This document shows, piece after piece, positions 1 through 64,000 of a stretch of 64,000 bases of DNA. The notes under the pieces are model-generated. The model had not been told where the DNA came from, did not search any database, and saw only the letters and a program-made list of their open reading frames with translations. Source of the DNA: an uncultured Chryseobacterium sp. (lineage in GTDB: Bacteria; Bacteroidota; Bacteroidia; UBA10329); contig CAYWET010000009.1 of the NCBI GenBank assembly GCA_964457245.1, positions 25,284 to 89,283 of the forward strand, written 5' to 3'. Position numbers and translations under genes: made by a program. The number at the start of each line of letters is the position of its first letter. Position 1 is the stretch's first letter.

Positions 1-429
1 TGGGGTTACTCGTTAGCGAGTACGGGAGGTTGGTCAGACAATTACCACACGGGCTACGTTTTGGATTGTCTACATGAATTCCAACGATTGAGCGGAGTTG
101 AAACCTATTCCGATAACCTTAAAAGAGGCTACGATTTCTACCTGAAGCATTTCATCACAGAAGAAGGCGCTCCGAAATTCTATTACAATAATCCTTATCC
201 GTTCGATTGCACGGCAGCTTCGCAGACAATACTTACTACCGTTCGGTTCGGAGATACGGAATTGGCCTCAAAGGTGGCGGATTGGATGACCCGCAACATG
301 CAAAAGAAGAATGGTAGTTTCGCGTTCAGAAAGTACCGCAGGTACACCGAAAAAACCTCGTTTATGAGATGGTCTGACGCATGGATGTTTGCCGCCTACA
401 GTTACCTGTTATCAAGCTTGAGTAAATGA
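1..429 (+). CDS. C-terminal fragment of a polysaccharide-locus protein (5' end lies upstream of window); possibly heparinase II/III-like or other sugar-modifying enzyme
   Basis: Frame 1 is open from nt 1 (WGYSLASTGGWSDNYHTGYV...) into the listed ORF and stops at 427-429; W/Y-rich; first gene of a capsule-type locus; product assignment is a guess. Confidence 0.5.
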   Translation, partial: WGYSLASTGGWSDNYHTGYVLDCLHEFQRLSGVETYSDNLKRGYDFYLKHFITEEGAPKFYYNNPYPFDCTAASQTILTTVRFGDTELASKVADWMTRNMQKKNGSFAFRKYRRYTEKTSFMRWSDAWMFAAYSYLLSSLSK

Positions 430-1481
430 AAGTTCTCTTCCATTTAGGACATCCAGCGCATTTTCATTTGTTCAAGAATGTCATTTCGCAATTGAAGGAA
501 AATGGGCATTCAACCGTTATCGCGATCAAGAAGAAAGACGTGCTCGAAAATCTGCTGATTTCTTCTGGGTTCGATTATGTGAACATCCTTCCAGATGGGA
601 GAAAGGATGACAAATTCAGCATTGCACTCGGTCAGTTAAAGCAAGATTTTCAGTTGCTGAAACTGAGTTTGAAAGAAAAACCTGATGTCTTGGTAGGAAC
701 ATCGGTTGCCATATCGCATGTCGGCAAATTGCTTGGCATTCCTTCAGTAAACTTGAATGAAGACGATGCCGAAGCCGTGCCGCTTTACGCAAAGCTGGCG
801 TACCCGTGGGCAACCAAAATACTTGCTCCAAATGTTTGTTCCGTTGGGAAATGGCAAGCGAAGAAAGTCGGATATGAAGGCTATCACGAGTTGGCTTACC
901 TGCACCCTGAGAATTTTACGCCAAACAGAGAGATCGCATCAGAGTATATGTCGTTGGAGAAGCCTGTAACGCTTATCCGTTTCGCGAAGTTGGGAGCACA
1001 CCACGATACAGGTATATCAGGAATTACCGATGATTTGGCGTTGCAGATTATCGACTTGCTGAAAAATCATTCTGATGTCATCATCACATCGGAAAGAACG
1101 TTTTCAGCCGAGCTTGAACCGTACAGAAAATCCATCGATCCAAAAGATATGCATCACGTAATGGCACGCGCGCGTTTCTACATTGGCGATAGCCAGACCA
1201 TGGCTGCCGAGGCGGGTGTGCTCGGAGTGCCATTTGTTCGTTTCAACGATTTTGTGGGAAGAATCGGCTATCTCGATGAGTTGGAAAACAAGTACCAACT
1301 TGGCGTTGGAATCAAACCTGCTGAACAGGAACGGCTCTTAGAAACCATCAAGGAAATCGATTTTTCGGAGCAAGAACTTCAGAATCATCAGGAGAAAAAG
1401 ACCCGTATGCTTGCCGAAAAGGTTAACCTTGCAGCGTATTTGTACAATTATCTCGTCAACCAGGAATACTTGAAGTCGTAG
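426..1481 (+). CDS. DUF354-family protein (glycosyltransferase/epimerase-like fold, capsule locus)
   Basis: 351 aa; N-terminus MKVLFHLGHPAHFHLFKNVISQL matches the characteristic HPAHVHFFK start of DUF354 proteins; 4-nt overlap with upstream gene and 3 nt before wecB. Confidence 0.65.
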   Translation: MKVLFHLGHPAHFHLFKNVISQLKENGHSTVIAIKKKDVLENLLISSGFDYVNILPDGRKDDKFSIALGQLKQDFQLLKLSLKEKPDVLVGTSVAISHVGKLLGIPSVNLNEDDAEAVPLYAKLAYPWATKILAPNVCSVGKWQAKKVGYEGYHELAYLHPENFTPNREIASEYMSLEKPVTLIRFAKLGAHHDTGISGITDDLALQIIDLLKNHSDVIITSERTFSAELEPYRKSIDPKDMHHVMARARFYIGDSQTMAAEAGVLGVPFVRFNDFVGRIGYLDELENKYQLGVGIKPAEQERLLETIKEIDFSEQELQNHQEKKTRMLAEKVNLAAYLYNYLVNQEYLKS

Positions 1482-1484
1482 GGA

Positions 1485-2630
1485 ATGAAGATCATTTCAG
1501 TAGTTGGAGCTCGCCCGAATTTCATGAAGATCGCCCCGTTTATCCGCGCGATCGGTACGCATAATTCAGGTTCTTCGGACAAGATTGAGCATGTGTTGGT
1601 TCACACGGGTCAGCACTATGACGACCGCATGTCCAAGGCCTTTTTCGAAGCCTTGAGCATTCCTGAGGTCGACATCAACTTAGAGGTTGGTTCAGGTTCT
1701 CATGCTGAGCAGGTTGGCCAGACCATGATTGCTTTTGAAAAGGTGCTTTTGGAAGAAAAACCCGATTGGGTTGTGGTTGTCGGAGATGTGAATGCTACGT
1801 TGGCGTGTTCGGTTACTGCCAAAAAACTGCACATCAAAGTGTGCCATATTGAAGCAGGACTTCGTTCTGGAGACATCAGAATGCCTGAGGAGGTCAACCG
1901 CTTGGTAACCGACCGACTTTCCGACCTTCTTTTGGTTCCCGATCGGCTTTCCATCAAGAATTTGGAAAAGGAAGGAGCTGAAGCCGAATCGATTGTGTTT
2001 GTCGGCAACATCATGATTGATACGCTGGAGTCGAATCGAGCTAAAGCCGAAGCTTTAGATTTGGCCAAAATTCTTTCGGACAATGCTTTGGATGGTCAAA
2101 ATCCAGTTGATCTTGAGATTGGATTTGCATTGGTAACGCTGCACAGACCATCAAATGTGGACGACAAGACCATTCTTACTGCCATTGTTGATTTTCTCGC
2201 AAATGAAGTCACAGAGGATATGCCAATTGTTTGGCCTGTGCATCCAAGAACCATCAAACAACTGAAGAAGTTTGGTCTTTGGGATAAGCTTGCCAGCAAC
2301 ACGAATGTGGTGCTTCTTCACCCTTTGGGTTATCATGAAATGCTCCGTATGAACATGGCCTCGCGCATTGTACTGACCGATAGTGGTGGTTTGCAGGAAG
2401 AGTGTACTGTTCTCGGTTCTCCATGTCTAACGTTGCGCTGGAATACTGAACGTCCGATTACGCTCAAAGAAAACGGTGGCGTAAGCGTGCTTGTTGGTAA
2501 TAATATCGAGCGCATTAAAGCCGAATATGCCAATACTTTGAAGGAAAAGGCAAGCCCAAACCGTCCAGAACTTTGGGATGGCAAAACTGCAGAGCGATGC
2601 GTTAAAGCAATACTTGAACACAAAGCCTAG
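1485..2630 (+). CDS. wecB: UDP-N-acetylglucosamine 2-epimerase (non-hydrolysing)
   Basis: 381 aa; MKIISVVGARPNFMKIAP...HTGQHYD...LTDSGGLQEE hallmark motifs of WecB/MnaA family. Confidence 0.9.
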   Translation: MKIISVVGARPNFMKIAPFIRAIGTHNSGSSDKIEHVLVHTGQHYDDRMSKAFFEALSIPEVDINLEVGSGSHAEQVGQTMIAFEKVLLEEKPDWVVVVGDVNATLACSVTAKKLHIKVCHIEAGLRSGDIRMPEEVNRLVTDRLSDLLLVPDRLSIKNLEKEGAEAESIVFVGNIMIDTLESNRAKAEALDLAKILSDNALDGQNPVDLEIGFALVTLHRPSNVDDKTILTAIVDFLANEVTEDMPIVWPVHPRTIKQLKKFGLWDKLASNTNVVLLHPLGYHEMLRMNMASRIVLTDSGGLQEECTVLGSPCLTLRWNTERPITLKENGGVSVLVGNNIERIKAEYANTLKEKASPNRPELWDGKTAERCVKAILEHKA

Positions 2631-2663
2631 AACCTTCTTCACATTCTAGCGTACCTTTGCGCT

Positions 2664-4328
2664 GTGATTACAACTATGAGGCGTTTACTCGCGGCTTTAC
2701 TATTCAGCTCCCTTGCTTTTTTAGCACAAGCTCAGGTGGTGTTTGAGCATGTTTCCAACAGACCGGTCTACGATTATCTGGATGAAGCGGCCAACCGTGG
2801 TTTCATTGAACTGAATTCGGCAGTAAAGCCCTATTCAAGAATGTTCATTTACGAGAAACTGAAGGAGATTGAACGGGTCAAAGACCAATTGAACAAGCGC
2901 CAAGCAGGCGAATTGGAATTCTTCATGCGCGAGTACATCAAAGAATCGCGAAGTGCCGAAAAACGATTGGATTTCCTAGGCAAAGGACTGCGCTCCAAAA
3001 AAGTGTTTCCGTATAAGAATCGGGATAAACGCTACGACCTCTTTTTCTATTCAGACACCAATTTTACCGTTTCGCTCAATCCGATTTTAGGCGGAACGGG
3101 TTGGTACAATCAGAACGGGTTTAACATGCATCGTTTCTTCGGAGCCGAAATGCAAGGCTACGTTTGGAAATTTGGTTTCTACGGTAGCTACCGTGATAAC
3201 TCAGAACTCAAGTACCTGTCTGACCCCATGTTTCTAAATCAGCGTTCAAGTGCTTTTACCAAAAGAAGCGGACAGTCTGGAGATTACAGCGAAGCTCGTG
3301 GAGGATTGACCATTAGCTACAAAGGAGTTACGCTGGGTGTGATAAAAGATCATGTTCTGTGGGGAAATAATTACAATGGATCAAACATTCACGGTGGCAG
3401 AAACCCTTCGTTTCCGATGGTGTTTTTGCAGATAAAACCTGTAAAATGGTTTGAGGTTAACTACTTCCACGGCTGGTTGTCTTCTGATGTTTTGGATAGC
3501 GCAAGAACGGTTCAGTATCCAACAGGAAGACAGAAGAACTTCATCCCGAAATACATTGCAGCCAATCTCTACACATTCAGACCATTCAAGAAGTTCTACG
3601 TTTCGGTCGGTAATTCTGTGGTTTATTCGGAAAGGGTAAATCCTGTGTACTTCATTCCGTTCCTATTCTATAAATCAGTCGATCATAGTGGAGATAGAAA
3701 CACAAATGCTCAGCTATTTCTCGACATCAGTTCGAGAAACATCAAGAAGAACCATTTGAGTTTTACCATGTTCGTGGATGAAATTTCCTTCGCACGAATG
3801 ACAGACAAGGATCTTCACAGTAATTGGTGGAGCTTCAAGGGCTCGTGGCGGTTTTCTGATTTCGTGCCTAACTTCTTCTTCACGGCAGAGTACACCTACA
3901 CCGCACCAATGGTGTACAAACATTTTATTCCAACAACTACTTACGAGACCACGGGTTTCAACTTAGGTCATTACCTCAGAGACAACTCGCAGGAGGTTTT
4001 CGTGATGTTGGAATGGCGACCGCTGCCACGATTGCGCACCTACATCGACTATGTTTTCGCCAATAAGGGAGAAGACAATCCAGATGATAGGGTAACGATA
4101 AACCCGAACACAGGTCAGTCGGTTTCTTTGGGAAGGTCATTTCAGGAAATGGTCATTTATGAAAAACATGAGGTTGGAATTGGCGTCAATTACGAAATAG
4201 TCAATGGGGTTTCCACTTCGTTCAGATACTGGTATTTGAAGCTGGATGACGTCACTGGCGTTTACACCCCAGCGTATTTTCTTAATTCTCAACACAACGT
4301 TTCCTTCGGCCTAAACATCGGGCTTTAA
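2664..4328 (+). CDS. secreted aromatic-rich outer-membrane protein, possibly capsule assembly Wzi-family
   Basis: 554 aa, signal peptide (LAFLAQAQ), Y/W/F/N-rich beta-strand-like composition, position between wecB and sugar transferase in a Wza/Wzc locus; family call tentative. Confidence 0.5.
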   Translation: MITTMRRLLAALLFSSLAFLAQAQVVFEHVSNRPVYDYLDEAANRGFIELNSAVKPYSRMFIYEKLKEIERVKDQLNKRQAGELEFFMREYIKESRSAEKRLDFLGKGLRSKKVFPYKNRDKRYDLFFYSDTNFTVSLNPILGGTGWYNQNGFNMHRFFGAEMQGYVWKFGFYGSYRDNSELKYLSDPMFLNQRSSAFTKRSGQSGDYSEARGGLTISYKGVTLGVIKDHVLWGNNYNGSNIHGGRNPSFPMVFLQIKPVKWFEVNYFHGWLSSDVLDSARTVQYPTGRQKNFIPKYIAANLYTFRPFKKFYVSVGNSVVYSERVNPVYFIPFLFYKSVDHSGDRNTNAQLFLDISSRNIKKNHLSFTMFVDEISFARMTDKDLHSNWWSFKGSWRFSDFVPNFFFTAEYTYTAPMVYKHFIPTTTYETTGFNLGHYLRDNSQEVFVMLEWRPLPRLRTYIDYVFANKGEDNPDDRVTINPNTGQSVSLGRSFQEMVIYEKHEVGIGVNYEIVNGVSTSFRYWYLKLDDVTGVYTPAYFLNSQHNVSFGLNIGL

Positions 4329-4360
4329 CCAACCGTTAAGGCATTGATGCGTACTTTAGC

Positions 4361-5476
4361 ATGAATACCCTGCTCACGTTGGACCTGAAAGAAGCCATCG
4401 AAACCCAGCCGCTCATTGATGGAGAAATTGATGAGAATGTTGCGGAACTTGTTGAAAAACAGGTTGGTCCGCAGGGTATTGAGTTTCTGCTAAAGTATGT
4501 TTCTGACCTTTCAGATGCGAAGACGATTCTCATTGATACGCGTCACGAGTTTAATATTCTGAAGCAATCTGGTAGGGACTACAAAAGCATTGTAAACCTT
4601 GCCATGATCAACGAAATGCGGTGGATCAATAACGTGTTCCTTGCCGCAAACAAGAAATTGGAGATTGGTGGTATGTTCTTGGGCAGAGCAGAGACGATTA
4701 CCGAAAGGGAAAAGCGCGCATACAGCAGAAGGAAGCGGCCTATTGCAGATGTCTACTACTTTTTGGATTTCCTATTCCATAGAGTCTCTCCCAAAATAGG
4801 TGGGCTGAAACGCGTTTATTTCTTTATGACCAAGGGGAAAAGACGGGTGCTTTCGAGAGCAGAGATATTGGGAAGGTTGATCAGTTGTGGCTTCAAAATC
4901 GTGGAGGAAGTGGAGATTGACAACAAGCTGTTTTTCGCGGTTAAGAAAGTTGAGGAGGGAAAGGCTGCTGAGAACCCGAGTTACGGGCCACTTTTCCGAA
5001 TGCAACGAGTTGGAAAAGGAGGCAAGGTCATTGGTGTGTACAAGATGCGGACAATGCATCCTTACTCCGAGTATTTGCAAGAATATCTGTATGAGCTGAA
5101 CAGCTTACAGGAAGGCGGAAAGTTTGCAGATGATTTCAGAATTAGTGGAATCGGGCGCTTTTTCAGGAAGTTCTGGATAGACGAACTTCCAATGATATTT
5201 AATCTTCTGAATGGTGACATGAAGCTGGTGGGTGTTCGTCCGCTTAGCAAACATTACCTCAGTTTGTACTCTGACGAACTCAAGGACCTAAGGCTTAAAG
5301 TAAAGCCAGGTTTGGTACCTCCCTATTATGCAGATCTGCCAAAAACCTTGGATGAAATTCAGGATTCGGAGAGACGATATTTGGAGAGTTACACGAAGGC
5401 TCCTATCCGTACGGACATCAAGTACTTCTTTAAGGCCTTTTACAACATATTCTTCAAGAAGGCAAGGAGTAACTAA
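4361..5476 (+). CDS. sugar transferase (bacterial polyprenyl-phosphate glycosyl-1-phosphate transferase, Bac_transf domain)
   Basis: 371 aa; C-terminal half has KMRTM...DELPMIFNLLNGDMKLVGVRP motifs of WbaP/WcaJ-type initiating transferases; N-terminal half appears soluble. Confidence 0.85.
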   Translation: MNTLLTLDLKEAIETQPLIDGEIDENVAELVEKQVGPQGIEFLLKYVSDLSDAKTILIDTRHEFNILKQSGRDYKSIVNLAMINEMRWINNVFLAANKKLEIGGMFLGRAETITEREKRAYSRRKRPIADVYYFLDFLFHRVSPKIGGLKRVYFFMTKGKRRVLSRAEILGRLISCGFKIVEEVEIDNKLFFAVKKVEEGKAAENPSYGPLFRMQRVGKGGKVIGVYKMRTMHPYSEYLQEYLYELNSLQEGGKFADDFRISGIGRFFRKFWIDELPMIFNLLNGDMKLVGVRPLSKHYLSLYSDELKDLRLKVKPGLVPPYYADLPKTLDEIQDSERRYLESYTKAPIRTDIKYFFKAFYNIFFKKARSN

Positions 5477-5488
5477 GGCGAGTTTTTT

Positions 5489-7894
5489 TCACTTTCCTAT
5501 TGCAGCGCGGAGCTTCCCGATCAGACCTGTTGGCTTCTGTTCCGAGTAATAACCATACCCGTAACCATACCCGTAACCGTAACCATACCCGTAACCATAC
5601 CCGAACTTGGACATTCTTACGTCATTGAAAAGCGTTGCAATATGCTGCACTTTCTTCTGTCGGTACAGGTCGTTAACGAACTCCAAATTGTTGCTTCTAG
5701 TAACGCCTTGTCGAACAACATAGATCGTTGCATCTGCGTATTCCGAAAGAATCAACGAATCGGTAACTAGTGCAATAGGTGGAGTATCGAGAATAATGTA
5801 CTCATACGTTTTACCGAGCTCTTCAAAAAGGTCTAAAATGGTCTGGCCGATAAGGAGTTCTGAAGGGTTTGGAGGAATCGGGCCACCTACGATCACGTCC
5901 AAGTTTGGAACAACCTCCTTAACGGTGGCTTCTTCAATGCTTGACATTCCCGCAAGGATTGTACTAGCACCGATATTGTTCGGCATCTCGAAGTACTCGG
6001 CCAGTTTTGGCTTTCGAAGGTCAAGACCGATTATAACCGTTTTGGAACCCGCCAGCGCCAACGAAGCTGCAAGGTTAATAGAGCAGAAAGATTTTCCTTC
6101 GCCCCCAACCGAAGAGGTAACCTGAACGATTTTGTATGGTTTCTTTTCCGCATTTGGATCGCCCAAGAAGCCAATGTTCGTTCTTATTGAACGGAAAGCT
6201 TCTGCAATAGGCGAGTTCGATTTCTCAGTTACAACGATTTTCTCGGTGCCTTTATGATGCGGCACAATTCCCAAGAATGGAATCTTGGTGGCACTTTTCA
6301 AGTCTTGTTTATCGTTGATTACTGTGTCAATCATTGAATAGACAAAAAGCAAAGCAATGGGGAGTCCGATTCCTAACAGAAAACCGATTAACAGAATCTG
6401 ACTTTCCTTGGGGCTTACTGGTTTGCCTGACTTACGAGGGGCGTCAAGCACGGAGTTGTCGGAAACGGTAGATGCCAACATGATGGCATTTTCAGATTTC
6501 TTTTCGAGAAGAAGTAGATATAGATTCTCTGTCATTGCATACTTCCGTTGTAGTGCAAGCAGTTCGTACTGCGCCTTCGGAATGGCCCCAACGCGTGACT
6601 CCAATTTTTTTAGCTGAGCATTAACCTCTTTTTTAGAAGCTTCCAATCCACTTCTAATACTTTTCACGTTTTCCAATAGAGAAGTTTCGGTCTCCTCAAT
6701 CTTAGACTCGAGCGTAGTAATGATAGGGTTGTCAGCCTTGGTTAGCTTCAATTCATTTACCCGCTTGGCACGCAGCTCAGAAAGCCTTGTAATCAGAAGT
6801 TGAAGCAACGGGTCGTCTATACCTAGACTTGATGGGGCGTTGCCGTCAAGCTTTTTCCCGCTGCTTACGTAATCTTCCAGGTATTGCAAAAAGCTCAACT
6901 GAATATCAATCTCTGAAACCTTCTTATCCAACTCGCCTACCTGAGACAGAAAGTATTGAGCTTCGGTATCGAAACTTGTAAGTCCCCCTTTCGATTTCTG
7001 ATCTTGGATCTGCTCCTCAATCTTGTTCATCTCTTCAAGATTGTTGGACAGTTGTGTATCAATGAACTTCAAGGAGTTGGAGGCCAATTGATTCTTCTTC
7101 TCAATGTTGCCTTGGATGAAGGCTTGAAGAACAGCGTCCAGAATATCAACGCCTCTTTCTGGAACCAGGTCCGTCAGGGTCAAACGAAGAATTGAAGCCC
7201 TGTCTCGCTCAGGCTCCACCTGCAACGAACCTAGGTATTGTGATGTAAGGTTATCGTTGTTGCGGTAAACGAGCGTGTAACTTGGGCTTTTAATGTCTCC
7301 ATCTTTGGAAACAATGGACGAGAAATTTTCGGCCTTTTCCAAGGTAAACGAACCATACTCGTTAGTAATGGTTTCTCCGAACGATGCCTTAACCGTGGTG
7401 GGTTCATCGTTTCGTGTTTCAAACGTCCATGTTACAGATTCTTCGGAATCAATGTTAAGATCAAAGCTTGCGGTTTGAGGGCAGTTTTCAGAAGGCTCAA
7501 AGTTCAACCGAACAGGGCTTTGCTTGTAAAGTTCGCGCCACCTGTATCCGTCATTAACCCGATAGAAAATATTCAGGTTGAGAGACTCCATTGCCTTGGC
7601 CATCTGACTTCTGGAACTGAGTACCGCAATGTCGTTCTGAATATTTCGCTTACTGCTAACCACACCAACTTCTTCCAGTATGGCACTCGAAACATCGTTC
7701 GATTTATCGTCAACCATTACAGTTGCGGAAACCCGATAAACAGGGTGTTTGTACCAAACATACGCATAAGCAACACCCATTGAAACAATGAGACTAATTG
7801 CAATGAAAAGCCAATTTTCCAATATCACTCGGAGAAACTTCCCAAAGTCAAAGTCTTCCTCGTTAGCTGTAGTTTCTAAATCGTTGTCAAACAT
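5489..7894 (-). CDS. wzc: Wzc-type polysaccharide co-polymerase / tyrosine autokinase
   Basis: 801 aa; N-terminal TM + coiled-coil chain-length-determinant region, Walker A GGEGKS, C-terminal tyrosine cluster (GY)x9-Y. Confidence 0.9.
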   Translation of the reverse strand: MFDNDLETTANEEDFDFGKFLRVILENWLFIAISLIVSMGVAYAYVWYKHPVYRVSATVMVDDKSNDVSSAILEEVGVVSSKRNIQNDIAVLSSRSQMAKAMESLNLNIFYRVNDGYRWRELYKQSPVRLNFEPSENCPQTASFDLNIDSEESVTWTFETRNDEPTTVKASFGETITNEYGSFTLEKAENFSSIVSKDGDIKSPSYTLVYRNNDNLTSQYLGSLQVEPERDRASILRLTLTDLVPERGVDILDAVLQAFIQGNIEKKNQLASNSLKFIDTQLSNNLEEMNKIEEQIQDQKSKGGLTSFDTEAQYFLSQVGELDKKVSEIDIQLSFLQYLEDYVSSGKKLDGNAPSSLGIDDPLLQLLITRLSELRAKRVNELKLTKADNPIITTLESKIEETETSLLENVKSIRSGLEASKKEVNAQLKKLESRVGAIPKAQYELLALQRKYAMTENLYLLLLEKKSENAIMLASTVSDNSVLDAPRKSGKPVSPKESQILLIGFLLGIGLPIALLFVYSMIDTVINDKQDLKSATKIPFLGIVPHHKGTEKIVVTEKSNSPIAEAFRSIRTNIGFLGDPNAEKKPYKIVQVTSSVGGEGKSFCSINLAASLALAGSKTVIIGLDLRKPKLAEYFEMPNNIGASTILAGMSSIEEATVKEVVPNLDVIVGGPIPPNPSELLIGQTILDLFEELGKTYEYIILDTPPIALVTDSLILSEYADATIYVVRQGVTRSNNLEFVNDLYRQKKVQHIATLFNDVRMSKFGYGYGYGYGYGYGYGYGYYSEQKPTGLIGKLRAAIGK
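5549..5602 (-). repeat. hexanucleotide tandem repeat (ataccc/gtaacc x9) encoding (GY)9 tail of Wzc
   Basis: ataaccatacccgtaaccatacccgtaaccgtaaccatacccgtaaccatacccgaa. Confidence 0.7.
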
Positions 7895-7912
7895 AGGTTG
7901 CGGTTGAGCGGC

Positions 7913-8704
7913 TTAAAATGCGTTCCCCAATCTTATGAAAAGCGCAATGGTGGACAGACCACTAAGCACAATCGGTATGATGCGATACCAAGCATCGGCA
8001 GAAGCAATCTTGCCTTTACCTGGCTCAACATATACGATGTCGTTACTGTGTAGATAATAGAAATCGGACTCAAACAATTCTTTCGACCTCAAGTCTACTT
8101 TGAAGAATTTACGTTCTGCTCCATCTTCCCTTACAATCAGCACATCTATCCGCTTTCCGAAAATGGTCAGGTCTCCTGCCAGGCCTAAGGCCTCAATCAA
8201 GGTAATTTTCTCATTCGGAATGGTGTAAACCCCTGGGGCTTTCACTTCGCCCAGCACCGTCACTTTGAAGTTTCTGATACGAACGTTAACCGTTGGGTCT
8301 ACCAAGTATTTGTTCAGTTTCTCCTTGATGGCATTCTTGGCTTCAATGCCTGTTTTCCCTCCAACGTCAACGGAACCGATCAGCGGCATTTCAATCCTAC
8401 CATTGGCATCTACCAAATAGGTGTTGGCTACTTGCTGATCCGATTCTTCTCCAACCACATTGAAGAAGCTACTTGCCTCCGCACTTAAACTTGAAACGTG
8501 GATTGAAAGAATATCTCCTGCAGCAATTCGTGCCTCAAAACCTTTGGTGATCTGTTGGATGCTTAACGAATCCGAGATATCCTGAAAGTAAGATATATCT
8601 TTCCTCGTCATGCATGATTCAGAAAGAATTAGAATTGAGCTGAGTAAGAACAGCAGAACCGCTGGTCGAAATTTCATGGGCGCAAATATACGTGTAAAAA
8701 TCAC
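7913..8704 (-). CDS. wza: polysaccharide export outer-membrane protein (Wza-like, Poly_export + SLBB)
   Basis: 263 aa, signal/lipoprotein-like N-terminus, directly upstream of wzc on same strand. Confidence 0.8.
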   Translation of the reverse strand: MIFTRIFAPMKFRPAVLLFLLSSILILSESCMTRKDISYFQDISDSLSIQQITKGFEARIAAGDILSIHVSSLSAEASSFFNVVGEESDQQVANTYLVDANGRIEMPLIGSVDVGGKTGIEAKNAIKEKLNKYLVDPTVNVRIRNFKVTVLGEVKAPGVYTIPNEKITLIEALGLAGDLTIFGKRIDVLIVREDGAERKFFKVDLRSKELFESDFYYLHSNDIVYVEPGKGKIASADAWYRIIPIVLSGLSTIALFIRLGNAF

Positions 8705-8710
8705 CTGAGA

Positions 8711-10468
8711 TCAGGCTTCTTTTGAAGCTAAAACCTTGATGTTCAACTCATCTAATTGTTCATCATCAATAACAGATGGAGAATCAATCATCATGTCTCT
8801 TCCAGCATTGTTTTTCGGGAAGGCAATGAAGTCACGAATATCTTTCTGACCACCAAAGATGGCCGAAAGTCTATCGAAACCGAATGCGATACCTCCATGA
8901 GGTGGAGCACCGAACTCAAAAGCATCCATCAAGAACCCGAACTGAGCTTTTGCTTCTTCTTCTGTAAACCCAAGAAGGTCGAACATACGCTTTTGCTGTC
9001 CTTTATCATGGATTCTGATAGAGCCACCACCCAATTCTGTTCCGTTTATAACCATATCATAGGCATTGGCCCGAACCTTACCTGGGTCGGTTTCCATCAA
9101 TGGAACATCTTCTGGCTTGGCCGATGTGAACGGATGATGCATGGCGTGGAAACGCTCAGATTCCTCATCCCATTCCAACAGCGGGAAGTTCACAACCCAA
9201 AGTGGAGCAAATTCTTCAGGGTTCATCAGCCCTTGCTCTGAAGCCACATGCAATCGAAGTTCAGAAAGCTGCTTTCTCACTTTATCAGTTGCGCCAGCCA
9301 TAATGAGCATCAGGTCGCCAGCTTCAGAACCAAAAGCGGAACTCCAATCAGCCAGTTTTTCTGGTGCGAAGAACTTATCTACTGAGCTCTTGAAAGTACC
9401 GTCATCATTGTGACGACAATAGATCATGCCAGTCGCACCGATCTGAGGACGCTTGACAAAATCAGTTAATGCATCAATCTGCTTTCTTGTGAACGCGTTA
9501 CCCCCTTTCACGTTAATGCCGACAACCAATTCTGCATTGTCGAATACTCCAAAACCTTGTCCTTGAACTACGTCATTCAACTCAATGAATTCCATCCCGA
9601 AACGAAGGTCTGGCTTGTCTGAGCCATACAAACGCATGGCATCTGCATATTCCATTCTTGGGAAATCTTTCAGTTCAATGCCTTTTACGGTTTTGAACAG
9701 ATGACGAACCAATCCTTCGAACATGTTCAGAATATCTTCCTGCTCCACAAAAGCCATTTCGCAATCTAGCTGCGTGAATTCTGGCTGACGGTCTGCACGT
9801 AGATCTTCATCGCGGAAGCATCGAACGATCTGGTAATACTTATCAAAACCAGAAACCATCAGCAATTGCTTGAAGGTTTGCGGACTTTGCGGAAGCGCAT
9901 AGAATTGACCTTCGTTCATCCGTGACGGAACAACAAAATCTCGCGCGCCTTCTGGTGTGCTTTTGATCAAATAAGGAGTTTCCACCTCCAAGAAACCCTG
10001 CTCGTCCATAAATTTTCTCGTTTCGATGGAAAGACGATGGCGCAATTCCATGTTGCTGCGCATTTTGTTTCTGCGAAGGTCCAGATAACGGTATTTCATT
10101 CTGATTTCCTCACCACCATCTGTTTCGTTTTCGATGGTGAATGGAGGTGTTTTCGATGGGTTTAATACTTCCAACGATGCAGCAATAATCTCAATATCGC
10201 CCGTAGGGTTATTCTTGTTCTTGCTTTCGCGCTCAACAACTTTACCGTTCACTTTTACCACGAACTCACGACCCAATTCGCGTGCTTTCATGCAAAGCGA
10301 TTCGTTCACTTCCATATTGAAAGCGATCTGTGTAATTCCGTAACGATCACGAAGATCAATGAAGGTCATACCACCGAGGTCGCGGCCACGCTGAACCCAA
10401 CCGCTTAATGTCACTTCTTGGCCGATGTGTTCGGCACGCAATTCTCCGCAAGTGTGTGAACGATGCAT
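8711..10468 (-). CDS. aspS: aspartate--tRNA ligase
   Basis: 585 aa; N-terminal OB fold ([19 protein letters not shown]), class II aaRS motifs, [24 protein letters not shown]. Confidence 0.95.
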
Positions 10469-10603
10469 TTGTGCTTGATTTTGAGCGCGCGAAGGTAAGG
10501 GCTTTCTGAGGAAAGAAGCACGAAATCCGAAAAATGGAAATTCGAAACGGTATGCCCGTCTAGGGCTTGCAGCTTTCTACTTGCGACTTTCTACTTTCGC
10601 AAC

Positions 10604-11050
10604 ATGGAACTCAGCGTTTTCTCAGACGAACATTTTATGAAAGAAGCACTGAAGGAAGCCAATAAGGCTTTCGATAAGGATGAAGTGCCTGTTGGGGTAG
10701 TAGTGGTTTCAAAGCAACGCGTTATTGCAAGAGCGCATAACCTTACCGAGATGCTTAATGATGTAACTGCTCACGCGGAAATGCAAGCAATTACTTCTGC
10801 GGCAGATTTCATTGGTGGCAAATACCTGAAAGGCTGTACTGTTTACGTCACGCTCGAACCGTGCGTAATGTGCGCTGGTGCGCTTTTCTGGAGCCAGGTG
10901 GATAAAGTGGTTTTTGGTGCCTCTGATGAAAAACGCGGTTTCTCCAAAGTCGGCAATCTCCTTCATCCAAAGACAAAAGTGAAAGGTGGCGTTATGGCCG
11001 ATGATTGTGCCGACCTGCTGAAAGTCTTCTTTCAGAAGAAGCGGAAATAA
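10604..11050 (+). CDS. tadA: tRNA-specific adenosine deaminase
   Basis: 148 aa; HAEMQAI and PCVMCAGAL zinc-binding deaminase motifs. Confidence 0.9.
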   Translation: MELSVFSDEHFMKEALKEANKAFDKDEVPVGVVVVSKQRVIARAHNLTEMLNDVTAHAEMQAITSAADFIGGKYLKGCTVYVTLEPCVMCAGALFWSQVDKVVFGASDEKRGFSKVGNLLHPKTKVKGGVMADDCADLLKVFFQKKRK

Positions 11051-11082
11051 AAAAGCCGCTCAGTTTCCCGAACGGCTTTCTA

Positions 11083-11120
11083 GGAAACCTGCTAGGTTTT
11101 CAAAACCTAGCAGGTTTAGT
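11083..11120. terminator. bidirectional intrinsic terminator between tadA and M16 peptidase
   Basis: Perfect 15-bp palindrome aaacctgctaggttt-tca-aaacctagcaggttt followed by T-run. Confidence 0.6.
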
Positions 11121-11121
11121 T

Positions 11122-14013
11122 TTAATCGTTAGCTACATCCATATTCAGGTTCACTACCTCAATTTCGTAAGGCAGTTTGCTCAAGCCTTCGTAGACAGTG
11201 GCTTTATCGCCAACAACTACTATTGCCATGTTTTCCGTGTCGATGTGTTTGGCCGCCAATGCATTCACTTCTTCAACCGTCAGGTTTTTCAGAATCTCGT
11301 TCTGTTTGTCAGTGAAGTCTTTATCGAGGTTAAATCGAAGAATCTTGTTCAAGAATCCGGTTTTCTGGTAACCAGCTTCGTATTTCAAAGCATCTTTTTG
11401 ACCAACGGCACTCTGGGTAAACTCAAGCTCTTCAGCAGTAATTCCATTTTCGCTGTAGTCTTTCATAATGTTGATGAACTCAACAACAGAGCTGTCAGTT
11501 GCTTCTTTCTTCACACCTGCTTGCGCGGTGAACGGACCTTCGTTCTCGCTACCATTGAAGTAAGAGAATGCTCCATATGTCCAACCGTGCTTCTCGCGAA
11601 GACTTTGGTTGATACGGCTGTTGAAGTTTCCGCCAAGTGGGAAGTTCATCAACTTCGATTTGTAGTAATCACCAGTTGCATCGTAAGGCATTGATAGATA
11701 TCCCATTCTCACCTCACTCTGCGCAGCGCCTGGTTTGTCTACCAAGAAAATCTTGGTTGATCCAGCCTCTGGCGTTGCTGGCTCTTCTGGGAAAGAAATG
11801 TCCTTTTTCTCCCAAGCTTTAAGGAACTCCAACTTCGGAAGGATTTCATCCTTTTCAACATCTCCCACAATTACCAAGTTGGTAATGTTCGGTGCGAAGC
11901 TATTGTCGTAATAATTCTGAACGTCTGTTAGCGTTACACCTTCAAGTGTTTCTGCAGTTCCAATACTTGGAATTGCTAAAATGTGACCTTCTCCATAAAG
12001 CACTTTATCGAATTGGTTGTTGGCCAGAACAGTTGGCTCATTCACTTGATTTGCGATGGATTCCATCTGCTGGTTTTTCAGACGGTTGAAATCGTCTTCC
12101 GTAAAGCGCGGTTTCATGAGCACTTCTTCCAACAGCGCAAGCGTTGCATCAATGTTTTTGGTCAATGAGCTCACATTTACAACCACTTCATCGTCAGTTG
12201 AATACACATCAATTGAACTGCCTAATTTTTCCAACTCACCTGATAGCTCCTCCGTAGAGTAGCTTTGAGTTGTTTCTCCAAGCATAGAACCGAAAAGATT
12301 CGACAGGCCTGCTTTCTCGATATTCTCGTAACGATGACCTGCTTTAACGCCCAATCGGATGTAAACCTTCGGAATTTCATCATTCTTAGCTCCGATCACT
12401 TTCATGCCATTGGCAAACGATTCTTTCCAATAATCTGGAACATTGATAACTGGGCTTGGGCCAGAAGCTGGCTTTTGGCTTCGGTCAAATCCATCTTCTT
12501 CCGCAGTTGGTTTTGTGTAGGTCAGGCCTTCGTACTGCGCCATGTTTGCCTCCAAAGTGGTGTCACGTTCGTAAACGAATGTGTCATCTTTCGCCTTCAG
12601 TTGACCTTGACCTTTAGGAACCACGCTTAGAATAATAGCTGGTTTGTCTTTGATGTACGTTTTGAAAACGCGCATAACGTCTTCGGCAGTTACGTCCATG
12701 TATCGCTTCAGGTCTTTAGCAACATAGTTCGGGTTGTTGTGAACGTACTGGTATTGAGCTAGTTGACGTGCCTTGCCAGAAACAGTCTCCAGACCGCTTA
12801 TGGTTTGACTTTCGAAAGAAGATTTGAATCGTTTCAGGTCATCTTCATTTACGCCTCGCTCTTCAAACTCAACCAAGGTTTCGCGGATTTTTTCTTCCAT
12901 TTCAGCCAATGTTTTGCCAGGGAAAGGAAGAACGGTAAGTTGAAACTGACCAGCCAACTCTTGGCAAGGATGGAACACGGAAGCTTGTATTGCTGTCTGG
13001 TTTTTCTCGAAATTCTTGTAGAAAAGTGAGTTTTTGCTTCCACCCAAAATGTCAGACAGAACGTCTAGCGGAGCTTCATCTGGATGAAAATTCGGAACTG
13101 TTGGATACGCGAATTGAATCAGTGGGAAACGAATGTTGTCTTCGTAAGAAATGTAGCGGTCTTCGGCAAGTTTTACCGGCTCAACCGATTGATTTTCAAC
13201 CTCAGCACCGCGCGGAATGGTGCCAAAATATTTCTTCGCAAGCTCCAATACTTCGGTTGGATCAACATCTCCAGCAACCGTCAAAGCCGCATTGTTTGGA
13301 CCATACCAACGAAGGAAAAAGCGCTTCAGGTCATCAACATCGGCAGCATCAAGATCTTCCAAATAACCGATTGTTGGCCAGTGATATGGGTGGTCTTGCG
13401 GATAAAGCGCCTGCATTACCTTCTCGCCAACCAAACCGTAAGGGCGGTTATCGTAGCTCTGCCCACGCTCGTTCTTAACTGTAGCACGTTGCACTTCAAA
13501 TTTCTCTTGCGTTACTGCATCAAGCAAGAAACCCATTCTGTCTGCTTCTAACCACAAAGCACGCTCCAGCTGATTACTTGGCAGTGTTTCGAAGTAGTTT
13601 GTTCTGTCTTTGTTGGTAGTTCCATTCAATGTTCCACCAGACTCCGATACCGTTTTGAAGTGTTCTTCATCGGCCACGTTGTCCGATCCTTGGAACATCA
13701 TGTGCTCAAAGAAGTGCGCAAAACCAGAACGAAGCGGTTCTTCACGAGCTGAACCAACGTGGTAAGTCACGTCTACATGTACAATTGGGTCAGAATGATC
13801 TTCGTGAATGATGATCTGTAGACCATTCTCCAACTCGTATTTCTCGTATGGAATGGAAAGTCCGGTTGCCGGCTTCTCAACTTTCTCAACAAGTTTGATT
13901 CCTTCTGGAAGCTTTGTGTCCTTGGTTCCTTGGTTACAGGCTGCGAGGAAGGAAATGGTCGCAACCGCTAATAGTAATCGCTTCATATGATTTTTGGTTT
14001 TGAGAGACGCCAA
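11122..14013 (-). CDS. secreted M16-family (pitrilysin/insulinase-like) zinc peptidase, double-domain
   Basis: 963 aa, signal peptide, inverted zinc motif HFFEHMMFQG (HxxEH), two M16 active/inactive halves. Confidence 0.9.
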   Translation of the reverse strand: MASLKTKNHMKRLLLAVATISFLAACNQGTKDTKLPEGIKLVEKVEKPATGLSIPYEKYELENGLQIIIHEDHSDPIVHVDVTYHVGSAREEPLRSGFAHFFEHMMFQGSDNVADEEHFKTVSESGGTLNGTTNKDRTNYFETLPSNQLERALWLEADRMGFLLDAVTQEKFEVQRATVKNERGQSYDNRPYGLVGEKVMQALYPQDHPYHWPTIGYLEDLDAADVDDLKRFFLRWYGPNNAALTVAGDVDPTEVLELAKKYFGTIPRGAEVENQSVEPVKLAEDRYISYEDNIRFPLIQFAYPTVPNFHPDEAPLDVLSDILGGSKNSLFYKNFEKNQTAIQASVFHPCQELAGQFQLTVLPFPGKTLAEMEEKIRETLVEFEERGVNEDDLKRFKSSFESQTISGLETVSGKARQLAQYQYVHNNPNYVAKDLKRYMDVTAEDVMRVFKTYIKDKPAIILSVVPKGQGQLKAKDDTFVYERDTTLEANMAQYEGLTYTKPTAEEDGFDRSQKPASGPSPVINVPDYWKESFANGMKVIGAKNDEIPKVYIRLGVKAGHRYENIEKAGLSNLFGSMLGETTQSYSTEELSGELEKLGSSIDVYSTDDEVVVNVSSLTKNIDATLALLEEVLMKPRFTEDDFNRLKNQQMESIANQVNEPTVLANNQFDKVLYGEGHILAIPSIGTAETLEGVTLTDVQNYYDNSFAPNITNLVIVGDVEKDEILPKLEFLKAWEKKDISFPEEPATPEAGSTKIFLVDKPGAAQSEVRMGYLSMPYDATGDYYKSKLMNFPLGGNFNSRINQSLREKHGWTYGAFSYFNGSENEGPFTAQAGVKKEATDSSVVEFINIMKDYSENGITAEELEFTQSAVGQKDALKYEAGYQKTGFLNKILRFNLDKDFTDKQNEILKNLTVEEVNALAAKHIDTENMAIVVVGDKATVYEGLSKLPYEIEVVNLNMDVAND

Positions 14014-14113
14014 ATATAGAAAACCACTTAGCCTCCAATTCTAAAGGTGTTGTAATAACTGTTAAAACAGTGGGTTTGCATGATTTCCGTTTCTTCACGG
14101 TCAAATCACGTTT

Positions 14114-15760
14114 ATGAGAAAACTACTAACGTTTAAATGGACCCTCGTTGTTCTGGGTTTGGCTTTCATATCAAATCAGAGTTGGGCTCAGAGAAAAACA
14201 GGTCGGTCAGAGAATATTGATGTTTACATGGGAATGGCCATAAAGAAGACGGCCGGAAAGTCTGTCGACCAATTCCTGATATCAAATGATAATGGATTCA
14301 TTACCCACAGTTTTTTCAATCAGCAGGATATCTATACGGTTTATGATACCACACTGCAACCGGTGTCAAGCAATGGAATAGACCGACTTCAGAGTGATGC
14401 TGCGTTTGTTAGAAAAGGGTTTATCCGACTGAAAGAGAAAGCGGTTCTGTTGACGGGTCAAACGCTTCATTTTGATGAGGCCAATGTTGTTTATCTGTCG
14501 GAATTCGACCAAGAAAAGCTAGACACAAAAGACCCAAATGAGGTTACGCGGGTGCAGGGAAATGGCTTTCATCCCAATTTCAATGATGGGCATTTGAGTT
14601 ATGCGGTATCTCCTGATAAGAGAAAGTTCGTGGTCTATTTTATCAAGGCAAGAAGAGCAGATAAGAAAGACGATCCCACGCCACATTTTCAATTCTTAGC
14701 GTTTAATGATGACCTAAAATTACTTTGGAAGCAAGATGTTGTTTTCGATTCTGACAACACGTATTACTTGGGCGGCAGCGATTGGCAAGAAACGGCAGCA
14801 GAAAATGCTGTTGGAATCGATAACGCTGGTAATGTTTACTGCTGGGGAAGAACGGATAAAGGAGATGGATTCGACAACGATGCCAGATACAATGTAAAGT
14901 TGTCTAAGATCAATGCCAATGGGCATGAAATGGTGTCGGTTGCTGGAGATCAAGAGCACAAGATCCGTAACTGGACTTTGGAAGGAATGGAGACGGGAAT
15001 GATCATGGCTGCCAACTACATGGATTGGGAGAACACCTCTAAAAGTTGGGTCGAAAAATCAGACGGACTTGCGTTCTTATCGTGGTCTGGAGCGGTAAAG
15101 CAACGCCCTGTGTTCAAGTACGTTGAGTTCAGCGATGAGTACATGAGCATGAATCAATCGAAAGGAACCAAGAAGCGCGTTCAAAAGGATTCAAAAAGTC
15201 AACCAGCGGGTGCTTTTGAGGAAAGTTTTGTGGTTAAAGGGTTTGAGAAACTGGATGACGACAATTACCTGATTTTGGCAGAAACCCACCACGATTCCAC
15301 TAGATACAATGCGCATTTGGAGGTAGACATTACCACCTACATGCGGGGAGATGCCCAGTTCTTTTCGGTGAATGCCAGAACGGGTGAACTGAACTGGGAC
15401 TTACGTATTCCTAAACTTCAAGAGAATAAAACCAACCAAGGAATGGGGTATCTGTGTAGGGTTGTGGGCGATAAGATGTACGTCCTTTTCAACGACCATT
15501 TTAACAACATTGAGAAAGAATGGACGCCAGAATCTGGTGTAAGTAAATTCACCAAAATGGATAACCCTGTGGTAATGCTTGCCATTGACATGAACGATCC
15601 AACCGAACCAGTTAAGCGGGAAAAGCTTTGGAAATCTGAAAAAGTGAAAACGTACTTCGAACCAACCAACTTCTTTTCCGGTCCGAACCCTAACGAAGGC
15701 GTTCTTTATCTGGACGATAAAGGTGGGAAAGACATCTTTGTAAAGATGATTTTCAAGTAG
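14114..15760 (+). CDS. hypothetical secreted protein
   Basis: 548 aa with signal peptide (LGLAFISNQSWAQ); no recognisable motif. Confidence 0.6.
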   Translation: MRKLLTFKWTLVVLGLAFISNQSWAQRKTGRSENIDVYMGMAIKKTAGKSVDQFLISNDNGFITHSFFNQQDIYTVYDTTLQPVSSNGIDRLQSDAAFVRKGFIRLKEKAVLLTGQTLHFDEANVVYLSEFDQEKLDTKDPNEVTRVQGNGFHPNFNDGHLSYAVSPDKRKFVVYFIKARRADKKDDPTPHFQFLAFNDDLKLLWKQDVVFDSDNTYYLGGSDWQETAAENAVGIDNAGNVYCWGRTDKGDGFDNDARYNVKLSKINANGHEMVSVAGDQEHKIRNWTLEGMETGMIMAANYMDWENTSKSWVEKSDGLAFLSWSGAVKQRPVFKYVEFSDEYMSMNQSKGTKKRVQKDSKSQPAGAFEESFVVKGFEKLDDDNYLILAETHHDSTRYNAHLEVDITTYMRGDAQFFSVNARTGELNWDLRIPKLQENKTNQGMGYLCRVVGDKMYVLFNDHFNNIEKEWTPESGVSKFTKMDNPVVMLAIDMNDPTEPVKREKLWKSEKVKTYFEPTNFFSGPNPNEGVLYLDDKGGKDIFVKMIFK

Positions 15761-15770
15761 AATATTTTAT

Positions 15771-15810
15771 ACTCAAAAGGGCAGACCATTTGGTCTGCCC
15801 TTTCAAAAGA
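15771..15810. terminator. bidirectional intrinsic terminator between convergent hypothetical genes
   Basis: aaagggcagacca-ttt-ggtctgcccttt perfect hairpin flanked by A/T runs. Confidence 0.6.
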
Positions 15811-15829
15811 TTATTGATTTAAAAGTGGT

Positions 15830-16495
15830 TTACTTCTTAAATGCTTTTTTGAGCACTTTCGCATACAGGCTTTTGGCCATTTTCTCGAAAGACTCACCCA
15901 GACGCTTTTCGAAAGTGGCACCTTCAATTGCCGCAACTACTGCCATTCCAGGAATGCTCTTTGCCGCACTGGCTCCTTTGATTTGATCCATTGTAAGAGA
16001 AGAAGTAACGTTGTCCGAACCCGTTTCAACCACTTCGATGATTCCGCTTAACCATGCGTCAGACGCTGAAACACCAATGCTGTACCCTGGATCCATATAG
16101 GTTACCTTGACACGAATAGTGTACTTGGCGTTGTCCAGCCCTCGCTTAACAAGAGCACCTTCCCACATTTCGGCCATTTTTGTTTCAAAGCTTGACTCAA
16201 AGTTGCCAGGCTTAGCTGCCTCCCAACGCTTTTTCCAGTCATCTCCCGTTCCAGCTTCTTTTTCGTTTTTCTTGTCAACGATCTGCTGAAGCCAATCTTG
16301 TTCTGGTTGAGCTTTCCATTTGGCAAACGGAGCACCACCACGTGCCTGAGCTTCAGAATAATCCCAAACGACATTTACTTCTGTTTGTCCTTTCAACTCT
16401 TTGAAATCTCCCTTGGTGATCTTTGTTTTCTGCGCAAAAGCGACAGATGTAGCACCAACAAGAAGTGCCGTTGCAATTAATTTAATTGTTTTCAT
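15830..16495 (-). CDS. hypothetical secreted protein
   Basis: 221 aa, signal peptide (GATSVAFAQ); convergent with previous gene and shares a terminator hairpin. Confidence 0.6.
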   Translation of the reverse strand: MKTIKLIATALLVGATSVAFAQKTKITKGDFKELKGQTEVNVVWDYSEAQARGGAPFAKWKAQPEQDWLQQIVDKKNEKEAGTGDDWKKRWEAAKPGNFESSFETKMAEMWEGALVKRGLDNAKYTIRVKVTYMDPGYSIGVSASDAWLSGIIEVVETGSDNVTSSLTMDQIKGASAAKSIPGMAVVAAIEGATFEKRLGESFEKMAKSLYAKVLKKAFKK

Positions 16496-16603
16496 GATTA
16501 TTGAATTTGGTTAATGTAAGGTGATACAAAAGTGTTGCCGAAATTTGACGTGGTTCTAAGTAGAACTTCGTAATCTTGACATTGGTCAACATCAAAATGC
16601 CGA

Positions 16604-17629
16604 ATGAACCAGAATCTGGATCCAACTTCTGAAGGACAACTTCCAATAGACAGAGAAACCGAACGTGCACTACGCCCTGTCGGTTTTGATGAATTCAGTG
16701 GGCAAGACAAAGTGGTGGAAAACCTGAAGGTGTTTGTTCAGGCTGCGCAACAGCGGGATGAGGCGTTGGACCATGTTCTGCTTCACGGTCCTCCTGGATT
16801 GGGCAAAACCACCTTGGCGAACATTATTGCCAACGACCTAGGCGTGAGCCTTAAACTCACATCAGGTCCTGTTTTGGATAAGCCAGGAGACCTTGCTGGT
16901 TTGCTTACCAACCTTGAACCGAACGATGTTCTTTTCATCGATGAGATACATCGGCTTTCCCCTGTGGTTGAAGAGTATCTCTACTCGGCAATGGAAGATT
17001 ATCGGATTGATATAATGATCGAGACGGGGCCGAATGCGAGGTCGGTTCAGATCAATCTCAATCCGTTCACATTGGTTGGGGCCACAACCCGTTCAGGTTT
17101 GCTGACCGCGCCACTTCGTGCGCGTTTTGGAATTACTTCTCGCTTGCAGTATTACGATGCAAAGGTCCTATCTGGAATTGTGAAACGTTCTGCAAGTATT
17201 CTTGAAGTTCCGATTGAAGAAAGTGCTGCTGTTGAAATTGCCCGAAGAAGCCGTGGTACGCCACGTATCACCAATGCTTTGCTCAGAAGGGTTAGAGATT
17301 TTGCGCAGATAAAAGGCGATGGGACAATCAACAAGGAGATTACTCAATTTGCGTTGGATGCTTTGAACGTTGACAAACATGGACTGGACGAAATGGACAA
17401 CCGAATCCTTCGAACTATAATCGAGAAATTCAAGGGAGGGCCAGTCGGTTTGACAACCGTTGCAACAGCAGTTGGTGAAGAAGCGGGAACCATTGAGGAA
17501 GTTTACGAGCCATTCCTCATTATGGAAGGATACATCTCAAGAACACCTCGAGGACGGCAAGCCACGGAACGAGCCTACGAGCATTTGGGAAAAATCAGTC
17601 CGGGCCGAGAAGGTACACTCTTCGAATAG
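16604..17629 (+). CDS. ruvB: Holliday junction branch migration ATPase RuvB
   Basis: 341 aa; AAA+ Walker [12 protein letters not shown], Walker [10 protein letters not shown], sensor motifs. Confidence 0.95.
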
Positions 17630-17636
17630 GGGTTTC

Positions 17637-17657
17637 GCGCGAAGACGCAAAGACGCC
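17637..17657. repeat. left arm of inverted repeat bounding the GxxExxY cassette (partner 18113-18133)
   Basis: gcgcgaagacgcaaagacgcc vs downstream ggcgtctttgcgtctttgcg-type complement (17/18 core match aagacgcaaagacgc). Confidence 0.6.
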
Positions 17658-17675
17658 AAGAGTTAAGTTTATGAA

Positions 17676-18053
17676 ATGAATGAGAACGATATAGCAAAGA
17701 TTGTGGTCGACACCTCACTTATGGTTCATCGTGAATCGGGTCCTGGACTTTTGGAAAGTGTTTACGAAGAAATCTTGGCTTACGAACTTGAAAACCGTGG
17801 TTTAACCGTTGAGCGGCAACGCGGCATTGAGGTTGAATGGGATGGACGAAATCTTGGAAAAGCATTTGTGGCAGACCTCGTCATTAACTCGTTGGTAATT
17901 ATCGAATTGAAGTCGGTGAAGAAGTTAGAGCCAGTTCATTTCAAACAACTATTGACCTATTTGAGATTAGCCGATATGAAGTTGGGTTTGCTGATCAACT
18001 TCAACGAAACACTCATCAAGGATGGAATCAAACGCGTTGTAAATGGTCTTTGA
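17676..18053 (+). CDS. GxxExxY family protein (23S rRNA intervening-sequence-type protein)
   Basis: 125 aa; G-L-L-E-S-V-Y-E-E motif (GxxExxY) near N-terminus, size and composition typical of the family; flanked by inverted repeats (see repeat feature). Confidence 0.8.
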   Translation: MNENDIAKIVVDTSLMVHRESGPGLLESVYEEILAYELENRGLTVERQRGIEVEWDGRNLGKAFVADLVINSLVIIELKSVKKLEPVHFKQLLTYLRLADMKLGLLINFNETLIKDGIKRVVNGL

Positions 18054-18112
18054 ATCTCTTTTCAAGTCTCTGTGCCCTAGCCAGATTTTCTTCAAAGCAT
18101 CCGTCAATTCCT

Positions 18113-18133
18113 TTGCGTCTTTGCGTCTTTGCG
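18113..18133. repeat. right arm of inverted repeat bounding the GxxExxY cassette
   Basis: ttgcgtctttgcgtctttgcg is the reverse complement of the upstream arm; contains direct tctttgcg x2. Confidence 0.6.
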
Positions 18134-19052
18134 AGAAATGAAAAACGAAGCCCTCATAAAACAAGAAGCCAAGCGATTGGGGTTTCTACAATGCGGTATC
18201 TCCAAAGCTGATTTTCTTGCGGAGGAAGCCCCGCGCCTCGAACGTTGGCTCAACGCCAATATGCATGGCGAAATGGGCTATATGGCCAACCATTTTGATA
18301 AACGATTGGACCCACGGAAGTTGGTTAATGGTGCCAAATCGGTTATCACGGTTCTGCTGAATTACTACCCTTCAGAAACGCAAAAAGACCCAGAAGCCCC
18401 AAAGATTTCCAAGTATGCTTACGGCAACGATTACCATCATGTGATCAAAGGAAAGCTGCGTGAGCTGGTCAATTACATCAACGAGGAAATCGGTGAAGTA
18501 GGAGGCAGGGCGTTTGTAGATAGCGCGCCTGTTATGGACAAAGCTTGGGCAGCCAAAGCAGGTCTGGGTTGGATAGGAAAGAACACCAATCTCATCAACT
18601 CAAAAACGGGTTCGTTCTTCTTTATTGGAGAATTGATTCTCGATATTGAATTGGAACCCGATGGCCCAACTACTGACCATTGCGGCACCTGCACGGCTTG
18701 CATTGATGCTTGTCCCACAGAAGCGATTGTTGAACCGTACGTGGTAGACGGTTCTAAGTGTATTTCCTATTTCACCATTGAGTTGAAAGATGCCATTCCA
18801 ACCAATATGAAAGGCAAATTCGACAACTGGGCTTTTGGTTGCGATGTGTGTCAGGATGTTTGCCCGTGGAATCGTTTCTCAAAACCACATTCGGAACCGC
18901 AGTTCAATCCGCATCCAGAAATGCTGGAAATGACCAAACATGATTGGGAAGAACTGACTGAAGACGTCTTCAAAAAAGTGTTTCAGAAATCGGCTGTAAA
19001 ACGCACTAAGTACAGCGGGCTGAAGCGAAATATTGCTTTTTTCAATCGGTAA
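18129..19052 (+). CDS. queG: epoxyqueuosine reductase
   Basis: 307 aa; two 4Fe-4S ferredoxin motifs ([24 protein letters not shown]), HEAT-like C-terminus; real start may be ATG at 18138. Confidence 0.9.
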
Positions 19053-19067
19053 TAGAATCTACAATAA

Positions 19068-20048
19068 CTACCCCAAACTACTAGGGGCCTTTCTGATTGA
19101 TTCAACATCCTTTGTAAGGTGAATCACCGCATCTCCCTGATTGATGATAGGGTTGTGGTTCACACAGATAATAAAGCCATCCCATGGAGCTTTCACCACT
19201 TTTTCAAAATCACCAAACGGGTCGGTAATAGTTCCTATTCGTTCGCCCTTTTCTACGTGAGAGCCGTTTGCTCTATCCGAACGGAACATGCCCGAATATT
19301 TTGCACGAACCCAAGATGAAGCACCCACAATGATTTGCTCATCGGTATCGGGTTTCTTATCCAATTTGTCTTTGAAATCGGTTACTCCAAGATGGTGGAG
19401 AACGCGCATGGTCCCCGTAATTCCAGAGCGAGTTACAAATCGGTCCAAATGCATGGATTTTCCACCCTCGAACATCAGCACTTTCTTGCCCATTTCAGAC
19501 GCCTCGTCTCTAAATGAATGGTCTCGGGTGTTGGCCCGCATCACAAACTTGGTTCCGAATATCAGCGCAAGCTCTTCGCATTCCTTGTCTTCAGGATTGT
19601 AGCGTACCTGAGAGAAATTGAATCGACCCGCACCACCTGTGTGAAAATCAATAATGTAATCGGTGTGCGGTACTATTTCTTTCATGATGAAATTTGCAAA
19701 ACGGGCAGCCAAAGAGCCTTTTGCACTTCCAGGAAAGGAGCGATTGAGGTCGCGGCCATCAGGAAATTTTCGCTCTTGATTCAAGAAACCAAACACGTTG
19801 ACAACAGGAATGCAAATAATCATACCGCGTTGTGGCTTGTTGTAGCCTTTCGATATCAGTTGTCTTACGATTTCAACTCCGTTCACCTCATCGCCATGTA
19901 TACCAGCAGTTATCAATACCGTTGGGCCTTCTTCCTTAGCGCGTTCAACAATAATGGGTATCGAAAGTGGTGTTCGGGTATGGAGCTTCGCGATTTCGAA
20001 GTTGACCACGGTTCTTCCCACATTGATCTGCGTGTCAAATATTTCCAT
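19068..20048 (-). CDS. succinylglutamate desuccinylase/aspartoacylase family zinc hydrolase
   Basis: 326 aa; ITAGIHGDEVNG and downstream H/E zinc-ligand pattern of AstE/AspA family. Confidence 0.8.
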   Translation of the reverse strand: MEIFDTQINVGRTVVNFEIAKLHTRTPLSIPIIVERAKEEGPTVLITAGIHGDEVNGVEIVRQLISKGYNKPQRGMIICIPVVNVFGFLNQERKFPDGRDLNRSFPGSAKGSLAARFANFIMKEIVPHTDYIIDFHTGGAGRFNFSQVRYNPEDKECEELALIFGTKFVMRANTRDHSFRDEASEMGKKVLMFEGGKSMHLDRFVTRSGITGTMRVLHHLGVTDFKDKLDKKPDTDEQIIVGASSWVRAKYSGMFRSDRANGSHVEKGERIGTITDPFGDFEKVVKAPWDGFIICVNHNPIINQGDAVIHLTKDVESIRKAPSSLG

Positions 20049-20155
20049 TTTGCCATTATTTCAAGCATCGTTTTGCGGTAGTTTTTTGATGCTCATTGGT
20101 GGCAATGAAGGTATTATTTGGCTACATCATTTTCACGCTTTGTTCGTAGAAGGTT

Positions 20156-21523
20156 TCAATTTAGCGAAGCCAACTCAGCTTCCATTTGCTGTTTGGTGGT
20201 GGCTGCCAGTTTCAGGTTGTGTTGTAGTTGTTCGGAAACAACCACGTTGCGATTATCCATGTATGCTGTTCCGTCCATAATAGAGTAGCCCACCAACCGA
20301 ACCGATTCTCCAACGGGAACATCGCGGAAAGTTACCGTGCCAGAACGGTGGTTGTAATCTCCGCCCATCACCGAATTAATGTTGTCGAAGACCATCCTTA
20401 CCGAAGGCCGATACATGGTGTCAACATGCACAATAACGTCTGTTTTGTTTTCCACGTCATAAAACTCATCGCAGTTTATCCATCCAAGCTGGTCAGATTG
20501 CAATAAGTAGGCATCCATGACTTCAGCATTAGCGGCAACTTCGTTGCTGATTTCCTGTTCTTTGGCCCATTCTGCTTCCTGTCGTTCGCGTTCTGCTTTG
20601 CGGTCTTCCCAAGCCTGCATTCTTGCTAGATATTCTTCCTTGCTCACCTTCACATCGTTGATGTAGAACTCTTCGCGAACACGCGATTCCAATTGCATAA
20701 TTCCATTTTTCGGAACCCAGTCGAAGTTGCCATTTCGGTCAACGCGACCATTGAACACTTCCATGTTATGGGTAACTTCATCGCCATGTGGAAACTCCAG
20801 ATTGAGGTGCTTGCCGCGTGCAACCTGCGCAGGTTTTCCGTTGGTATTAGCATCAATATGTACGGTTCCACCAGAGCGCAGCATCTTTCCGCCCGAAGCC
20901 GTATGAAGGTTGGCCTGAACTAGCTGACCGCCACCATAAACCTCTTTCAGTTCAACCGTCATTTCAGATGGCGTGGTGCCGTTTTGTAACGAAAGGGTAT
21001 AAGCAGGGATATTGATGACTGTTCCCTGCTCGCCCACTAAACGGTTGTCTTCCTGCGGATTGATGCTGAAAGTCTGAACAGGCAGCGGTAAAAACTCGTC
21101 AATGGAAGTGAATTCAGGGGCTATCCAAGCTGGTGCTTTTGTCAATAAGATTTCCAATTCGAAGGGCTGTCTCGAAGCTAATTCTGCCTGCAAATGAAAA
21201 CTCGGATTGTTGGCGTCTGTTACAACAAATACATCGCCTTCTGAGGCTATGGTTTTGAGAAGCTGTAGAATACTGTGCGCCCTTGCCGCTGTAATTCGGT
21301 TTTGATCAATTAGGCTATGATGACGCGCAATTGGCCCTGTAATTCCAAAGCGAATCTGATTGTCTGCTGGGAGCTTAGCGTAAATGGATTCAACCACCCG
21401 AGCAGAAGAGTATTTGAGTTCGGAACTGTTGGCCGCAAAGAACACGTTATGCCGTGGAATGGTTTGGCTGTAAGCCGAAGACAATAGCGCAATACTTAGA
21501 AAAGTGGTGAGAAGCGTTTTCAT
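20156..21523 (-). CDS. hypothetical secreted protein with C-terminal coiled-coil
   Basis: 455 aa, signal peptide (LLSSAYSQ), ERERQEAEWAKEQE charged helix near C-terminus. Confidence 0.6.
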   Translation of the reverse strand: MKTLLTTFLSIALLSSAYSQTIPRHNVFFAANSSELKYSSARVVESIYAKLPADNQIRFGITGPIARHHSLIDQNRITAARAHSILQLLKTIASEGDVFVVTDANNPSFHLQAELASRQPFELEILLTKAPAWIAPEFTSIDEFLPLPVQTFSINPQEDNRLVGEQGTVINIPAYTLSLQNGTTPSEMTVELKEVYGGGQLVQANLHTASGGKMLRSGGTVHIDANTNGKPAQVARGKHLNLEFPHGDEVTHNMEVFNGRVDRNGNFDWVPKNGIMQLESRVREEFYINDVKVSKEEYLARMQAWEDRKAERERQEAEWAKEQEISNEVAANAEVMDAYLLQSDQLGWINCDEFYDVENKTDVIVHVDTMYRPSVRMVFDNINSVMGGDYNHRSGTVTFRDVPVGESVRLVGYSIMDGTAYMDNRNVVVSEQLQHNLKLAATTKQQMEAELASLN

Positions 21524-21662
21524 GATTTCTGGGTTTAGACATTCGAGACCTAAACGCCAGTAGCGCGCTGGAAATTATTGGGCGTAACGTTTATACAAAT
21601 ATTTGAGACAGTCGAGTAGGGGCATATGGCCCATACACCCTCACATCAATGCGGACACGTCT

Positions 21663-22226
21663 TTACGAGTTCCAACGGAACGAATCCAGTTCAAATCCAG
21701 CCAGATCGAGCACACGGTCAACAACGGTTTTGGCCAATGCTTCAAAATCTTGCGGGTTGCTGTAGAACGATGGGCTTGCTGGCGCGATAATGCCACCAGC
21801 CTCCGTAATCGTTTTCATGTTATTGATGTGAATGAGGCTGTAAGGTGTATCTCGAGGAATGAGAATCAGCTTGCGCCTTTCTTTCAGGATAACATCTGCC
21901 GCGCGGGTCATCAAATCGTTGGAAATACCTGAGGCGATGCGCGCCATTGTACCCATGCTACATGGAGCAATTATCATCGTCTCATACTTGGCAGAACCCG
22001 AAGCAAACGGAGCCATGAAATCTTTCGCATCGTAAACCTTGAAAGGTAGGTTCTCAAAATCAGAATTTCCAAGCTCAATTTTCCAAACGTCTCTGGCGTT
22101 ACTGCTGAAAACGATACCAACATCTTGAATTTGACCTTGTAACTCAAACAAACGGTCGAATAGAACTTTTGCGTAAATGGATCCGCTAGCTCCTGTAACT
22201 CCAACAACGATTTTCTTCTTGGTCAT
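21663..22226 (-). CDS. ubiX: flavin prenyltransferase UbiX
   Basis: 187 aa; IVVGVTGASGSIYA flavoprotein signature, typical UbiX length. Confidence 0.9.
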   Translation of the reverse strand: MTKKKIVVGVTGASGSIYAKVLFDRLFELQGQIQDVGIVFSSNARDVWKIELGNSDFENLPFKVYDAKDFMAPFASGSAKYETMIIAPCSMGTMARIASGISNDLMTRAADVILKERRKLILIPRDTPYSLIHINNMKTITEAGGIIAPASPSFYSNPQDFEALAKTVVDRVLDLAGFELDSFRWNS

Positions 22227-22254
22227 CAGTCGTTTTCTTTACCCGTTTCCACCT

Positions 22255-22884
22255 TCAATCAATGGCGTTCTTTTTCTTGGTTGCATTGATTTTATCTTGG
22301 TCGAGCGTTGTCTTGAACCAGAACCTAACAGAAAAAGCAAACAAGTGGTTCAACCACATTCCTCTGGTTTTTAAAGAGTACAATGAGTTGGCATAGCGTG
22401 CATTGACCTCGACCTTACCTTTCCAGAAGTAGTAACTCAGACCAGCAGCACCACTGAATTCAGCTTTTCTAAAAAGTGGGTTGTTCCGAGTGTCGGGCTG
22501 ATTGGTCTCACGGTCAATGGTGCTGAGAATGATGCCTGTCTGAACGCCCAATTCCACACTCATGTTCTTAATACCATACCATCTATACATTAATGGAATC
22601 TCTAGCATATTATGGTTGTGGTAGATCAAGGTGTTGTTGTTCTTATCCGTTGGCGCCAACCTGCTTCCTTTCTGAATAAAGGAAAGCTCTAGCTGAAGTG
22701 TTGATCTTGGGGTGAAGCGATAATCCGTAAACGCACCACCCCAAGCGCCCACTTTGTGAAAACCTGTAATGGCATCACCAGTTACTTGTGACGTGCTGAT
22801 TCCCGCGTAAAGACCACCACCGAAGCCTTGACTAAAGCCAAGTATCGGAATGAGTAACAGGAAGAGTGTCGTCAGTTTCCGCAT
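22255..22884 (-). CDS. small outer-membrane beta-barrel protein
   Basis: 209 aa, signal peptide, alternating hydrophobic pattern, Gly/aromatic rich. Confidence 0.55.
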   Translation of the reverse strand: MRKLTTLFLLLIPILGFSQGFGGGLYAGISTSQVTGDAITGFHKVGAWGGAFTDYRFTPRSTLQLELSFIQKGSRLAPTDKNNNTLIYHNHNMLEIPLMYRWYGIKNMSVELGVQTGIILSTIDRETNQPDTRNNPLFRKAEFSGAAGLSYYFWKGKVEVNARYANSLYSLKTRGMWLNHLFAFSVRFWFKTTLDQDKINATKKKNAID

Positions 22885-22897
22885 GTGCGGAGCGAAG

Positions 22898-23881
22898 TTA
22901 GTGTTCCATCACGGGTTTGTACTCCGCTTGAATCACTTCTTTGGTGTCATCACGATAGATAAATGCGACCACGTTGCAGTTATGATCCACAAACTCTTGG
23001 TCGATTGTCAAATTGTGTGTGGTCGTTTCAGAATCACCAGCCGCGATGCTGGCTCCACCGTTGATTGCGTCTCCCCAAGCAGCCGTAAACCCATCGCGAA
23101 GTACATGCATATGCACGTAATCCTCAATCTCCGGTGGGGTAGCCGCGTTGTCCAACTGCCAATCGACCACACTATCTTCCGACAGAAGTACAACTAAGCG
23201 GTAAGGTGAATTGGTTAGGTCGTTAAGAGCGGAAATTTTTACAGAAGCGGTTGCTTCGCGACTTCCTTCATTATATGTTACGTCAAGATCAACCAGTGCG
23301 GTGGGAGGTTGAGCTAATACGTCATCCACAAGAGTTTCCCAATTGGTGTGCCCATGAGAATAACTGTCATTTACCTTCTTCCTATTCACCATACCATTAG
23401 GCAGAAACAGCCCTGTTTCAAACGCTGTTTCGTATAAGTCTCCATAATCCGTAGTTCTGAAATCAGTGCTGAAACTACCATCCGAATTGGTTTCGGGCCC
23501 CGCAAACGTTTCTGTAATATGAACTGCCAGCGGTACTACGCGTGCTCCATACTTACATTCGAGATCCTTTAACGCCTCAGCTGCTCGCGGACAGTTTGCA
23601 CATCTGAAACCTGTGTAGTCTTCCACCAGAACGGTTCGAACACTATCGTAGCGGCAATGGCAATCTTCCACTACCGCAAGTGGGTTGTAATTAGATGCAG
23701 TGGAGTCGGTACAACCTCTAACAAGCGATGGGTCATATTCACAGTTTCCATCATCTAAGGTGGCTTCTGGGTTGTAGTTCAAGGCTATCGGGTCGGTGCA
23801 ACCATAATCAGGTGGACTGACCTTATCGCAAGCTGCATAAGTCAGTGTAATAGCGAATAGTATGAGAGCAATTCGATTCAT
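22898..23881 (-). CDS. lipoprotein with CxxC motif (thioredoxin-like, possibly Omp28-related)
   Basis: Start chosen at internal Met (MNRIALILFAITLTYAAC, lipobox) because the upstream ATG at 24001 overlaps the preceding gene; CANCPRAAE motif; sits between OM barrel and TlpA genes. Confidence 0.55.
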   Translation of the reverse strand: MNRIALILFAITLTYAACDKVSPPDYGCTDPIALNYNPEATLDDGNCEYDPSLVRGCTDSTASNYNPLAVVEDCHCRYDSVRTVLVEDYTGFRCANCPRAAEALKDLECKYGARVVPLAVHITETFAGPETNSDGSFSTDFRTTDYGDLYETAFETGLFLPNGMVNRKKVNDSYSHGHTNWETLVDDVLAQPPTALVDLDVTYNEGSREATASVKISALNDLTNSPYRLVVLLSEDSVVDWQLDNAATPPEIEDYVHMHVLRDGFTAAWGDAINGGASIAAGDSETTTHNLTIDQEFVDHNCNVVAFIYRDDTKEVIQAEYKPVMEH

Positions 23882-23888
23882 TCTGCTT

Positions 23889-25607
23889 TTAAAAACTCGT
23901 TGAAATGCTAAGTGCAACTCCGTTGGAAGAAGGAACATTTCTACACACACCTCCAACGCAGAAAATACCCGCTCGTTGTCTTCCGTATTGTAACGTAACA
24001 CGGGTTGCGTCTTTAATATAACCGACCTGAACCGTAGGGTAGAAGAGACGCTTTTCTGGTTCTGGATTGGAGTAATTATACTGGCCTATAAAAGAGACGA
24101 ATACATGAGGAGACCACGTGTATTCCAGCAGAACTGCGGCCCAATCATGCTGATCTTGCTTGGTGAAGAGCCCTTGAAGTTCCCACCTTATCGCATGTTT
24201 TGCAGATATTTTGTGCGTCATTTCTGCAATGATGATGTTCGATTTGACTGGTTCCTCGCCAGGGTGCCCTTGGATCACATCAATATCGAAGAACATGTTC
24301 AAGTACTTGATGGTGAACTTGTGGTTCTTGTTGATTTTCTTGTTGATTTCGATGTTGAAGTCTTGGAAGTAGAGTTTTCCTAGTCCAAAGTAGTTTGAGG
24401 TATATCCCGTACCATTTTCGTTAATGGTTGTGTCCAGATTGTGAACACGCGAGTAATTAACGGAAATGTTCATGCCGTATTTACCACCGAGCAATGATTT
24501 CCTCGGAATAGTGTAGCTACCATCAAACTGAAAAGCCCATTCCCCGTTTGGTTGCGTGGCATATGGGTAAAGTCCAGCAGCAAGTAGATAAGTGTGTTGC
24601 TTGGTCAATGCTGGAAGAAAATTGATGTTCAGGTCAAACAGGGTTGCATCTCGCTGCGAGCGGAAATTCATGTTATCCGTGCGTTTAACGCTGGCTACCA
24701 GACCGAAGCCTTTTTTTGTGTACGAAGCAGTTACCAGCACCGCATCCCCATAATTGTAATTGGGGCGTTGGTCGCCACCTTGGAGTGTAATGATATTCGA
24801 AGCTTGAGGGTCTTGACCCTTTCTCACGTATTCTCCACTGATGTTAAAACCTCCATGAAGTAGATTGAAACGCGCGGCCCAAGCTCCAACGTTTTCGGGA
24901 AGCTCAAGATCAGTGTCGTTATCTTCTTCGTACTTACTTACGAACGACCCTCCCAGAGTTAATCGTGTTTTCTTCTCGGCAAGTGCTTTGAATGTTTCGT
25001 TCAGTGAGATCTCACCATCAAATGCTCTGATAAGCGCTTCGCCATGACTGAAGTAAAACCGTTGCTTTCCTACCAATGCTTTCAGGTAAATTCCGCCAAG
25101 AATATGAGATTTGATGCGAGCACCTTCAATCAAGTTATCGAAGCCAAGCCCGCGTTCTTCATACGCTCTCAGAATCATTCCTGAGCCGAACTGCTCGTAA
25201 AAACCACCAACGGTTATGTGCAGAAAGTCGAGGTCGTAGCTGGCAAATCGGTATGGAACACCTTGACCATCATATCGCTGGTCAAAACCTTGCAATACAT
25301 TGTAATAGCCTTCGTATCGTAATCCTGCGGTGAATTTGCCTTTCGTGTAGATGATATTGGCATAGCCATTCATCAAGAACTTTTCAGGAACGGGCGGGGC
25401 ATCAATGGCAGAATCAGGATTGTAGATCTGTGCATCGAATTGGAAGCTACCGTGCACCTCGCCCCATTTGCCTTTAATATTGGTGCTGTTCTGTTCCTGA
25501 CCGAATGATGAATTCACCCATCCGAAAACGAACAGAACAAGAAAGAACGATCTAAGCGTAGAATGCATCCAGAAAGATGGGTGGAACTTATTTTTTAGAG
25601 GCTTCAA
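23889..25607 (-). CDS. outer-membrane beta-barrel protein (uncharacterised), probable start at Met 25568
   Basis: 572 aa; signal peptide after MHSTLRSFFLVLFVFGWVNSSFGQ, C-terminal ...ISTSF aromatic terminus typical of OM barrels. Confidence 0.6.
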   Translation of the reverse strand: MKPLKNKFHPSFWMHSTLRSFFLVLFVFGWVNSSFGQEQNSTNIKGKWGEVHGSFQFDAQIYNPDSAIDAPPVPEKFLMNGYANIIYTKGKFTAGLRYEGYYNVLQGFDQRYDGQGVPYRFASYDLDFLHITVGGFYEQFGSGMILRAYEERGLGFDNLIEGARIKSHILGGIYLKALVGKQRFYFSHGEALIRAFDGEISLNETFKALAEKKTRLTLGGSFVSKYEEDNDTDLELPENVGAWAARFNLLHGGFNISGEYVRKGQDPQASNIITLQGGDQRPNYNYGDAVLVTASYTKKGFGLVASVKRTDNMNFRSQRDATLFDLNINFLPALTKQHTYLLAAGLYPYATQPNGEWAFQFDGSYTIPRKSLLGGKYGMNISVNYSRVHNLDTTINENGTGYTSNYFGLGKLYFQDFNIEINKKINKNHKFTIKYLNMFFDIDVIQGHPGEEPVKSNIIIAEMTHKISAKHAIRWELQGLFTKQDQHDWAAVLLEYTWSPHVFVSFIGQYNYSNPEPEKRLFYPTVQVGYIKDATRVTLQYGRQRAGIFCVGGVCRNVPSSNGVALSISTSF

Positions 25608-26097
25608 CCACCTTTTCGTATAGTTCTATTTCGTCTCCAGGGCTGTAAGAGTTGTGAGAATAGATCACCTCTCGATCTCCGTTCAACAGAAATGTATGCG
25701 GAACTGTATTGACATTCATGGCGCGTTTCAGATCACCGTTCGGATCAATGTAAACTTCGTATTCCCAACCTTTTCCGTTCACAAATGGAGCAACTTTTTG
25801 CATGTTCCGCGCATCATCAATGGAAATGGCCACAAGCTTTACGTTTGTCTCGTCTTGCCAATCGATGTATTCATCTGCGATGGTACTTAACTCTTTAACA
25901 CATGGTTTGCACCAAGTAGCCCAAAAACTTACAATGATGGGATTGCCATCGTTCTGAATGTCTGAAGTATTGAAATTGCGACCATCTGTTGTTTTGATAT
26001 CGACATCAGGCAAGGCCCAATCCTTTTTGGCAATTTGGCCGAAAGTCGGGTTTGCAATCAGATAGGTGAAAAGTGATAGAATGAGTACAGAGCGCAT
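25588..26097 (-). CDS. TlpA/ResA-family thiol-disulfide oxidoreductase
   Basis: 169 aa, signal peptide, WATWCKPCVKE thioredoxin CxxC motif. Confidence 0.85.
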   Translation of the reverse strand: MRSVLILSLFTYLIANPTFGQIAKKDWALPDVDIKTTDGRNFNTSDIQNDGNPIIVSFWATWCKPCVKELSTIADEYIDWQDETNVKLVAISIDDARNMQKVAPFVNGKGWEYEVYIDPNGDLKRAMNVNTVPHTFLLNGDREVIYSHNSYSPGDEIELYEKVVEASKK

Positions 26098-26110
26098 GTT
26101 AGGTGGTTAA

Positions 26111-26155
26111 GTAAAAAACCACGGGTCAATAACCGTTCCGATATATTGACCCGTG
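26111..26155 (-). terminator. intrinsic terminator downstream of T9SS cargo gene
   Basis: 13-bp perfect stem ccacgggtcaata/tattgacccgtgg with T-run on minus strand. Confidence 0.55.
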
Positions 26156-26181
26156 GAGTAAAACTAATTGTTTGCTACGGC

Positions 26182-28074
26182 TTATTTCTGAACAACAACT
26201 CTTTTAGAGTGCATGTGTCCGTTGGCCAACACGTTTACGTTGTAGATACCGTTTTTCAAAGCGCTAACATCCACAGTACGCTTGTTTACACCAGCAGCAA
26301 ACTTTCCGAATGCTTCTGAGAGAACTACTGCTCCTTTGATGTCCGTGATGGTCAAAACAGCGTCTTCTTTGGTTTCAGTCTCAAGAACTACTGTCAGTTG
26401 GTCGTTAGAAACAGGGTTAGGATATACACCGATTGCCGTGTTGTTGTCGTAATCTGTAAGGCCTGTCAATTGGCTAGTGCCCGTAGAGATAGCGGAGTTG
26501 TGAACAACATTGTCCGAAGACTGCAAGAAAACAACGACTTCAAACTCAACACCAGCATGGAAATCAAATGAGCCTTGGCTAGGCAAGTTTGGATTAACCG
26601 TGGCAGTGTAAGACTGTTGATTAGTATACTGCGTACCTGCAGTTAGGTTAACAGACGCTCCATTAGCGCTTGGCAGCATTTTTCTGAAGATATGGTGGAA
26701 CTCTGTTTCACCGTTACTGAAGGATGCATCACTGGTTTTATCGTATTTCTTCTCCACAAGGGCTATGTAAAGCCGTGCATTTAGATTAACATAAGGGTCC
26801 ACAACAACATCAACCGTAATTTCATTATCGCTGGTAACAGTATGCGTTGCTGAGATGTCAACCACTGCAACGTCATCTTGATGTGACGCTACGTCCGAAG
26901 CGTTAAATGTATTGAACGAATATTGAGTCCCATCCGCTACAGGCGTTGGTGCACCTGTCACTCCGTAATAAGCTCTACGCGTCTCTACCTCTGAATTCCA
27001 TGCATGATCACCATTTCCTGGCCAGTTAACTGGATATTTTACAACGGAAACTTGCGCTGTATTCTGGTCGTTAGCGTTCAATGCTGCTAAGCCAGCGTTG
27101 ATTCCGTTTCCTCCGTATCCATTGTTACTCAACCATTCGCATGGAGGACACGTGGAACTGGTAAAATCTTCTACCAAGGTTAGGCGCGTACCAAGCTGAG
27201 TGGCAACAACCACCTCACCTGACAGAGTGTTGTTGCTTGTGTTGGCATCGCCAGAGGTTGTAACTGTAACATCAATATTATACGTGGTTCCCGCAGCTCC
27301 AACCAATGGGTCGGAATGAACAAAGTTGTACGTTTCTCCAAATTCAAGACCCAAACCGGTTAGGTTTTCAGAACCTGAGTTCGTTCCATCGGTCCAATCG
27401 ATTGTCACATCATTCAAGGTGCTTGAGCCATTATTGGTTATTGTACCCGCAATATTGATGTTTCCGGGTGCAGCAAATGCAGGAAGACTTAAGGACACCA
27501 ATTCAACGTCAGTAGGTGCTGGTTCAAAAACCTCTACATTGTCAAGTGCCATACCATAAGTCCAGCCATCATTATCAGTATAAAGCCAAGCAAACTGAAC
27601 AGTCGAACTTCCAGCTGCCGAAGACACATCTACAAAATACCCATCCTGCCAATCGGCTGAACCAGAAAACTCAGCTAACGCGGTCCAGTTTCCGTCCACA
27701 TTCATCTCCAGATGGCCTTCCTCCTGAATTCCTTGGTAAGAGCCGTCTAAATAAAACAAGTCGAACCGCAATATTGCGCTCGTTGCACCGGAAAGGTCAA
27801 TTACAGGTGATACCAAATGGTCAAAATACTTATCGCAGTTACAGTCGTCATCATTGGTCGCAACAAACGAACCATGTGCTGGAATGTCGAAAGAAGATGA
27901 TGAAAGTGAAGTTGCGTCACCTCCTAACCATCCACCATCGGAGGCACTGGTTGTTTGAGACCATGTTCCAGGAACTCCAGATGAGAATTCTTCTTGTAAA
28001 AAATAAGTCTGGGCAGAGGCCGAGAGACTGAAGACTCCAGCAGCGACCAGAAGGCTAAGTAGTTTTGTTTTCAT
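26182..28074 (-). CDS. T9SS type A sorting-domain cargo protein
   Basis: 630 aa, signal peptide, C-terminal ~80 aa (GVYPNPVSNDQLTV...NGIYNVNVL...) matches Por secretion C-terminal domain. Confidence 0.85.
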   Translation of the reverse strand: MKTKLLSLLVAAGVFSLSASAQTYFLQEEFSSGVPGTWSQTTSASDGGWLGGDATSLSSSSFDIPAHGSFVATNDDDCNCDKYFDHLVSPVIDLSGATSAILRFDLFYLDGSYQGIQEEGHLEMNVDGNWTALAEFSGSADWQDGYFVDVSSAAGSSTVQFAWLYTDNDGWTYGMALDNVEVFEPAPTDVELVSLSLPAFAAPGNINIAGTITNNGSSTLNDVTIDWTDGTNSGSENLTGLGLEFGETYNFVHSDPLVGAAGTTYNIDVTVTTSGDANTSNNTLSGEVVVATQLGTRLTLVEDFTSSTCPPCEWLSNNGYGGNGINAGLAALNANDQNTAQVSVVKYPVNWPGNGDHAWNSEVETRRAYYGVTGAPTPVADGTQYSFNTFNASDVASHQDDVAVVDISATHTVTSDNEITVDVVVDPYVNLNARLYIALVEKKYDKTSDASFSNGETEFHHIFRKMLPSANGASVNLTAGTQYTNQQSYTATVNPNLPSQGSFDFHAGVEFEVVVFLQSSDNVVHNSAISTGTSQLTGLTDYDNNTAIGVYPNPVSNDQLTVVLETETKEDAVLTITDIKGAVVLSEAFGKFAAGVNKRTVDVSALKNGIYNVNVLANGHMHSKRVVVQK

Positions 28075-28263
28075 TTTCTGTTGAGTTTGTAGGTTATTAC
28101 TGAATGAGGGTCGTCACTTCGTGAATACACAACTTCAAAGCAAATTGGGTTGCCGTCTTCAATGTGTAGTAACAAAGACAGATTACGAAATTATGAATAA
28201 GTTCCAATCAATTCTTAAAGGGTTTCCATACTTTCGTTCTTGCTGATTCTTAAAATTCATTAG

Positions 28264-29001
28264 ATGAAAAATCTTTTACTCGGAACCTTGACTTTGGTAA
28301 CCTGTTTTGCGGTTAGCGGTTTGAATGCTCAGTCATTGGTGATTTCTGAACTTGATTCAATTGTCTATGGTGATCCAACCGCAAATGTAATTACCGCCCA
28401 TGCCACGGTAACCAACACTGGCAATTCTCCAATTGATGTCTTTCTATTCGGTGAACATGATGCGGGGGCTCCCGCAACTGCAAACTATTATTACTGCTGG
28501 TTTGTATGTTACAGTCCCATCCCGGTTGCAGATGTTTACAGTTGGCCTAACTCACACATCTTGACATTAGATGCTGGGGCATCAAACACTTCATCTTTTG
28601 CTGCCTACTACGAGCCTGAAGGTCTGGCGGCTGTGGCTACGTTCGATTACTGTTTCTATGATGTAAACAATCCATCGGACGAAACTTGTGTGCAGATTAC
28701 GTTCGATACTCAAAATGTTGGAATTGAAGAACTTGAAGAAGGAACAAGTGGTATTTCTGAGGCTTATCCGAATCCGGCAAAGTCGGTTGCCAAGATTAAT
28801 TATTCAATAGCAGCTGATAGTAAAGACGCAAAGCTGGTTGTTTACAGTATGCTTGGGTCTAAAGTGAGAGAGGTTGCACTTACTGAAGAGCGCGGAACAT
28901 TGAAACTGGACGTGTCTTCTCTGCCTAGCGGAATGTACTTCTATTCGCTTTTGGTGGAGGATAAGGCCATCAGCACCAAGAAGATGTTGGTTACAAAGTA
29001 A
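28264..29001 (+). CDS. T9SS C-terminal-domain cargo protein (small)
   Basis: 245 aa, signal peptide, C-terminal AYPNPAKSVAKINYSI...SGMYFYSL CTD. Confidence 0.8.
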   Translation: MKNLLLGTLTLVTCFAVSGLNAQSLVISELDSIVYGDPTANVITAHATVTNTGNSPIDVFLFGEHDAGAPATANYYYCWFVCYSPIPVADVYSWPNSHILTLDAGASNTSSFAAYYEPEGLAAVATFDYCFYDVNNPSDETCVQITFDTQNVGIEELEEGTSGISEAYPNPAKSVAKINYSIAADSKDAKLVVYSMLGSKVREVALTEERGTLKLDVSSLPSGMYFYSLLVEDKAISTKKMLVTK

Positions 29002-29692
29002 TTTCTCCTTCTAGAAAGGAATTGACAAGCCGGGGCAATGCTGCTCCGGCTTTTTCATTTATAGGCGTTATGTGACTGGGATAATAAAGCTCGTTGGCCT
29101 TTGGGTCAATGATCCAAATGGGCGCATTAGCTTTTGCATACTGGTAGAGCCCCGCTGCCGGATAAACGTTGAGTGATGTGCCTACAATGATTACCGCATC
29201 GGCCTCAGATACCATCTGCGCGGCCACAGGCAGATTCGGAACCTCTTCTCCAAACCAAACAATATGAGGTCGAAGTTGATGTCCGTTCTCGCAAACATCT
29301 CCCAGCAGCAGTTCCCAGCCTTCTAGATCATAAACTGTATGAGGATAGCCCGTACTTCTTACCTGTGTTAATTTACCATGGAGGTGTAGCACATTCGTGT
29401 TGCCAGCTCGCTCATGCAAGTCGTCCACATTTTGGGTAATGACCTGAACATGAAAAGCTTCCTGAAGCTTGGTAATGGCTAAGTGCGCAGGATTGGGATT
29501 CACTTCCATCAGTTGTTTTCTGCGGAGGTTGTAAAAATCCAGTACCAGTTCGGGGTTTCTTTCAAACGCCTCGGGCGTGGCAACCTCTTCAATGCGATGG
29601 TTCTCCCAAAGGCCGTCTGCATCTCTGAATGTTTTAATGCCGCTCTCGGCACTTATTCCTGCTCCTGATAGAATGGCGATGGTTTTTTGCAT
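28991..29692 (-). CDS. cobB: NAD-dependent protein deacylase (Sir2 family)
   Basis: 233 aa; GAGISAESGIKTFR, Zn CxxC...CxxC pair, HG motif. Confidence 0.9.
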   Translation of the reverse strand: MQKTIAILSGAGISAESGIKTFRDADGLWENHRIEEVATPEAFERNPELVLDFYNLRRKQLMEVNPNPAHLAITKLQEAFHVQVITQNVDDLHERAGNTNVLHLHGKLTQVRSTGYPHTVYDLEGWELLLGDVCENGHQLRPHIVWFGEEVPNLPVAAQMVSEADAVIIVGTSLNVYPAAGLYQYAKANAPIWIIDPKANELYYPSHITPINEKAGAALPRLVNSFLEGEITL

Positions 29693-30026
29693 GGGTAGTG
29701 TAATGGCATTTGAAGGTGCGAAAGATATAGGTGAATCAATACCTGACGAATCAAACTATAGATTTTCGATGGTTGCATGTTAAAAAGTGATGCCAGTGAA
29801 AATTAATATTTAGCGAAAACCCATGTTTTTCTGCGGATTCAATCAAGAAAACATGGAAGGATTTTGAATGGGTTTTCGGATTCAAAAACACGCTGTATAC
29901 CATGTCAGAAAAAAGGGTTCAGTGAATGTTAATTTACCTCGTTTAATGGACTGTTTCCCAGTCCGATAGAGTGAAAATCTGACTTTAAATGCGAGTACCT
30001 TTAATCTAACTTTTGATAACTATGAA

Positions 30027-33000
30027 GTGAAGAAGTCATTTTTACTCCTAGGTGCCGTCATCTACGGCACGGCCTGCTACTCACAGAATGTGGGTGTTGA
30101 TGTGGCCAACCCAGTGCAAAAATTAGATGTTGCCGGAGGTATTAAAATTGGAAATACTACTAATAATGTTGCTGGATCGCTCCGTTGGAACGGAACAGCA
30201 TTTCAGTTTTATGACGGTAGCCAATGGATAACTCTCGGAGCCAATACCGATGATCAGAGAATAGATCAATTCTCGCTTGTCGGAAACAGTTTACAGCTGT
30301 CTATTGAAGATGATGGACAGGGACCGTTATCGGTTGACTTAAGTTCTTATTTGGATAACACGGACGACCAACGTTTTGACGTGGTGCAACTTACTGGTAA
30401 TAACTTGATGTTGTCCATAGAAAATGATGGGCAACCAACCCATAGCATTGATTTCAGTGGTTATTTAGATAACACCGATGACCAGAAGATCGATGCGTTC
30501 AGCATTGCGTCTGGTAACCTGCTTCAGATTTCGATTGAAGATGATGGACAGGCACCGCTAACGGTTGACCTAAGTTCTTATTTGGACAACACAGACGACC
30601 AACGTTTTGACGTGGTGCAGATGAGTGGCAATAGCCTATTGTTATCTATCGAGAACGATGGCCAAGCAACGCATAGCATTGATTTCAGCGGCTATTTGGA
30701 TAACACGGATGACCAGCAGATCGATGCCTTCACGATTGCGCCTGGAAACCTACTTCAGATTTCGATTGAGGCTGACGGTGTAGGACCCTTATCGGTTGAC
30801 CTTAGCCCGTATCTTGATGATACAGACGACCAACGCTTTGACGTGGTGCAACTTTCAGGTAATAATCTGTTGTTGTCTATTCAAGATGACGGTCAGCCTA
30901 CGCACAGTATTGACCTTAGTGGCTATTTGGATAATACCGATGACCAGCAGATCAGCAACTTCTCTCTGTCAGGAACTACGCTTACCCTCGAAATAGAGAA
31001 TGATGGTCAGTTGCCACAGACGGTAAACCTTGACCCATTGAGACGACAATTGATCGATGCTGATCTAGACACATGGATTCGTGTTGCGCAAGACAACGGT
31101 TCGGATAATGACATCATTCGTATGTCAACCAACGCCACTGAACGCTTAAGAGTTACCGCTGCCGGTAACTTGGGTATTGGTACAACAACCCCTGGCACTA
31201 AGCTGACCGTTGCTGGAACAAACACTGATGCTGTTTCCATCTTAGGACTTACCAGTGGTAATGACCTCACCACATTTAATGATGGTGCGCAGATTGCTTT
31301 TGGTTACAACGGAACGCATAGCTACCAGCACTTTGTGCACACACGCCACAACAGTGGTGGTGCGGCCAATAACGCCATGGATTTCTATGTAAGTAATGGT
31401 GTGGTGGGTAACAACACTGTAACTAACGGAAGCACGCATGCCATGACGCTTAACGCTGGTAACATGGGTGTGGGAACTACGTCTCCTGCGCAGAAACTAC
31501 ATGTGCTTGGAACAGGACGTTTCAGTTCTTTGGCAAGCAGTGGTAACGACCTTGTCTATGCCAATGCTAACGGAGACCTTGTGGTCAGCTCAATAGACCC
31601 TGCATCTATTCATAGCGGTACAGGAACAGCCAACTACTTGGCAAGATGGACCTCTGCCACCGCCTTGGGTACAGGTACAACTTACGATAACGGTACCAAC
31701 GTGGGTCTTGGTACTACTTCGCCAGCGTTTAAGTTGCATGTTACTGGAGATATTCATCCTGATGGAAAGTTTGTTGTACAGAACTCAGTTGATGGAGGTA
31801 ACTCTAGAGGTATCTGGATGTGGAATGCTGGTGATTCAAACTGGGGTATTTACATGGGCCAATCTGGCGGTGGAAGATCACTCGGTGGAGGTACAGCCGC
31901 AGCTGGTGCTGGCTTTTCAGCACATGCTATTCGTTTCAGGGTGGCGAATTCATCTAGTCAAGGTTTCATCTTTGAGAACAGTTTGGAGTCAAACCTCTTC
32001 AGCTTAAGAGGTAGCGATGGCTTGGCATACTTTGCAGGAAGCATGGGTGTTGGCACAACCAGCCCAGCAGAAAAACTTCACGTAAACGGAAGTTTGCGGG
32101 TGGAGGATGGAACCATCAACTCTGGTTCAGACAATATTCGTTTGATGGAAGGCGTACGCGCCAACGATAACAGCTACGAGTGGGTGGGTTATTACTCAGG
32201 CACCACTCGTCAAGGTATTATTCTATACGATGGTGCTTGGTCTGGAGCAAATGGTCTTACCAATGAGTTTAGCATCACGGCAGAAAACTCGAACCTGCTT
32301 ACGTTGAACACCAATGGCAACCACATTGCGCTGATGCCTGATGGTAGTGGCAACGTAGGTGTGTCAACTACTTCGCCTTCACAGAAGTTGGATGTAAATG
32401 GAGCCATCCGTTCTACCGACTATCACTACATCAACCATTCGAGCCCATCTATCATTTTTCAAGATACGGATCATCGTTCTGGAGTAATCCATGTGAACAG
32501 CAACTTGATGTACTTCCTTTCGGGAAATGGTACGAACGGCACAAGCTGGAGCAGCAATGGCTCATACTGGCCACTTACTATTAACATGACCAATGATGAA
32601 GCCATCTTCGGTGGACCGGTTCAGTTGAGAGAAGGCGACCTTACAGCAAATGACCATGACATTTGGGATGTGGAGAACCTGACGGTGAACACCATTTCTG
32701 ATGGAGAGGACAGCCGCATAGACATACGGGATTATGTGTGGTTCGATAACCCGGCCGGAGCACAGGATATGTGGTTCGATAGCTACGCCAATGAGCCGCA
32801 CCTACGTCCTGGTAGCGCTGGTTGGGGATATCTTGGCCGCGTACAGAACTGGTGGAGGTATGTGTATGCTACCAGCCACATTACTATGTCGCAAAGGAGC
32901 TTGAAACGGGATATCAATCCATTGGATGAGAACCGAGCTGTTCAGGAGCTGATCGTTAGTGATATTGACAGGCTGCGACCATCGTTGTACAAGTACAATA

Positions 33001-33593
33001 ACGAGACCGATGACCTTGAAAGCGGCAACGAAACCAGTTACCGCCCACAGTATCACCTTGGTTTTATTCTGGATGAGACGCCCGATTACATTCAAGACAA
33101 CGAGTTTGGTGGTGTAGATAACTACGCACTGGCATCGATGTCGATGGTGGGTGTGAAACAGAATCGTGAGGACATTAAAGCCTTGAAGGAGGGCCGTGGC
33201 CTTAGCAAGATCTCTGATTTCGGTTCTACGGTGATTACCGAAGAGACGCTGTGGGTCGATTTCGACCCTGAATTCTCAAGCTTACTGACCAACGGAGAGC
33301 TACCTGTAGTGAATATTACTGCGCACGAAATGGGTGCAGAGTTGGCCTTGGTAGAAAAGACGGCCCTTGGTTTCAGAGTGAAACGTTTAGGTACCCAACC
33401 TTTGGGTATTGAGTGGATTGCTAACGCTAAGGTGAGGTCTGCAGCTCAAGTTGCAGGTCAAGATGCTGTTGGTGGTAGTATCCCACAGGATATGATGAAC
33501 CAATTAGCGGTTCCTCAAGCAGCCAAAGACAAGATCGCTCTAATACGAGAGGTTGATAAGAATATCCATCAGAAGCTAGGCGTTACTGAATAG
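30027..33593 (+). CDS. tail-fibre-domain protein with N-terminal tandem repeats and C-terminal endosialidase-type intramolecular chaperone (peptidase S74-like) domain
   Basis: 1188 aa; 7 x 38-aa repeats (NTDDQ.ID...LSIEDDGQ...LSSYLD); C-terminal SQRSLKRDINPLDE...LRPSLYKYNNE...HLGFILDETPDYI...YALASMSMVGVKQ matches the CIMCD consensus. Confidence 0.75.
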   Translation: MKKSFLLLGAVIYGTACYSQNVGVDVANPVQKLDVAGGIKIGNTTNNVAGSLRWNGTAFQFYDGSQWITLGANTDDQRIDQFSLVGNSLQLSIEDDGQGPLSVDLSSYLDNTDDQRFDVVQLTGNNLMLSIENDGQPTHSIDFSGYLDNTDDQKIDAFSIASGNLLQISIEDDGQAPLTVDLSSYLDNTDDQRFDVVQMSGNSLLLSIENDGQATHSIDFSGYLDNTDDQQIDAFTIAPGNLLQISIEADGVGPLSVDLSPYLDDTDDQRFDVVQLSGNNLLLSIQDDGQPTHSIDLSGYLDNTDDQQISNFSLSGTTLTLEIENDGQLPQTVNLDPLRRQLIDADLDTWIRVAQDNGSDNDIIRMSTNATERLRVTAAGNLGIGTTTPGTKLTVAGTNTDAVSILGLTSGNDLTTFNDGAQIAFGYNGTHSYQHFVHTRHNSGGAANNAMDFYVSNGVVGNNTVTNGSTHAMTLNAGNMGVGTTSPAQKLHVLGTGRFSSLASSGNDLVYANANGDLVVSSIDPASIHSGTGTANYLARWTSATALGTGTTYDNGTNVGLGTTSPAFKLHVTGDIHPDGKFVVQNSVDGGNSRGIWMWNAGDSNWGIYMGQSGGGRSLGGGTAAAGAGFSAHAIRFRVANSSSQGFIFENSLESNLFSLRGSDGLAYFAGSMGVGTTSPAEKLHVNGSLRVEDGTINSGSDNIRLMEGVRANDNSYEWVGYYSGTTRQGIILYDGAWSGANGLTNEFSITAENSNLLTLNTNGNHIALMPDGSGNVGVSTTSPSQKLDVNGAIRSTDYHYINHSSPSIIFQDTDHRSGVIHVNSNLMYFLSGNGTNGTSWSSNGSYWPLTINMTNDEAIFGGPVQLREGDLTANDHDIWDVENLTVNTISDGEDSRIDIRDYVWFDNPAGAQDMWFDSYANEPHLRPGSAGWGYLGRVQNWWRYVYATSHITMSQRSLKRDINPLDENRAVQELIVSDIDRLRPSLYKYNNETDDLESGNETSYRPQYHLGFILDETPDYIQDNEFGGVDNYALASMSMVGVKQNREDIKALKEGRGLSKISDFGSTVITEETLWVDFDPEFSSLLTNGELPVVNITAHEMGAELALVEKTALGFRVKRLGTQPLGIEWIANAKVRSAAQVAGQDAVGGSIPQDMMNQLAVPQAAKDKIALIREVDKNIHQKLGVTE
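30243..31040 (+). repeat. seven in-frame tandem 114-nt (38-aa) coding repeats, alternating A/B subtypes (228-nt supra-repeat)
   Basis: Unit starts at 30243, 30357, ... with period 114 nt; repeats begin aataccgatgaccag (NTDDQ). Confidence 0.8.
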
Positions 33594-33630
33594 GTTTCGC
33601 TATGGATTCAAACTAAAATTGAGATGGATC

Positions 33631-33672
33631 GGGCCCTGCCAGCAATGGTGGGGCTTTTTCTTTTTGGATCCT
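33631..33672 (+). terminator. intrinsic terminator downstream of tail-fibre-like gene
   Basis: ccctgcc-agcaat-ggtgggg stem then ctttttcttttt. Confidence 0.45.
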
Positions 33673-33744
33673 CGGCTCCTAAAATTTATGATTATTAGCC
33701 TGAGCCAACAAATGACGAGTATTGGAACCGAGTTGGTTGGATGG

Positions 33745-34509
33745 TCAATTGAAGCTGATGCCTGCGGATCCCGAACGAAGCTTCCCGATGTACTCAATGA
33801 GTACCATGCGAGAGCAGAATTCTGACCAAACATTCTGTTGGCCTTCAATTTTGGCCAATAGCATGTCGTATTGATGAATAACGTCCAAGCAATAGCTCAA
33901 TAGCGATGCTATTCGCTGACCATTCACTGAAAAAACCGCCTTCGACTGTTCTTCGGCCATGTCATAGCTTTCAATGTCCGTGGCCAATTCATCCATCTCC
34001 GCGGCTTTCTTAAATAGAGGATAATACTGCCGAGCCAACTCATCGAGTTCTTGTTCATGTTTGTCCTGTAGTTCATTATGGTCGGCAATCAATTGCTCGT
34101 ATTGTTTGTGGTATTTACGTGCTGCAGCATTCTGTTCTTGAATAGCCCCATTGGCTTTATTGACCGCTTTAGAAAGTTCTTCGGCTATACTAAACTGGCC
34201 TAACTCCAGAGCTCCAACATACCCACTGGCCACATCTTGTGCATCTTTTAGCGCTGCGGCTGTTTCTTCAAACTTTACTGTTCTGTCCGCAATCCACTTT
34301 GAAATTTTTGTGGCTCGCTTCCCCATTTCTTCAGCCTGATCAAGATGGCCTTCAACGGTGAGGATTTTTTGAGCCAGATGGTCCGCCAACTCCTGATCGG
34401 TTTCTGTCCAAGCGCTGTCTGAGTTATACCTGTAGGCTACCTTTCCCAGCTTGTGTATTATTTCTCTTGTTTCTTCCATAACATCCATAAGATAAGAAAT
34501 GGTTGGCAC
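33745..34509 (-). CDS. hypothetical alpha-helical/coiled-coil protein
   Basis: 254 aa, no signal peptide, charged heptad-like segments. Confidence 0.5.
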   Translation of the reverse strand: MPTISYLMDVMEETREIIHKLGKVAYRYNSDSAWTETDQELADHLAQKILTVEGHLDQAEEMGKRATKISKWIADRTVKFEETAAALKDAQDVASGYVGALELGQFSIAEELSKAVNKANGAIQEQNAAARKYHKQYEQLIADHNELQDKHEQELDELARQYYPLFKKAAEMDELATDIESYDMAEEQSKAVFSVNGQRIASLLSYCLDVIHQYDMLLAKIEGQQNVWSEFCSRMVLIEYIGKLRSGSAGISFN

Positions 34510-34843
34510 TTAGTTGAACGTAGAGGGTCGTTGAGTTATTGCTGAAATCATCACCAATTATTTAAGTGGTTGGGGTGGTACGTGTTGCATGACTGGTGGC
34601 TCGTATTATTTCGAATTATCGTATAAATTGAGTTGGATTAGGCTTGTTTTCCCTTTTGTCTTGATACAAAAGGGAGAAAAAATCAAGCCTGCCTAAACCC
34701 AATTGAGAAATACTACGGACCCCGCCTGCGCTGATGAAAAGAAACTCATCGCCTTCGGCTCTTCAAACACCTTTTCATCTTTCGGCCTGCCCTGCGTCCT
34801 TGATTTCCGCATTTGGGTTTAGTAGGGCGGTGGGGTGGATGCC

Positions 34844-35803
34844 TTAAGGCTCCACAACAGGTGTAAGGGAAAAGTTGAATTCGTAGCTGTTGCCAGCTTC
34901 TACTTCAATGGGAGTGGAAGAGGGTTCGAAGTTTTCTGCTGTGGCTTCCAGCGTTGCGGAAAATGTGGTAGCTGGCGGGACATCGGTAAATTCCATTTCA
35001 TAGCTGCCATCATCTGTAGTTGTGGTTATTATCGGGTCGCCCCCATCACTTGGTATGAGCGTTACCGTTGCGCCAACTATTGGGGAGGATGTGCTATTGT
35101 CGGAGACGTTACCTGAAATGGTGATGGAGTTATCTGGAGTTGGTGGCGTGGTGGAGCCTCCGCGGTCAATGATGATACGTGCCTGCTTGTAAGCTGCATA
35201 AAGGTCTGGGTCTGAGAGTTTGAAGACCATCATGAGCGGGTCGAGTTGTGATTTGAATAGGCTTCCCGTATTGGAGAAGAGCGTTTTGAGGGCTTCGGTA
35301 TGAAGGTGGCGAGCGTTGATGGCTTCTCTGGGTGTTTCGAGTACGGCCGTGTAAGCATCTAAGGCGTCTTGCCATGCGGTGACGGCCGCTGCATCTATAC
35401 CATAATCAGCAAGGCTTGCGATGTTATCGTTTACGAGGGAGATGCGATAATCGCAGAACCCTTGCATGGTATCATCTTTTATGCGTTGGATGTCACTGAG
35501 GGAGTAATCGAACTCTGCGGCCAAGGTGTTGTTTTCTGTGGCCAGCGCCCATGCCTTGGCGGCTGCGAGTGTTACGGCCGTGATATTATCTAATGTGATT
35601 CTGATGGCGGACTTATCCTGCGCTACACCAGTTGTGTTGGTGGATTGACCCGCTATTTCTGCGTTGATGGCGGTAATGTTGGTGTTGAGTTGGCCGAAGG
35701 CGGTTGCACGAGCAGCCACCAGATCTATGGTAGCTTGATTGTCTTCGTAAAAATCCTGTACCACGAGGTACATATCCAGTCTGTTTGATTGTGAATCTGT
35801 CAT
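34844..35803 (-). CDS. hypothetical protein (helical N-domain + Thr/Ser-rich beta-sandwich-like C-domain)
   Basis: 319 aa; C-terminal VTLIPSDGGDPIITTTTDDGSYEMEF resembles a carboxypeptidase-regulatory/Ig-like module. Confidence 0.55.
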   Translation of the reverse strand: MTDSQSNRLDMYLVVQDFYEDNQATIDLVAARATAFGQLNTNITAINAEIAGQSTNTTGVAQDKSAIRITLDNITAVTLAAAKAWALATENNTLAAEFDYSLSDIQRIKDDTMQGFCDYRISLVNDNIASLADYGIDAAAVTAWQDALDAYTAVLETPREAINARHLHTEALKTLFSNTGSLFKSQLDPLMMVFKLSDPDLYAAYKQARIIIDRGGSTTPPTPDNSITISGNVSDNSTSSPIVGATVTLIPSDGGDPIITTTTDDGSYEMEFTDVPPATTFSATLEATAENFEPSSTPIEVEAGNSYEFNFSLTPVVEP

Positions 35804-36182
35804 GATTTCTCTGTTTTATGCCGACCGACCCGCTGAGCAGGCCGATCGGCTGGTTACTGTATTTAAAACATGGGGTGGATGGCTGAAATTGCAAGTGGGC
35901 TGAGATACCCTTTTTGTGAAGACCATGAAGCGACACTTGCGATTCTTGAAGCGGTTGTGGTGCTACTGTAAGCTGATGGTGAATAACCGAAAGCTGTTGT
36001 TGCGATACCATAAGCTGTGTTTGACCAACTATAAGTAGTGTTTGAGTTGCTGGAAGTGGTTGTGAGGAAACCGTTAGTGGTAGTTTGAGAACCAGAAGCT
36101 GCCATTGCTTCACATTTTTTGGCTTTTGGTAAACACTAAGCACGCGTTTATGCCGTTCTACATGGTGTTGAATTGAGGAATT

Positions 36183-36506
36183 ATGCTGATTTTGAACTTA
36201 AAACGGTTAATTGAGATGCGCGGAGTGAAGCATTTGCGCACGTACCTCGTAAATCATGGGTTTACGGACGGGGAGGCCCGAAATCTGGTAAGTGGTGAGA
36301 CGCGCTTGCTGCGTTTGACGCTGATAACGCGGTTATGCGAGGTGTTTGATTGCACCCCGAATGAGCTATTGGATTGGCAAGGCGACCCAACTCATGTACT
36401 GGCTGCTGTTAGCAAGAGTAAAGCACCCGATATCTGGAAGATGCTGGAGGGTAAGAGTGCTGAGGAGTTGGAGGAGGTTTTGAGGAGGCTTTCTGAGGGG
36501 GATTGA
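36183..36506 (+). CDS. XRE-family helix-turn-helix transcriptional regulator
   Basis: 107 aa; Cro/C1-type HTH (LRTYLVNHGFTDGEARNLVSGETRLLRLTLITRLCEVFDCTPNELL). Confidence 0.7.
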   Translation: MLILNLKRLIEMRGVKHLRTYLVNHGFTDGEARNLVSGETRLLRLTLITRLCEVFDCTPNELLDWQGDPTHVLAAVSKSKAPDIWKMLEGKSAEELEEVLRRLSEGD

Positions 36507-36598
36507 TGTCATACTAATGCGCTTGATGATTCTGATTGAGACCTATAGGTTGACAAAACATATTTTATTTGTAAATTTGTCAACCAATTATTTACACC

Positions 36599-37672
36599 AT
36601 GGCAGAAAGTGAAAATCTTTTCGGGATTAGGTTGAAACTGGCTCGCAAGAGAGCTGGTCTTTCGCTTAGGGAATTATCTGAATTGCTGGGAGGACGAGTC
36701 TCGAAACAAGCCCTAAACAAATATGAACAGGGTCAAATGAAGCCGTCAAATGAAGTGCTTCTTTATTTGTCAAGGAGCCTTGGTGTCAAACCGGATTATT
36801 TCTTGCAATCCATGCCCGTTGATTTAGGTCAGATTTCCTTCAGGAAGCGGTCGGATTTAAGCAAGAAGGATGAAGAAGTAATTATTGAAAAAGCACGAGA
36901 CTATGTTGAGCGATGTCTGAATGTTGAAAGCTTATTGTCGATTAAACGACAGTTCGAAAACCCTATTAAAAACTTAACTGTCTCTACTAAGAAAGAGGCG
37001 GAACAAGCTGCCGATGCTCTAAGAAAAGCGTGGGAATTAGGAGTAAATCCAATTTCAAACCTAACTGAGATGCTTGAACTGAAAGGCGTTAAGGTTATGT
37101 TGATTGAGGCTACTGATAAGTTTGATGGACTAGCTGTATACGCGGAATCGAATACTCCCATAGTTGTGGTCAACCTTAAGAATAAACCGATTGAAAGACT
37201 ACGGTTTACCATTGTACATGAACTTGCTCACATTTTACTGACCATTCATGATTCAATTAAAGGCAACGATAAATTCATAGAGAAGCTTTGTCATCGTTTT
37301 GCGAGTGCATTTCTGATTCCTTCGGTTAAGCTGATTGAGCTTATCGGTAGTGTCAAAAGAAAGTACATCCAAATAAAAGAGCTCATTTCAATAAAGGAGT
37401 ATTATGGAATTTCGATTAGAGCGATTGTTCATAGACTGAAGGAATTGGAAGTAATAAGTGAAACTTATCATCGGAGGTGGTCAATCTGGCTGAATAAAGA
37501 GTTTGGAAGTAAAAGTGAACCTGGGGACTACATTGGTAAAGAAGAGTCCATGGTATTGCTTAGCCATGTCAACCATGCGCTAGCTGAAGAGATAATCTCC
37601 ATGAGCAAAGCAGCATTTCTCTTGGATGTTAATGTAGCAGATATTCGAAGGTGGCATTTTGAAGAGCAATAA
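36599..37672 (+). CDS. XRE HTH + ImmA/IrrE-family zinc metallopeptidase fusion regulator
   Basis: 357 aa; N-terminal HTH (IRLKLARKRAGLSLRELSELLG...SKQALNKYEQG), C-terminal HEXXH (TIVHELAHILL) M78-type peptidase domain. Confidence 0.85.
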   Translation: MAESENLFGIRLKLARKRAGLSLRELSELLGGRVSKQALNKYEQGQMKPSNEVLLYLSRSLGVKPDYFLQSMPVDLGQISFRKRSDLSKKDEEVIIEKARDYVERCLNVESLLSIKRQFENPIKNLTVSTKKEAEQAADALRKAWELGVNPISNLTEMLELKGVKVMLIEATDKFDGLAVYAESNTPIVVVNLKNKPIERLRFTIVHELAHILLTIHDSIKGNDKFIEKLCHRFASAFLIPSVKLIELIGSVKRKYIQIKELISIKEYYGISIRAIVHRLKELEVISETYHRRWSIWLNKEFGSKSEPGDYIGKEESMVLLSHVNHALAEEIISMSKAAFLLDVNVADIRRWHFEEQ

Positions 37673-38195
37673 GGAAATACTGATACAAGATGCCTGCATC
37701 CTCATTGACCTAATTGAAGTTGGGTTGATTGAAGAGTGTTTCCAACTCGGATATGAGTTCATTACAACGCGAAATGTGGTGTTTGAAATAGAGGATGATT
37801 ATCAATCCCGAATACTTACACAAGTAATTGGCGACCATAAACTTTTTGTTCGCGCTACCAGTGACAGTCAAGTGAATGGTCTTCAAAGCCAATTCTCCGG
37901 CCTGTCTCTTGCAGATTGCTCGGTCATGTCGTTAGGAATTAGCTTGAAATGTCGGGTTTTGACTGCGGATGGGGCATTGAGAAAAATTTGTCAGGAAAAA
38001 GGGGTTAGGGTAGGTGGTTTTTTATGGGTGCTCAACCAACTTGTTAAATCAAATACAATTTCGCCCAACCGCGGTATAACCGCTTTAGACAAATACTCGA
38101 TGGTTAACCAAAGACCCGCGCCTAAGCATGCCGTTCAGGGACTCCGGAAAGAGTTTGTTATATTGGCAGATGAAACTAACAACACCAAGATTTGA
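37659..38195 (+). CDS. PIN-like domain nuclease (DUF4411-like)
   Basis: 178 aa; acidic residues in PIN pattern (ILIQDACILIDL ... EIEDD ... SLADCS ... VLTADGAL); 14-nt overlap with upstream ImmA gene. Confidence 0.6.
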   Translation: MKSNKEILIQDACILIDLIEVGLIEECFQLGYEFITTRNVVFEIEDDYQSRILTQVIGDHKLFVRATSDSQVNGLQSQFSGLSLADCSVMSLGISLKCRVLTADGALRKICQEKGVRVGGFLWVLNQLVKSNTISPNRGITALDKYSMVNQRPAPKHAVQGLRKEFVILADETNNTKI

Positions 38196-38963
38196 ATGGA
38201 TTATAGCTCGGAGTTTCCAGTATTCCTTGCATTTGCAGCCTTGACTTGGGGAGCATTTTTTGGTGCCTTGGGTAACAAACTGGTTGCGATTAACTACAGT
38301 TCTAGATGGAGAAATGCTTACTACGCATTGGGCGGGGTTTCTATGTTGGTTGGCGTTGCTGGTTTTTTAGTGATTGAGGAGCTAAAACTTTTGGATTGGG
38401 GTGTCCTTATCATGTTGGTGATATCTGGATTGGTCATACTTTACTTTACCTGGAAAGTACTCCACACAAAGGATGTTTTTCAGACGGCTGAATTGGCCTC
38501 CAAAATAAATGGGTTTACAGAACTAGCGGATAGAGGTAAGATATGTTTGCTTGGAGGAGACTTAGACTTCTTCGGTGAGACAGAATCGGACATGGATGAT
38601 AATGACCAATACAAGTTTTTGAAGAATAAAAATTTCACTAGTGTGTCAATTCTATGTGAGGAGCCAATCCATCCAAATACAAAGACCAGATATGGCAAAA
38701 TTCTACGCGATATAAGAGGAACAGAACTGGGTTTTTATAACCCTAAGAATGCAGACTTGAATATCCGAGGTCGGATAACAACAAGGCAAGGAGTACCTAA
38801 GATGCTGATTTATTCTAAGCTTGAAACAAATCAATACAAAGCCATTGAAACTGACACGGCAAATTCTAATGGGGCGTTGTACTCAAATATATGGGGTTTG
38901 GCTTGGAGCCTCGCTACTAAAATGACACCCGAAGAAGTCCAGAGACTAAAGGATAACAGTTGA
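38196..38963 (+). CDS. membrane protein with N-terminal 3 TM helices and uncharacterised cytoplasmic C-terminal domain
   Basis: 255 aa; TM helices at ~8-30, 45-65, 70-90; starts 1 nt after PIN-like stop. Confidence 0.6.
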   Translation: MDYSSEFPVFLAFAALTWGAFFGALGNKLVAINYSSRWRNAYYALGGVSMLVGVAGFLVIEELKLLDWGVLIMLVISGLVILYFTWKVLHTKDVFQTAELASKINGFTELADRGKICLLGGDLDFFGETESDMDDNDQYKFLKNKNFTSVSILCEEPIHPNTKTRYGKILRDIRGTELGFYNPKNADLNIRGRITTRQGVPKMLIYSKLETNQYKAIETDTANSNGALYSNIWGLAWSLATKMTPEEVQRLKDNS

Positions 38964-40354
38964 TGTTGGATTCGCTCGAAATAGTAATTGTTAATTCTCC
39001 GTTGTTCAGGGAGTCTAGTGATAAGTATGACGAAGATTCACTACCTCCCTTAGGCTTGGGCTACATCGCAACAGAGTTAAAAATAAGAGGTTTCAAGGTT
39101 AGGTTAATTGATGCTGTAGACCAGAGAATTCCATTGGTGGATTTATTGAAATCCTTGAACAAGAACAAGCCAAGGTTCGTTGCTACGAACATATTTACCA
39201 CGAACTACGAATTGGTAAAGGAACTTATAGAGGGATTAGATTTTCAATCTCACATTATTGTCGGTGGGCTAGCAACGAAGGATCTCTACGAAAAAATATT
39301 TTCATGGAATACCATGAACAATATTGATGTTGTTGTTGGGGATGGCGAGTTTATAGTCCCGGCTATTGTTGGGCGGAATGTGGAGCAACAACCAGTCGCT
39401 TCTCAGCCTTACCGTAGAGCTTTTCAGGTGGATAAGAATTCTCCCTATGTAGTTGAAGACATTTCCCAGGTGTCATTAGATCGTTCGTTCTTTAAAAATG
39501 AGCCTATTCGCCACCCATTTGGCTTTTCTGAGGCAAATATTGTTGCGAGTAGAGGCTGTATTTACAACTGTGCTTTTTGTGCGGCTGCTCGAAGCCTAAA
39601 CCTTGACTACCCTGTCAGAGAACGTTCTGTTCAATCAATTAAGAATGAATTAAGAGAAATTGCTGCAGACTACCCGGAAGTTAGTTCAATTCGGGTGCTG
39701 GATGATTTGTTTTTAAAAAACTCAAAGAGCGTTAATACAGCAATTCAGGTATTTCAAGGGGAAGGTTTCCAATGGCGATCAATGGCCCATGTCATGACAT
39801 TTGACAAGCTGGATGCAGAACCTTTAGCAAGATTAAAGGATAGTGGCTGCAAGGAGTTGTTCATTGGTGTCGAATCTGGATCTCCTAAGGTTCTAAAATC
39901 AATCAGAAAGACCCCAGACCGCAATAGAATCACAACCAACATATTGAAAGTTTTTAAAGCTGGAATTGATGTGAAAGGGTACTTTATTTACGGTTTCCCA
40001 GAAGAGACCGAGGCTGATATGAAGCTGACACTCGACTTAGCCAAAGAGTTAGTCAAACAGGCAGAAGCCAATGGTGTTTCCTTCAGGACAAGTGTGTTTC
40101 AGTATCGACCGTATCACGGAACGGAAATTCACCGTTCGTTAGCAAATCAAGGTAAGGAGCTTGACGTGAAACGAGTTCAACAGAATGATGAACTTTCTGA
40201 ATTGGTCGGCAGACTTCAATTCAATTTCCATAGTGGGAATTATTCGAAAGTGTCTGACCAAAGACTGCATGATTATATTTACCGGACAACTTTGCTAAAT
40301 GATCCGGAACTCTTCTCAGGAAAAGCCTTTAAGACTGAATCCAAGAGAGCGTAG
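38960..40354 (+). CDS. B12-binding-domain radical SAM protein (class B)
   Basis: 464 aa; N-terminal Rossmann-like cobalamin-binding domain (GLGYIATELKIRGFKVRLIDA), CxxxCxxC (RGCIYNCAFCAA), TIM-barrel rSAM core; 4-nt overlap with upstream gene. Confidence 0.85.
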   Translation: MMLDSLEIVIVNSPLFRESSDKYDEDSLPPLGLGYIATELKIRGFKVRLIDAVDQRIPLVDLLKSLNKNKPRFVATNIFTTNYELVKELIEGLDFQSHIIVGGLATKDLYEKIFSWNTMNNIDVVVGDGEFIVPAIVGRNVEQQPVASQPYRRAFQVDKNSPYVVEDISQVSLDRSFFKNEPIRHPFGFSEANIVASRGCIYNCAFCAAARSLNLDYPVRERSVQSIKNELREIAADYPEVSSIRVLDDLFLKNSKSVNTAIQVFQGEGFQWRSMAHVMTFDKLDAEPLARLKDSGCKELFIGVESGSPKVLKSIRKTPDRNRITTNILKVFKAGIDVKGYFIYGFPEETEADMKLTLDLAKELVKQAEANGVSFRTSVFQYRPYHGTEIHRSLANQGKELDVKRVQQNDELSELVGRLQFNFHSGNYSKVSDQRLHDYIYRTTLLNDPELFSGKAFKTESKRA

Positions 40355-40928
40355 TGCGTGTAAGGCGTGTGGCCTTTATTTGAATCAACTTCCATTACTA
40401 GACAAGACTAAAAAAGGTCAGGTATTCTGGGTTGGTCTATCGGCTGTTCAAATGGAAGAAGATCAGCCTCCATTATCGTATGACACAAGGTCGGGTTCTC
40501 TAGTTGCAGAAGTAGAAAATCCCTTCGTCAAAGAACTTTCGTTCTATAGAACCAACGTGGTGAAATGCTTGCCATTAAATTTGGATGATAAGATTCGATA
40601 TCCACTAAAGGGTGAGATGGAGAAATGTTTTCCAAATCTTGAAGAAGAAATCGATTTTTTGCAACCCTCGATTATTTTTTTGCTAGGTAGGCAAGCTGCT
40701 GATTTTGTCATGCGGAAATACGGCTTTGGTTCTTGGAGTCTTAATGCTGAGTTTAATTACGAAGCTTATCATTCTTCTGGAATGACTTTTATTCCAGTGC
40801 ATCATCCATCATATATACTTGTTTACAAGAGGAAGCGACTGATAGATTATGTTCAAGGAATTCAAAAACATCTGACCCAATTAGTAGCAAAACCTATTAG
40901 TTTGAGCGAGCATGTCGAGCAACCATAA
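40299..40928 (+). CDS. uracil-DNA glycosylase superfamily (family-4-like) protein, divergent active site
   Basis: 209 aa; C21-x2-C24...C90...C110 like the family-4 4Fe-4S ligands, C-terminal VHHPSYIL (HPS motif B), but motif A GE(A/G)PG replaced by VGLSAV; start uncertain (56-nt overlap with rSAM gene). Confidence 0.65.
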   Translation: MIRNSSQEKPLRLNPRERSACKACGLYLNQLPLLDKTKKGQVFWVGLSAVQMEEDQPPLSYDTRSGSLVAEVENPFVKELSFYRTNVVKCLPLNLDDKIRYPLKGEMEKCFPNLEEEIDFLQPSIIFLLGRQAADFVMRKYGFGSWSLNAEFNYEAYHSSGMTFIPVHHPSYILVYKRKRLIDYVQGIQKHLTQLVAKPISLSEHVEQP

Positions 40929-41710
40929 TGAAACCCGGTCAGAGATTATGGACACGAGAAGAGTTGATACTTGCTGTCAACCTGTATTCAAAACTCCCTT
41001 TTGGGAAGTTCCATAAGAGCAATCCTGAAGTAAAGAAGTTGGCGGATCTGATTGGAAGAACGCCTTCATCTGTTGGTTTTAAACTTGGGAATTTGGCAAG
41101 CTTTGACCCGATGCTTCAAGCAAGGGGCATTAAAGGTGCGAGTAACGCCAGCAAGCTTGACCGCGAGATATGGGATGAGTTTTACGGCAACATTGACTCG
41201 CTGGCATTTGAAAGTGAGTTGCTTCGCGCAAAGAAGGAGTTACGTTCGCCTGATTCCATTTTAGAGAACGAACCTGATTTGAATGAAATTCTTGCTAAGA
41301 AAGGGAAGGAGAGAGAAGCACTGGTCAAGGTGAGGGTGAATCAGAATTTCTTCAGGCAAATGGTGCTTGCTGCATATGACAGCACATGCTGCATCACGGG
41401 TTTGCAGCAGGAGGAATTTCTAGTGGCGGGTCATATTAAGAGATGGGCCGATGATGAAAAGAACCGAATGAATCCGCACAATGGAATTGCCATTAACGCA
41501 CTTCATGACAAAGCTTTTGAGAAAGGCTATATCACAATAACCCCTGACTACTTAATCAAGGTTTCTTCCAAATTGAAAAAGAAGGCGGCTTCGGAAAAGG
41601 TAGAAGAGCTTTTCCTTCAATATGATGGGAAACCGATTCATGAGCCGAAGAAGTTTTGGCCTGAACCAGAGTTTTTGAAATATCATAACGATAGCATCTT
41701 CTTGAACTAG
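40928..41710 (+). CDS. HNH endonuclease (HNH_2 / restriction-type) with N-terminal helical domain
   Basis: 260 aa; CCITG...AGHIKRW...NPHNGIAINALHDKAFEKGYITI matches HNH_2 nuclease signature; start ATG overlaps stop of UDG-like gene. Confidence 0.8.
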   Translation: MKPGQRLWTREELILAVNLYSKLPFGKFHKSNPEVKKLADLIGRTPSSVGFKLGNLASFDPMLQARGIKGASNASKLDREIWDEFYGNIDSLAFESELLRAKKELRSPDSILENEPDLNEILAKKGKEREALVKVRVNQNFFRQMVLAAYDSTCCITGLQQEEFLVAGHIKRWADDEKNRMNPHNGIAINALHDKAFEKGYITITPDYLIKVSSKLKKKAASEKVEELFLQYDGKPIHEPKKFWPEPEFLKYHNDSIFLN

Positions 41711-41715
41711 TTAGT

Positions 41716-41937
41716 ATGATGAAATTGTCGAACAAGAGTGTGCCGAAACTTTATGCCATTTACAAGAATGGCAATCATTTGGGTAATGAAAGAGGTGCAA
41801 CACCACAGGATGCGATTGAAAATTATGTCAAGGCAGCGTTACTTGGTGAGTTCTTAATTGATAAAGAATTCATGCAATTGTATTCAGCAAAGGTTGCAAA
41901 GCCTGGAAAGCATTTTATTGCAAGCACTTTGCGCTGA
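41716..41937 (+). CDS. small hypothetical protein (last ORF of operon)
   Basis: 73 aa; begins 6 nt after HNH stop; no motif; could be spurious. Confidence 0.35.
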   Translation: MMKLSNKSVPKLYAIYKNGNHLGNERGATPQDAIENYVKAALLGEFLIDKEFMQLYSAKVAKPGKHFIASTLR

Positions 41938-42023
41938 GAGATTCCGTAACGAGTTCAGTGTGACGAGTAGAATGGGGTTCTGAATTATGATATGGAGGAA
42001 GGGTTTTGGTTTGTGGTGGCGGC

Positions 42024-42069
42024 CGTCCTTCGATACGATTCTTCCTTTGTCAGAATCACTCAGGATGAC
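42024..42069. repeat. 46-nt structured repeat element copy A (conserved arms cgtccttcgatac / aatcactcaggatgac around a hairpin)
   Basis: Arms identical to copy B; central hairpin gattct...agaatc differs from copy B hairpin atttcgat...atcgaaat, so base-pairing is preserved with different sequence. Confidence 0.55.
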
Positions 42070-42319
42070 CTTTGCGGAGGTGGATGGTTGATTCAATGGT
42101 GATGTCGAGAGACAATTTATTCGAATTTGATACTGCGTTTGTTTGTTAACTGAGAAATTGAAACGACAATTGTGAGATTCTTTGGTTTTGTGAGCGAAAA
42201 GCATTGTGGACATTGCACCCTAAATAATCCATGAGGATGCAGTGACCTAGAAGGCTTACGCCTTTCTTGAATCGCTTTCTTCATCAACAGTTTGTTAAAT
42301 TGCGCCAAATTCAACCCCT

Positions 42320-43729
42320 ATGAAATCGCTTATCTCCTTCGTTGCGGCTTTGCTGCTTACTGGTGTTTCTTTTCAGTCCTTTGCTCAAGGATGTTCTCCT
42401 AACCCTGTTTTTGCCAACTCAGGTGTTGGTGTTTACCCGTCTGGTATTCAGATGGATTGCAGTGGCACCAACGCCAGTGCAACCGTTATCGGGTTGACGG
42501 ATACCACGCTGGGTGGTCTTTCTACTGCCTATTTTGATGCCATGCGCGTTCTTGCTGTAGAGGGGCTTCCTGCTGGGCTTGTTGTAGAAACAGATGTGAT
42601 GAACAGTGCCACCGCAGGTTCTCCGTTTGGAGTGTGGGCTTACTCTGGTTCGCAACCCGTGTTCGACCCTTCTGTTGGATGTCTGAATATTTCCGGTACG
42701 GCTGTTGATTGGGCCGCGGCAGCTATCGGAGGTCCAAACAACGATGGTGTATTCCCATTGAAGATTATAGCAGATTATCGGATTGCATACACCGATCCCG
42801 ACATGACCCCGCTTGGGGTGACTAATGGAGAATGGCTTGTCAATACGGCTTTGTCGATTCCAGCTGACACGATTCAGGCCCACCTTTACGTAAACCAATC
42901 TTCTTGCGGGGCTACGCTTTTTGTTTCCACTCAGGTTACGGCCAATACCGATACAACGCAAGGTTGTGACGGTTCGGCAACGGTTGAGGTCTATAACGGC
43001 CAGCCGCCTTACACTTACTCATTCTCTAATGGAGTGGTAACTCCAACTGCTTCAGGACTTTGTCCGGGAACGTACACGGTAGATGTGGTAGATGCCAACG
43101 GAGAAGTGGGTACAGCGGCTTTTGCGGTGGGAGTTGCTTCTAATGTTTACTCCAATGTGAATCCGATTGGATTTCCTCCTGGATTGGACTCGATATTTGG
43201 TTCTTATCAAACCTGTGACCTAGACTATTCTCTTCCAATTGACTCGTTTATGGTCACCCAAGCTTTTACCGGTGGAACAGACACGCTACTTGTGGAGTGG
43301 GTTGTTTATCAGCTTGGTCAGCCATACACGCTTCTAAGCTTTTATCCTGCATTGGGGAATAATCAGGCAGTTGTATCGCTTACATTGTTCTGCGAGAATG
43401 GACGTTCGGAAGCAGGTGTTTTCCAGCTATACGATTACGTAGACCTAGATGCAACGGGTGTTGAGGAGCAAGCGCAGCAGTTGCAGTTCTCGGTTATGCC
43501 GAACCCAACAAGTGGTTTGCCTACGTTGCAATTAGATGCATTGGTGCAACAAGCTCGGGTTGATGTGTTCGACCCTACTGGTAAGCGGGTGCTATCACAG
43601 AACCTATCAGTAGCTGGGAACAATCAAATTGACCTTCAGCACCTCGCAGATGGGTTGTACACGCTTCGGGTTTCTACCCAGCATGGTTTTGGTGTGAAGC
43701 GGATTGTGAAAGCGGGTGGTGTGAGGTAG
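42320..43729 (+). CDS. T9SS sorting-domain cargo protein (paralogue A)
   Basis: 469 aa; signal peptide, C-terminal ...NPTSGLPTLQLDA...DGLYTLRVSTQHGFGVKRIVKA CTD. Confidence 0.85.
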   Translation: MKSLISFVAALLLTGVSFQSFAQGCSPNPVFANSGVGVYPSGIQMDCSGTNASATVIGLTDTTLGGLSTAYFDAMRVLAVEGLPAGLVVETDVMNSATAGSPFGVWAYSGSQPVFDPSVGCLNISGTAVDWAAAAIGGPNNDGVFPLKIIADYRIAYTDPDMTPLGVTNGEWLVNTALSIPADTIQAHLYVNQSSCGATLFVSTQVTANTDTTQGCDGSATVEVYNGQPPYTYSFSNGVVTPTASGLCPGTYTVDVVDANGEVGTAAFAVGVASNVYSNVNPIGFPPGLDSIFGSYQTCDLDYSLPIDSFMVTQAFTGGTDTLLVEWVVYQLGQPYTLLSFYPALGNNQAVVSLTLFCENGRSEAGVFQLYDYVDLDATGVEEQAQQLQFSVMPNPTSGLPTLQLDALVQQARVDVFDPTGKRVLSQNLSVAGNNQIDLQHLADGLYTLRVSTQHGFGVKRIVKAGGVR

Positions 43730-43778
43730 ATTATGTTCCATCCGGCCATTTTCCGACCTTGCGACAAATTCAACCCGT

Positions 43779-45209
43779 ATGATATACCTACTGCGTCTTA
43801 GTTGTGCCATTGCTATTCTATTTGTTTCGGCAAGTGCATTCGGTCAGTGTAACCCCGATCCCGCCTTTGCCTCATCGCCATTCGGTATTTATCCGGTAGG
43901 GCCAATGCAGATGGATTGCAGCGGAACCAACTCCAACGTAACTGTTGTTGGCCTTTCAGATACAATTATCGAAATTATACCCAACGGATCAAGCGCAACC
44001 GTGTATTTTGATGCCACCCGTGTTGATACGGTCATCGGGTTGCCCACAGGGCTTTCTGTTGAAACAGATGTAATGGACAGTGCCAATGCGGAGTCGCCTT
44101 ACGGCTTTTGGACCTACACTGGGGTCAACCCGAATTTTACACCAAGCATAGGATGTATGAATATCACGGGTTCAGCATCTGCTTGGAATACTGCTGCAAC
44201 AGGAGGTCCGAACAACGATGGAGAGTACCCGCTTACCATTACTATAGATAGAAGGGTTGCGTATTCAAATCCGGACATTGCGTTTATTGTTCCGAATGGT
44301 TCTTGGGTTTCGGTTACTGGCAATGCAGAGCTTAGCGCTGATACCGTAGAGGTGTTGCTTCGGGTAAATGAATCCGCATGTTCTGGAGACCTGTCTTTGG
44401 TCCCTGCGGTTACCGCAAGTGCTGATACCTCACAGGGCTGCACTGGGTCTGTAACGGTTGACGTGTATTACGGTCAACCACCATACACGTACCTGTTCTC
44501 TAATGGGACATCGGGCTCTTCTAGTGTTACAGGTCTTTGCCCGGGAGTTTATTCGGTACAGGTATCAGATGCCAATGGCGCATCAGGATATGCCGAGTTT
44601 GCAATAGGCATGGAGGCCAATGTTTATACGAATGTTCCTCCTGGTCCAGTTCCACTAGGAACGGACTCACTGTTCTTCACTTCAGGTAATTGCGATCTGG
44701 ACTATAACCTGCCAGTGGATTCGTTTTCGGTTGTTGATGCATTTGCCTTTGGTAATGATACAATTGCCGCCACATGGGTTATTTATCAGCTGGGTAACCC
44801 TTATACCGTGGTTTCATTTTATCCAGATGGGAACCCCCAGCCAACTGTATTGTCGTTAGTGGTTTTTTGTGAGAATGGCCGCGCTGCAACAGGTGTCTTT
44901 CAATTATTTGAATACGTTGACCTCTCTGTTGTAACAGGAATAAGCGATAACGTACATTCGATTGACTTCTCTGTTGTGCCGAACCCGTCCAATGGTCTAT
45001 TCCGCTTGGTTCTCGATAATAATGCTGGCTTAAATTCGGTCGATGTGTTTGACCCAACAGGCAAGTTAGTGCTAACGCAGAACCTGTCGATAGCTGGGAA
45101 CAATCAAATTGACCTTCAGCATCTCGCAGATGGCTTGTACACGCTTCGGGTTTCTTCCCAGAATGGTTTTGGCGTAAAGCGGATTGTGAAAGCTGGTGGG
45201 TTGAGGTAG
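43779..45209 (+). CDS. T9SS sorting-domain cargo protein (paralogue B)
   Basis: 476 aa; ~55-60% identical to paralogue A throughout, last ~120 nt nearly identical at DNA level. Confidence 0.85.
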   Translation: MIYLLRLSCAIAILFVSASAFGQCNPDPAFASSPFGIYPVGPMQMDCSGTNSNVTVVGLSDTIIEIIPNGSSATVYFDATRVDTVIGLPTGLSVETDVMDSANAESPYGFWTYTGVNPNFTPSIGCMNITGSASAWNTAATGGPNNDGEYPLTITIDRRVAYSNPDIAFIVPNGSWVSVTGNAELSADTVEVLLRVNESACSGDLSLVPAVTASADTSQGCTGSVTVDVYYGQPPYTYLFSNGTSGSSSVTGLCPGVYSVQVSDANGASGYAEFAIGMEANVYTNVPPGPVPLGTDSLFFTSGNCDLDYNLPVDSFSVVDAFAFGNDTIAATWVIYQLGNPYTVVSFYPDGNPQPTVLSLVVFCENGRAATGVFQLFEYVDLSVVTGISDNVHSIDFSVVPNPSNGLFRLVLDNNAGLNSVDVFDPTGKLVLTQNLSIAGNNQIDLQHLADGLYTLRVSSQNGFGVKRIVKAGGLR

Positions 45210-45344
45210 GCCGCGGCAGGCCTCCTTCTCTTATGCTGTAGGCTTTAGTTACGGCCCTTGGCCGTGAGCTCCCTCTGGTCGGTTCGACTCCGCTCAGCCT
45301 ACGGGCCACTTACTCCTCCGAGTTCAGGCCCTGTACCCTTCGTT

Positions 45345-45390
45345 CGTCCTTCGATACAATTTCGATTACATCGAAATCACTCAGGATGAC
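45345..45390. repeat. 46-nt structured repeat element copy B
   Basis: cgtccttcgatacaatttcgattacatcgaaatcactcaggatgac. Confidence 0.55.
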
Positions 45391-45445
45391 ACTCAGGGCA
45401 CAGCTTATTCCAGCGCTGTAGGCTTCGAGTGCCTCAGCCTACGGC

Positions 45446-46057
45446 TCACTCCTCAGAATCCTCCCCGTCTTCAGGGCCGGTTTCTTCCTCGAGTTCCTCT
45501 TCTTGGTCTTGCTCTTGTTCAATGGCCAGTTTCGGGAACTTGATCTCATCGCGTACCACAAACGCACCTGGCCATCGGTATTCCAGTTCGCGTTGGAGTT
45601 TAATGGCTTCCAGTTCTGTACGGTAATCGCCTACGCGCACTTTAAAGTTGGGCGCTTGGTAAATGAGATATGCCGGAACATTGGGGTTACGCGCCATGAA
45701 ATCTGCCCGTAACTGATTGGCCTCTTGCCGTGCGGTAGTTCCTGAGCCAGAGAAGAGTTGCAGTCGGTAGCCATTCAAGCCATCGCGCAGCGCATTGACC
45801 CGAATATGCCGCATTACCAAAGAGTCGATTCGTACATCGCGCTGTATGGTAAGTGTGGAATCGATGACATCATTGATGGTCTGTTGAGCATGGCTCTGTT
45901 GGAAGCTGAAGAGGAGGAGGAATGCGAGCGTGATGGATGTCAAGCTCACACACAAACCGTCATGCTGAACTCGTTTCAGCATCTCAAGCGGTATGGTCGT
46001 AGACCCTGAACTGAATTCAGGGTGACGGGTGCTAGACGTTGTGGTAATCCTTCTCAT
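45446..46057 (-). CDS. SPOR-domain (peptidoglycan-binding) protein with acidic C-terminal tail
   Basis: 203 aa; YRLQLFSGSG...RVGDYRTELEAIKLQRELE SPOR fold motifs; probable real start at Met 45982 giving a signal/TM segment. Confidence 0.75.
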   Translation of the reverse strand: MRRITTTSSTRHPEFSSGSTTIPLEMLKRVQHDGLCVSLTSITLAFLLLFSFQQSHAQQTINDVIDSTLTIQRDVRIDSLVMRHIRVNALRDGLNGYRLQLFSGSGTTARQEANQLRADFMARNPNVPAYLIYQAPNFKVRVGDYRTELEAIKLQRELEYRWPGAFVVRDEIKFPKLAIEQEQDQEEELEEETGPEDGEDSEE

Positions 46058-46127
46058 ATATATGCGGCAGCCAAGTAACTAAAAAAGGCGATTACGGAGG
46101 TATTACGCGAACATCATTCCGAAGTTA

Positions 46128-46144
46128 TTTAGAACGGTTCTAAA
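46128..46144. promoter_or_regulatory. perfect 17-bp palindrome tttagaacGgttctaaa upstream of actA (candidate operator)
   Basis: 8+1+8 dyad about 110-145 nt upstream of actA start candidates. Confidence 0.35.
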
Positions 46145-46251
46145 TTGTATGATTTTAGTAAAAATTAGATCGCCCTATGGTTCCGTTACTATTTTTGCAG
46201 CAGCCAAAAAATGGCCTTTGAGGGCCGTATAAAGTCAATAAAAACAAGGCT

Positions 46252-47514
46252 TTGGTAAAGGACAGAATATTAAAGAGAAGTAGCTCCATGAGACTGGCTT
46301 CAATTCTATTTTCTTCGCTCATTCTCCTCAGTAGTTTTGGGGCGTTTGCACAGGATGGCGAAAAGCTTTTCAAGCAAAATTGCTCTAGTTGTCACCGTAT
46401 AGATGGCCAAAAGGTTGTAGGGCCTGGTCTGGCGGGCATCGAAGACCGCGCACCATCCAGAGAGTGGATTGTGAAGTGGGTTCAGAACCCAGACGGTATG
46501 GTTGCCAGTGGCGATGAGTATGCAAACAGCATCAAGGATTTCAGTCCTACTGCCATGACTGCTTTCGGTTACTTGGAAGAGGCACAGATTTTTGCCATTC
46601 TTGATTACATCAAAAACCCTCCAGTAGAGGAGGTTCCTGCTGAAGTGGCTGATGCTGGTGCTGGCGATGCTGCTGGTTCAGGTTCTGGAAAATTGGATGA
46701 GAATGTTCTAAGAAACATCTTGATTGCCATTGCTGCCCTATTGGTGGTGTTGGTGATGATTTTGAGCAGTGTGCGCAAGTCGCTCACCGTTTTGGTTGAT
46801 GCCAAAACCGGTGAGACCACTATTGAGCGTGGAACTTGGGGTTCTATCGGTCATTGGATGAATACACACCGTGGTTGGACAGGTGTCATTCTTCTTGGAT
46901 GTACTCTTGCGTTCCTTCGTTGGGGAGTTGGTGAGTTGATGGATAACGTTGGTGTTTACCAAGGTTATAAGCCAGAGCAGCCAATTGCATTCTCGCACAA
47001 GATTCATGCTGGACAGAACGGTATCAACTGTGTTTACTGCCACACTAGCGCTGAGAAAGGAAAAACTGCTGGAATTCCATCATTGAACGTGTGTATGAAC
47101 TGTCATACTTACGTGCAGGAAGGGCCAAGTGGTAAAACTGAGATCGCTAAGATCTACGCGGCATTGGATTACGACCCGGTAAATCAGGTTTATGGAGATA
47201 ACCCTAAGCCAGTTGAATGGGTACGCGTTCATAACCTTCCAGACCTTGCTTACTTCAATCATTCACAGCACGTGGTGGTAGGTAAGATCGAGTGTCAGCA
47301 ATGTCATGGTGAGATTGAGGAGATGGGTGTTGCAGAGCAGCATTCTCCATTGACCATGGGATGGTGTGTGAACTGTCACCGTGAGACATCTGTACAGGTG
47401 GCCAATAACGAATACTACGAAGACCTACACGAAAGAACTCCAGACTGGCACAACGGTGAAGCTATCACGGTTGAGAAGATCGGAGGGCTGGAATGTGCGA
47501 AGTGTCATTATTAA
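46252..47514 (+). CDS. actA: alternative complex III subunit ActA (multihaem cytochrome c)
   Basis: 420 aa; six CxxCH motifs (CSSCH, CVYCH, CMNCH, CQQCH, CVNCH, CAKCH); probable start at Met 46288. Confidence 0.85.
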   Translation: MVKDRILKRSSSMRLASILFSSLILLSSFGAFAQDGEKLFKQNCSSCHRIDGQKVVGPGLAGIEDRAPSREWIVKWVQNPDGMVASGDEYANSIKDFSPTAMTAFGYLEEAQIFAILDYIKNPPVEEVPAEVADAGAGDAAGSGSGKLDENVLRNILIAIAALLVVLVMILSSVRKSLTVLVDAKTGETTIERGTWGSIGHWMNTHRGWTGVILLGCTLAFLRWGVGELMDNVGVYQGYKPEQPIAFSHKIHAGQNGINCVYCHTSAEKGKTAGIPSLNVCMNCHTYVQEGPSGKTEIAKIYAALDYDPVNQVYGDNPKPVEWVRVHNLPDLAYFNHSQHVVVGKIECQQCHGEIEEMGVAEQHSPLTMGWCVNCHRETSVQVANNEYYEDLHERTPDWHNGEAITVEKIGGLECAKCHY

Positions 47515-47550
47515 TAGAATCGAACTAAGATTTTTGGAAAAGCCTCTAAC

Positions 47551-50500
47551 ATGAGCAACACCAAAAGATACTGGAAAGGGCTAGACGAACTGCACAACAC
47601 ACCTGAGCATCAGGAGTTGATGGAGAACGAGTTCATGCCTGAAGCAACTGGAAATTTGCTTGAGAGAGAAGATCTTGACGAGGGTAAGACCAAGCGAAGA
47701 GATTTTCTGAAGTTCTTGGGATTCAGTGTGGGAGCTGCCACTATGGCCGCTTGCGAAACACCTGTTACCAAGTCCATCCCTTACTTGAACAAGCCTGAGG
47801 AGATTACTCCAGGAGTTCCTAACTTTTACGCATCTACCTACTTTGATGGTACTGACTATGCAAGTGTTCTTGTAAAGACACGTGAAGGTCGCCCGATCAA
47901 GATTGCTGGAAACAAACTTTCTACGCTTTCTAAAGGTGGTGTGAATGCCCGAATCAACTCTTCTGTATTGGGATTGTATGATTCTGCTCGTGCAACTGGA
48001 CCATTGAAAGGTGGCGAAGCGAGCGATTGGGCAACTGTTGATGCTGAGATTGCTGCAGGATTGCAGAAAGCTGCTGATGCAGGTTCGCAGATTGTGATTT
48101 TGACAGAGACCATCATTAGCCCATCTACTAAGAAGGCTGTTGCTGAGTTTGCTGCCAAGTATGGTGAGAATGTGAAGCACGTAACGTACGATGCCATTTC
48201 TGCATCGGGTATGTTGGAAGCCAATGAGGCTTGCTTCGGAGTAAAGGCGCTTCCAGCAATTGATTTCGCGAAAGCAGAAGTAGTTGTTGGTGTAGGTGCT
48301 GATTTCCTTGGTACGTTCCCGAATGCTATTTCAAACTTGAACGGATACGGACAGGCACGCGACCCTAAGGGTGGTAAGATGTCTCGTCACTTCCAGTTCG
48401 AGACCAATATGACATTGACAGGTAGTAACGCTGATGTTCGTAAGGCCATTAAGCCAAGCGAAGCTGCATCGGTTGTTGTTGCTCTATATAATAAGGTAGC
48501 GAGCGCTACAGGTGGTAACACCATCAGTGGTGGAAGCACCGAGTATGACGAAGTTGTAGCGAAAGCGGCCAAGGAATTGGTTGCCGCTAAAGGCAAGAGC
48601 GTGGTTGTTGCAGGTTCAAACGACCCGGCAGTTCAGACCATCGTGAATGCCATCAATAATCTATTGGGTAACTACGGTGCTACACTAGACCTTGCCCGTC
48701 CGTTGAACTTGAAAGCGGGAGTTGATGCTGATATGGCACAACTTGTTGCTGATATGAAAGGCGGAAAAGTAGGTGCATTGCTTATCCACGGAGTGAATCC
48801 AAGCTACTCTTACGCGAAGGCTGCTGATTTTGACGCTGGTCTTGGTAAAGTTGGATTGACTGTTTCTTTCGGAGACCGTTTGGATGAGACAGGTTCTAAG
48901 GTAACTTACCTTACTCCAGACAATCACTACTTGGAAAGCTGGAACGATGCTGAGCCTCGCACTGGTTCTTACAGCTTGGTTCAGCCAGCCATCAGTCCAT
49001 TGTTTGACACACGTCAGTGGCAAGAGTCTCTATTGACTTGGGCTGGTAACAGTAGTGATTTCTATTCTTATGTGAAAGCCAATTGGTCTGAGTTGCACTC
49101 AGCCAACGGAAATACAGAATTGCTTTTCAGCGATTTCTTCAACACGGCTCTTTTCAATGGCGTTTACGATGCTGATGCATCTGGCGAAGCTCCTGTTTTT
49201 GCAGGTGATGTTGCCGCTGCAGCTGGTGCTATTAAGAAGGTTCCTGCAGGAGATTTCGAATTGGAGCTTTATGTGAAGGCCGGTATCGGTGATGGTAGCC
49301 ACGCCAACAACCCTTGGTTGCAGGAGCTTCCAGACCCAATTAGCCGTGTGACTTGGGATAACTACGTTACCATGTCGCCAGTGCAGATGAAGGAGATGGG
49401 CTTGAGCCGATTGGAGCGTGGTGATTTCATGGCCAATATCGTTGAGGTAACTGTCAACGGAACAGTGATCAAGGCGCCAGCTTATCCTTCTCCAGGTCAG
49501 AAGTATGGAACCATTGGTTTGGCCGTAGGTTACGGACGTGAAGGTGGCGGGAAATGTGCAGATGGTGTAGGTGTGAACGCCTTCCCATTGGCTAATGGCG
49601 GATTCAGCGTTGGTGCTGCATCAGTAAGTGCTACTTCAGAAGAGTATGAGATTGCTCAGTTGCAATCGCACCATACCTTGATGGGACGTGATTCCATCGT
49701 TAAGGAAACAACACTAGAAGAGTACAAGCACGACCCTAAGGCGGGTAATCCAGACGAGAAACTTTATGTTTCAAGCGCTGGTGCATCTAGCCATGGTGGT
49801 GGTCATGGTGACGCACATGGTGGCCATGGTGATGCTCACGCAGAAGAAGGACACGGACACGAAGAAGCTGCACATGGCGAAGGTCATGAAGAGGGTGGTC
49901 ACGATTCTTTCCTCCCTGTAACAGACGTTAACCTTTGGGATGACCATGCTATTGAAAGCGGTCATCGTTGGGGAATGGCAATCGACTTGAACAAATGTGT
50001 GGGTTGTGCTGCCTGTGTAACGTCTTGTACTTCTGAGAACAACGTTCCGGTTGTAGGTAAAGAAGAAATCAGAAGAGGTAGAGATATGCACTGGTTGCGT
50101 ATTGACCGCTACTATTCTTCTGACATGACAGAAGAGAAAGCCGAAGCAGAAGGCATCGGTGCTATCGATAAGTTCAGCTTGATGGAAGAAGCTGCTGAGG
50201 CGCCTCAGGTGGCTTACCAACCTGTTATGTGTCAGCACTGTAATCATGCTCCATGTGAGACGGTTTGTCCGGTAGCTGCAACTACGCACAGTGATGAAGG
50301 TTTGAACCAGATGACGTACAACCGTTGTATCGGTACGCGTTACTGTGCAAACAACTGTCCTTACAAAGTGAGACGATTCAACTGGTTCCAGTACCACAAT
50401 GGTTCTGAGGACTTCAGTAAGAACCCAGCTAATGATGACCTAGGTCGTATGGTATTGAACCCAGATGTGGTTGTACGCGACAGAGGTGTGATGGAGAAGT

Positions 50501-50766
50501 GTAGCTTCTGTATGCAGCGTATCCAAGGAGCCAAATTGCAGGCTAAGAAGGATGGACGTAAAGTTGCTGACGAGGAAGTTGAAAGTGCATGTGCTGAGGC
50601 TTGTCCTACCAACGCTATTGTATTCGGTGACCTGAATGACAAAGCAAGTTGGGTTGCAGGACGTGCAAGAGATGAAAGAAGTTACCACCTATTGGAGACT
50701 GTAGGCGTTCAACCGAACGTGTACTACATGACCAAGGTGAGAAACGTAGAAGTAAACGAAGCTTAA
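47551..50766 (+). CDS. actB: alternative complex III subunit ActB (molybdopterin-oxidoreductase-like + 4Fe-4S ferredoxin)
   Basis: 1071 aa; twin-arginine signal (RRDFLKFLGFSVGAATMAA), multiple CxxCxxCxxxC clusters in C-terminal third. Confidence 0.9.
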   Translation: MSNTKRYWKGLDELHNTPEHQELMENEFMPEATGNLLEREDLDEGKTKRRDFLKFLGFSVGAATMAACETPVTKSIPYLNKPEEITPGVPNFYASTYFDGTDYASVLVKTREGRPIKIAGNKLSTLSKGGVNARINSSVLGLYDSARATGPLKGGEASDWATVDAEIAAGLQKAADAGSQIVILTETIISPSTKKAVAEFAAKYGENVKHVTYDAISASGMLEANEACFGVKALPAIDFAKAEVVVGVGADFLGTFPNAISNLNGYGQARDPKGGKMSRHFQFETNMTLTGSNADVRKAIKPSEAASVVVALYNKVASATGGNTISGGSTEYDEVVAKAAKELVAAKGKSVVVAGSNDPAVQTIVNAINNLLGNYGATLDLARPLNLKAGVDADMAQLVADMKGGKVGALLIHGVNPSYSYAKAADFDAGLGKVGLTVSFGDRLDETGSKVTYLTPDNHYLESWNDAEPRTGSYSLVQPAISPLFDTRQWQESLLTWAGNSSDFYSYVKANWSELHSANGNTELLFSDFFNTALFNGVYDADASGEAPVFAGDVAAAAGAIKKVPAGDFELELYVKAGIGDGSHANNPWLQELPDPISRVTWDNYVTMSPVQMKEMGLSRLERGDFMANIVEVTVNGTVIKAPAYPSPGQKYGTIGLAVGYGREGGGKCADGVGVNAFPLANGGFSVGAASVSATSEEYEIAQLQSHHTLMGRDSIVKETTLEEYKHDPKAGNPDEKLYVSSAGASSHGGGHGDAHGGHGDAHAEEGHGHEEAAHGEGHEEGGHDSFLPVTDVNLWDDHAIESGHRWGMAIDLNKCVGCAACVTSCTSENNVPVVGKEEIRRGRDMHWLRIDRYYSSDMTEEKAEAEGIGAIDKFSLMEEAAEAPQVAYQPVMCQHCNHAPCETVCPVAATTHSDEGLNQMTYNRCIGTRYCANNCPYKVRRFNWFQYHNGSEDFSKNPANDDLGRMVLNPDVVVRDRGVMEKCSFCMQRIQGAKLQAKKDGRKVADEEVESACAEACPTNAIVFGDLNDKASWVAGRARDERSYHLLETVGVQPNVYYMTKVRNVEVNEA

Positions 50767-50786
50767 TAAAGACCAAAGCGAGATAA

Positions 50787-52163
50787 ATGGCGAGTCAAGA
50801 AGCTTGGATACGGGAACCTCTCATTTTAGGAGAGAAATCCTATCACGATATCTCCAACGATATCGCGAAGCCAATAGAGGGTAAGGCCAATAAACAATGG
50901 TGGTTGCTGTTCACCATTTCGCTCATAGCTATGCTGTGGGGAGTTGGTTGTATCATGTACACTATCGGTGTTGGTATCGGTACATGGGGATTGAACAAGA
51001 CCGTAGGTTGGGCTTGGGATATCACCAACTTTGTTTGGTGGGTTGGTATCGGTCATGCGGGTACACTTATCTCTGCGGTATTGCTATTGTTCCGTCAGAA
51101 GTGGAGAATGGCCATTAACCGTTCTGCAGAGGCGATGACCATTTTTGCGGTCGTCTGTGCGGCTCTTTTCCCAGGAATTCACATGGGGCGTATCTGGATG
51201 GCGTATTGGGTACTTCCATTGCCAAACCAATTCGGGTCACTTTGGATCAACTTTAACTCACCGCTTCTTTGGGACGTATTCGCGATTTCAACTTACTTCA
51301 GCGTTTCGTTGGTGTTCTGGTACATCGGTCTTATTCCAGATTTTGCTACCATTCGTGACCGTGCTGAAAGAGCAGGTCGTCCGATTACGCAAGCGGTTTA
51401 CGCTATCATGTCTTTCGGATGGAGTGGTACAGCACGTAACTGGCACCGATTTGAAGAAATTTCTTTGGTACTTGCTGGATTGGCAACGCCACTTGTACTT
51501 TCTGTACACACTATTGTATCCATGGACTTTGCAACATCTGTGATTCCTGGATGGCACACCACGATTTTTCCACCATACTTCGTTGCTGGTGCGATCTTCT
51601 CGGGATTTGCCATGGTACAGACGCTTATGTTGGTAATGAGAAAGGTGGTGAACCTAGAAGAGTACATCACTTTGAATCACATTGAGCTGATGAATAAGAT
51701 CATCATGCTTACAGGTTCTATCGTAGGTGTGGCTTACATTACTGAGTTGTTCATTTCTTGGTACTCGGGAGTGGAGTATGAGCAGTATGCGTTCTTGAAC
51801 AGAGCTTCTGGTCCTTACTGGTGGGCTTACTGGGCAATGATGAGCTGTAACGTTATCAGCCCACAGGTATTCTGGTCTAAGAAGTTGAGAAGAAACATCT
51901 GGTTCACATTCATCCTTTCGATTGTAGTGAACATCGGTATGTGGTTCGAGCGATTTGTGATCATCGTAACCTCATTGCACCGAGATTATCTTCCATCTAG
52001 CTGGAGCATGTTCTACCCAACTTGGGTTGATATAGGTATCTACGTTGGTACATTCGGTATCTTCTTTACGTTCTTCCTTCTTTATGCTAGAACGTTCCCA
52101 GTGCTACCAATTGCAGAGGTGAAGTCTATTTTGAAATCATCAGGAGATCAATACAAGAAATAA
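50787..52163 (+). CDS. actC: alternative complex III subunit ActC (NrfD/PsrC-like quinol-binding membrane subunit)
   Basis: 458 aa polytopic membrane protein following ActB. Confidence 0.9.
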   Translation: MASQEAWIREPLILGEKSYHDISNDIAKPIEGKANKQWWLLFTISLIAMLWGVGCIMYTIGVGIGTWGLNKTVGWAWDITNFVWWVGIGHAGTLISAVLLLFRQKWRMAINRSAEAMTIFAVVCAALFPGIHMGRIWMAYWVLPLPNQFGSLWINFNSPLLWDVFAISTYFSVSLVFWYIGLIPDFATIRDRAERAGRPITQAVYAIMSFGWSGTARNWHRFEEISLVLAGLATPLVLSVHTIVSMDFATSVIPGWHTTIFPPYFVAGAIFSGFAMVQTLMLVMRKVVNLEEYITLNHIELMNKIIMLTGSIVGVAYITELFISWYSGVEYEQYAFLNRASGPYWWAYWAMMSCNVISPQVFWSKKLRRNIWFTFILSIVVNIGMWFERFVIIVTSLHRDYLPSSWSMFYPTWVDIGIYVGTFGIFFTFFLLYARTFPVLPIAEVKSILKSSGDQYKK

Positions 52164-52176
52164 TCGGACTGATATA

Positions 52177-52701
52177 ATGAGTACGAAAGAAATACACGGT
52201 CTGTTTGGAGATGAAGAGGTGCTGAAGACCTCCGCCAAGAAATTGGTTGAGAAAGGCGTCCACATCAAGGATGTGTTCTCTCCGTTCCCGATTCATGGCA
52301 TCGACCCTATTATCGGAGTGCCGCCAACACGCTTGCATATTGCAGGTTTTATTTACGGCCTTTGCGGAACTTCGCTAGCCTTGTTCATGGTGTACTTCAC
52401 CATTATCATGGATTGGCCAATGAACATCGGTGGTAAACCGAACTTCTCGCTATTGGAGAACCTCCCATCGTTTGTTCCTATTGCATTTGAGATGACCGTA
52501 TTCTGTGCTGCGCACGGAATGGCAGTTACCTACATGATCCGAAACACGATCTACCCAGGTAAGAAGAACTGGAATCCTGACCTTAGAACAACTGACGACA
52601 AGTTCTTGATTCAGATCGATCTTGACGAGAACAGTGTTTCTGTGGAGGAGATTGAAGGAATTTTGAAAGAAACTGGAGCAGAGGAAATTTCTAAAAAATG
52701 A
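52177..52701 (+). CDS. actD: alternative complex III subunit ActD (DUF3341)
   Basis: 174 aa, two TM helices, conserved operon position. Confidence 0.75.
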   Translation: MSTKEIHGLFGDEEVLKTSAKKLVEKGVHIKDVFSPFPIHGIDPIIGVPPTRLHIAGFIYGLCGTSLALFMVYFTIIMDWPMNIGGKPNFSLLENLPSFVPIAFEMTVFCAAHGMAVTYMIRNTIYPGKKNWNPDLRTTDDKFLIQIDLDENSVSVEEIEGILKETGAEEISKK

Positions 52702-53297
52702 AGGCTTTGAAAGACAATATATCGCTGGTTGGAAGCGCATTGGTTTGCATCGCCATTCTTATGAGCTCCTGTACCAAAGACCCGAACAGTCCTGGTGTTG
52801 AGTATATGCCAGATATGTATCGTTCTCCGTCTTACGAGACGTATAGTGAGAACCCAATTCTGCCAGATAGCATGACGGCACAGAAGCCAGTTGCTGGAAC
52901 CATTTCACGTGGTGAGTGGCCATACAGCGCTAGCTTGGTAAATGCACTTCCTTACCCATACGAGAATACCTTGGAAGGATATGCTAAAGCTGGAGAAGAG
53001 TTGAAGAGTCCGCTTGAAGTAAATGACGCTAACAAGGCTGAAGGAAAAGTGATCTTTGAGAAGATGTGTATGCACTGCCACGGTAAAGAGGGGGCTGGTG
53101 ACGGTCAATTGATCGGTACTGGAAAATTCCCACCACCACCAGCATACAACGGACCTGCATTGAAAGAACTTCCTGAAGGAAAGATGTTCCACACGATTAC
53201 TTACGGAAAAGGTTTGATGGGGTCACACGCATCTCAGCTTACTAAAGAAGACCGTTGGAAAGTGATTCAGTACATCCAAGAGCTTCAGAAGAAATAG
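52698..53297 (+). CDS. actE: alternative complex III subunit ActE (monohaem cytochrome c)
   Basis: 199 aa; lipoprotein-like N-terminus (MSSC), CMHCHG haem motif. Confidence 0.8.
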   Translation: MKALKDNISLVGSALVCIAILMSSCTKDPNSPGVEYMPDMYRSPSYETYSENPILPDSMTAQKPVAGTISRGEWPYSASLVNALPYPYENTLEGYAKAGEELKSPLEVNDANKAEGKVIFEKMCMHCHGKEGAGDGQLIGTGKFPPPPAYNGPALKELPEGKMFHTITYGKGLMGSHASQLTKEDRWKVIQYIQELQKK

Positions 53298-53320
53298 AAT
53301 TAGAGAAACAGTAGCCAGAA

Positions 53321-54514
53321 ATGGATTATACATTCAAATCAAGCACTAAAAAGTTGACACTTGGCCTTGTGGGTCTTGGTGTCTTGGCCATAGTGTATGC
53401 GGTTCTTACGCATGTTCCTGGTCAGCGTATCTGGGCCAACTTGTTGGTCAATTCCTACTTCTTTGTAGGCATTGGATTGATGGGAACGCTCTGGATGGCT
53501 ATTCAATACGCATCTGAAGCAGGTTGGTCTTCAGGTTTCAAGCGTGTGCCAGAAGCAATTTCTCAGTTCCTATTGGTTGGTGGACCGATTCTGTTGATCA
53601 CGTTGATCGCAGGTAGCCACAGCTTAGGATGGCATCACATCTATCACTGGATGGATCCTGAGATCATGAATCCAGAGAGTTCACACTATGATTCAATCAT
53701 TGCTGGGAAAGCGGCTTACTTGAACGAGCCATTCTTCTACCTACGTGCATTGCTTTACGTTGGTATTTGGATTCTATTCACCATGTACTTCCGTAAAGTT
53801 TCTTTGAAAGAAGATATGGAAGGCGGTGTTGCTATCCACAAGAAGAACTACGGCTTTGCTGCTGCATTCCTTGTGTTCTACGGAGTTACTTCATCTACCG
53901 CTTCTTGGGATTGGATGATGTCTATTGACACACACTGGTTTAGTACACTTTTCGGATGGTACAACTTCGCTACGTTCTTCGTAACAGGTATCACGTTCTT
54001 TGCACTGTTTGTGATTTCATTGAAGCGTAACGGCTACTTGCCAGATGTAAACGAAGAGCACTTGCAGGATCTTGGAAAGTTCATGTTCGGAGCAAGCGTT
54101 TTCTGGGGTTACCTATGGTTCTCTCAATTCATGCTGATCTGGTACGCAAACATTCCTGAGGAAGTAACCTATTTCCAAGACCGTTGGAAGAACTACAAAG
54201 TGGTTTGGGGCGCATTGCCGGTCCTTAACCTGTTCCTTCCAATGTTATTGTTGATGGATAAAGCGGCTAAGCGAAACTTCAACATGATGACAATCACTGG
54301 TGTGATCATCATTTTGGGCCACTGGTTGGATGTTTTCCAAATGGTAATGCCGGGTTCAGTAAAAGCTGACTGGGGAATTGGAATCTTGGAGATCGGTATG
54401 TTCCTAGGATTCCTTGGATTGTTCTTATTCGTTGTACACAGTTCTTTGGCTAAAGCACCGCTTGTTGCTAAGAACCACCCATACCTCGATGAGGCAAAAC
54501 ACCATCACGTTTAA
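53321..54514 (+). CDS. actF: alternative complex III subunit ActF (second NrfD-like membrane subunit)
   Basis: 397 aa polytopic membrane protein after ActE. Confidence 0.75.
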   Translation: MDYTFKSSTKKLTLGLVGLGVLAIVYAVLTHVPGQRIWANLLVNSYFFVGIGLMGTLWMAIQYASEAGWSSGFKRVPEAISQFLLVGGPILLITLIAGSHSLGWHHIYHWMDPEIMNPESSHYDSIIAGKAAYLNEPFFYLRALLYVGIWILFTMYFRKVSLKEDMEGGVAIHKKNYGFAAAFLVFYGVTSSTASWDWMMSIDTHWFSTLFGWYNFATFFVTGITFFALFVISLKRNGYLPDVNEEHLQDLGKFMFGASVFWGYLWFSQFMLIWYANIPEEVTYFQDRWKNYKVVWGALPVLNLFLPMLLLMDKAAKRNFNMMTITGVIIILGHWLDVFQMVMPGSVKADWGIGILEIGMFLGFLGLFLFVVHSSLAKAPLVAKNHPYLDEAKHHHV

Positions 54515-54550
54515 TCTGGCGCTAAGTATTCGGTAAAAGAGAACTGAGAA

Positions 54551-55639
54551 ATGATCAATCTGCTTATTGCAATAGTTATAATCCTTGCCATCGTAGTGTT
54601 GGCCAAGGTGGCCCGTGTGTTTGAGCTGAGTACGGAGCTGAAAGGAGAGAACCCAGCAGAAGTCACCGCTAGCGATAACCGTACACAGTCTACGCTGTTC
54701 CTCGTTATGGGGCTTGCTTACTTGGCGTTTGCTGTATACTCATACATCGCTTGGGGAAAACACCTTCTTCCACCATCTGCATCTGAGCATGGTGCTGAAA
54801 TCGACAACTTGATGGGAATTTCATTTGGGGTTATCACTCCAATGTTCTTTATCACGCATTTGGTGCTTGTATTCTTCGCATTCAAATATTACCACAGAAA
54901 ATCTCGTACAGCAACCTTCTTCGCTCACAGTAATAAGTTGGAGATGATCTGGACGGTTGTACCAACCATGGTATTGACCACCTTGATAATCTATGGTTTG
55001 AGTGTATGGAATGATGTAACAAGCCCTGAGCCAGACGATGCGATTGAAGTGGAGCTTTACGCTAAACAATTCGATTGGACAGCCCGTTACGCAGGTGAGG
55101 ATAATGTACTTGGAAAGTCAGGTTATCGTCTTATCACTGCACAGAATACTCTTGGTGTTAGCGAGGAAGATCCAGCTAGCGCAGATGATAAAGTTGTTCG
55201 TGGTGAGATTCACTTACCAGTTGGTAAGCCAGTGGTGTTCAAATTTCACTCTCGTGATGTAATTCACAGTGCCTACATGCCGCACTTCCGTTTGCAAATG
55301 AACTGCGTGCCTGGTATGACCACGCAATTCCACATGGTTCCTAGAACCACTACTGCCGAAATGCGCAAAGAAACAGGCAACGATGAGTTCAACTACATTC
55401 TCCTTTGTAACAAGATCTGCGGTGGAGCCCACTACAACATGCAAATGGACATTATTGTAGAGTCTGAGGATGACTACGAAGCTTGGTTGGCCGAGCAGAA
55501 GACATTTGCTCAGACCAACGGAAATGCTCCAACAGTTACTGAAGCTGTTGAAGTTGAGGTACAAGAAGCAGAAGAAGGCGCTGAGGAAGTTGAAGAAGAG
55601 GGTGCCGAAGAAGAAACCGAAGAACCAGCTCATAGCTGA
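54551..55639 (+). CDS. coxB: cytochrome c oxidase subunit II
   Basis: 362 aa; 2 N-terminal TM helices, CuA cupredoxin motif H...C.KICGGAHYNM; acidic C-terminal tail. Confidence 0.9.
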   Translation: MINLLIAIVIILAIVVLAKVARVFELSTELKGENPAEVTASDNRTQSTLFLVMGLAYLAFAVYSYIAWGKHLLPPSASEHGAEIDNLMGISFGVITPMFFITHLVLVFFAFKYYHRKSRTATFFAHSNKLEMIWTVVPTMVLTTLIIYGLSVWNDVTSPEPDDAIEVELYAKQFDWTARYAGEDNVLGKSGYRLITAQNTLGVSEEDPASADDKVVRGEIHLPVGKPVVFKFHSRDVIHSAYMPHFRLQMNCVPGMTTQFHMVPRTTTAEMRKETGNDEFNYILLCNKICGGAHYNMQMDIIVESEDDYEAWLAEQKTFAQTNGNAPTVTEAVEVEVQEAEEGAEEVEEEGAEEETEEPAHS

Positions 55640-55663
55640 TCAATAGATTATTAAAGATTAGAG

Positions 55664-57448
55664 ATGTCAGATCACGCAGAACACGCAGAGCACGCGCATC
55701 ATCATCACGGGAAACCTGATTTCTGGACACATTACGTGTTCAGTTTTGACCATAAGATGATCTCGAAGCAATTCTTGGTCACCGCCATTGTAATGGGTTT
55801 TATCGGGATGGCGCTTTCCATGTTATTCCGACTTCAGTTGGGATGGCCAGGAGAGTCTTTCGCTATTCTTGAAACCGTTCTTGGCAAATGGGCTGAGGGT
55901 GGTGTCTTAGACCCGAATATGTATCTCGCTTTGGTTACTATTCACGGTACCATTATCGTTTTCATGGTATTGACAGGTGGATTGACAGGTACGTTTGCTA
56001 ACCTGCTTATTCCATTGCAAGTTGGGGCGCGAGATATGGCTTCTGGTTTTATGAATATGCTCTCTTACTGGTTCTTTGCAGCTTCTTCAGCGGTTATGGT
56101 GGCTTCATTGTTCATCGAGTCAGGGCCAGCATCTGCAGGTTGGACTGTTTATCCTCCATTGAGTGCACTTCCTGAAGCTATTCCTGGTTCAGGACTGGGT
56201 ATGACGCTTTGGTTGGTAAGTATCGCTCTGTTCATTGTATCGTCATTGCTTGGTGGTATCAACTACATCGTTACCATCATTAACCTTCGTACAAAAGGAA
56301 TGTCAATGGATAGAATGCCATTGACCATGTGGGCCATCTTCATCACTGCGATTCTTGGTCTACTTTCTTTCCCAGTACTTCTTTCTGCAGCGTTGTTGTT
56401 GATTTTCGATAGAAGTTTCGGAACAAGTTTCTACCTGTCAGATATCTTTATCGGTGGTCAGGCGTTGGAGCACACAGGTGGTAGCCCGATTCTTTACGAG
56501 CACCTTTTCTGGTTCCTTGGTCACCCAGAGGTTTACATTATTCTTCTGCCAGCATTGGGTATCACTTCTGAAGTGATCTCTACTATGAGCCGTAAGCCGA
56601 TTTTCGGTTACAAAGCCATGGTACTTTCCATGTTGGCGATTGCATTCCTATCGTTCATTGTTTGGGGACACCACATGTTCGTGACGGGTATGAATCCATT
56701 CTTAGGTTCTGTCTTTACGTTCACTACACTTTTGGTGGCCATTCCATCTGCGGTTAAGGTGTTCAACTACCTCACAACGTTATGGAAAGGGAATATTGTT
56801 TACTCGCCTGCCATGATGTTTGCCATCGGTATGGTTTCGACCTTCATTACCGGTGGTCTTACAGGTATCATCCTTGGTGACTCTGCATTGGATATCAACG
56901 TTCACGATACCTACTTCGTAGTTGCTCACTTCCACATTGTAATGGGTGCTTCGGCCATCTTCGGAATGTTTGCCGGTGTTTATCACTGGTTCCCTAAGAT
57001 GTACGGCAAGATGATGAACAAGAAGATGGGTTATGCTCATTTCTGGTTGACTATCGTATCAGTTTACGGGGTGTTTTTCCCAATGCACTACATTGGACTT
57101 TCAGGTGTTCCAAGACGTTACTATACCAACGAGGCATTCCCATTGTTCGATGCACTGCAGGATATTAACGTGAGCATCAGTTTGTTCGCATTCCTTGGAG
57201 GTATTGCTCAGTGCATCTTCTTCGTGAACTTCTTCTACAGTGTATTCAGAGGTTCTAAGGCTTCTAAGAACCCTTGGAAATCTAATGCACTTGAGTGGAC
57301 AACTGAGATTGATCCAGGTCATGGAAACTGGCAAGGTCCTATTCCAACAGTTCACCGTTGGGCATACGATTACAGTAAGCCAGGTGCTGACGAAGACTTT
57401 ATTCCTCAGACAACTCCACTTAAACCTGGAGAGGAAGAAGTCCACTGA
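55664..57448 (+). CDS. ctaD: cytochrome c oxidase subunit I
   Basis: 594 aa; 12 TM helices, haem/CuB histidines (WFFGHPEVY, HHMF). Confidence 0.95.
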   Translation: MSDHAEHAEHAHHHHGKPDFWTHYVFSFDHKMISKQFLVTAIVMGFIGMALSMLFRLQLGWPGESFAILETVLGKWAEGGVLDPNMYLALVTIHGTIIVFMVLTGGLTGTFANLLIPLQVGARDMASGFMNMLSYWFFAASSAVMVASLFIESGPASAGWTVYPPLSALPEAIPGSGLGMTLWLVSIALFIVSSLLGGINYIVTIINLRTKGMSMDRMPLTMWAIFITAILGLLSFPVLLSAALLLIFDRSFGTSFYLSDIFIGGQALEHTGGSPILYEHLFWFLGHPEVYIILLPALGITSEVISTMSRKPIFGYKAMVLSMLAIAFLSFIVWGHHMFVTGMNPFLGSVFTFTTLLVAIPSAVKVFNYLTTLWKGNIVYSPAMMFAIGMVSTFITGGLTGIILGDSALDINVHDTYFVVAHFHIVMGASAIFGMFAGVYHWFPKMYGKMMNKKMGYAHFWLTIVSVYGVFFPMHYIGLSGVPRRYYTNEAFPLFDALQDINVSISLFAFLGGIAQCIFFVNFFYSVFRGSKASKNPWKSNALEWTTEIDPGHGNWQGPIPTVHRWAYDYSKPGADEDFIPQTTPLKPGEEEVH

Positions 57449-57468
57449 CAACACAATATTTGAACAGG

Positions 57469-57500
57469 AAATGTCCTTAAGTAATTAAGGACATTTTTTT
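57469..57500 (+). terminator. intrinsic terminator ending the act-cox operon
   Basis: aaatgtccttaa-gtaa-ttaaggacattt perfect 12-bp stem followed by T7. Confidence 0.65.
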
Positions 57501-57518
57501 TGCTTTGAAGTTTGGTCG

Positions 57519-58244
57519 ATGGGATTGCAGAATAAACATCATTTAGCCACAGATGCACAGATTTGCACAGATGGTTTCACAGAGAATAGAATGAATATTC
57601 GCATTTCTACGTTTCTCCTAACTCCTAGCTTCTGGTTCCTTTTCTCGTTTTTCCTTTTTTCCTCTTTCATCTCGTCAGCTCAGCCAAGAGAGAATGAGAA
57701 GGTGAAATTCCTAGCGAAGATTGAGACGCGCAATTCATTTGTGCAGACGCACCATGCAACGTTTCTTGGTGTTCGAGCGGGTTTTGAATTCAAGTTTCCT
57801 ATTAGATGCGGTATCGGTTACTATTGGATGCTCACAAACTTTAATTCCAACTTCTATAAGCCATCTGATCATGGTCAGGCCGACCCAACAGCACAGCCCA
57901 AACTTCGATATGCAATTGGCTACATAGATTACAGTTTCTACGAAGAAGACGATTGGACGCTTTCTGTTCCTGTTCAGATAGGGGTAGGAGAGACGTTTTA
58001 TCGTACCGAAGAGGCCAATAAATTTGCTAATGGTCTTGTGGTGCCCATGGAGGCTGGAATTGCCGTAGAGTACCTGTTTACGCGTTGGGTTGGCTTTGGT
58101 GTTGGTCTCGGTTACCGTGTAATGCTCAAAGGCAATAAACAGGTAAAAGAGAACTTCAATTCACCGTATTACCAGATTCGATTGAATATTCTGTTTACCG
58201 AGATATTTAGAGGACTTAAGAAAAAGAAGAAAGATCAATCGTAA
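57519..58244 (+). CDS. hypothetical secreted protein, probable start at Met 57591
   Basis: 241 aa as listed; hydrophobic signal after [31 protein letters not shown]; possible small OM barrel. Confidence 0.5.
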
Positions 58245-60922
58245 TTCAGATTCGGGCTTAACCAACGTTCAACGTCCTTAACTTCCATTCCTTTCCGTTT
58301 CGCATAATTCTCCACTTGGTCTTTTTCAATTTTGCCGAGACCGAAATACTTGCTTTCTGGATGCCCGAAGTACCAACCGCTCACAGATGCTGCTGGCATC
58401 ATGGCCAAACTGTCGGTAAGGCTCATTCCTGTAATTGAAGAAGCATTAAGCAACTTGAATAATTCAGGTTTTTCGGTATGGTCTGGACAGGCTGGATAAC
58501 CAGGCGCAGGACGAATACCACGATACTTTTCACGTATCAACTCCTCGTTGGAAAGAGCCTCTGAAGGCTCGTAACCCCACGTTTCCTTTCTCATAATCTC
58601 ATGAAGCTTTTCTGCAAACGCTTCAGCCAAACGATCGGCCAATGCTTTAAGCATGATGGATTGGTAATCATCATGGTCGGCTTCAAACTCCGCCAATTTC
58701 GTTTCAATACCAAGACCAGTAGTTACTGCAAATCCACCCATGTAATCCTTCAAACCGGTTTCCTTTGGAGCGACAAAATCAGCCAAAGCTATGTTTGGAA
58801 CACCATCAGCTTTTTTGGTCTGTTGTCTAAGCGAATGGACTACTGAAAGAGTCTCAGATCTACTTTCATCTGAGTAAAGTTCAACATCATCACCAATTGC
58901 ATTAGCAGGCCAAATACCAACCACGCCACTTGCTTGTAGCCACTTTTCAGAAACGATTTTCTGAAGCATGGATTGAGCGTCATTGAACAGTTTGGTAGCT
59001 TCTGTTCCTACAACCTCATCTTCCAGAATTTTCGGATAACGGCCAGCTAATTCCCATGTTTGGAAGAAAGGAGTCCAGTCGATGTAGTCAACCAGTTCGG
59101 ATAGTGGAAAATCTTTGAATTCAGTCAGCCCAAGTTTATTCGGTTTAGCGATGTCTTCCACTTTCCAATCAATTTGGAATTTGTTAGCTCTTGCTTCATC
59201 CAACGAAACGAACTGCTTTACACCCCGCTTCTTGGCGTGCATTTCACGCAGCTTTTCATACTCCTCTTGGATGCCATCCACAAAGGTTTCCTTCTTCTGT
59301 CCAAGAAGACTTTCAACTACCGTAACCGATCGCGAAGCATCGAGAACATGCACTGTTTGACCTTTCGTGTACCGCTGATCAATCTTCACAGCTGTGTGAA
59401 CTCTAGAAGTTGTTGCTCCTCCTATCAATAGCGGAATCTCAAACCCATCGTGCTCCATTTCCTTTGCCAAATGAACCATCTCATCAAGCGATGGTGTGAT
59501 CAGTCCACTCAAGCCAATGACATCCACCTTTTGTGCTTTGGCTTCCGCGAGGATTTTCTCCGCAGGAACCATCACACCAAGGTCAATGATCTCGTAATTG
59601 TTGCAGGCCAATACCACGCCTACAATGTTCTTTCCGATGTCGTGAACATCGCCTTTTACGGTGGCAAGCAATACTTTACCCGCTTTGCTTGAAGCACCAT
59701 CAGCTTCTTCTTCCATATACGGAAGAAGGTATGCCACGGCCTTTTTCATAACGCGCGCACTCTTAACCACCTGTGGCAGGAACATTTTTCCTTCTCCAAA
59801 CAGGTCTCCCACTACGTTCATGCCGTCCATCAACGGACCTTCAATCACATGCAACGGACGCTCCGCTTTCAGACGCGCTTCTTCTACGTCTTCTTCTACA
59901 TAATCTGCAATTCCTTTTACCAAGGCATGCGAAAGGCGCTCTTCAACAGGTGCTTCGCGCCAAGTGAGGTCCTCTTTCTTCTCCTTGGCCTTGCCAACCA
60001 CGGTTTCCGCAAATGACAAAAGCCTTTCGGTAGCATCTTCTCGCCTGTTCAATAGAACATCTTCAACATGTTCGAGAAGGTCCTTCGGAATCTCATCATA
60101 AACCTCCAACATGGTGGGGTTCACGATTCCCATGTCCATTCCATTTTTGATTCCGTGATATAGGAATGCCGAATGCATCGCTTCGCGTACAGGATTGTTT
60201 CCTCGGAACGAGAATGAGACGTTACTCACACCACCGCTGACCTTGGCTCCAGGCAGATTCTCCTTGATCCATTTGGTGGCATTGAAAAAGTCGAGCGCGT
60301 TATTGTTGTGCTCTTCCATTCCCGTTGCCACAGGAAAGATATTCGGGTCGAAAATGATGTCTTGAGGCGGGAATCCAACCTTATTGACCAAGACATCATA
60401 AGAGCGTTTACAGATTTCAATTCTTCGGTCGTAGCTATCTGCTTGGCCTTGCTCGTCAAACGCCATGACAACGGTTGCGGCACCATAACGCTTTATCTTT
60501 TTCGCATGGTCAATGAACTCGGCTTCGCCTTCTTTCAGGCTGATTGAATTGACCACACATTTTCCTTGGACACATTGCAAACCCGCTTCAATGATTTCCC
60601 ATTTGGAGCTATCAATCATGATTGGAATTCGGGCAATGTCTGGCTCAGCCGCCAATAGATTGAGGTATTTGACCATGGCTTCTTTACCATCGATCATACC
60701 CTCATCCATGTTTATATCAAGCACCTGCGCACCACCTTCTACTTGGTCGCGCGCCACCGATAATGCTTCATCAAACTGCTCTTCTTTGATCAGTCGAAGG
60801 AACTTCCGCGAACCCGTTACGTTGGTTCGTTCTCCAACATTTATAAAGTTGGAGCCTTCGTAAATGAGTAATGGCTCAAGGCCTGAGAGTTGTAAAGGGG
60901 GTATGGATAAGATTTCAGACAT
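58235..60922 (-). CDS. metH: methionine synthase, pterin-binding + cobalamin-binding + AdoMet-activation modules (C-terminal 3/4 of MetH)
   Basis: 895 aa; starts with pterin-binding module, B12-binding DxHxxG-type region ([11 protein letters not shown]), activation domain. Confidence 0.9.
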
Positions 60923-60943
60923 GAGATTTCAGATGTCAGAATT
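60923..60943. repeat. inverted-repeat arm flanking four-helix-bundle cassette (partner 61308-61328)
   Basis: tgagatttcagatgtcagaat vs reverse complement of cttctgatttctgaaatctcg = cgagatttcagaaatcagaag (19/21). Confidence 0.55.
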
Positions 60944-61298
60944 AGTTGTTTTTCAATGTTCTGCGGAATCCGAAAATCATCTTTTCGAGTTCAGACAAAC
61001 GTGTTAATAATGGATTGACCTTGTCTTTATGGGTGTAATTCAGTTCAACTGCAATCAATAGCTGAGTCCTTACTTCAAACGAAGAACCCGAAGCGATGCT
61101 CAGAAACTGCGCAAACTCCTTGTCAGAGTATCTGCCTGCACCTTCGGCAATGTTGCTGGCAATGGAAACCGCTGCCCTTCTGATTTGAGCTGTCAATCCG
61201 AATTTTTCATCAGAAGGGAAATCATTGGTCAGAACGTAAATCTCTTTCGCAACTTCCATTGCCAATTGCCAAACCTTAAGCTGTTCCAAATTGTGCAT
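60942..61298 (-). CDS. four-helix-bundle protein (23S rRNA intervening-sequence-type family)
   Basis: 118 aa; MHNLEQLKVWQLAMEVAKEIY...IASNIAEG...FEVRTQLLIA typical of the family; ATG immediately follows TAA of upstream metH fragment. Confidence 0.8.
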   Translation of the reverse strand: MHNLEQLKVWQLAMEVAKEIYVLTNDFPSDEKFGLTAQIRRAAVSIASNIAEGAGRYSDKEFAQFLSIASGSSFEVRTQLLIAVELNYTHKDKVNPLLTRLSELEKMIFGFRRTLKNN

Positions 61299-62342
61299 TT
61301 ACAGAGCTTCTGATTTCTGAAATCTCGTGTCTGATATCTGCCTAGGCGCATAGCGCGAGGCAACTTCCGCAATTGCCTTGATGTGCGGTGGAGTTGTGCC
61401 ACAACAACCACCGATGATATTGATGAGATTCTCCTTCAAGAAATCCTCAATCTGCGCGGCCATCATTTCGGGGGTTTCGTCATATTCTCCGAATTCGTTT
61501 GGCAAACCAGCATTCGGATGGGCGCTTACGTTGTATTGAGATTTTCCTGCCAAAACTTGAAGGTGTGGCCGCAGCTGCGAAGCTCCCAACGCACAATTAA
61601 AGCCGACACTCAGTAATGGAATGTGAGAAACCGAGATTAAAAACGCTTCAGCGGTCTGGCCTGAGAGCGTTCTTCCGCTGGCATCGGTAATAGTGCCTGA
61701 AACCATGATCGGTAATCGATACCCGATTTCTTCGTACAATTCTTCAATAGCAAACAAGGCAGCTTTCGCGTTGAGCGTGTCAAATACGGTTTCAACCAAA
61801 AGAATGTCTGCCCCACCATCAACCAATGCCTTTGCTTGCTCCTTGTAAGCAATCCTCAGATCATCGAAAGTCACAGCACGAAAACCAGGGTCGTTTACAT
61901 CTGGAGAAAGCGATGCAGTTCTGTTTGTCGGACCCATTGAACCCGCTACAAAACGTGGTTTGTGTGGTTCTTTGGCGGTCATTTCATCGGCAACTTCGCG
62001 CGCAATCTTGGCCGATTCATAATTGATGTCGTAAACCGCATCTTCCAAACCGTAATCTGCTTGTGCAATGGTCGTTCCGCTGAACGTATTTGTTTCGGCA
62101 ATGTCCGCGCCTGCTTCGTAATACTGACGATGGATGTCTTTGATAATCTCAGGGCGCGTGATGGAGAGCAGATCGTTGTTTCCTTTCAACGGTTTTTCTG
62201 CATCCATGAATCGTTCGCCACGATAATCTTCCTCTTCCAACTTATGGCGCTGGATCATGGTTCCCATGGCGCCATCCAGAATGAGAATGCGTTCTTTGAT
62301 AGCCGCTTCGAGTAGTTCTGTTCTATTGCTCATTTGTCGCAA
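61299..62342 (-). CDS. metH: methionine synthase homocysteine-binding module (N-terminal 1/4 of MetH as separate ORF)
   Basis: 347 aa; Hcy S-methyltransferase domain ([21 protein letters not shown] zinc-binding). Confidence 0.9.
61308..61328. repeat. inverted-repeat arm flanking four-helix-bundle cassette (inside 3' end of metH Hcy-module ORF)
   Basis: see partner at 60923-60943. Confidence 0.55.
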
Positions 62343-62344
62343 TT

Positions 62345-62376
62345 AAAAAGCCTCCAACAATTTCTTGCTGAAGGCC
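62345..62376 (-). terminator. intrinsic terminator (riboswitch expression platform)
   Basis: RNA ggccuucagcaagaaauuguuggaggcuuuuu: 6-bp stem then U5, just upstream of metH start. Confidence 0.5.
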
Positions 62377-62404
62377 CTGTGTTTTCCGTTAAAGGTTCTC
62401 ACTC

Positions 62405-62520
62405 TCAACTTATCTTTTCCCGATTACTATCGGAATAGGATTTGGCACCTTTCCCGATAGCTATCGGGAGGTTGCCAAGACTTCGTAGGGCCTTTTCCCT
62501 CCGTCTTTCTTGATAAGCAA
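62405..62520 (-). promoter_or_regulatory. SAM-I (S-box) riboswitch in metH leader
   Basis: Minus-strand RNA reads cttATCAAGAaaGacGGAGGGAaaaGGCCCtacGAAgtcttGGCAACC...GGTGCCAAATCC...AAGATAAG, matching conserved S-box core elements. Confidence 0.7.
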
Positions 62521-62571
62521 TAAGTTTAAGAACGTGATGCGAAGGTAATTACTAACCTTCAGAGTTCAAAC

Positions 62572-63423
62572 TTAGAAGTCGTACTCGCTGTAATCTTCGG
62601 TAAACTCTTCTGGTTTGAAAGTCGGGTTGATCTTGAGTTTAGAGTACTCATACGTTGCCATCAAACCTTTCTCATCAAATAGTTTCTGATAGAGTGGCAG
62701 GTACGTTTCCTGATCGATGTACATCTCAATTTGCTTGCAAAGCGAGTTCTGAACCTTGATGGTCTGACCAGCTTTCACATCGTCAAAATCTTTAATGCCA
62801 TTTAGTTCGAGAAGCGAATATTCATCCAAGCGAAGTTTGCGCGCAATTTTCAGAATATCCTCGCCAGCCTGAACGGTGTAGCTCTCAATCTTGTATTCCT
62901 TATTGGTCAGCGTCACGTTCCAGCATTTTCGGCCATCGTAAGTCACTTCGCCATTGATGGTCACGTAATCGTTGATCTTGTCCTTGTACTTCAGATAAAC
63001 GTGGTTGAGCAGATCGCCTGTGTAACCGAAACCAAGCTCCTTAACGCTATGATGCTGGTCCTTTCGGAGGATGTCTCCATCAGGATCCAAGTTCAACGTC
63101 ATGAATGGAAACGCGTTCGGGTTAACCTTGGCATTGCCTTTGTTTTCGCCTTCGCGATAAAGCACTTCTGCGCCTTTGTTCGGAACCTGAACCTTCAGAT
63201 AAACTTGGAAAGGCTTGACGTTCAGCTTCACATCTTGCGATCCAGGGGCCATTTTTCCCTTGATGCGTTCGGTTTTGTCTAGATGAAAACTCAGAGTTTT
63301 GATGCCATCAATAGTTGACATCATCTTGCGGAAGATCTCGTGCTTGTCGAGGTCTTGAGCGTTGATCGGTTGAACGAGGACAAGTGCTGAGAATAGGAAT
63401 AAAACGGTTCTTTTCATTTTCAA
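62572..63423 (-). CDS. secreted LysM-domain protein
   Basis: 283 aa; signal peptide; LysM (YTVQAGEDILKIARKLRLDEYSLLELNGIKDFDDVKAGQTIKV). Confidence 0.75.
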   Translation of the reverse strand: MKMKRTVLFLFSALVLVQPINAQDLDKHEIFRKMMSTIDGIKTLSFHLDKTERIKGKMAPGSQDVKLNVKPFQVYLKVQVPNKGAEVLYREGENKGNAKVNPNAFPFMTLNLDPDGDILRKDQHHSVKELGFGYTGDLLNHVYLKYKDKINDYVTINGEVTYDGRKCWNVTLTNKEYKIESYTVQAGEDILKIARKLRLDEYSLLELNGIKDFDDVKAGQTIKVQNSLCKQIEMYIDQETYLPLYQKLFDEKGLMATYEYSKLKINPTFKPEEFTEDYSEYDF

Positions 63424-63439
63424 ATTTTGCGGTTCGAAT

Positions 63440-64000
63440 TTACGGAAGGATGGTTAGCGAAATGGCGTAATGATCGGACAGATGTTTCCGTTTTTTCGAC
63501 CATTGTTGCGTGTAAGTTTTCAGGTCTCGTCTGAGCTTGAAAGGATAGCCCGTTTCGCGTTGCAGAACGTAATCCAACAACTGAACCTGACCCTTCCACT
63601 TTTTCTTGATGAGGTCGTTATTGGCACACCCCCAAGTTATCGGATGGTCAACACTTAGCTCATCAGCTTCGAGAGTCGATACTTTGCCGTCTGAAGCGTT
63701 CAGCGTTGTCAGCATTCCTGAATATTCTTCCTCAACCTGCATGGCGGTATTGAGGTCGCCAAGAATGAATTGTGGCGTTTCAGGTTTTTGGTTCTTATCG
63801 AGCAATTCGGCTATCATTTTAAACTGAGTTGCTCGCACCAAGGCAAACTTCTTGCCATCTTCTGCCTGAACGTGGGTATTGATGAATTGATACGGCTGAC
63901 CGTTGATCTCAACCTCGATGAGCACAGCACCTTTGGCCGATTGGCAATCGCTGACCAGACAATCATCAAAAAAGATGAATTCGGCCTTTTTGATCTCATG
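63440..64000 (-). CDS. endonuclease/exonuclease/phosphatase-family protein (3' part; 5' end beyond window)
   Basis: Frame stays open to window edge (HEIKKAEFIFFDDCLVSDCQ...); C-terminal SDHYAISL motif of EEP family. Confidence 0.7.
   Translation of the reverse strand, partial: HEIKKAEFIFFDDCLVSDCQSAKGAVLIEVEINGQPYQFINTHVQAEDGKKFALVRATQFKMIAELLDKNQKPETPQFILGDLNTAMQVEEEYSGMLTTLNASDGKVSTLEADELSVDHPITWGCANNDLIKKKWKGQVQLLDYVLQRETGYPFKLRRDLKTYTQQWSKKRKHLSDHYAISLTILP

Follow-up and report, generated by a model that had tools for sequence, protein, structure and literature searches.

The 430-nt segment lying between two metH reading frames of an uncultured Chryseobacterium sp. is probably an intervening sequence (IVS)-type cassette that secondarily colonised a pre-existing split-metH junction in an ancestor of the clade and has been inherited since. 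The cassette, located at 60910..61339 on the minus strand of the 64,000-nt stretch of DNA analysed here (the window), consists of a 5′ heptamer arm, a four-helix-bundle ORF and a 3′ heptamer arm. Its size, the stem at its ends, its heptamers and the family and orientation of its ORF are those of the intervening sequences of 23S rRNA genes. The cassette took the place of the native 26–60-nt linker, and the first MetH fragment now takes its C-terminal tail, and the second its start, from the arms. IVS elements have been regarded as an oddity of rRNA genes and, to our knowledge, what their ORFs do has gone unexplained for over 30 years. Here, the IVS architecture was found in protein-coding operons, with an ORF under purifying selection and with site-specific cassette lineages.

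Both MetH fragments are encoded on the minus strand. Fragment 1 (61299-62342, likely ATG at 62333) carries the homocysteine-binding (Hcy) domain (PF02574 S-methyl_trans, 1.7e-100), and fragment 2, an 895-aa ORF (58235-60922), contains the folate-binding, B12 cap, B12-binding and activation modules as four Pfam domains (Pterin_bind, B12-binding_2, B12-binding and Met_synt_B12). These separate, adjacent ORFs jointly spanned the full-length MetH model NF007024, fragment 1 covering positions 4-341 and fragment 2 positions 344-1232 (1578 bits). The gene neighborhood comprised COX1, a 241-aa ORF, MetH, DUF1571/LysM and Exo_endo_phos. The ORF coordinates bore out the initial annotation in that the ATG of the 118-aa four-helix-bundle ORF (61298-61296) directly abuts the TAA of fragment 1 (61301-61299), and in that 19 nt separate the TAA of this ORF from the ATG of fragment 2 (60922-60920). 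That the ORF is in frame with the preceding TAA was true and uninformative, being a trivial consequence of abutting codons. A SAM-I riboswitch leader of the metH operon (RF00162, 90.1 bits, E = 3.7e-20) was identified upstream at 62407..62519 on the minus strand, and likewise in the relative L097; the cassette is therefore placed in a SAM-regulated transcription unit. Between the riboswitch leader and fragment 2 we detected no σ70-like promoter, Bacteroidota TAnnTTTG motif or minus-strand terminator.

The 5′ arm (61308..61339, minus strand), which reads AGATATCAGACACGAGATTTCAGAAATCAGAA in the mRNA sense, is a TCAGAnn-type heptamer array within the last 13 codons of the Hcy-domain ORF, where the upstream arm had been placed initially. 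The 3′ arm (60910..60941, minus strand), TTCTGACATCTGAAATCTCATGTCTGAAATCT, is an array of nnTCTGA heptamers spanning the ATG and the first four codons of fragment 2. Lag-7 self-identity of 0.47 for the 5′ arm and 0.58 for the 3′ arm, versus ~0.2 at other lags, revealed the heptamer periodicity. The arms form an inverted repeat of 32 nt with 28 complementary positions, and its local score of 20 exceeded the maximum of 11 (mean 5.7, sd 1.0) observed for 2,890 random window pairs of the same spacing; the imperfect inverted repeats reported to bracket the ORF were thus stronger than claimed. The 21-mer arms originally described were present at 60922-60942 and 61307-61327, 1 nt off the reported positions, with 17 rather than 19 of 21 nucleotides complementary. 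A scan of the whole 64 kb ranked the cassette arms first among inverted repeats and those of a GxxExxY cassette second, the remaining ones being at most 86% complementary over at most 30 nt. In the minimum free energy fold (−137.8 kcal/mol, z = −3.56) a long stem closed the cassette, and the same stem appeared in the centroid fold. The arm motif gagatttcaga, further copies of which had been proposed as a search target, occurred in the window in both arms and in one heptamer beside them, with nothing beyond chance elsewhere. Neither the arms nor the ORF had another copy within the 64 kb, and the cassette matched no Rfam family at a permissive threshold.

Simple repeats such as these arms pair in several registers, as would be expected if the arms were a chance or low-complexity artefact next to an ordinary hypothetical gene. 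This explanation has a negligible probability: besides the score controls and the top rank in the window, it is refuted by the recurrence of the architecture and by unit-shuffle tests. Among homologous loci from metagenomes, 75 could be evaluated, and 43 of these had significant flanking inverted repeats, nearly all of them with heptamer-periodic arms built from differing, unrelated units; ~40% of the homologous loci carried no significant arms. A mirrored order of units was moderately supported by a unit-permutation test, and 34 of 40 cassettes had arms more complementary than unit-shuffled arrays. The host junctions included fadB|fadA (fadB-like|thiolase), sucC|sucD, rpoB|rpoC, nrdB|nrdA and E2|lpd, and the cassette proteins clustered by insertion site. 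Homologous cassettes shared the orientation of the gene upstream in 61 of 70 cases and that of the gene downstream in 53 of 65. No rRNA was detected by Rfam in the window or in 80 homologous loci.

The 118-aa product of the central ORF (60942..61298, minus strand) belongs to the 23S rRNA IVS protein/S23p/Avd-like family, scoring above the curated cutoffs of both PF05635 (23S_rRNA_IVP; 3e-41, 140.4 bits versus 33.8, residues 5-109) and TIGR02436 (5e-39, 132.9 bits versus 24). Homology to the PDB structures 2GSC (XCC0516, 1.7e-23) and 2RLD predicts a four-helix-bundle fold. The dN/dS ratios of 0.04–0.18 among orthologs, at saturated dS, indicated that the protein is maintained by purifying selection. 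By tblastn and HMM search, no second four-helix-bundle gene was found in the window.

The initial annotation suggested that the insertion had either split metH or exploited an existing split, and proposed an alignment of the metH region across Bacteroidota. We compared the 80 closest Bacteroidota relatives, MAGs and isolates whose Hcy domains are 71–90% identical, from the Flavobacteriales, Cytophagales, Chitinophagales, Sphingobacteriales and Saprospirales. The Hcy ORF ended at the same linker in 80/80, metH thus being split in every relative, and in ~70% of them just 26–60 nt separated the conserved PR and IPPLQ codons. The insert itself varied between relatives. This comparison supports the second of the two suggestions, a pre-existing split exploited by the cassette, and speaks against the first. 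It is very improbable that the cassette or its ancestor created the split through an IVS-type linker insertion that introduced both a stop and a further start, the ORF later being lost from most lineages. The tail codons of fragment 1 and the start codons of fragment 2 are today indeed those of the arms, the fragments lie within two positions of each other on the full-length model, and cassettes arrived repeatedly at this site, where remnants exist. However, the split extends across several orders, the uninserted majority has compact, native-looking stop/start junctions lacking heptamer traces, and an MSE/MSD start is common to empty and filled sites. Moreover, the junction has taken in a PD-(D/E)XK lineage and ordinary genes (QueF-like, ABM-like) as well as four-helix-bundle genes from at least three unrelated lineages, which indicates a permissive pre-existing gap.

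An HMM and phmmer scan over 627 kb from the 80 relatives identified the metH junction as a hotspot, with 12 four-helix-bundle genes or remnants and three GxxExxY (PD-(D/E)XK) genes (L053, L064 and L066) at the junction and one gene elsewhere; these counts take in related genomes, and protein clustering suggested roughly 8–9 independent cassette lineages. The off-junction four-helix-bundle gene, in L040, lacked arms. Arms reaching a score attained by at most 1 of 200 shuffles were found at the loci of 16 relatives, corresponding to the 15 junction cassettes and an ORF-less hairpin (L048). Several stages of decay were represented by a 53-aa remnant with arms (L029), a frameshifted gene (L052) and arms alone (L037). 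Among hosts with 87–90% Hcy identity to the window, L001 contained a clade-A cassette, L002 was empty, and L003 and L004 had ORF-less hairpins; the L001 protein is 34% identical and non-orthologous to that of the window. Thus, the conserved site was sporadically occupied, showing four states among hosts 87–95% identical, and in Ekhidna four genomes were filled, one carried a remnant and three were empty. Every checked homolog of 69–92% identity resided at the metH junction with conserved synteny, pointing to vertical inheritance of the window's cassette within its clade. The 3′ arm was conserved among these orthologs and the 5′ arm was drifting, L173 retaining a weak stem; long perfect pairing was therefore not strictly maintained. 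No clean covariation or compensatory change was seen in eight distinct ortholog sequences, with their drifting 5′ arm, and comparisons of filled with empty junctions revealed no target-site duplication or other insertion footprint.

The strong purifying selection, the long vertical residence at a single site, the site-specific lineages and the co-regulation by the SAM riboswitch would also suit a host gene whose product serves split MetH as a dedicated accessory, for example in assembly or B12 handling, with the repeats as its regulatory element. We consider such a role improbable, since the junction is empty in ~70% of relatives and the gene is replaced in some others by a non-orthologous four-helix-bundle gene or by one with a PD-(D/E)XK nuclease fold. 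In addition, homologs with the same kind of arms are found in the chemically unrelated operons rpoBC, sucCD, nrdBA and fadBA, and further homologs occur within the rRNA of other phyla (PMC4990558).

Arm mismatches counted on the sense strand of 61 cassettes comprised 55 A·C and 23 G·U (p = 4e-4). The excess of A·C over G·U is the opposite of the prediction from wobble tolerance in a sense-RNA stem, and G·U enrichment as a signature of such a stem was not found in this set. This spectrum favors G·T wobble on the antisense rather than the sense strand, as would be expected if the arms worked as DNA, either as recombination or transposition ends or as a strand-specific ssDNA hairpin of the attC or IS200/IS605-like kind, RNA pairing being incidental. 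The terminal position of the inverted repeats, their patchy presence among close relatives, the ORF-less hairpins with arm-like sequence at the same site and the PD-(D/E)XK nuclease-fold ORF of sister cassettes fit this possibility as well. On balance, we regard action at the DNA level as rather unlikely: no transposase or integrase and no target-site duplication was found, nor a second arm copy within the 64 kb, and the heptamer units drift among orthologs that clearly stayed put. Furthermore, the co-orientation with host genes, complete at the metH junction of relatives (15/15) and ~85% elsewhere, indicated dependence on the host transcript.

For an IVS-type cassette resident in the split-metH junction, we propose the following mechanism. 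Transcription of the cassette would occur solely by read-through from the SAM-riboswitch-controlled metH promoter, and translation of the four-helix-bundle ORF would rely on termination-reinitiation at TAAATG. The arms are predicted to pair in the mRNA into a ~32-bp stem that sequesters the start codon of fragment 2. In the predicted ensemble, the probability of the fragment 2 AUG region being unpaired was ~0 with the stem formed and rose to 0.5–0.8 with the 5′ arm blocked. A ribosome completing fragment 1 would melt the 5′ arm and expose this start codon, so that the two MetH halves could stay translationally coupled across the 430-nt insert. By analogy with rRNA intervening sequences, the arm stem may also serve as an RNase III substrate, its length being compatible with cleavage; a cut within the 5′ arm would remove the stop codon of fragment 1, which counts against the model. 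Spread between lineages most likely proceeds by homologous recombination via the highly conserved flanking genes, which may explain both the site-specific cassette lineages and their preference for core-enzyme operon junctions.

More broadly, we tentatively raise the possibility, which we do not rate as the probable one, that rRNA intervening sequences and operon-junction cassettes form one class of site-specific selfish elements. Each would combine a small ORF, coding for either a PD-(D/E)XK nuclease fold or an Avd-like four-helix bundle, with inverted heptamer arrays peculiar to its lineage. By recognising its own arms, whether as a motif array or in a hairpin specific to one strand, the protein would promote processing or mobility. 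Lineages would specialise on junctions within highly conserved genes and operons (23S rRNA, metH, rpoBC, sucCD, nrdBA and fadBA), persist at these sites and spread by recombination via the conserved flanks, and the arms would in addition restore translational coupling in the interrupted operon. Close relatives present one and the same metH junction filled, replaced, decayed or empty; together with the site-specific lineages and the ORF under selection, this makes the element class tractable, and the cassette offers a testable model for insertion tolerance between translationally coupled cistrons. Since one of the carriers, Ekhidna lutea DSM 19307 (locus L016), is in culture, expression, processing and operon effects are directly measurable. 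Such cassettes would account for a large share of the genes annotated as "four helix bundle protein" or "GxxExxY protein" that interrupt core operons of Bacteroidota. Caution is warranted in that neighbors of this type should not be taken as functional partners, as was done at cas loci (PMC3936711).

The separation of the Hcy domain from the rest of MetH in the window is the same as in the split MetH of, e.g., Sphingomonas koreensis (PMC7857596). The split-MetH literature, as far as searched, made no mention of a gene inserted between the halves, and no description of IVS-type cassettes in protein-coding operons was found in the literature searched. Heptamer simple-sequence repeats known from cyanobacteria, Beggiatoaceae and Bacteroidetes (STRR; TAACTGA) have been described as direct repeats and suggested to act in translational regulation (PMC4679880). 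Like the metH arms, they are tandem, intergenic, near start codons and partly from the same phyla; unlike them, they have not been described as mirrored arrays around a four-helix-bundle gene.

With MITEs, REP/BIME elements and integron cassettes, the metH cassette shares a short, inverted-repeat-bounded, intergenic and variably present form, and with integron cassettes also a promoterless ORF relying on external transcription. Terminal inverted repeats were present; comparisons of filled with empty sites showed no target-site duplication, and the 64-kb window contained no further copy of the arms or the ORF. As far as these 64 kb show, the cassette differs from such elements in the absence of high-copy identical ends, a single-end attC and a nearby integrase, transposase or RAYT, and its arms are lineage-specific heptamer arrays. 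We rejected an integron gene cassette on account of arms at both ends and the position inside the metH operon. The accessory variability determinant of diversity-generating retroelements (DGRs), Avd, is a homologous small four-helix-bundle protein, and weak NF033474 and PF22296 matches were obtained here. Identity with DGR Avd was likewise rejected, since the NF033474 score was 24.8 versus a cutoff of 80 and no reverse transcriptase or template/variable repeat pair was found nearby.

The parallel with rRNA intervening sequences drawn in the initial annotation held. In Coxiella burnetii, the 23S IVS measures 428 nt, is closed by a terminal stem of 28 bp and has GACAGAT heptamers ahead of the S23p ATG (PMC4990558), and 23S rRNA intervening sequences with an S23p ORF, known from Leptospira and C. 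burnetii, match the cassette in size (~430 nt) and stem length (~28–32 bp) (PMC4990558). The terminal stem is present at metH with 28 of 32 positions paired. Both types of element have CAGA-core tandem heptamers beside the ORF (GACAGAT in Coxiella, TCAGAnn here), and both contain a PF05635 ORF in host-transcript orientation, without its own promoter and with a patchy distribution. In contrast, rRNA intervening sequences sit in helix 25 or 45 of 23S rRNA, whereas the metH cassette occupies an intercistronic junction of a protein-coding operon, with arms that extend over coding sequence and a start codon. The ORF in Coxiella is decaying and apparently not translated, unlike the metH-cassette ORF, which is under strong purifying selection; and excision by RNase III, which removes intervening sequences from 23S rRNA, would here harm the upstream cistron. 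The second parallel drawn initially, with GxxExxY cassettes, was also substantiated. Such a cassette, with a PDDEXK_3 ORF and 28-nt arms, lies in the window at the ruvB|queG junction (17633-18138), and others occupy the metH junction of relatives, as noted above. GxxExxY (PDDEXK_3, TIGR04256) cassettes follow the same plan of a small ORF between inverted short-period arms, co-oriented in an operon, although their product has the unrelated PD-(D/E)XK nuclease fold and their arm units are ~8 nt long, of the GCAAAGAC/CACAGAG type.

Three ORFs followed one another on the minus strand of the window, encoding the homocysteine-binding (Hcy) domain of MetH, a four-helix-bundle protein and the rest of MetH. 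ORF 1 (347 aa, 61299-62342, likely ATG at 62333) carried a homocysteine S-methyltransferase domain (PF02574, 1.7e-100) and matched NF007024, the model of full-length MetH, at positions 4-341; ORF 3 (895 aa, 58235-60922; Pterin_bind, B12-binding_2, B12-binding and Met_synt_B12) matched positions 344-1232 of that model. Between them, ORF 2 (118 aa, 60942-61298) was a full-length member of PF05635 (23S_rRNA_IVP, 3e-41) and also of TIGR02436 ('four helix bundle protein'). Its nearest solved structure was the pentameric XCC0516 (PDB 2GSC, 1.7e-23); Avd, the DGR protein, was rejected as an identity, the score being far under the Avd cutoff. As described in the initial annotation, the ORF 2 ATG immediately adjoined the ORF 1 TAA (TAAATG) and a 19-nt spacer separated the ORF 2 TAA from the ORF 3 ATG.

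ORF 2 was bracketed by inverted repeat arms of 32 nt each (60910-60941 and 61308-61339), with 28 complementary positions, forming a 430-nt unit (60910-61339, minus strand). The initial annotation had thus identified a real repeat, but its 21-mers were 1 nt off the positions assigned to them, and a recount gave 17/21 complementary bases instead of 19/21. The match was well beyond chance: the local inverted-repeat score was 20, compared to a maximum of 11 (mean 5.7, sd 1.0) in 2,890 control pairs of identical spacing from the window, and it ranked first among window inverted repeats with arms ≤1.5 kb apart. Tandem heptamers made up both arms: read as mRNA, the 5′ arm was CAGATAT CAGACAC GAGATTT CAGAAAT CAGAAGC, mirrored in the 3′ arm; lag-7 self-identity of the arms was 0.47 and 0.58 versus ~0.2 at other lags. 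The 5′ arm encoded the last 13 residues of ORF 1, in agreement with the proposed overlap with the metH fragment, and ORF 3 began inside the 3′ arm, which held its ATG and first four codons. In the predicted MFE and centroid RNA folds, the long stem closed the 430-nt unit (-137.8 kcal/mol, z = -3.56). GTCTGAA, the heptamer unit of the window 3′ arm (clade-B arms), equals the native start of the MetH C-terminal part, ATGTCTGAA (M-S-E, 60914-60922), which also occurred at empty metH junctions. At the left boundary of three relatives (L001, 2449-2460; L021; L037), the host Y-S-P-R or S-P-R codons AGTCCACGG equalled the unit of their own cassette type (clade-A arms).

The second-best inverted repeat of the window belonged to a cassette of the same design (17633-18138, plus strand), supporting the parallel drawn earlier with the GxxExxY gene. 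A 125-aa PDDEXK_3/GxxExxY ORF (17676-18053) lay there between 28-nt arms (25/28 complementary, units of ~8 nt, GCAAAGAC), flanked by ruvB (16604-17629) and queG (18129-19052), with the 3′ arm overlapping the queG start.

The initial annotation left open whether the insert had split metH or used a pre-existing split, and comparison with relatives supported the latter. We scanned one genome per species and took the best 80 Hcy-domain loci (71-90% identical), nearly all labelled Bacteroidota and spanning several orders. In 80/80, the Hcy ORF ended a few codons at most from one shared, conserved PR motif, and the remaining MetH was a separate ORF wherever the contig extended that far. The PR-to-IPPLQ distance was 17-74 nt, mostly 26-60, in ~70% of relatives, and stop and start codons were adjacent or overlapping at empty junctions. 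This makes the metH split an old one that does not depend on the insert, occurring both with and without it. No insertion footprint was found in the junction comparisons.

Occupied junctions varied in content. Four-helix-bundle genes with significant arms (≤1/200 shuffles reaching the score) were present in L001, L008, L012, L016, L021, L022, L040, L056, L059 and L065, a frameshifted copy in L052, a 53-aa remnant with arms in L029 and arms without an ORF in L037. GxxExxY/PD-(D/E)XK genes bracketed by arms of their own occupied the junction in L053, L064 and L066, and hairpins without an ORF in L003, L004, L048 and L007. All cassette ORFs in relatives shared the metH orientation (15/15). A census of all stop-to-stop ORFs in 627 kb of relatives, using a profile from 93 four-helix-bundle proteins and phmmer with two GxxExxY proteins, returned 12 four-helix-bundle and 3 GxxExxY matches at the junction. 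The single match away from it was an additional four-helix-bundle gene (34% identical) of an Ekhidna genome (L040, 8105-8482), located directly 3′ of where metH ends, and no arms were detectable around this gene. Protein clustering suggested 8-9 independent cassette lineages at the junction after allowing for relatedness, and even so the metH junction is a strong hotspot. Two Flavobacteriales MAGs (L006, 4974-5411; L080, 5180-5620) carried a 145-aa ORF, QueF-like by eye, without inverted repeats between the metH halves, indicating that ordinary genes are also accepted there. An ABM-like gene occupied the L049 junction, and a Crocinitomicaceae MAG (L019, 4975-5190) had ~22-nt tandem repeats (GCCGTCGGTTCTCGAATGAAGC...) in place of a cassette. 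L041 (NZ_CP142525.1), labelled as the gammaproteobacterium Psychrobacter sp. HD31, had a Bacteroidota-like split metH (Hcy domain 74% identical) whose halves were separated by a 341-aa membrane-protein ORF; mislabelling of the record or horizontal transfer could account for this.

Homologs of ORF 2 (P0002, P0007, P0011, P0013, P0014, P0016 and P0022; 69-92% identity) were encoded at the metH junction in 7/7 cases checked, in the conserved order Lactamase_B, Exo_endo_phos, DUF1571/LysM, Hcy, four-helix bundle, MetH-C. Pairwise dN/dS of the orthologs was 0.04-0.18 with saturated synonymous sites, showing that the protein has long been kept by selection. Every ortholog had arms of TCAGAnn arrays; the ATG-bearing 3′ arm was conserved, the 5′ arm drifted in unit number and variable dinucleotides, and one ortholog (L173) formed a weak stem only. 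Carriers of this cassette showed 80-95% Hcy identity to the window. Within the same range, L001 (90%) carried a non-orthologous cassette (34% identical, GTCGATA/GTCCACG arms), L002 (89%) a compact, empty junction (TAATTAATG), and L003 and L004 (both within 87-90%) ORF-less hairpins (5014-5100 and 3277-3365, respectively), pointing to loss and replacement at one site rather than inheritance alone. The arms of these hairpins (GCAAAGACGCAGAG...) resembled those of the GxxExxY cassette in the window; they could represent solo-arm remnants or, alternatively, independent hairpin elements.

The same analysis, applied to the best 80 relatives that the protein had in metagenomes (42-59% identical), revealed flanking inverted repeats with 0/100 shuffles reaching the score at 43 of 75 evaluable loci; significant arms were not found by this test at the other ~40%. 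Nearly all significant arms were tandem heptamers whose unit differed by lineage (AGTATCA, AGTCTGC, CTAGCTN, AGTGACA, CGTGACT and others), diverging as far as the telomere-like arms AGGGTTTAGGGTGAGGGGATAGGG / CCCTATCCCCTCACCCTAACCCCT of L118 (5′ arm 1391-1414). In 34/40 informative cassettes, arm complementarity was higher than in arrays whose unit order had been shuffled; the two arms are thus mirror copies and do more than share a motif. The genes had the orientation of the upstream neighbour in 61/70 cases and of the downstream neighbour in 53/65, with spacers scarcely longer than the arms. None of these loci lay in rRNA. Clustering and Pfam assigned recurrent host junctions at fadB-like/thiolase (11 loci), sucC/sucD (at least 7), nrdB/nrdA (2), metH (2; L091, L097), rpoB/rpoC (1) and E2/lpd (1), and inspection added gmd/fcl (3-6) and thiolase/acyl-CoA dehydrogenase (2-3). 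The proteins grouped by insertion site into two metH clades, one fadBA and one sucCD, each with its own heptamer type. A putative spread by homologous recombination via the conserved flanks would fit such lineages, each tied to a site in highly conserved genes. The 23S_rRNA_IVP genes between cas genes, e.g. cmr3/cmr2, interpreted as Cas-associated (PMC3936711), are consistent with this pattern. Taken together, these results confirmed the initial annotation and extended it to a longer repeat, heptamer arms and recurrence at other junctions: the window carries an IVS-type cassette at an operon junction, belonging to a widespread class that targets junctions inside conserved core operons and that the searchable literature apparently does not describe.

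A SAM-I riboswitch (RF00162, 62407-62519, minus strand, 90 bits) lay directly upstream of the metH operon, as in the leader of L097 (172-290), and therefore places the cassette gene under SAM control. No sigma-70-like promoter, TAnnTTTG motif or minus-strand terminator was found between the riboswitch and ORF 3, the closest minus-strand TAnnTTTG (62567-62574) being just upstream of the riboswitch; the cassette would be expressed by read-through transcription and coupled translation. The prevailing view of initiation in Bacteroidota is that it relies on an unstructured start region, not on a Shine-Dalgarno sequence. In the predicted ensemble, P(unpaired) of the ORF 3 start region was ~0, and 0.5-0.8 once the 5′ arm was unavailable, suggesting that a ribosome finishing ORF 1 would occupy the 5′ arm and open the ORF 3 start. 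Given the adjacent or overlapping codons at empty junctions and the need for an unstructured start, the stem would bridge the insert and re-couple both MetH halves. Its length is also sufficient for RNase III. Cleavage within the 5′ arm, however, would deprive ORF 1 of its stop codon; processing may therefore be restricted, or translation may outcompete it.

One observation did not fit a sense-RNA stem, which should tolerate G.U pairs: among 61 arm pairs from the window and loci L001-L177, sense-strand mismatches were A.C more often than G.U (55 versus 23, p = 4e-4; 25 versus 11 counted per cassette), the mismatched 3′-arm bases being mostly A or C. The excess could be confounded by relatedness or by selection that keeps the leader of the downstream gene A/C-rich, but the arms may also have a strand-specific DNA or antisense role.

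The proposed parallel with rRNA intervening sequences was supported by the 428-nt 23S IVS of Coxiella burnetii, which has a 28-bp terminal stem and in which three to four GACAGAT heptamers, their number depending on the strain, directly precede the S23p ATG (PMC4990558). Size, stem, CAGA heptamer core, ORF family and orientation were all shared with the window unit. The window unit differed in that its host site is an mRNA junction instead of helix 45, its arms overlap coding sequence, and its ORF is kept by selection, unlike the decaying and apparently untranslated ORF of Coxiella (PMC4990558).
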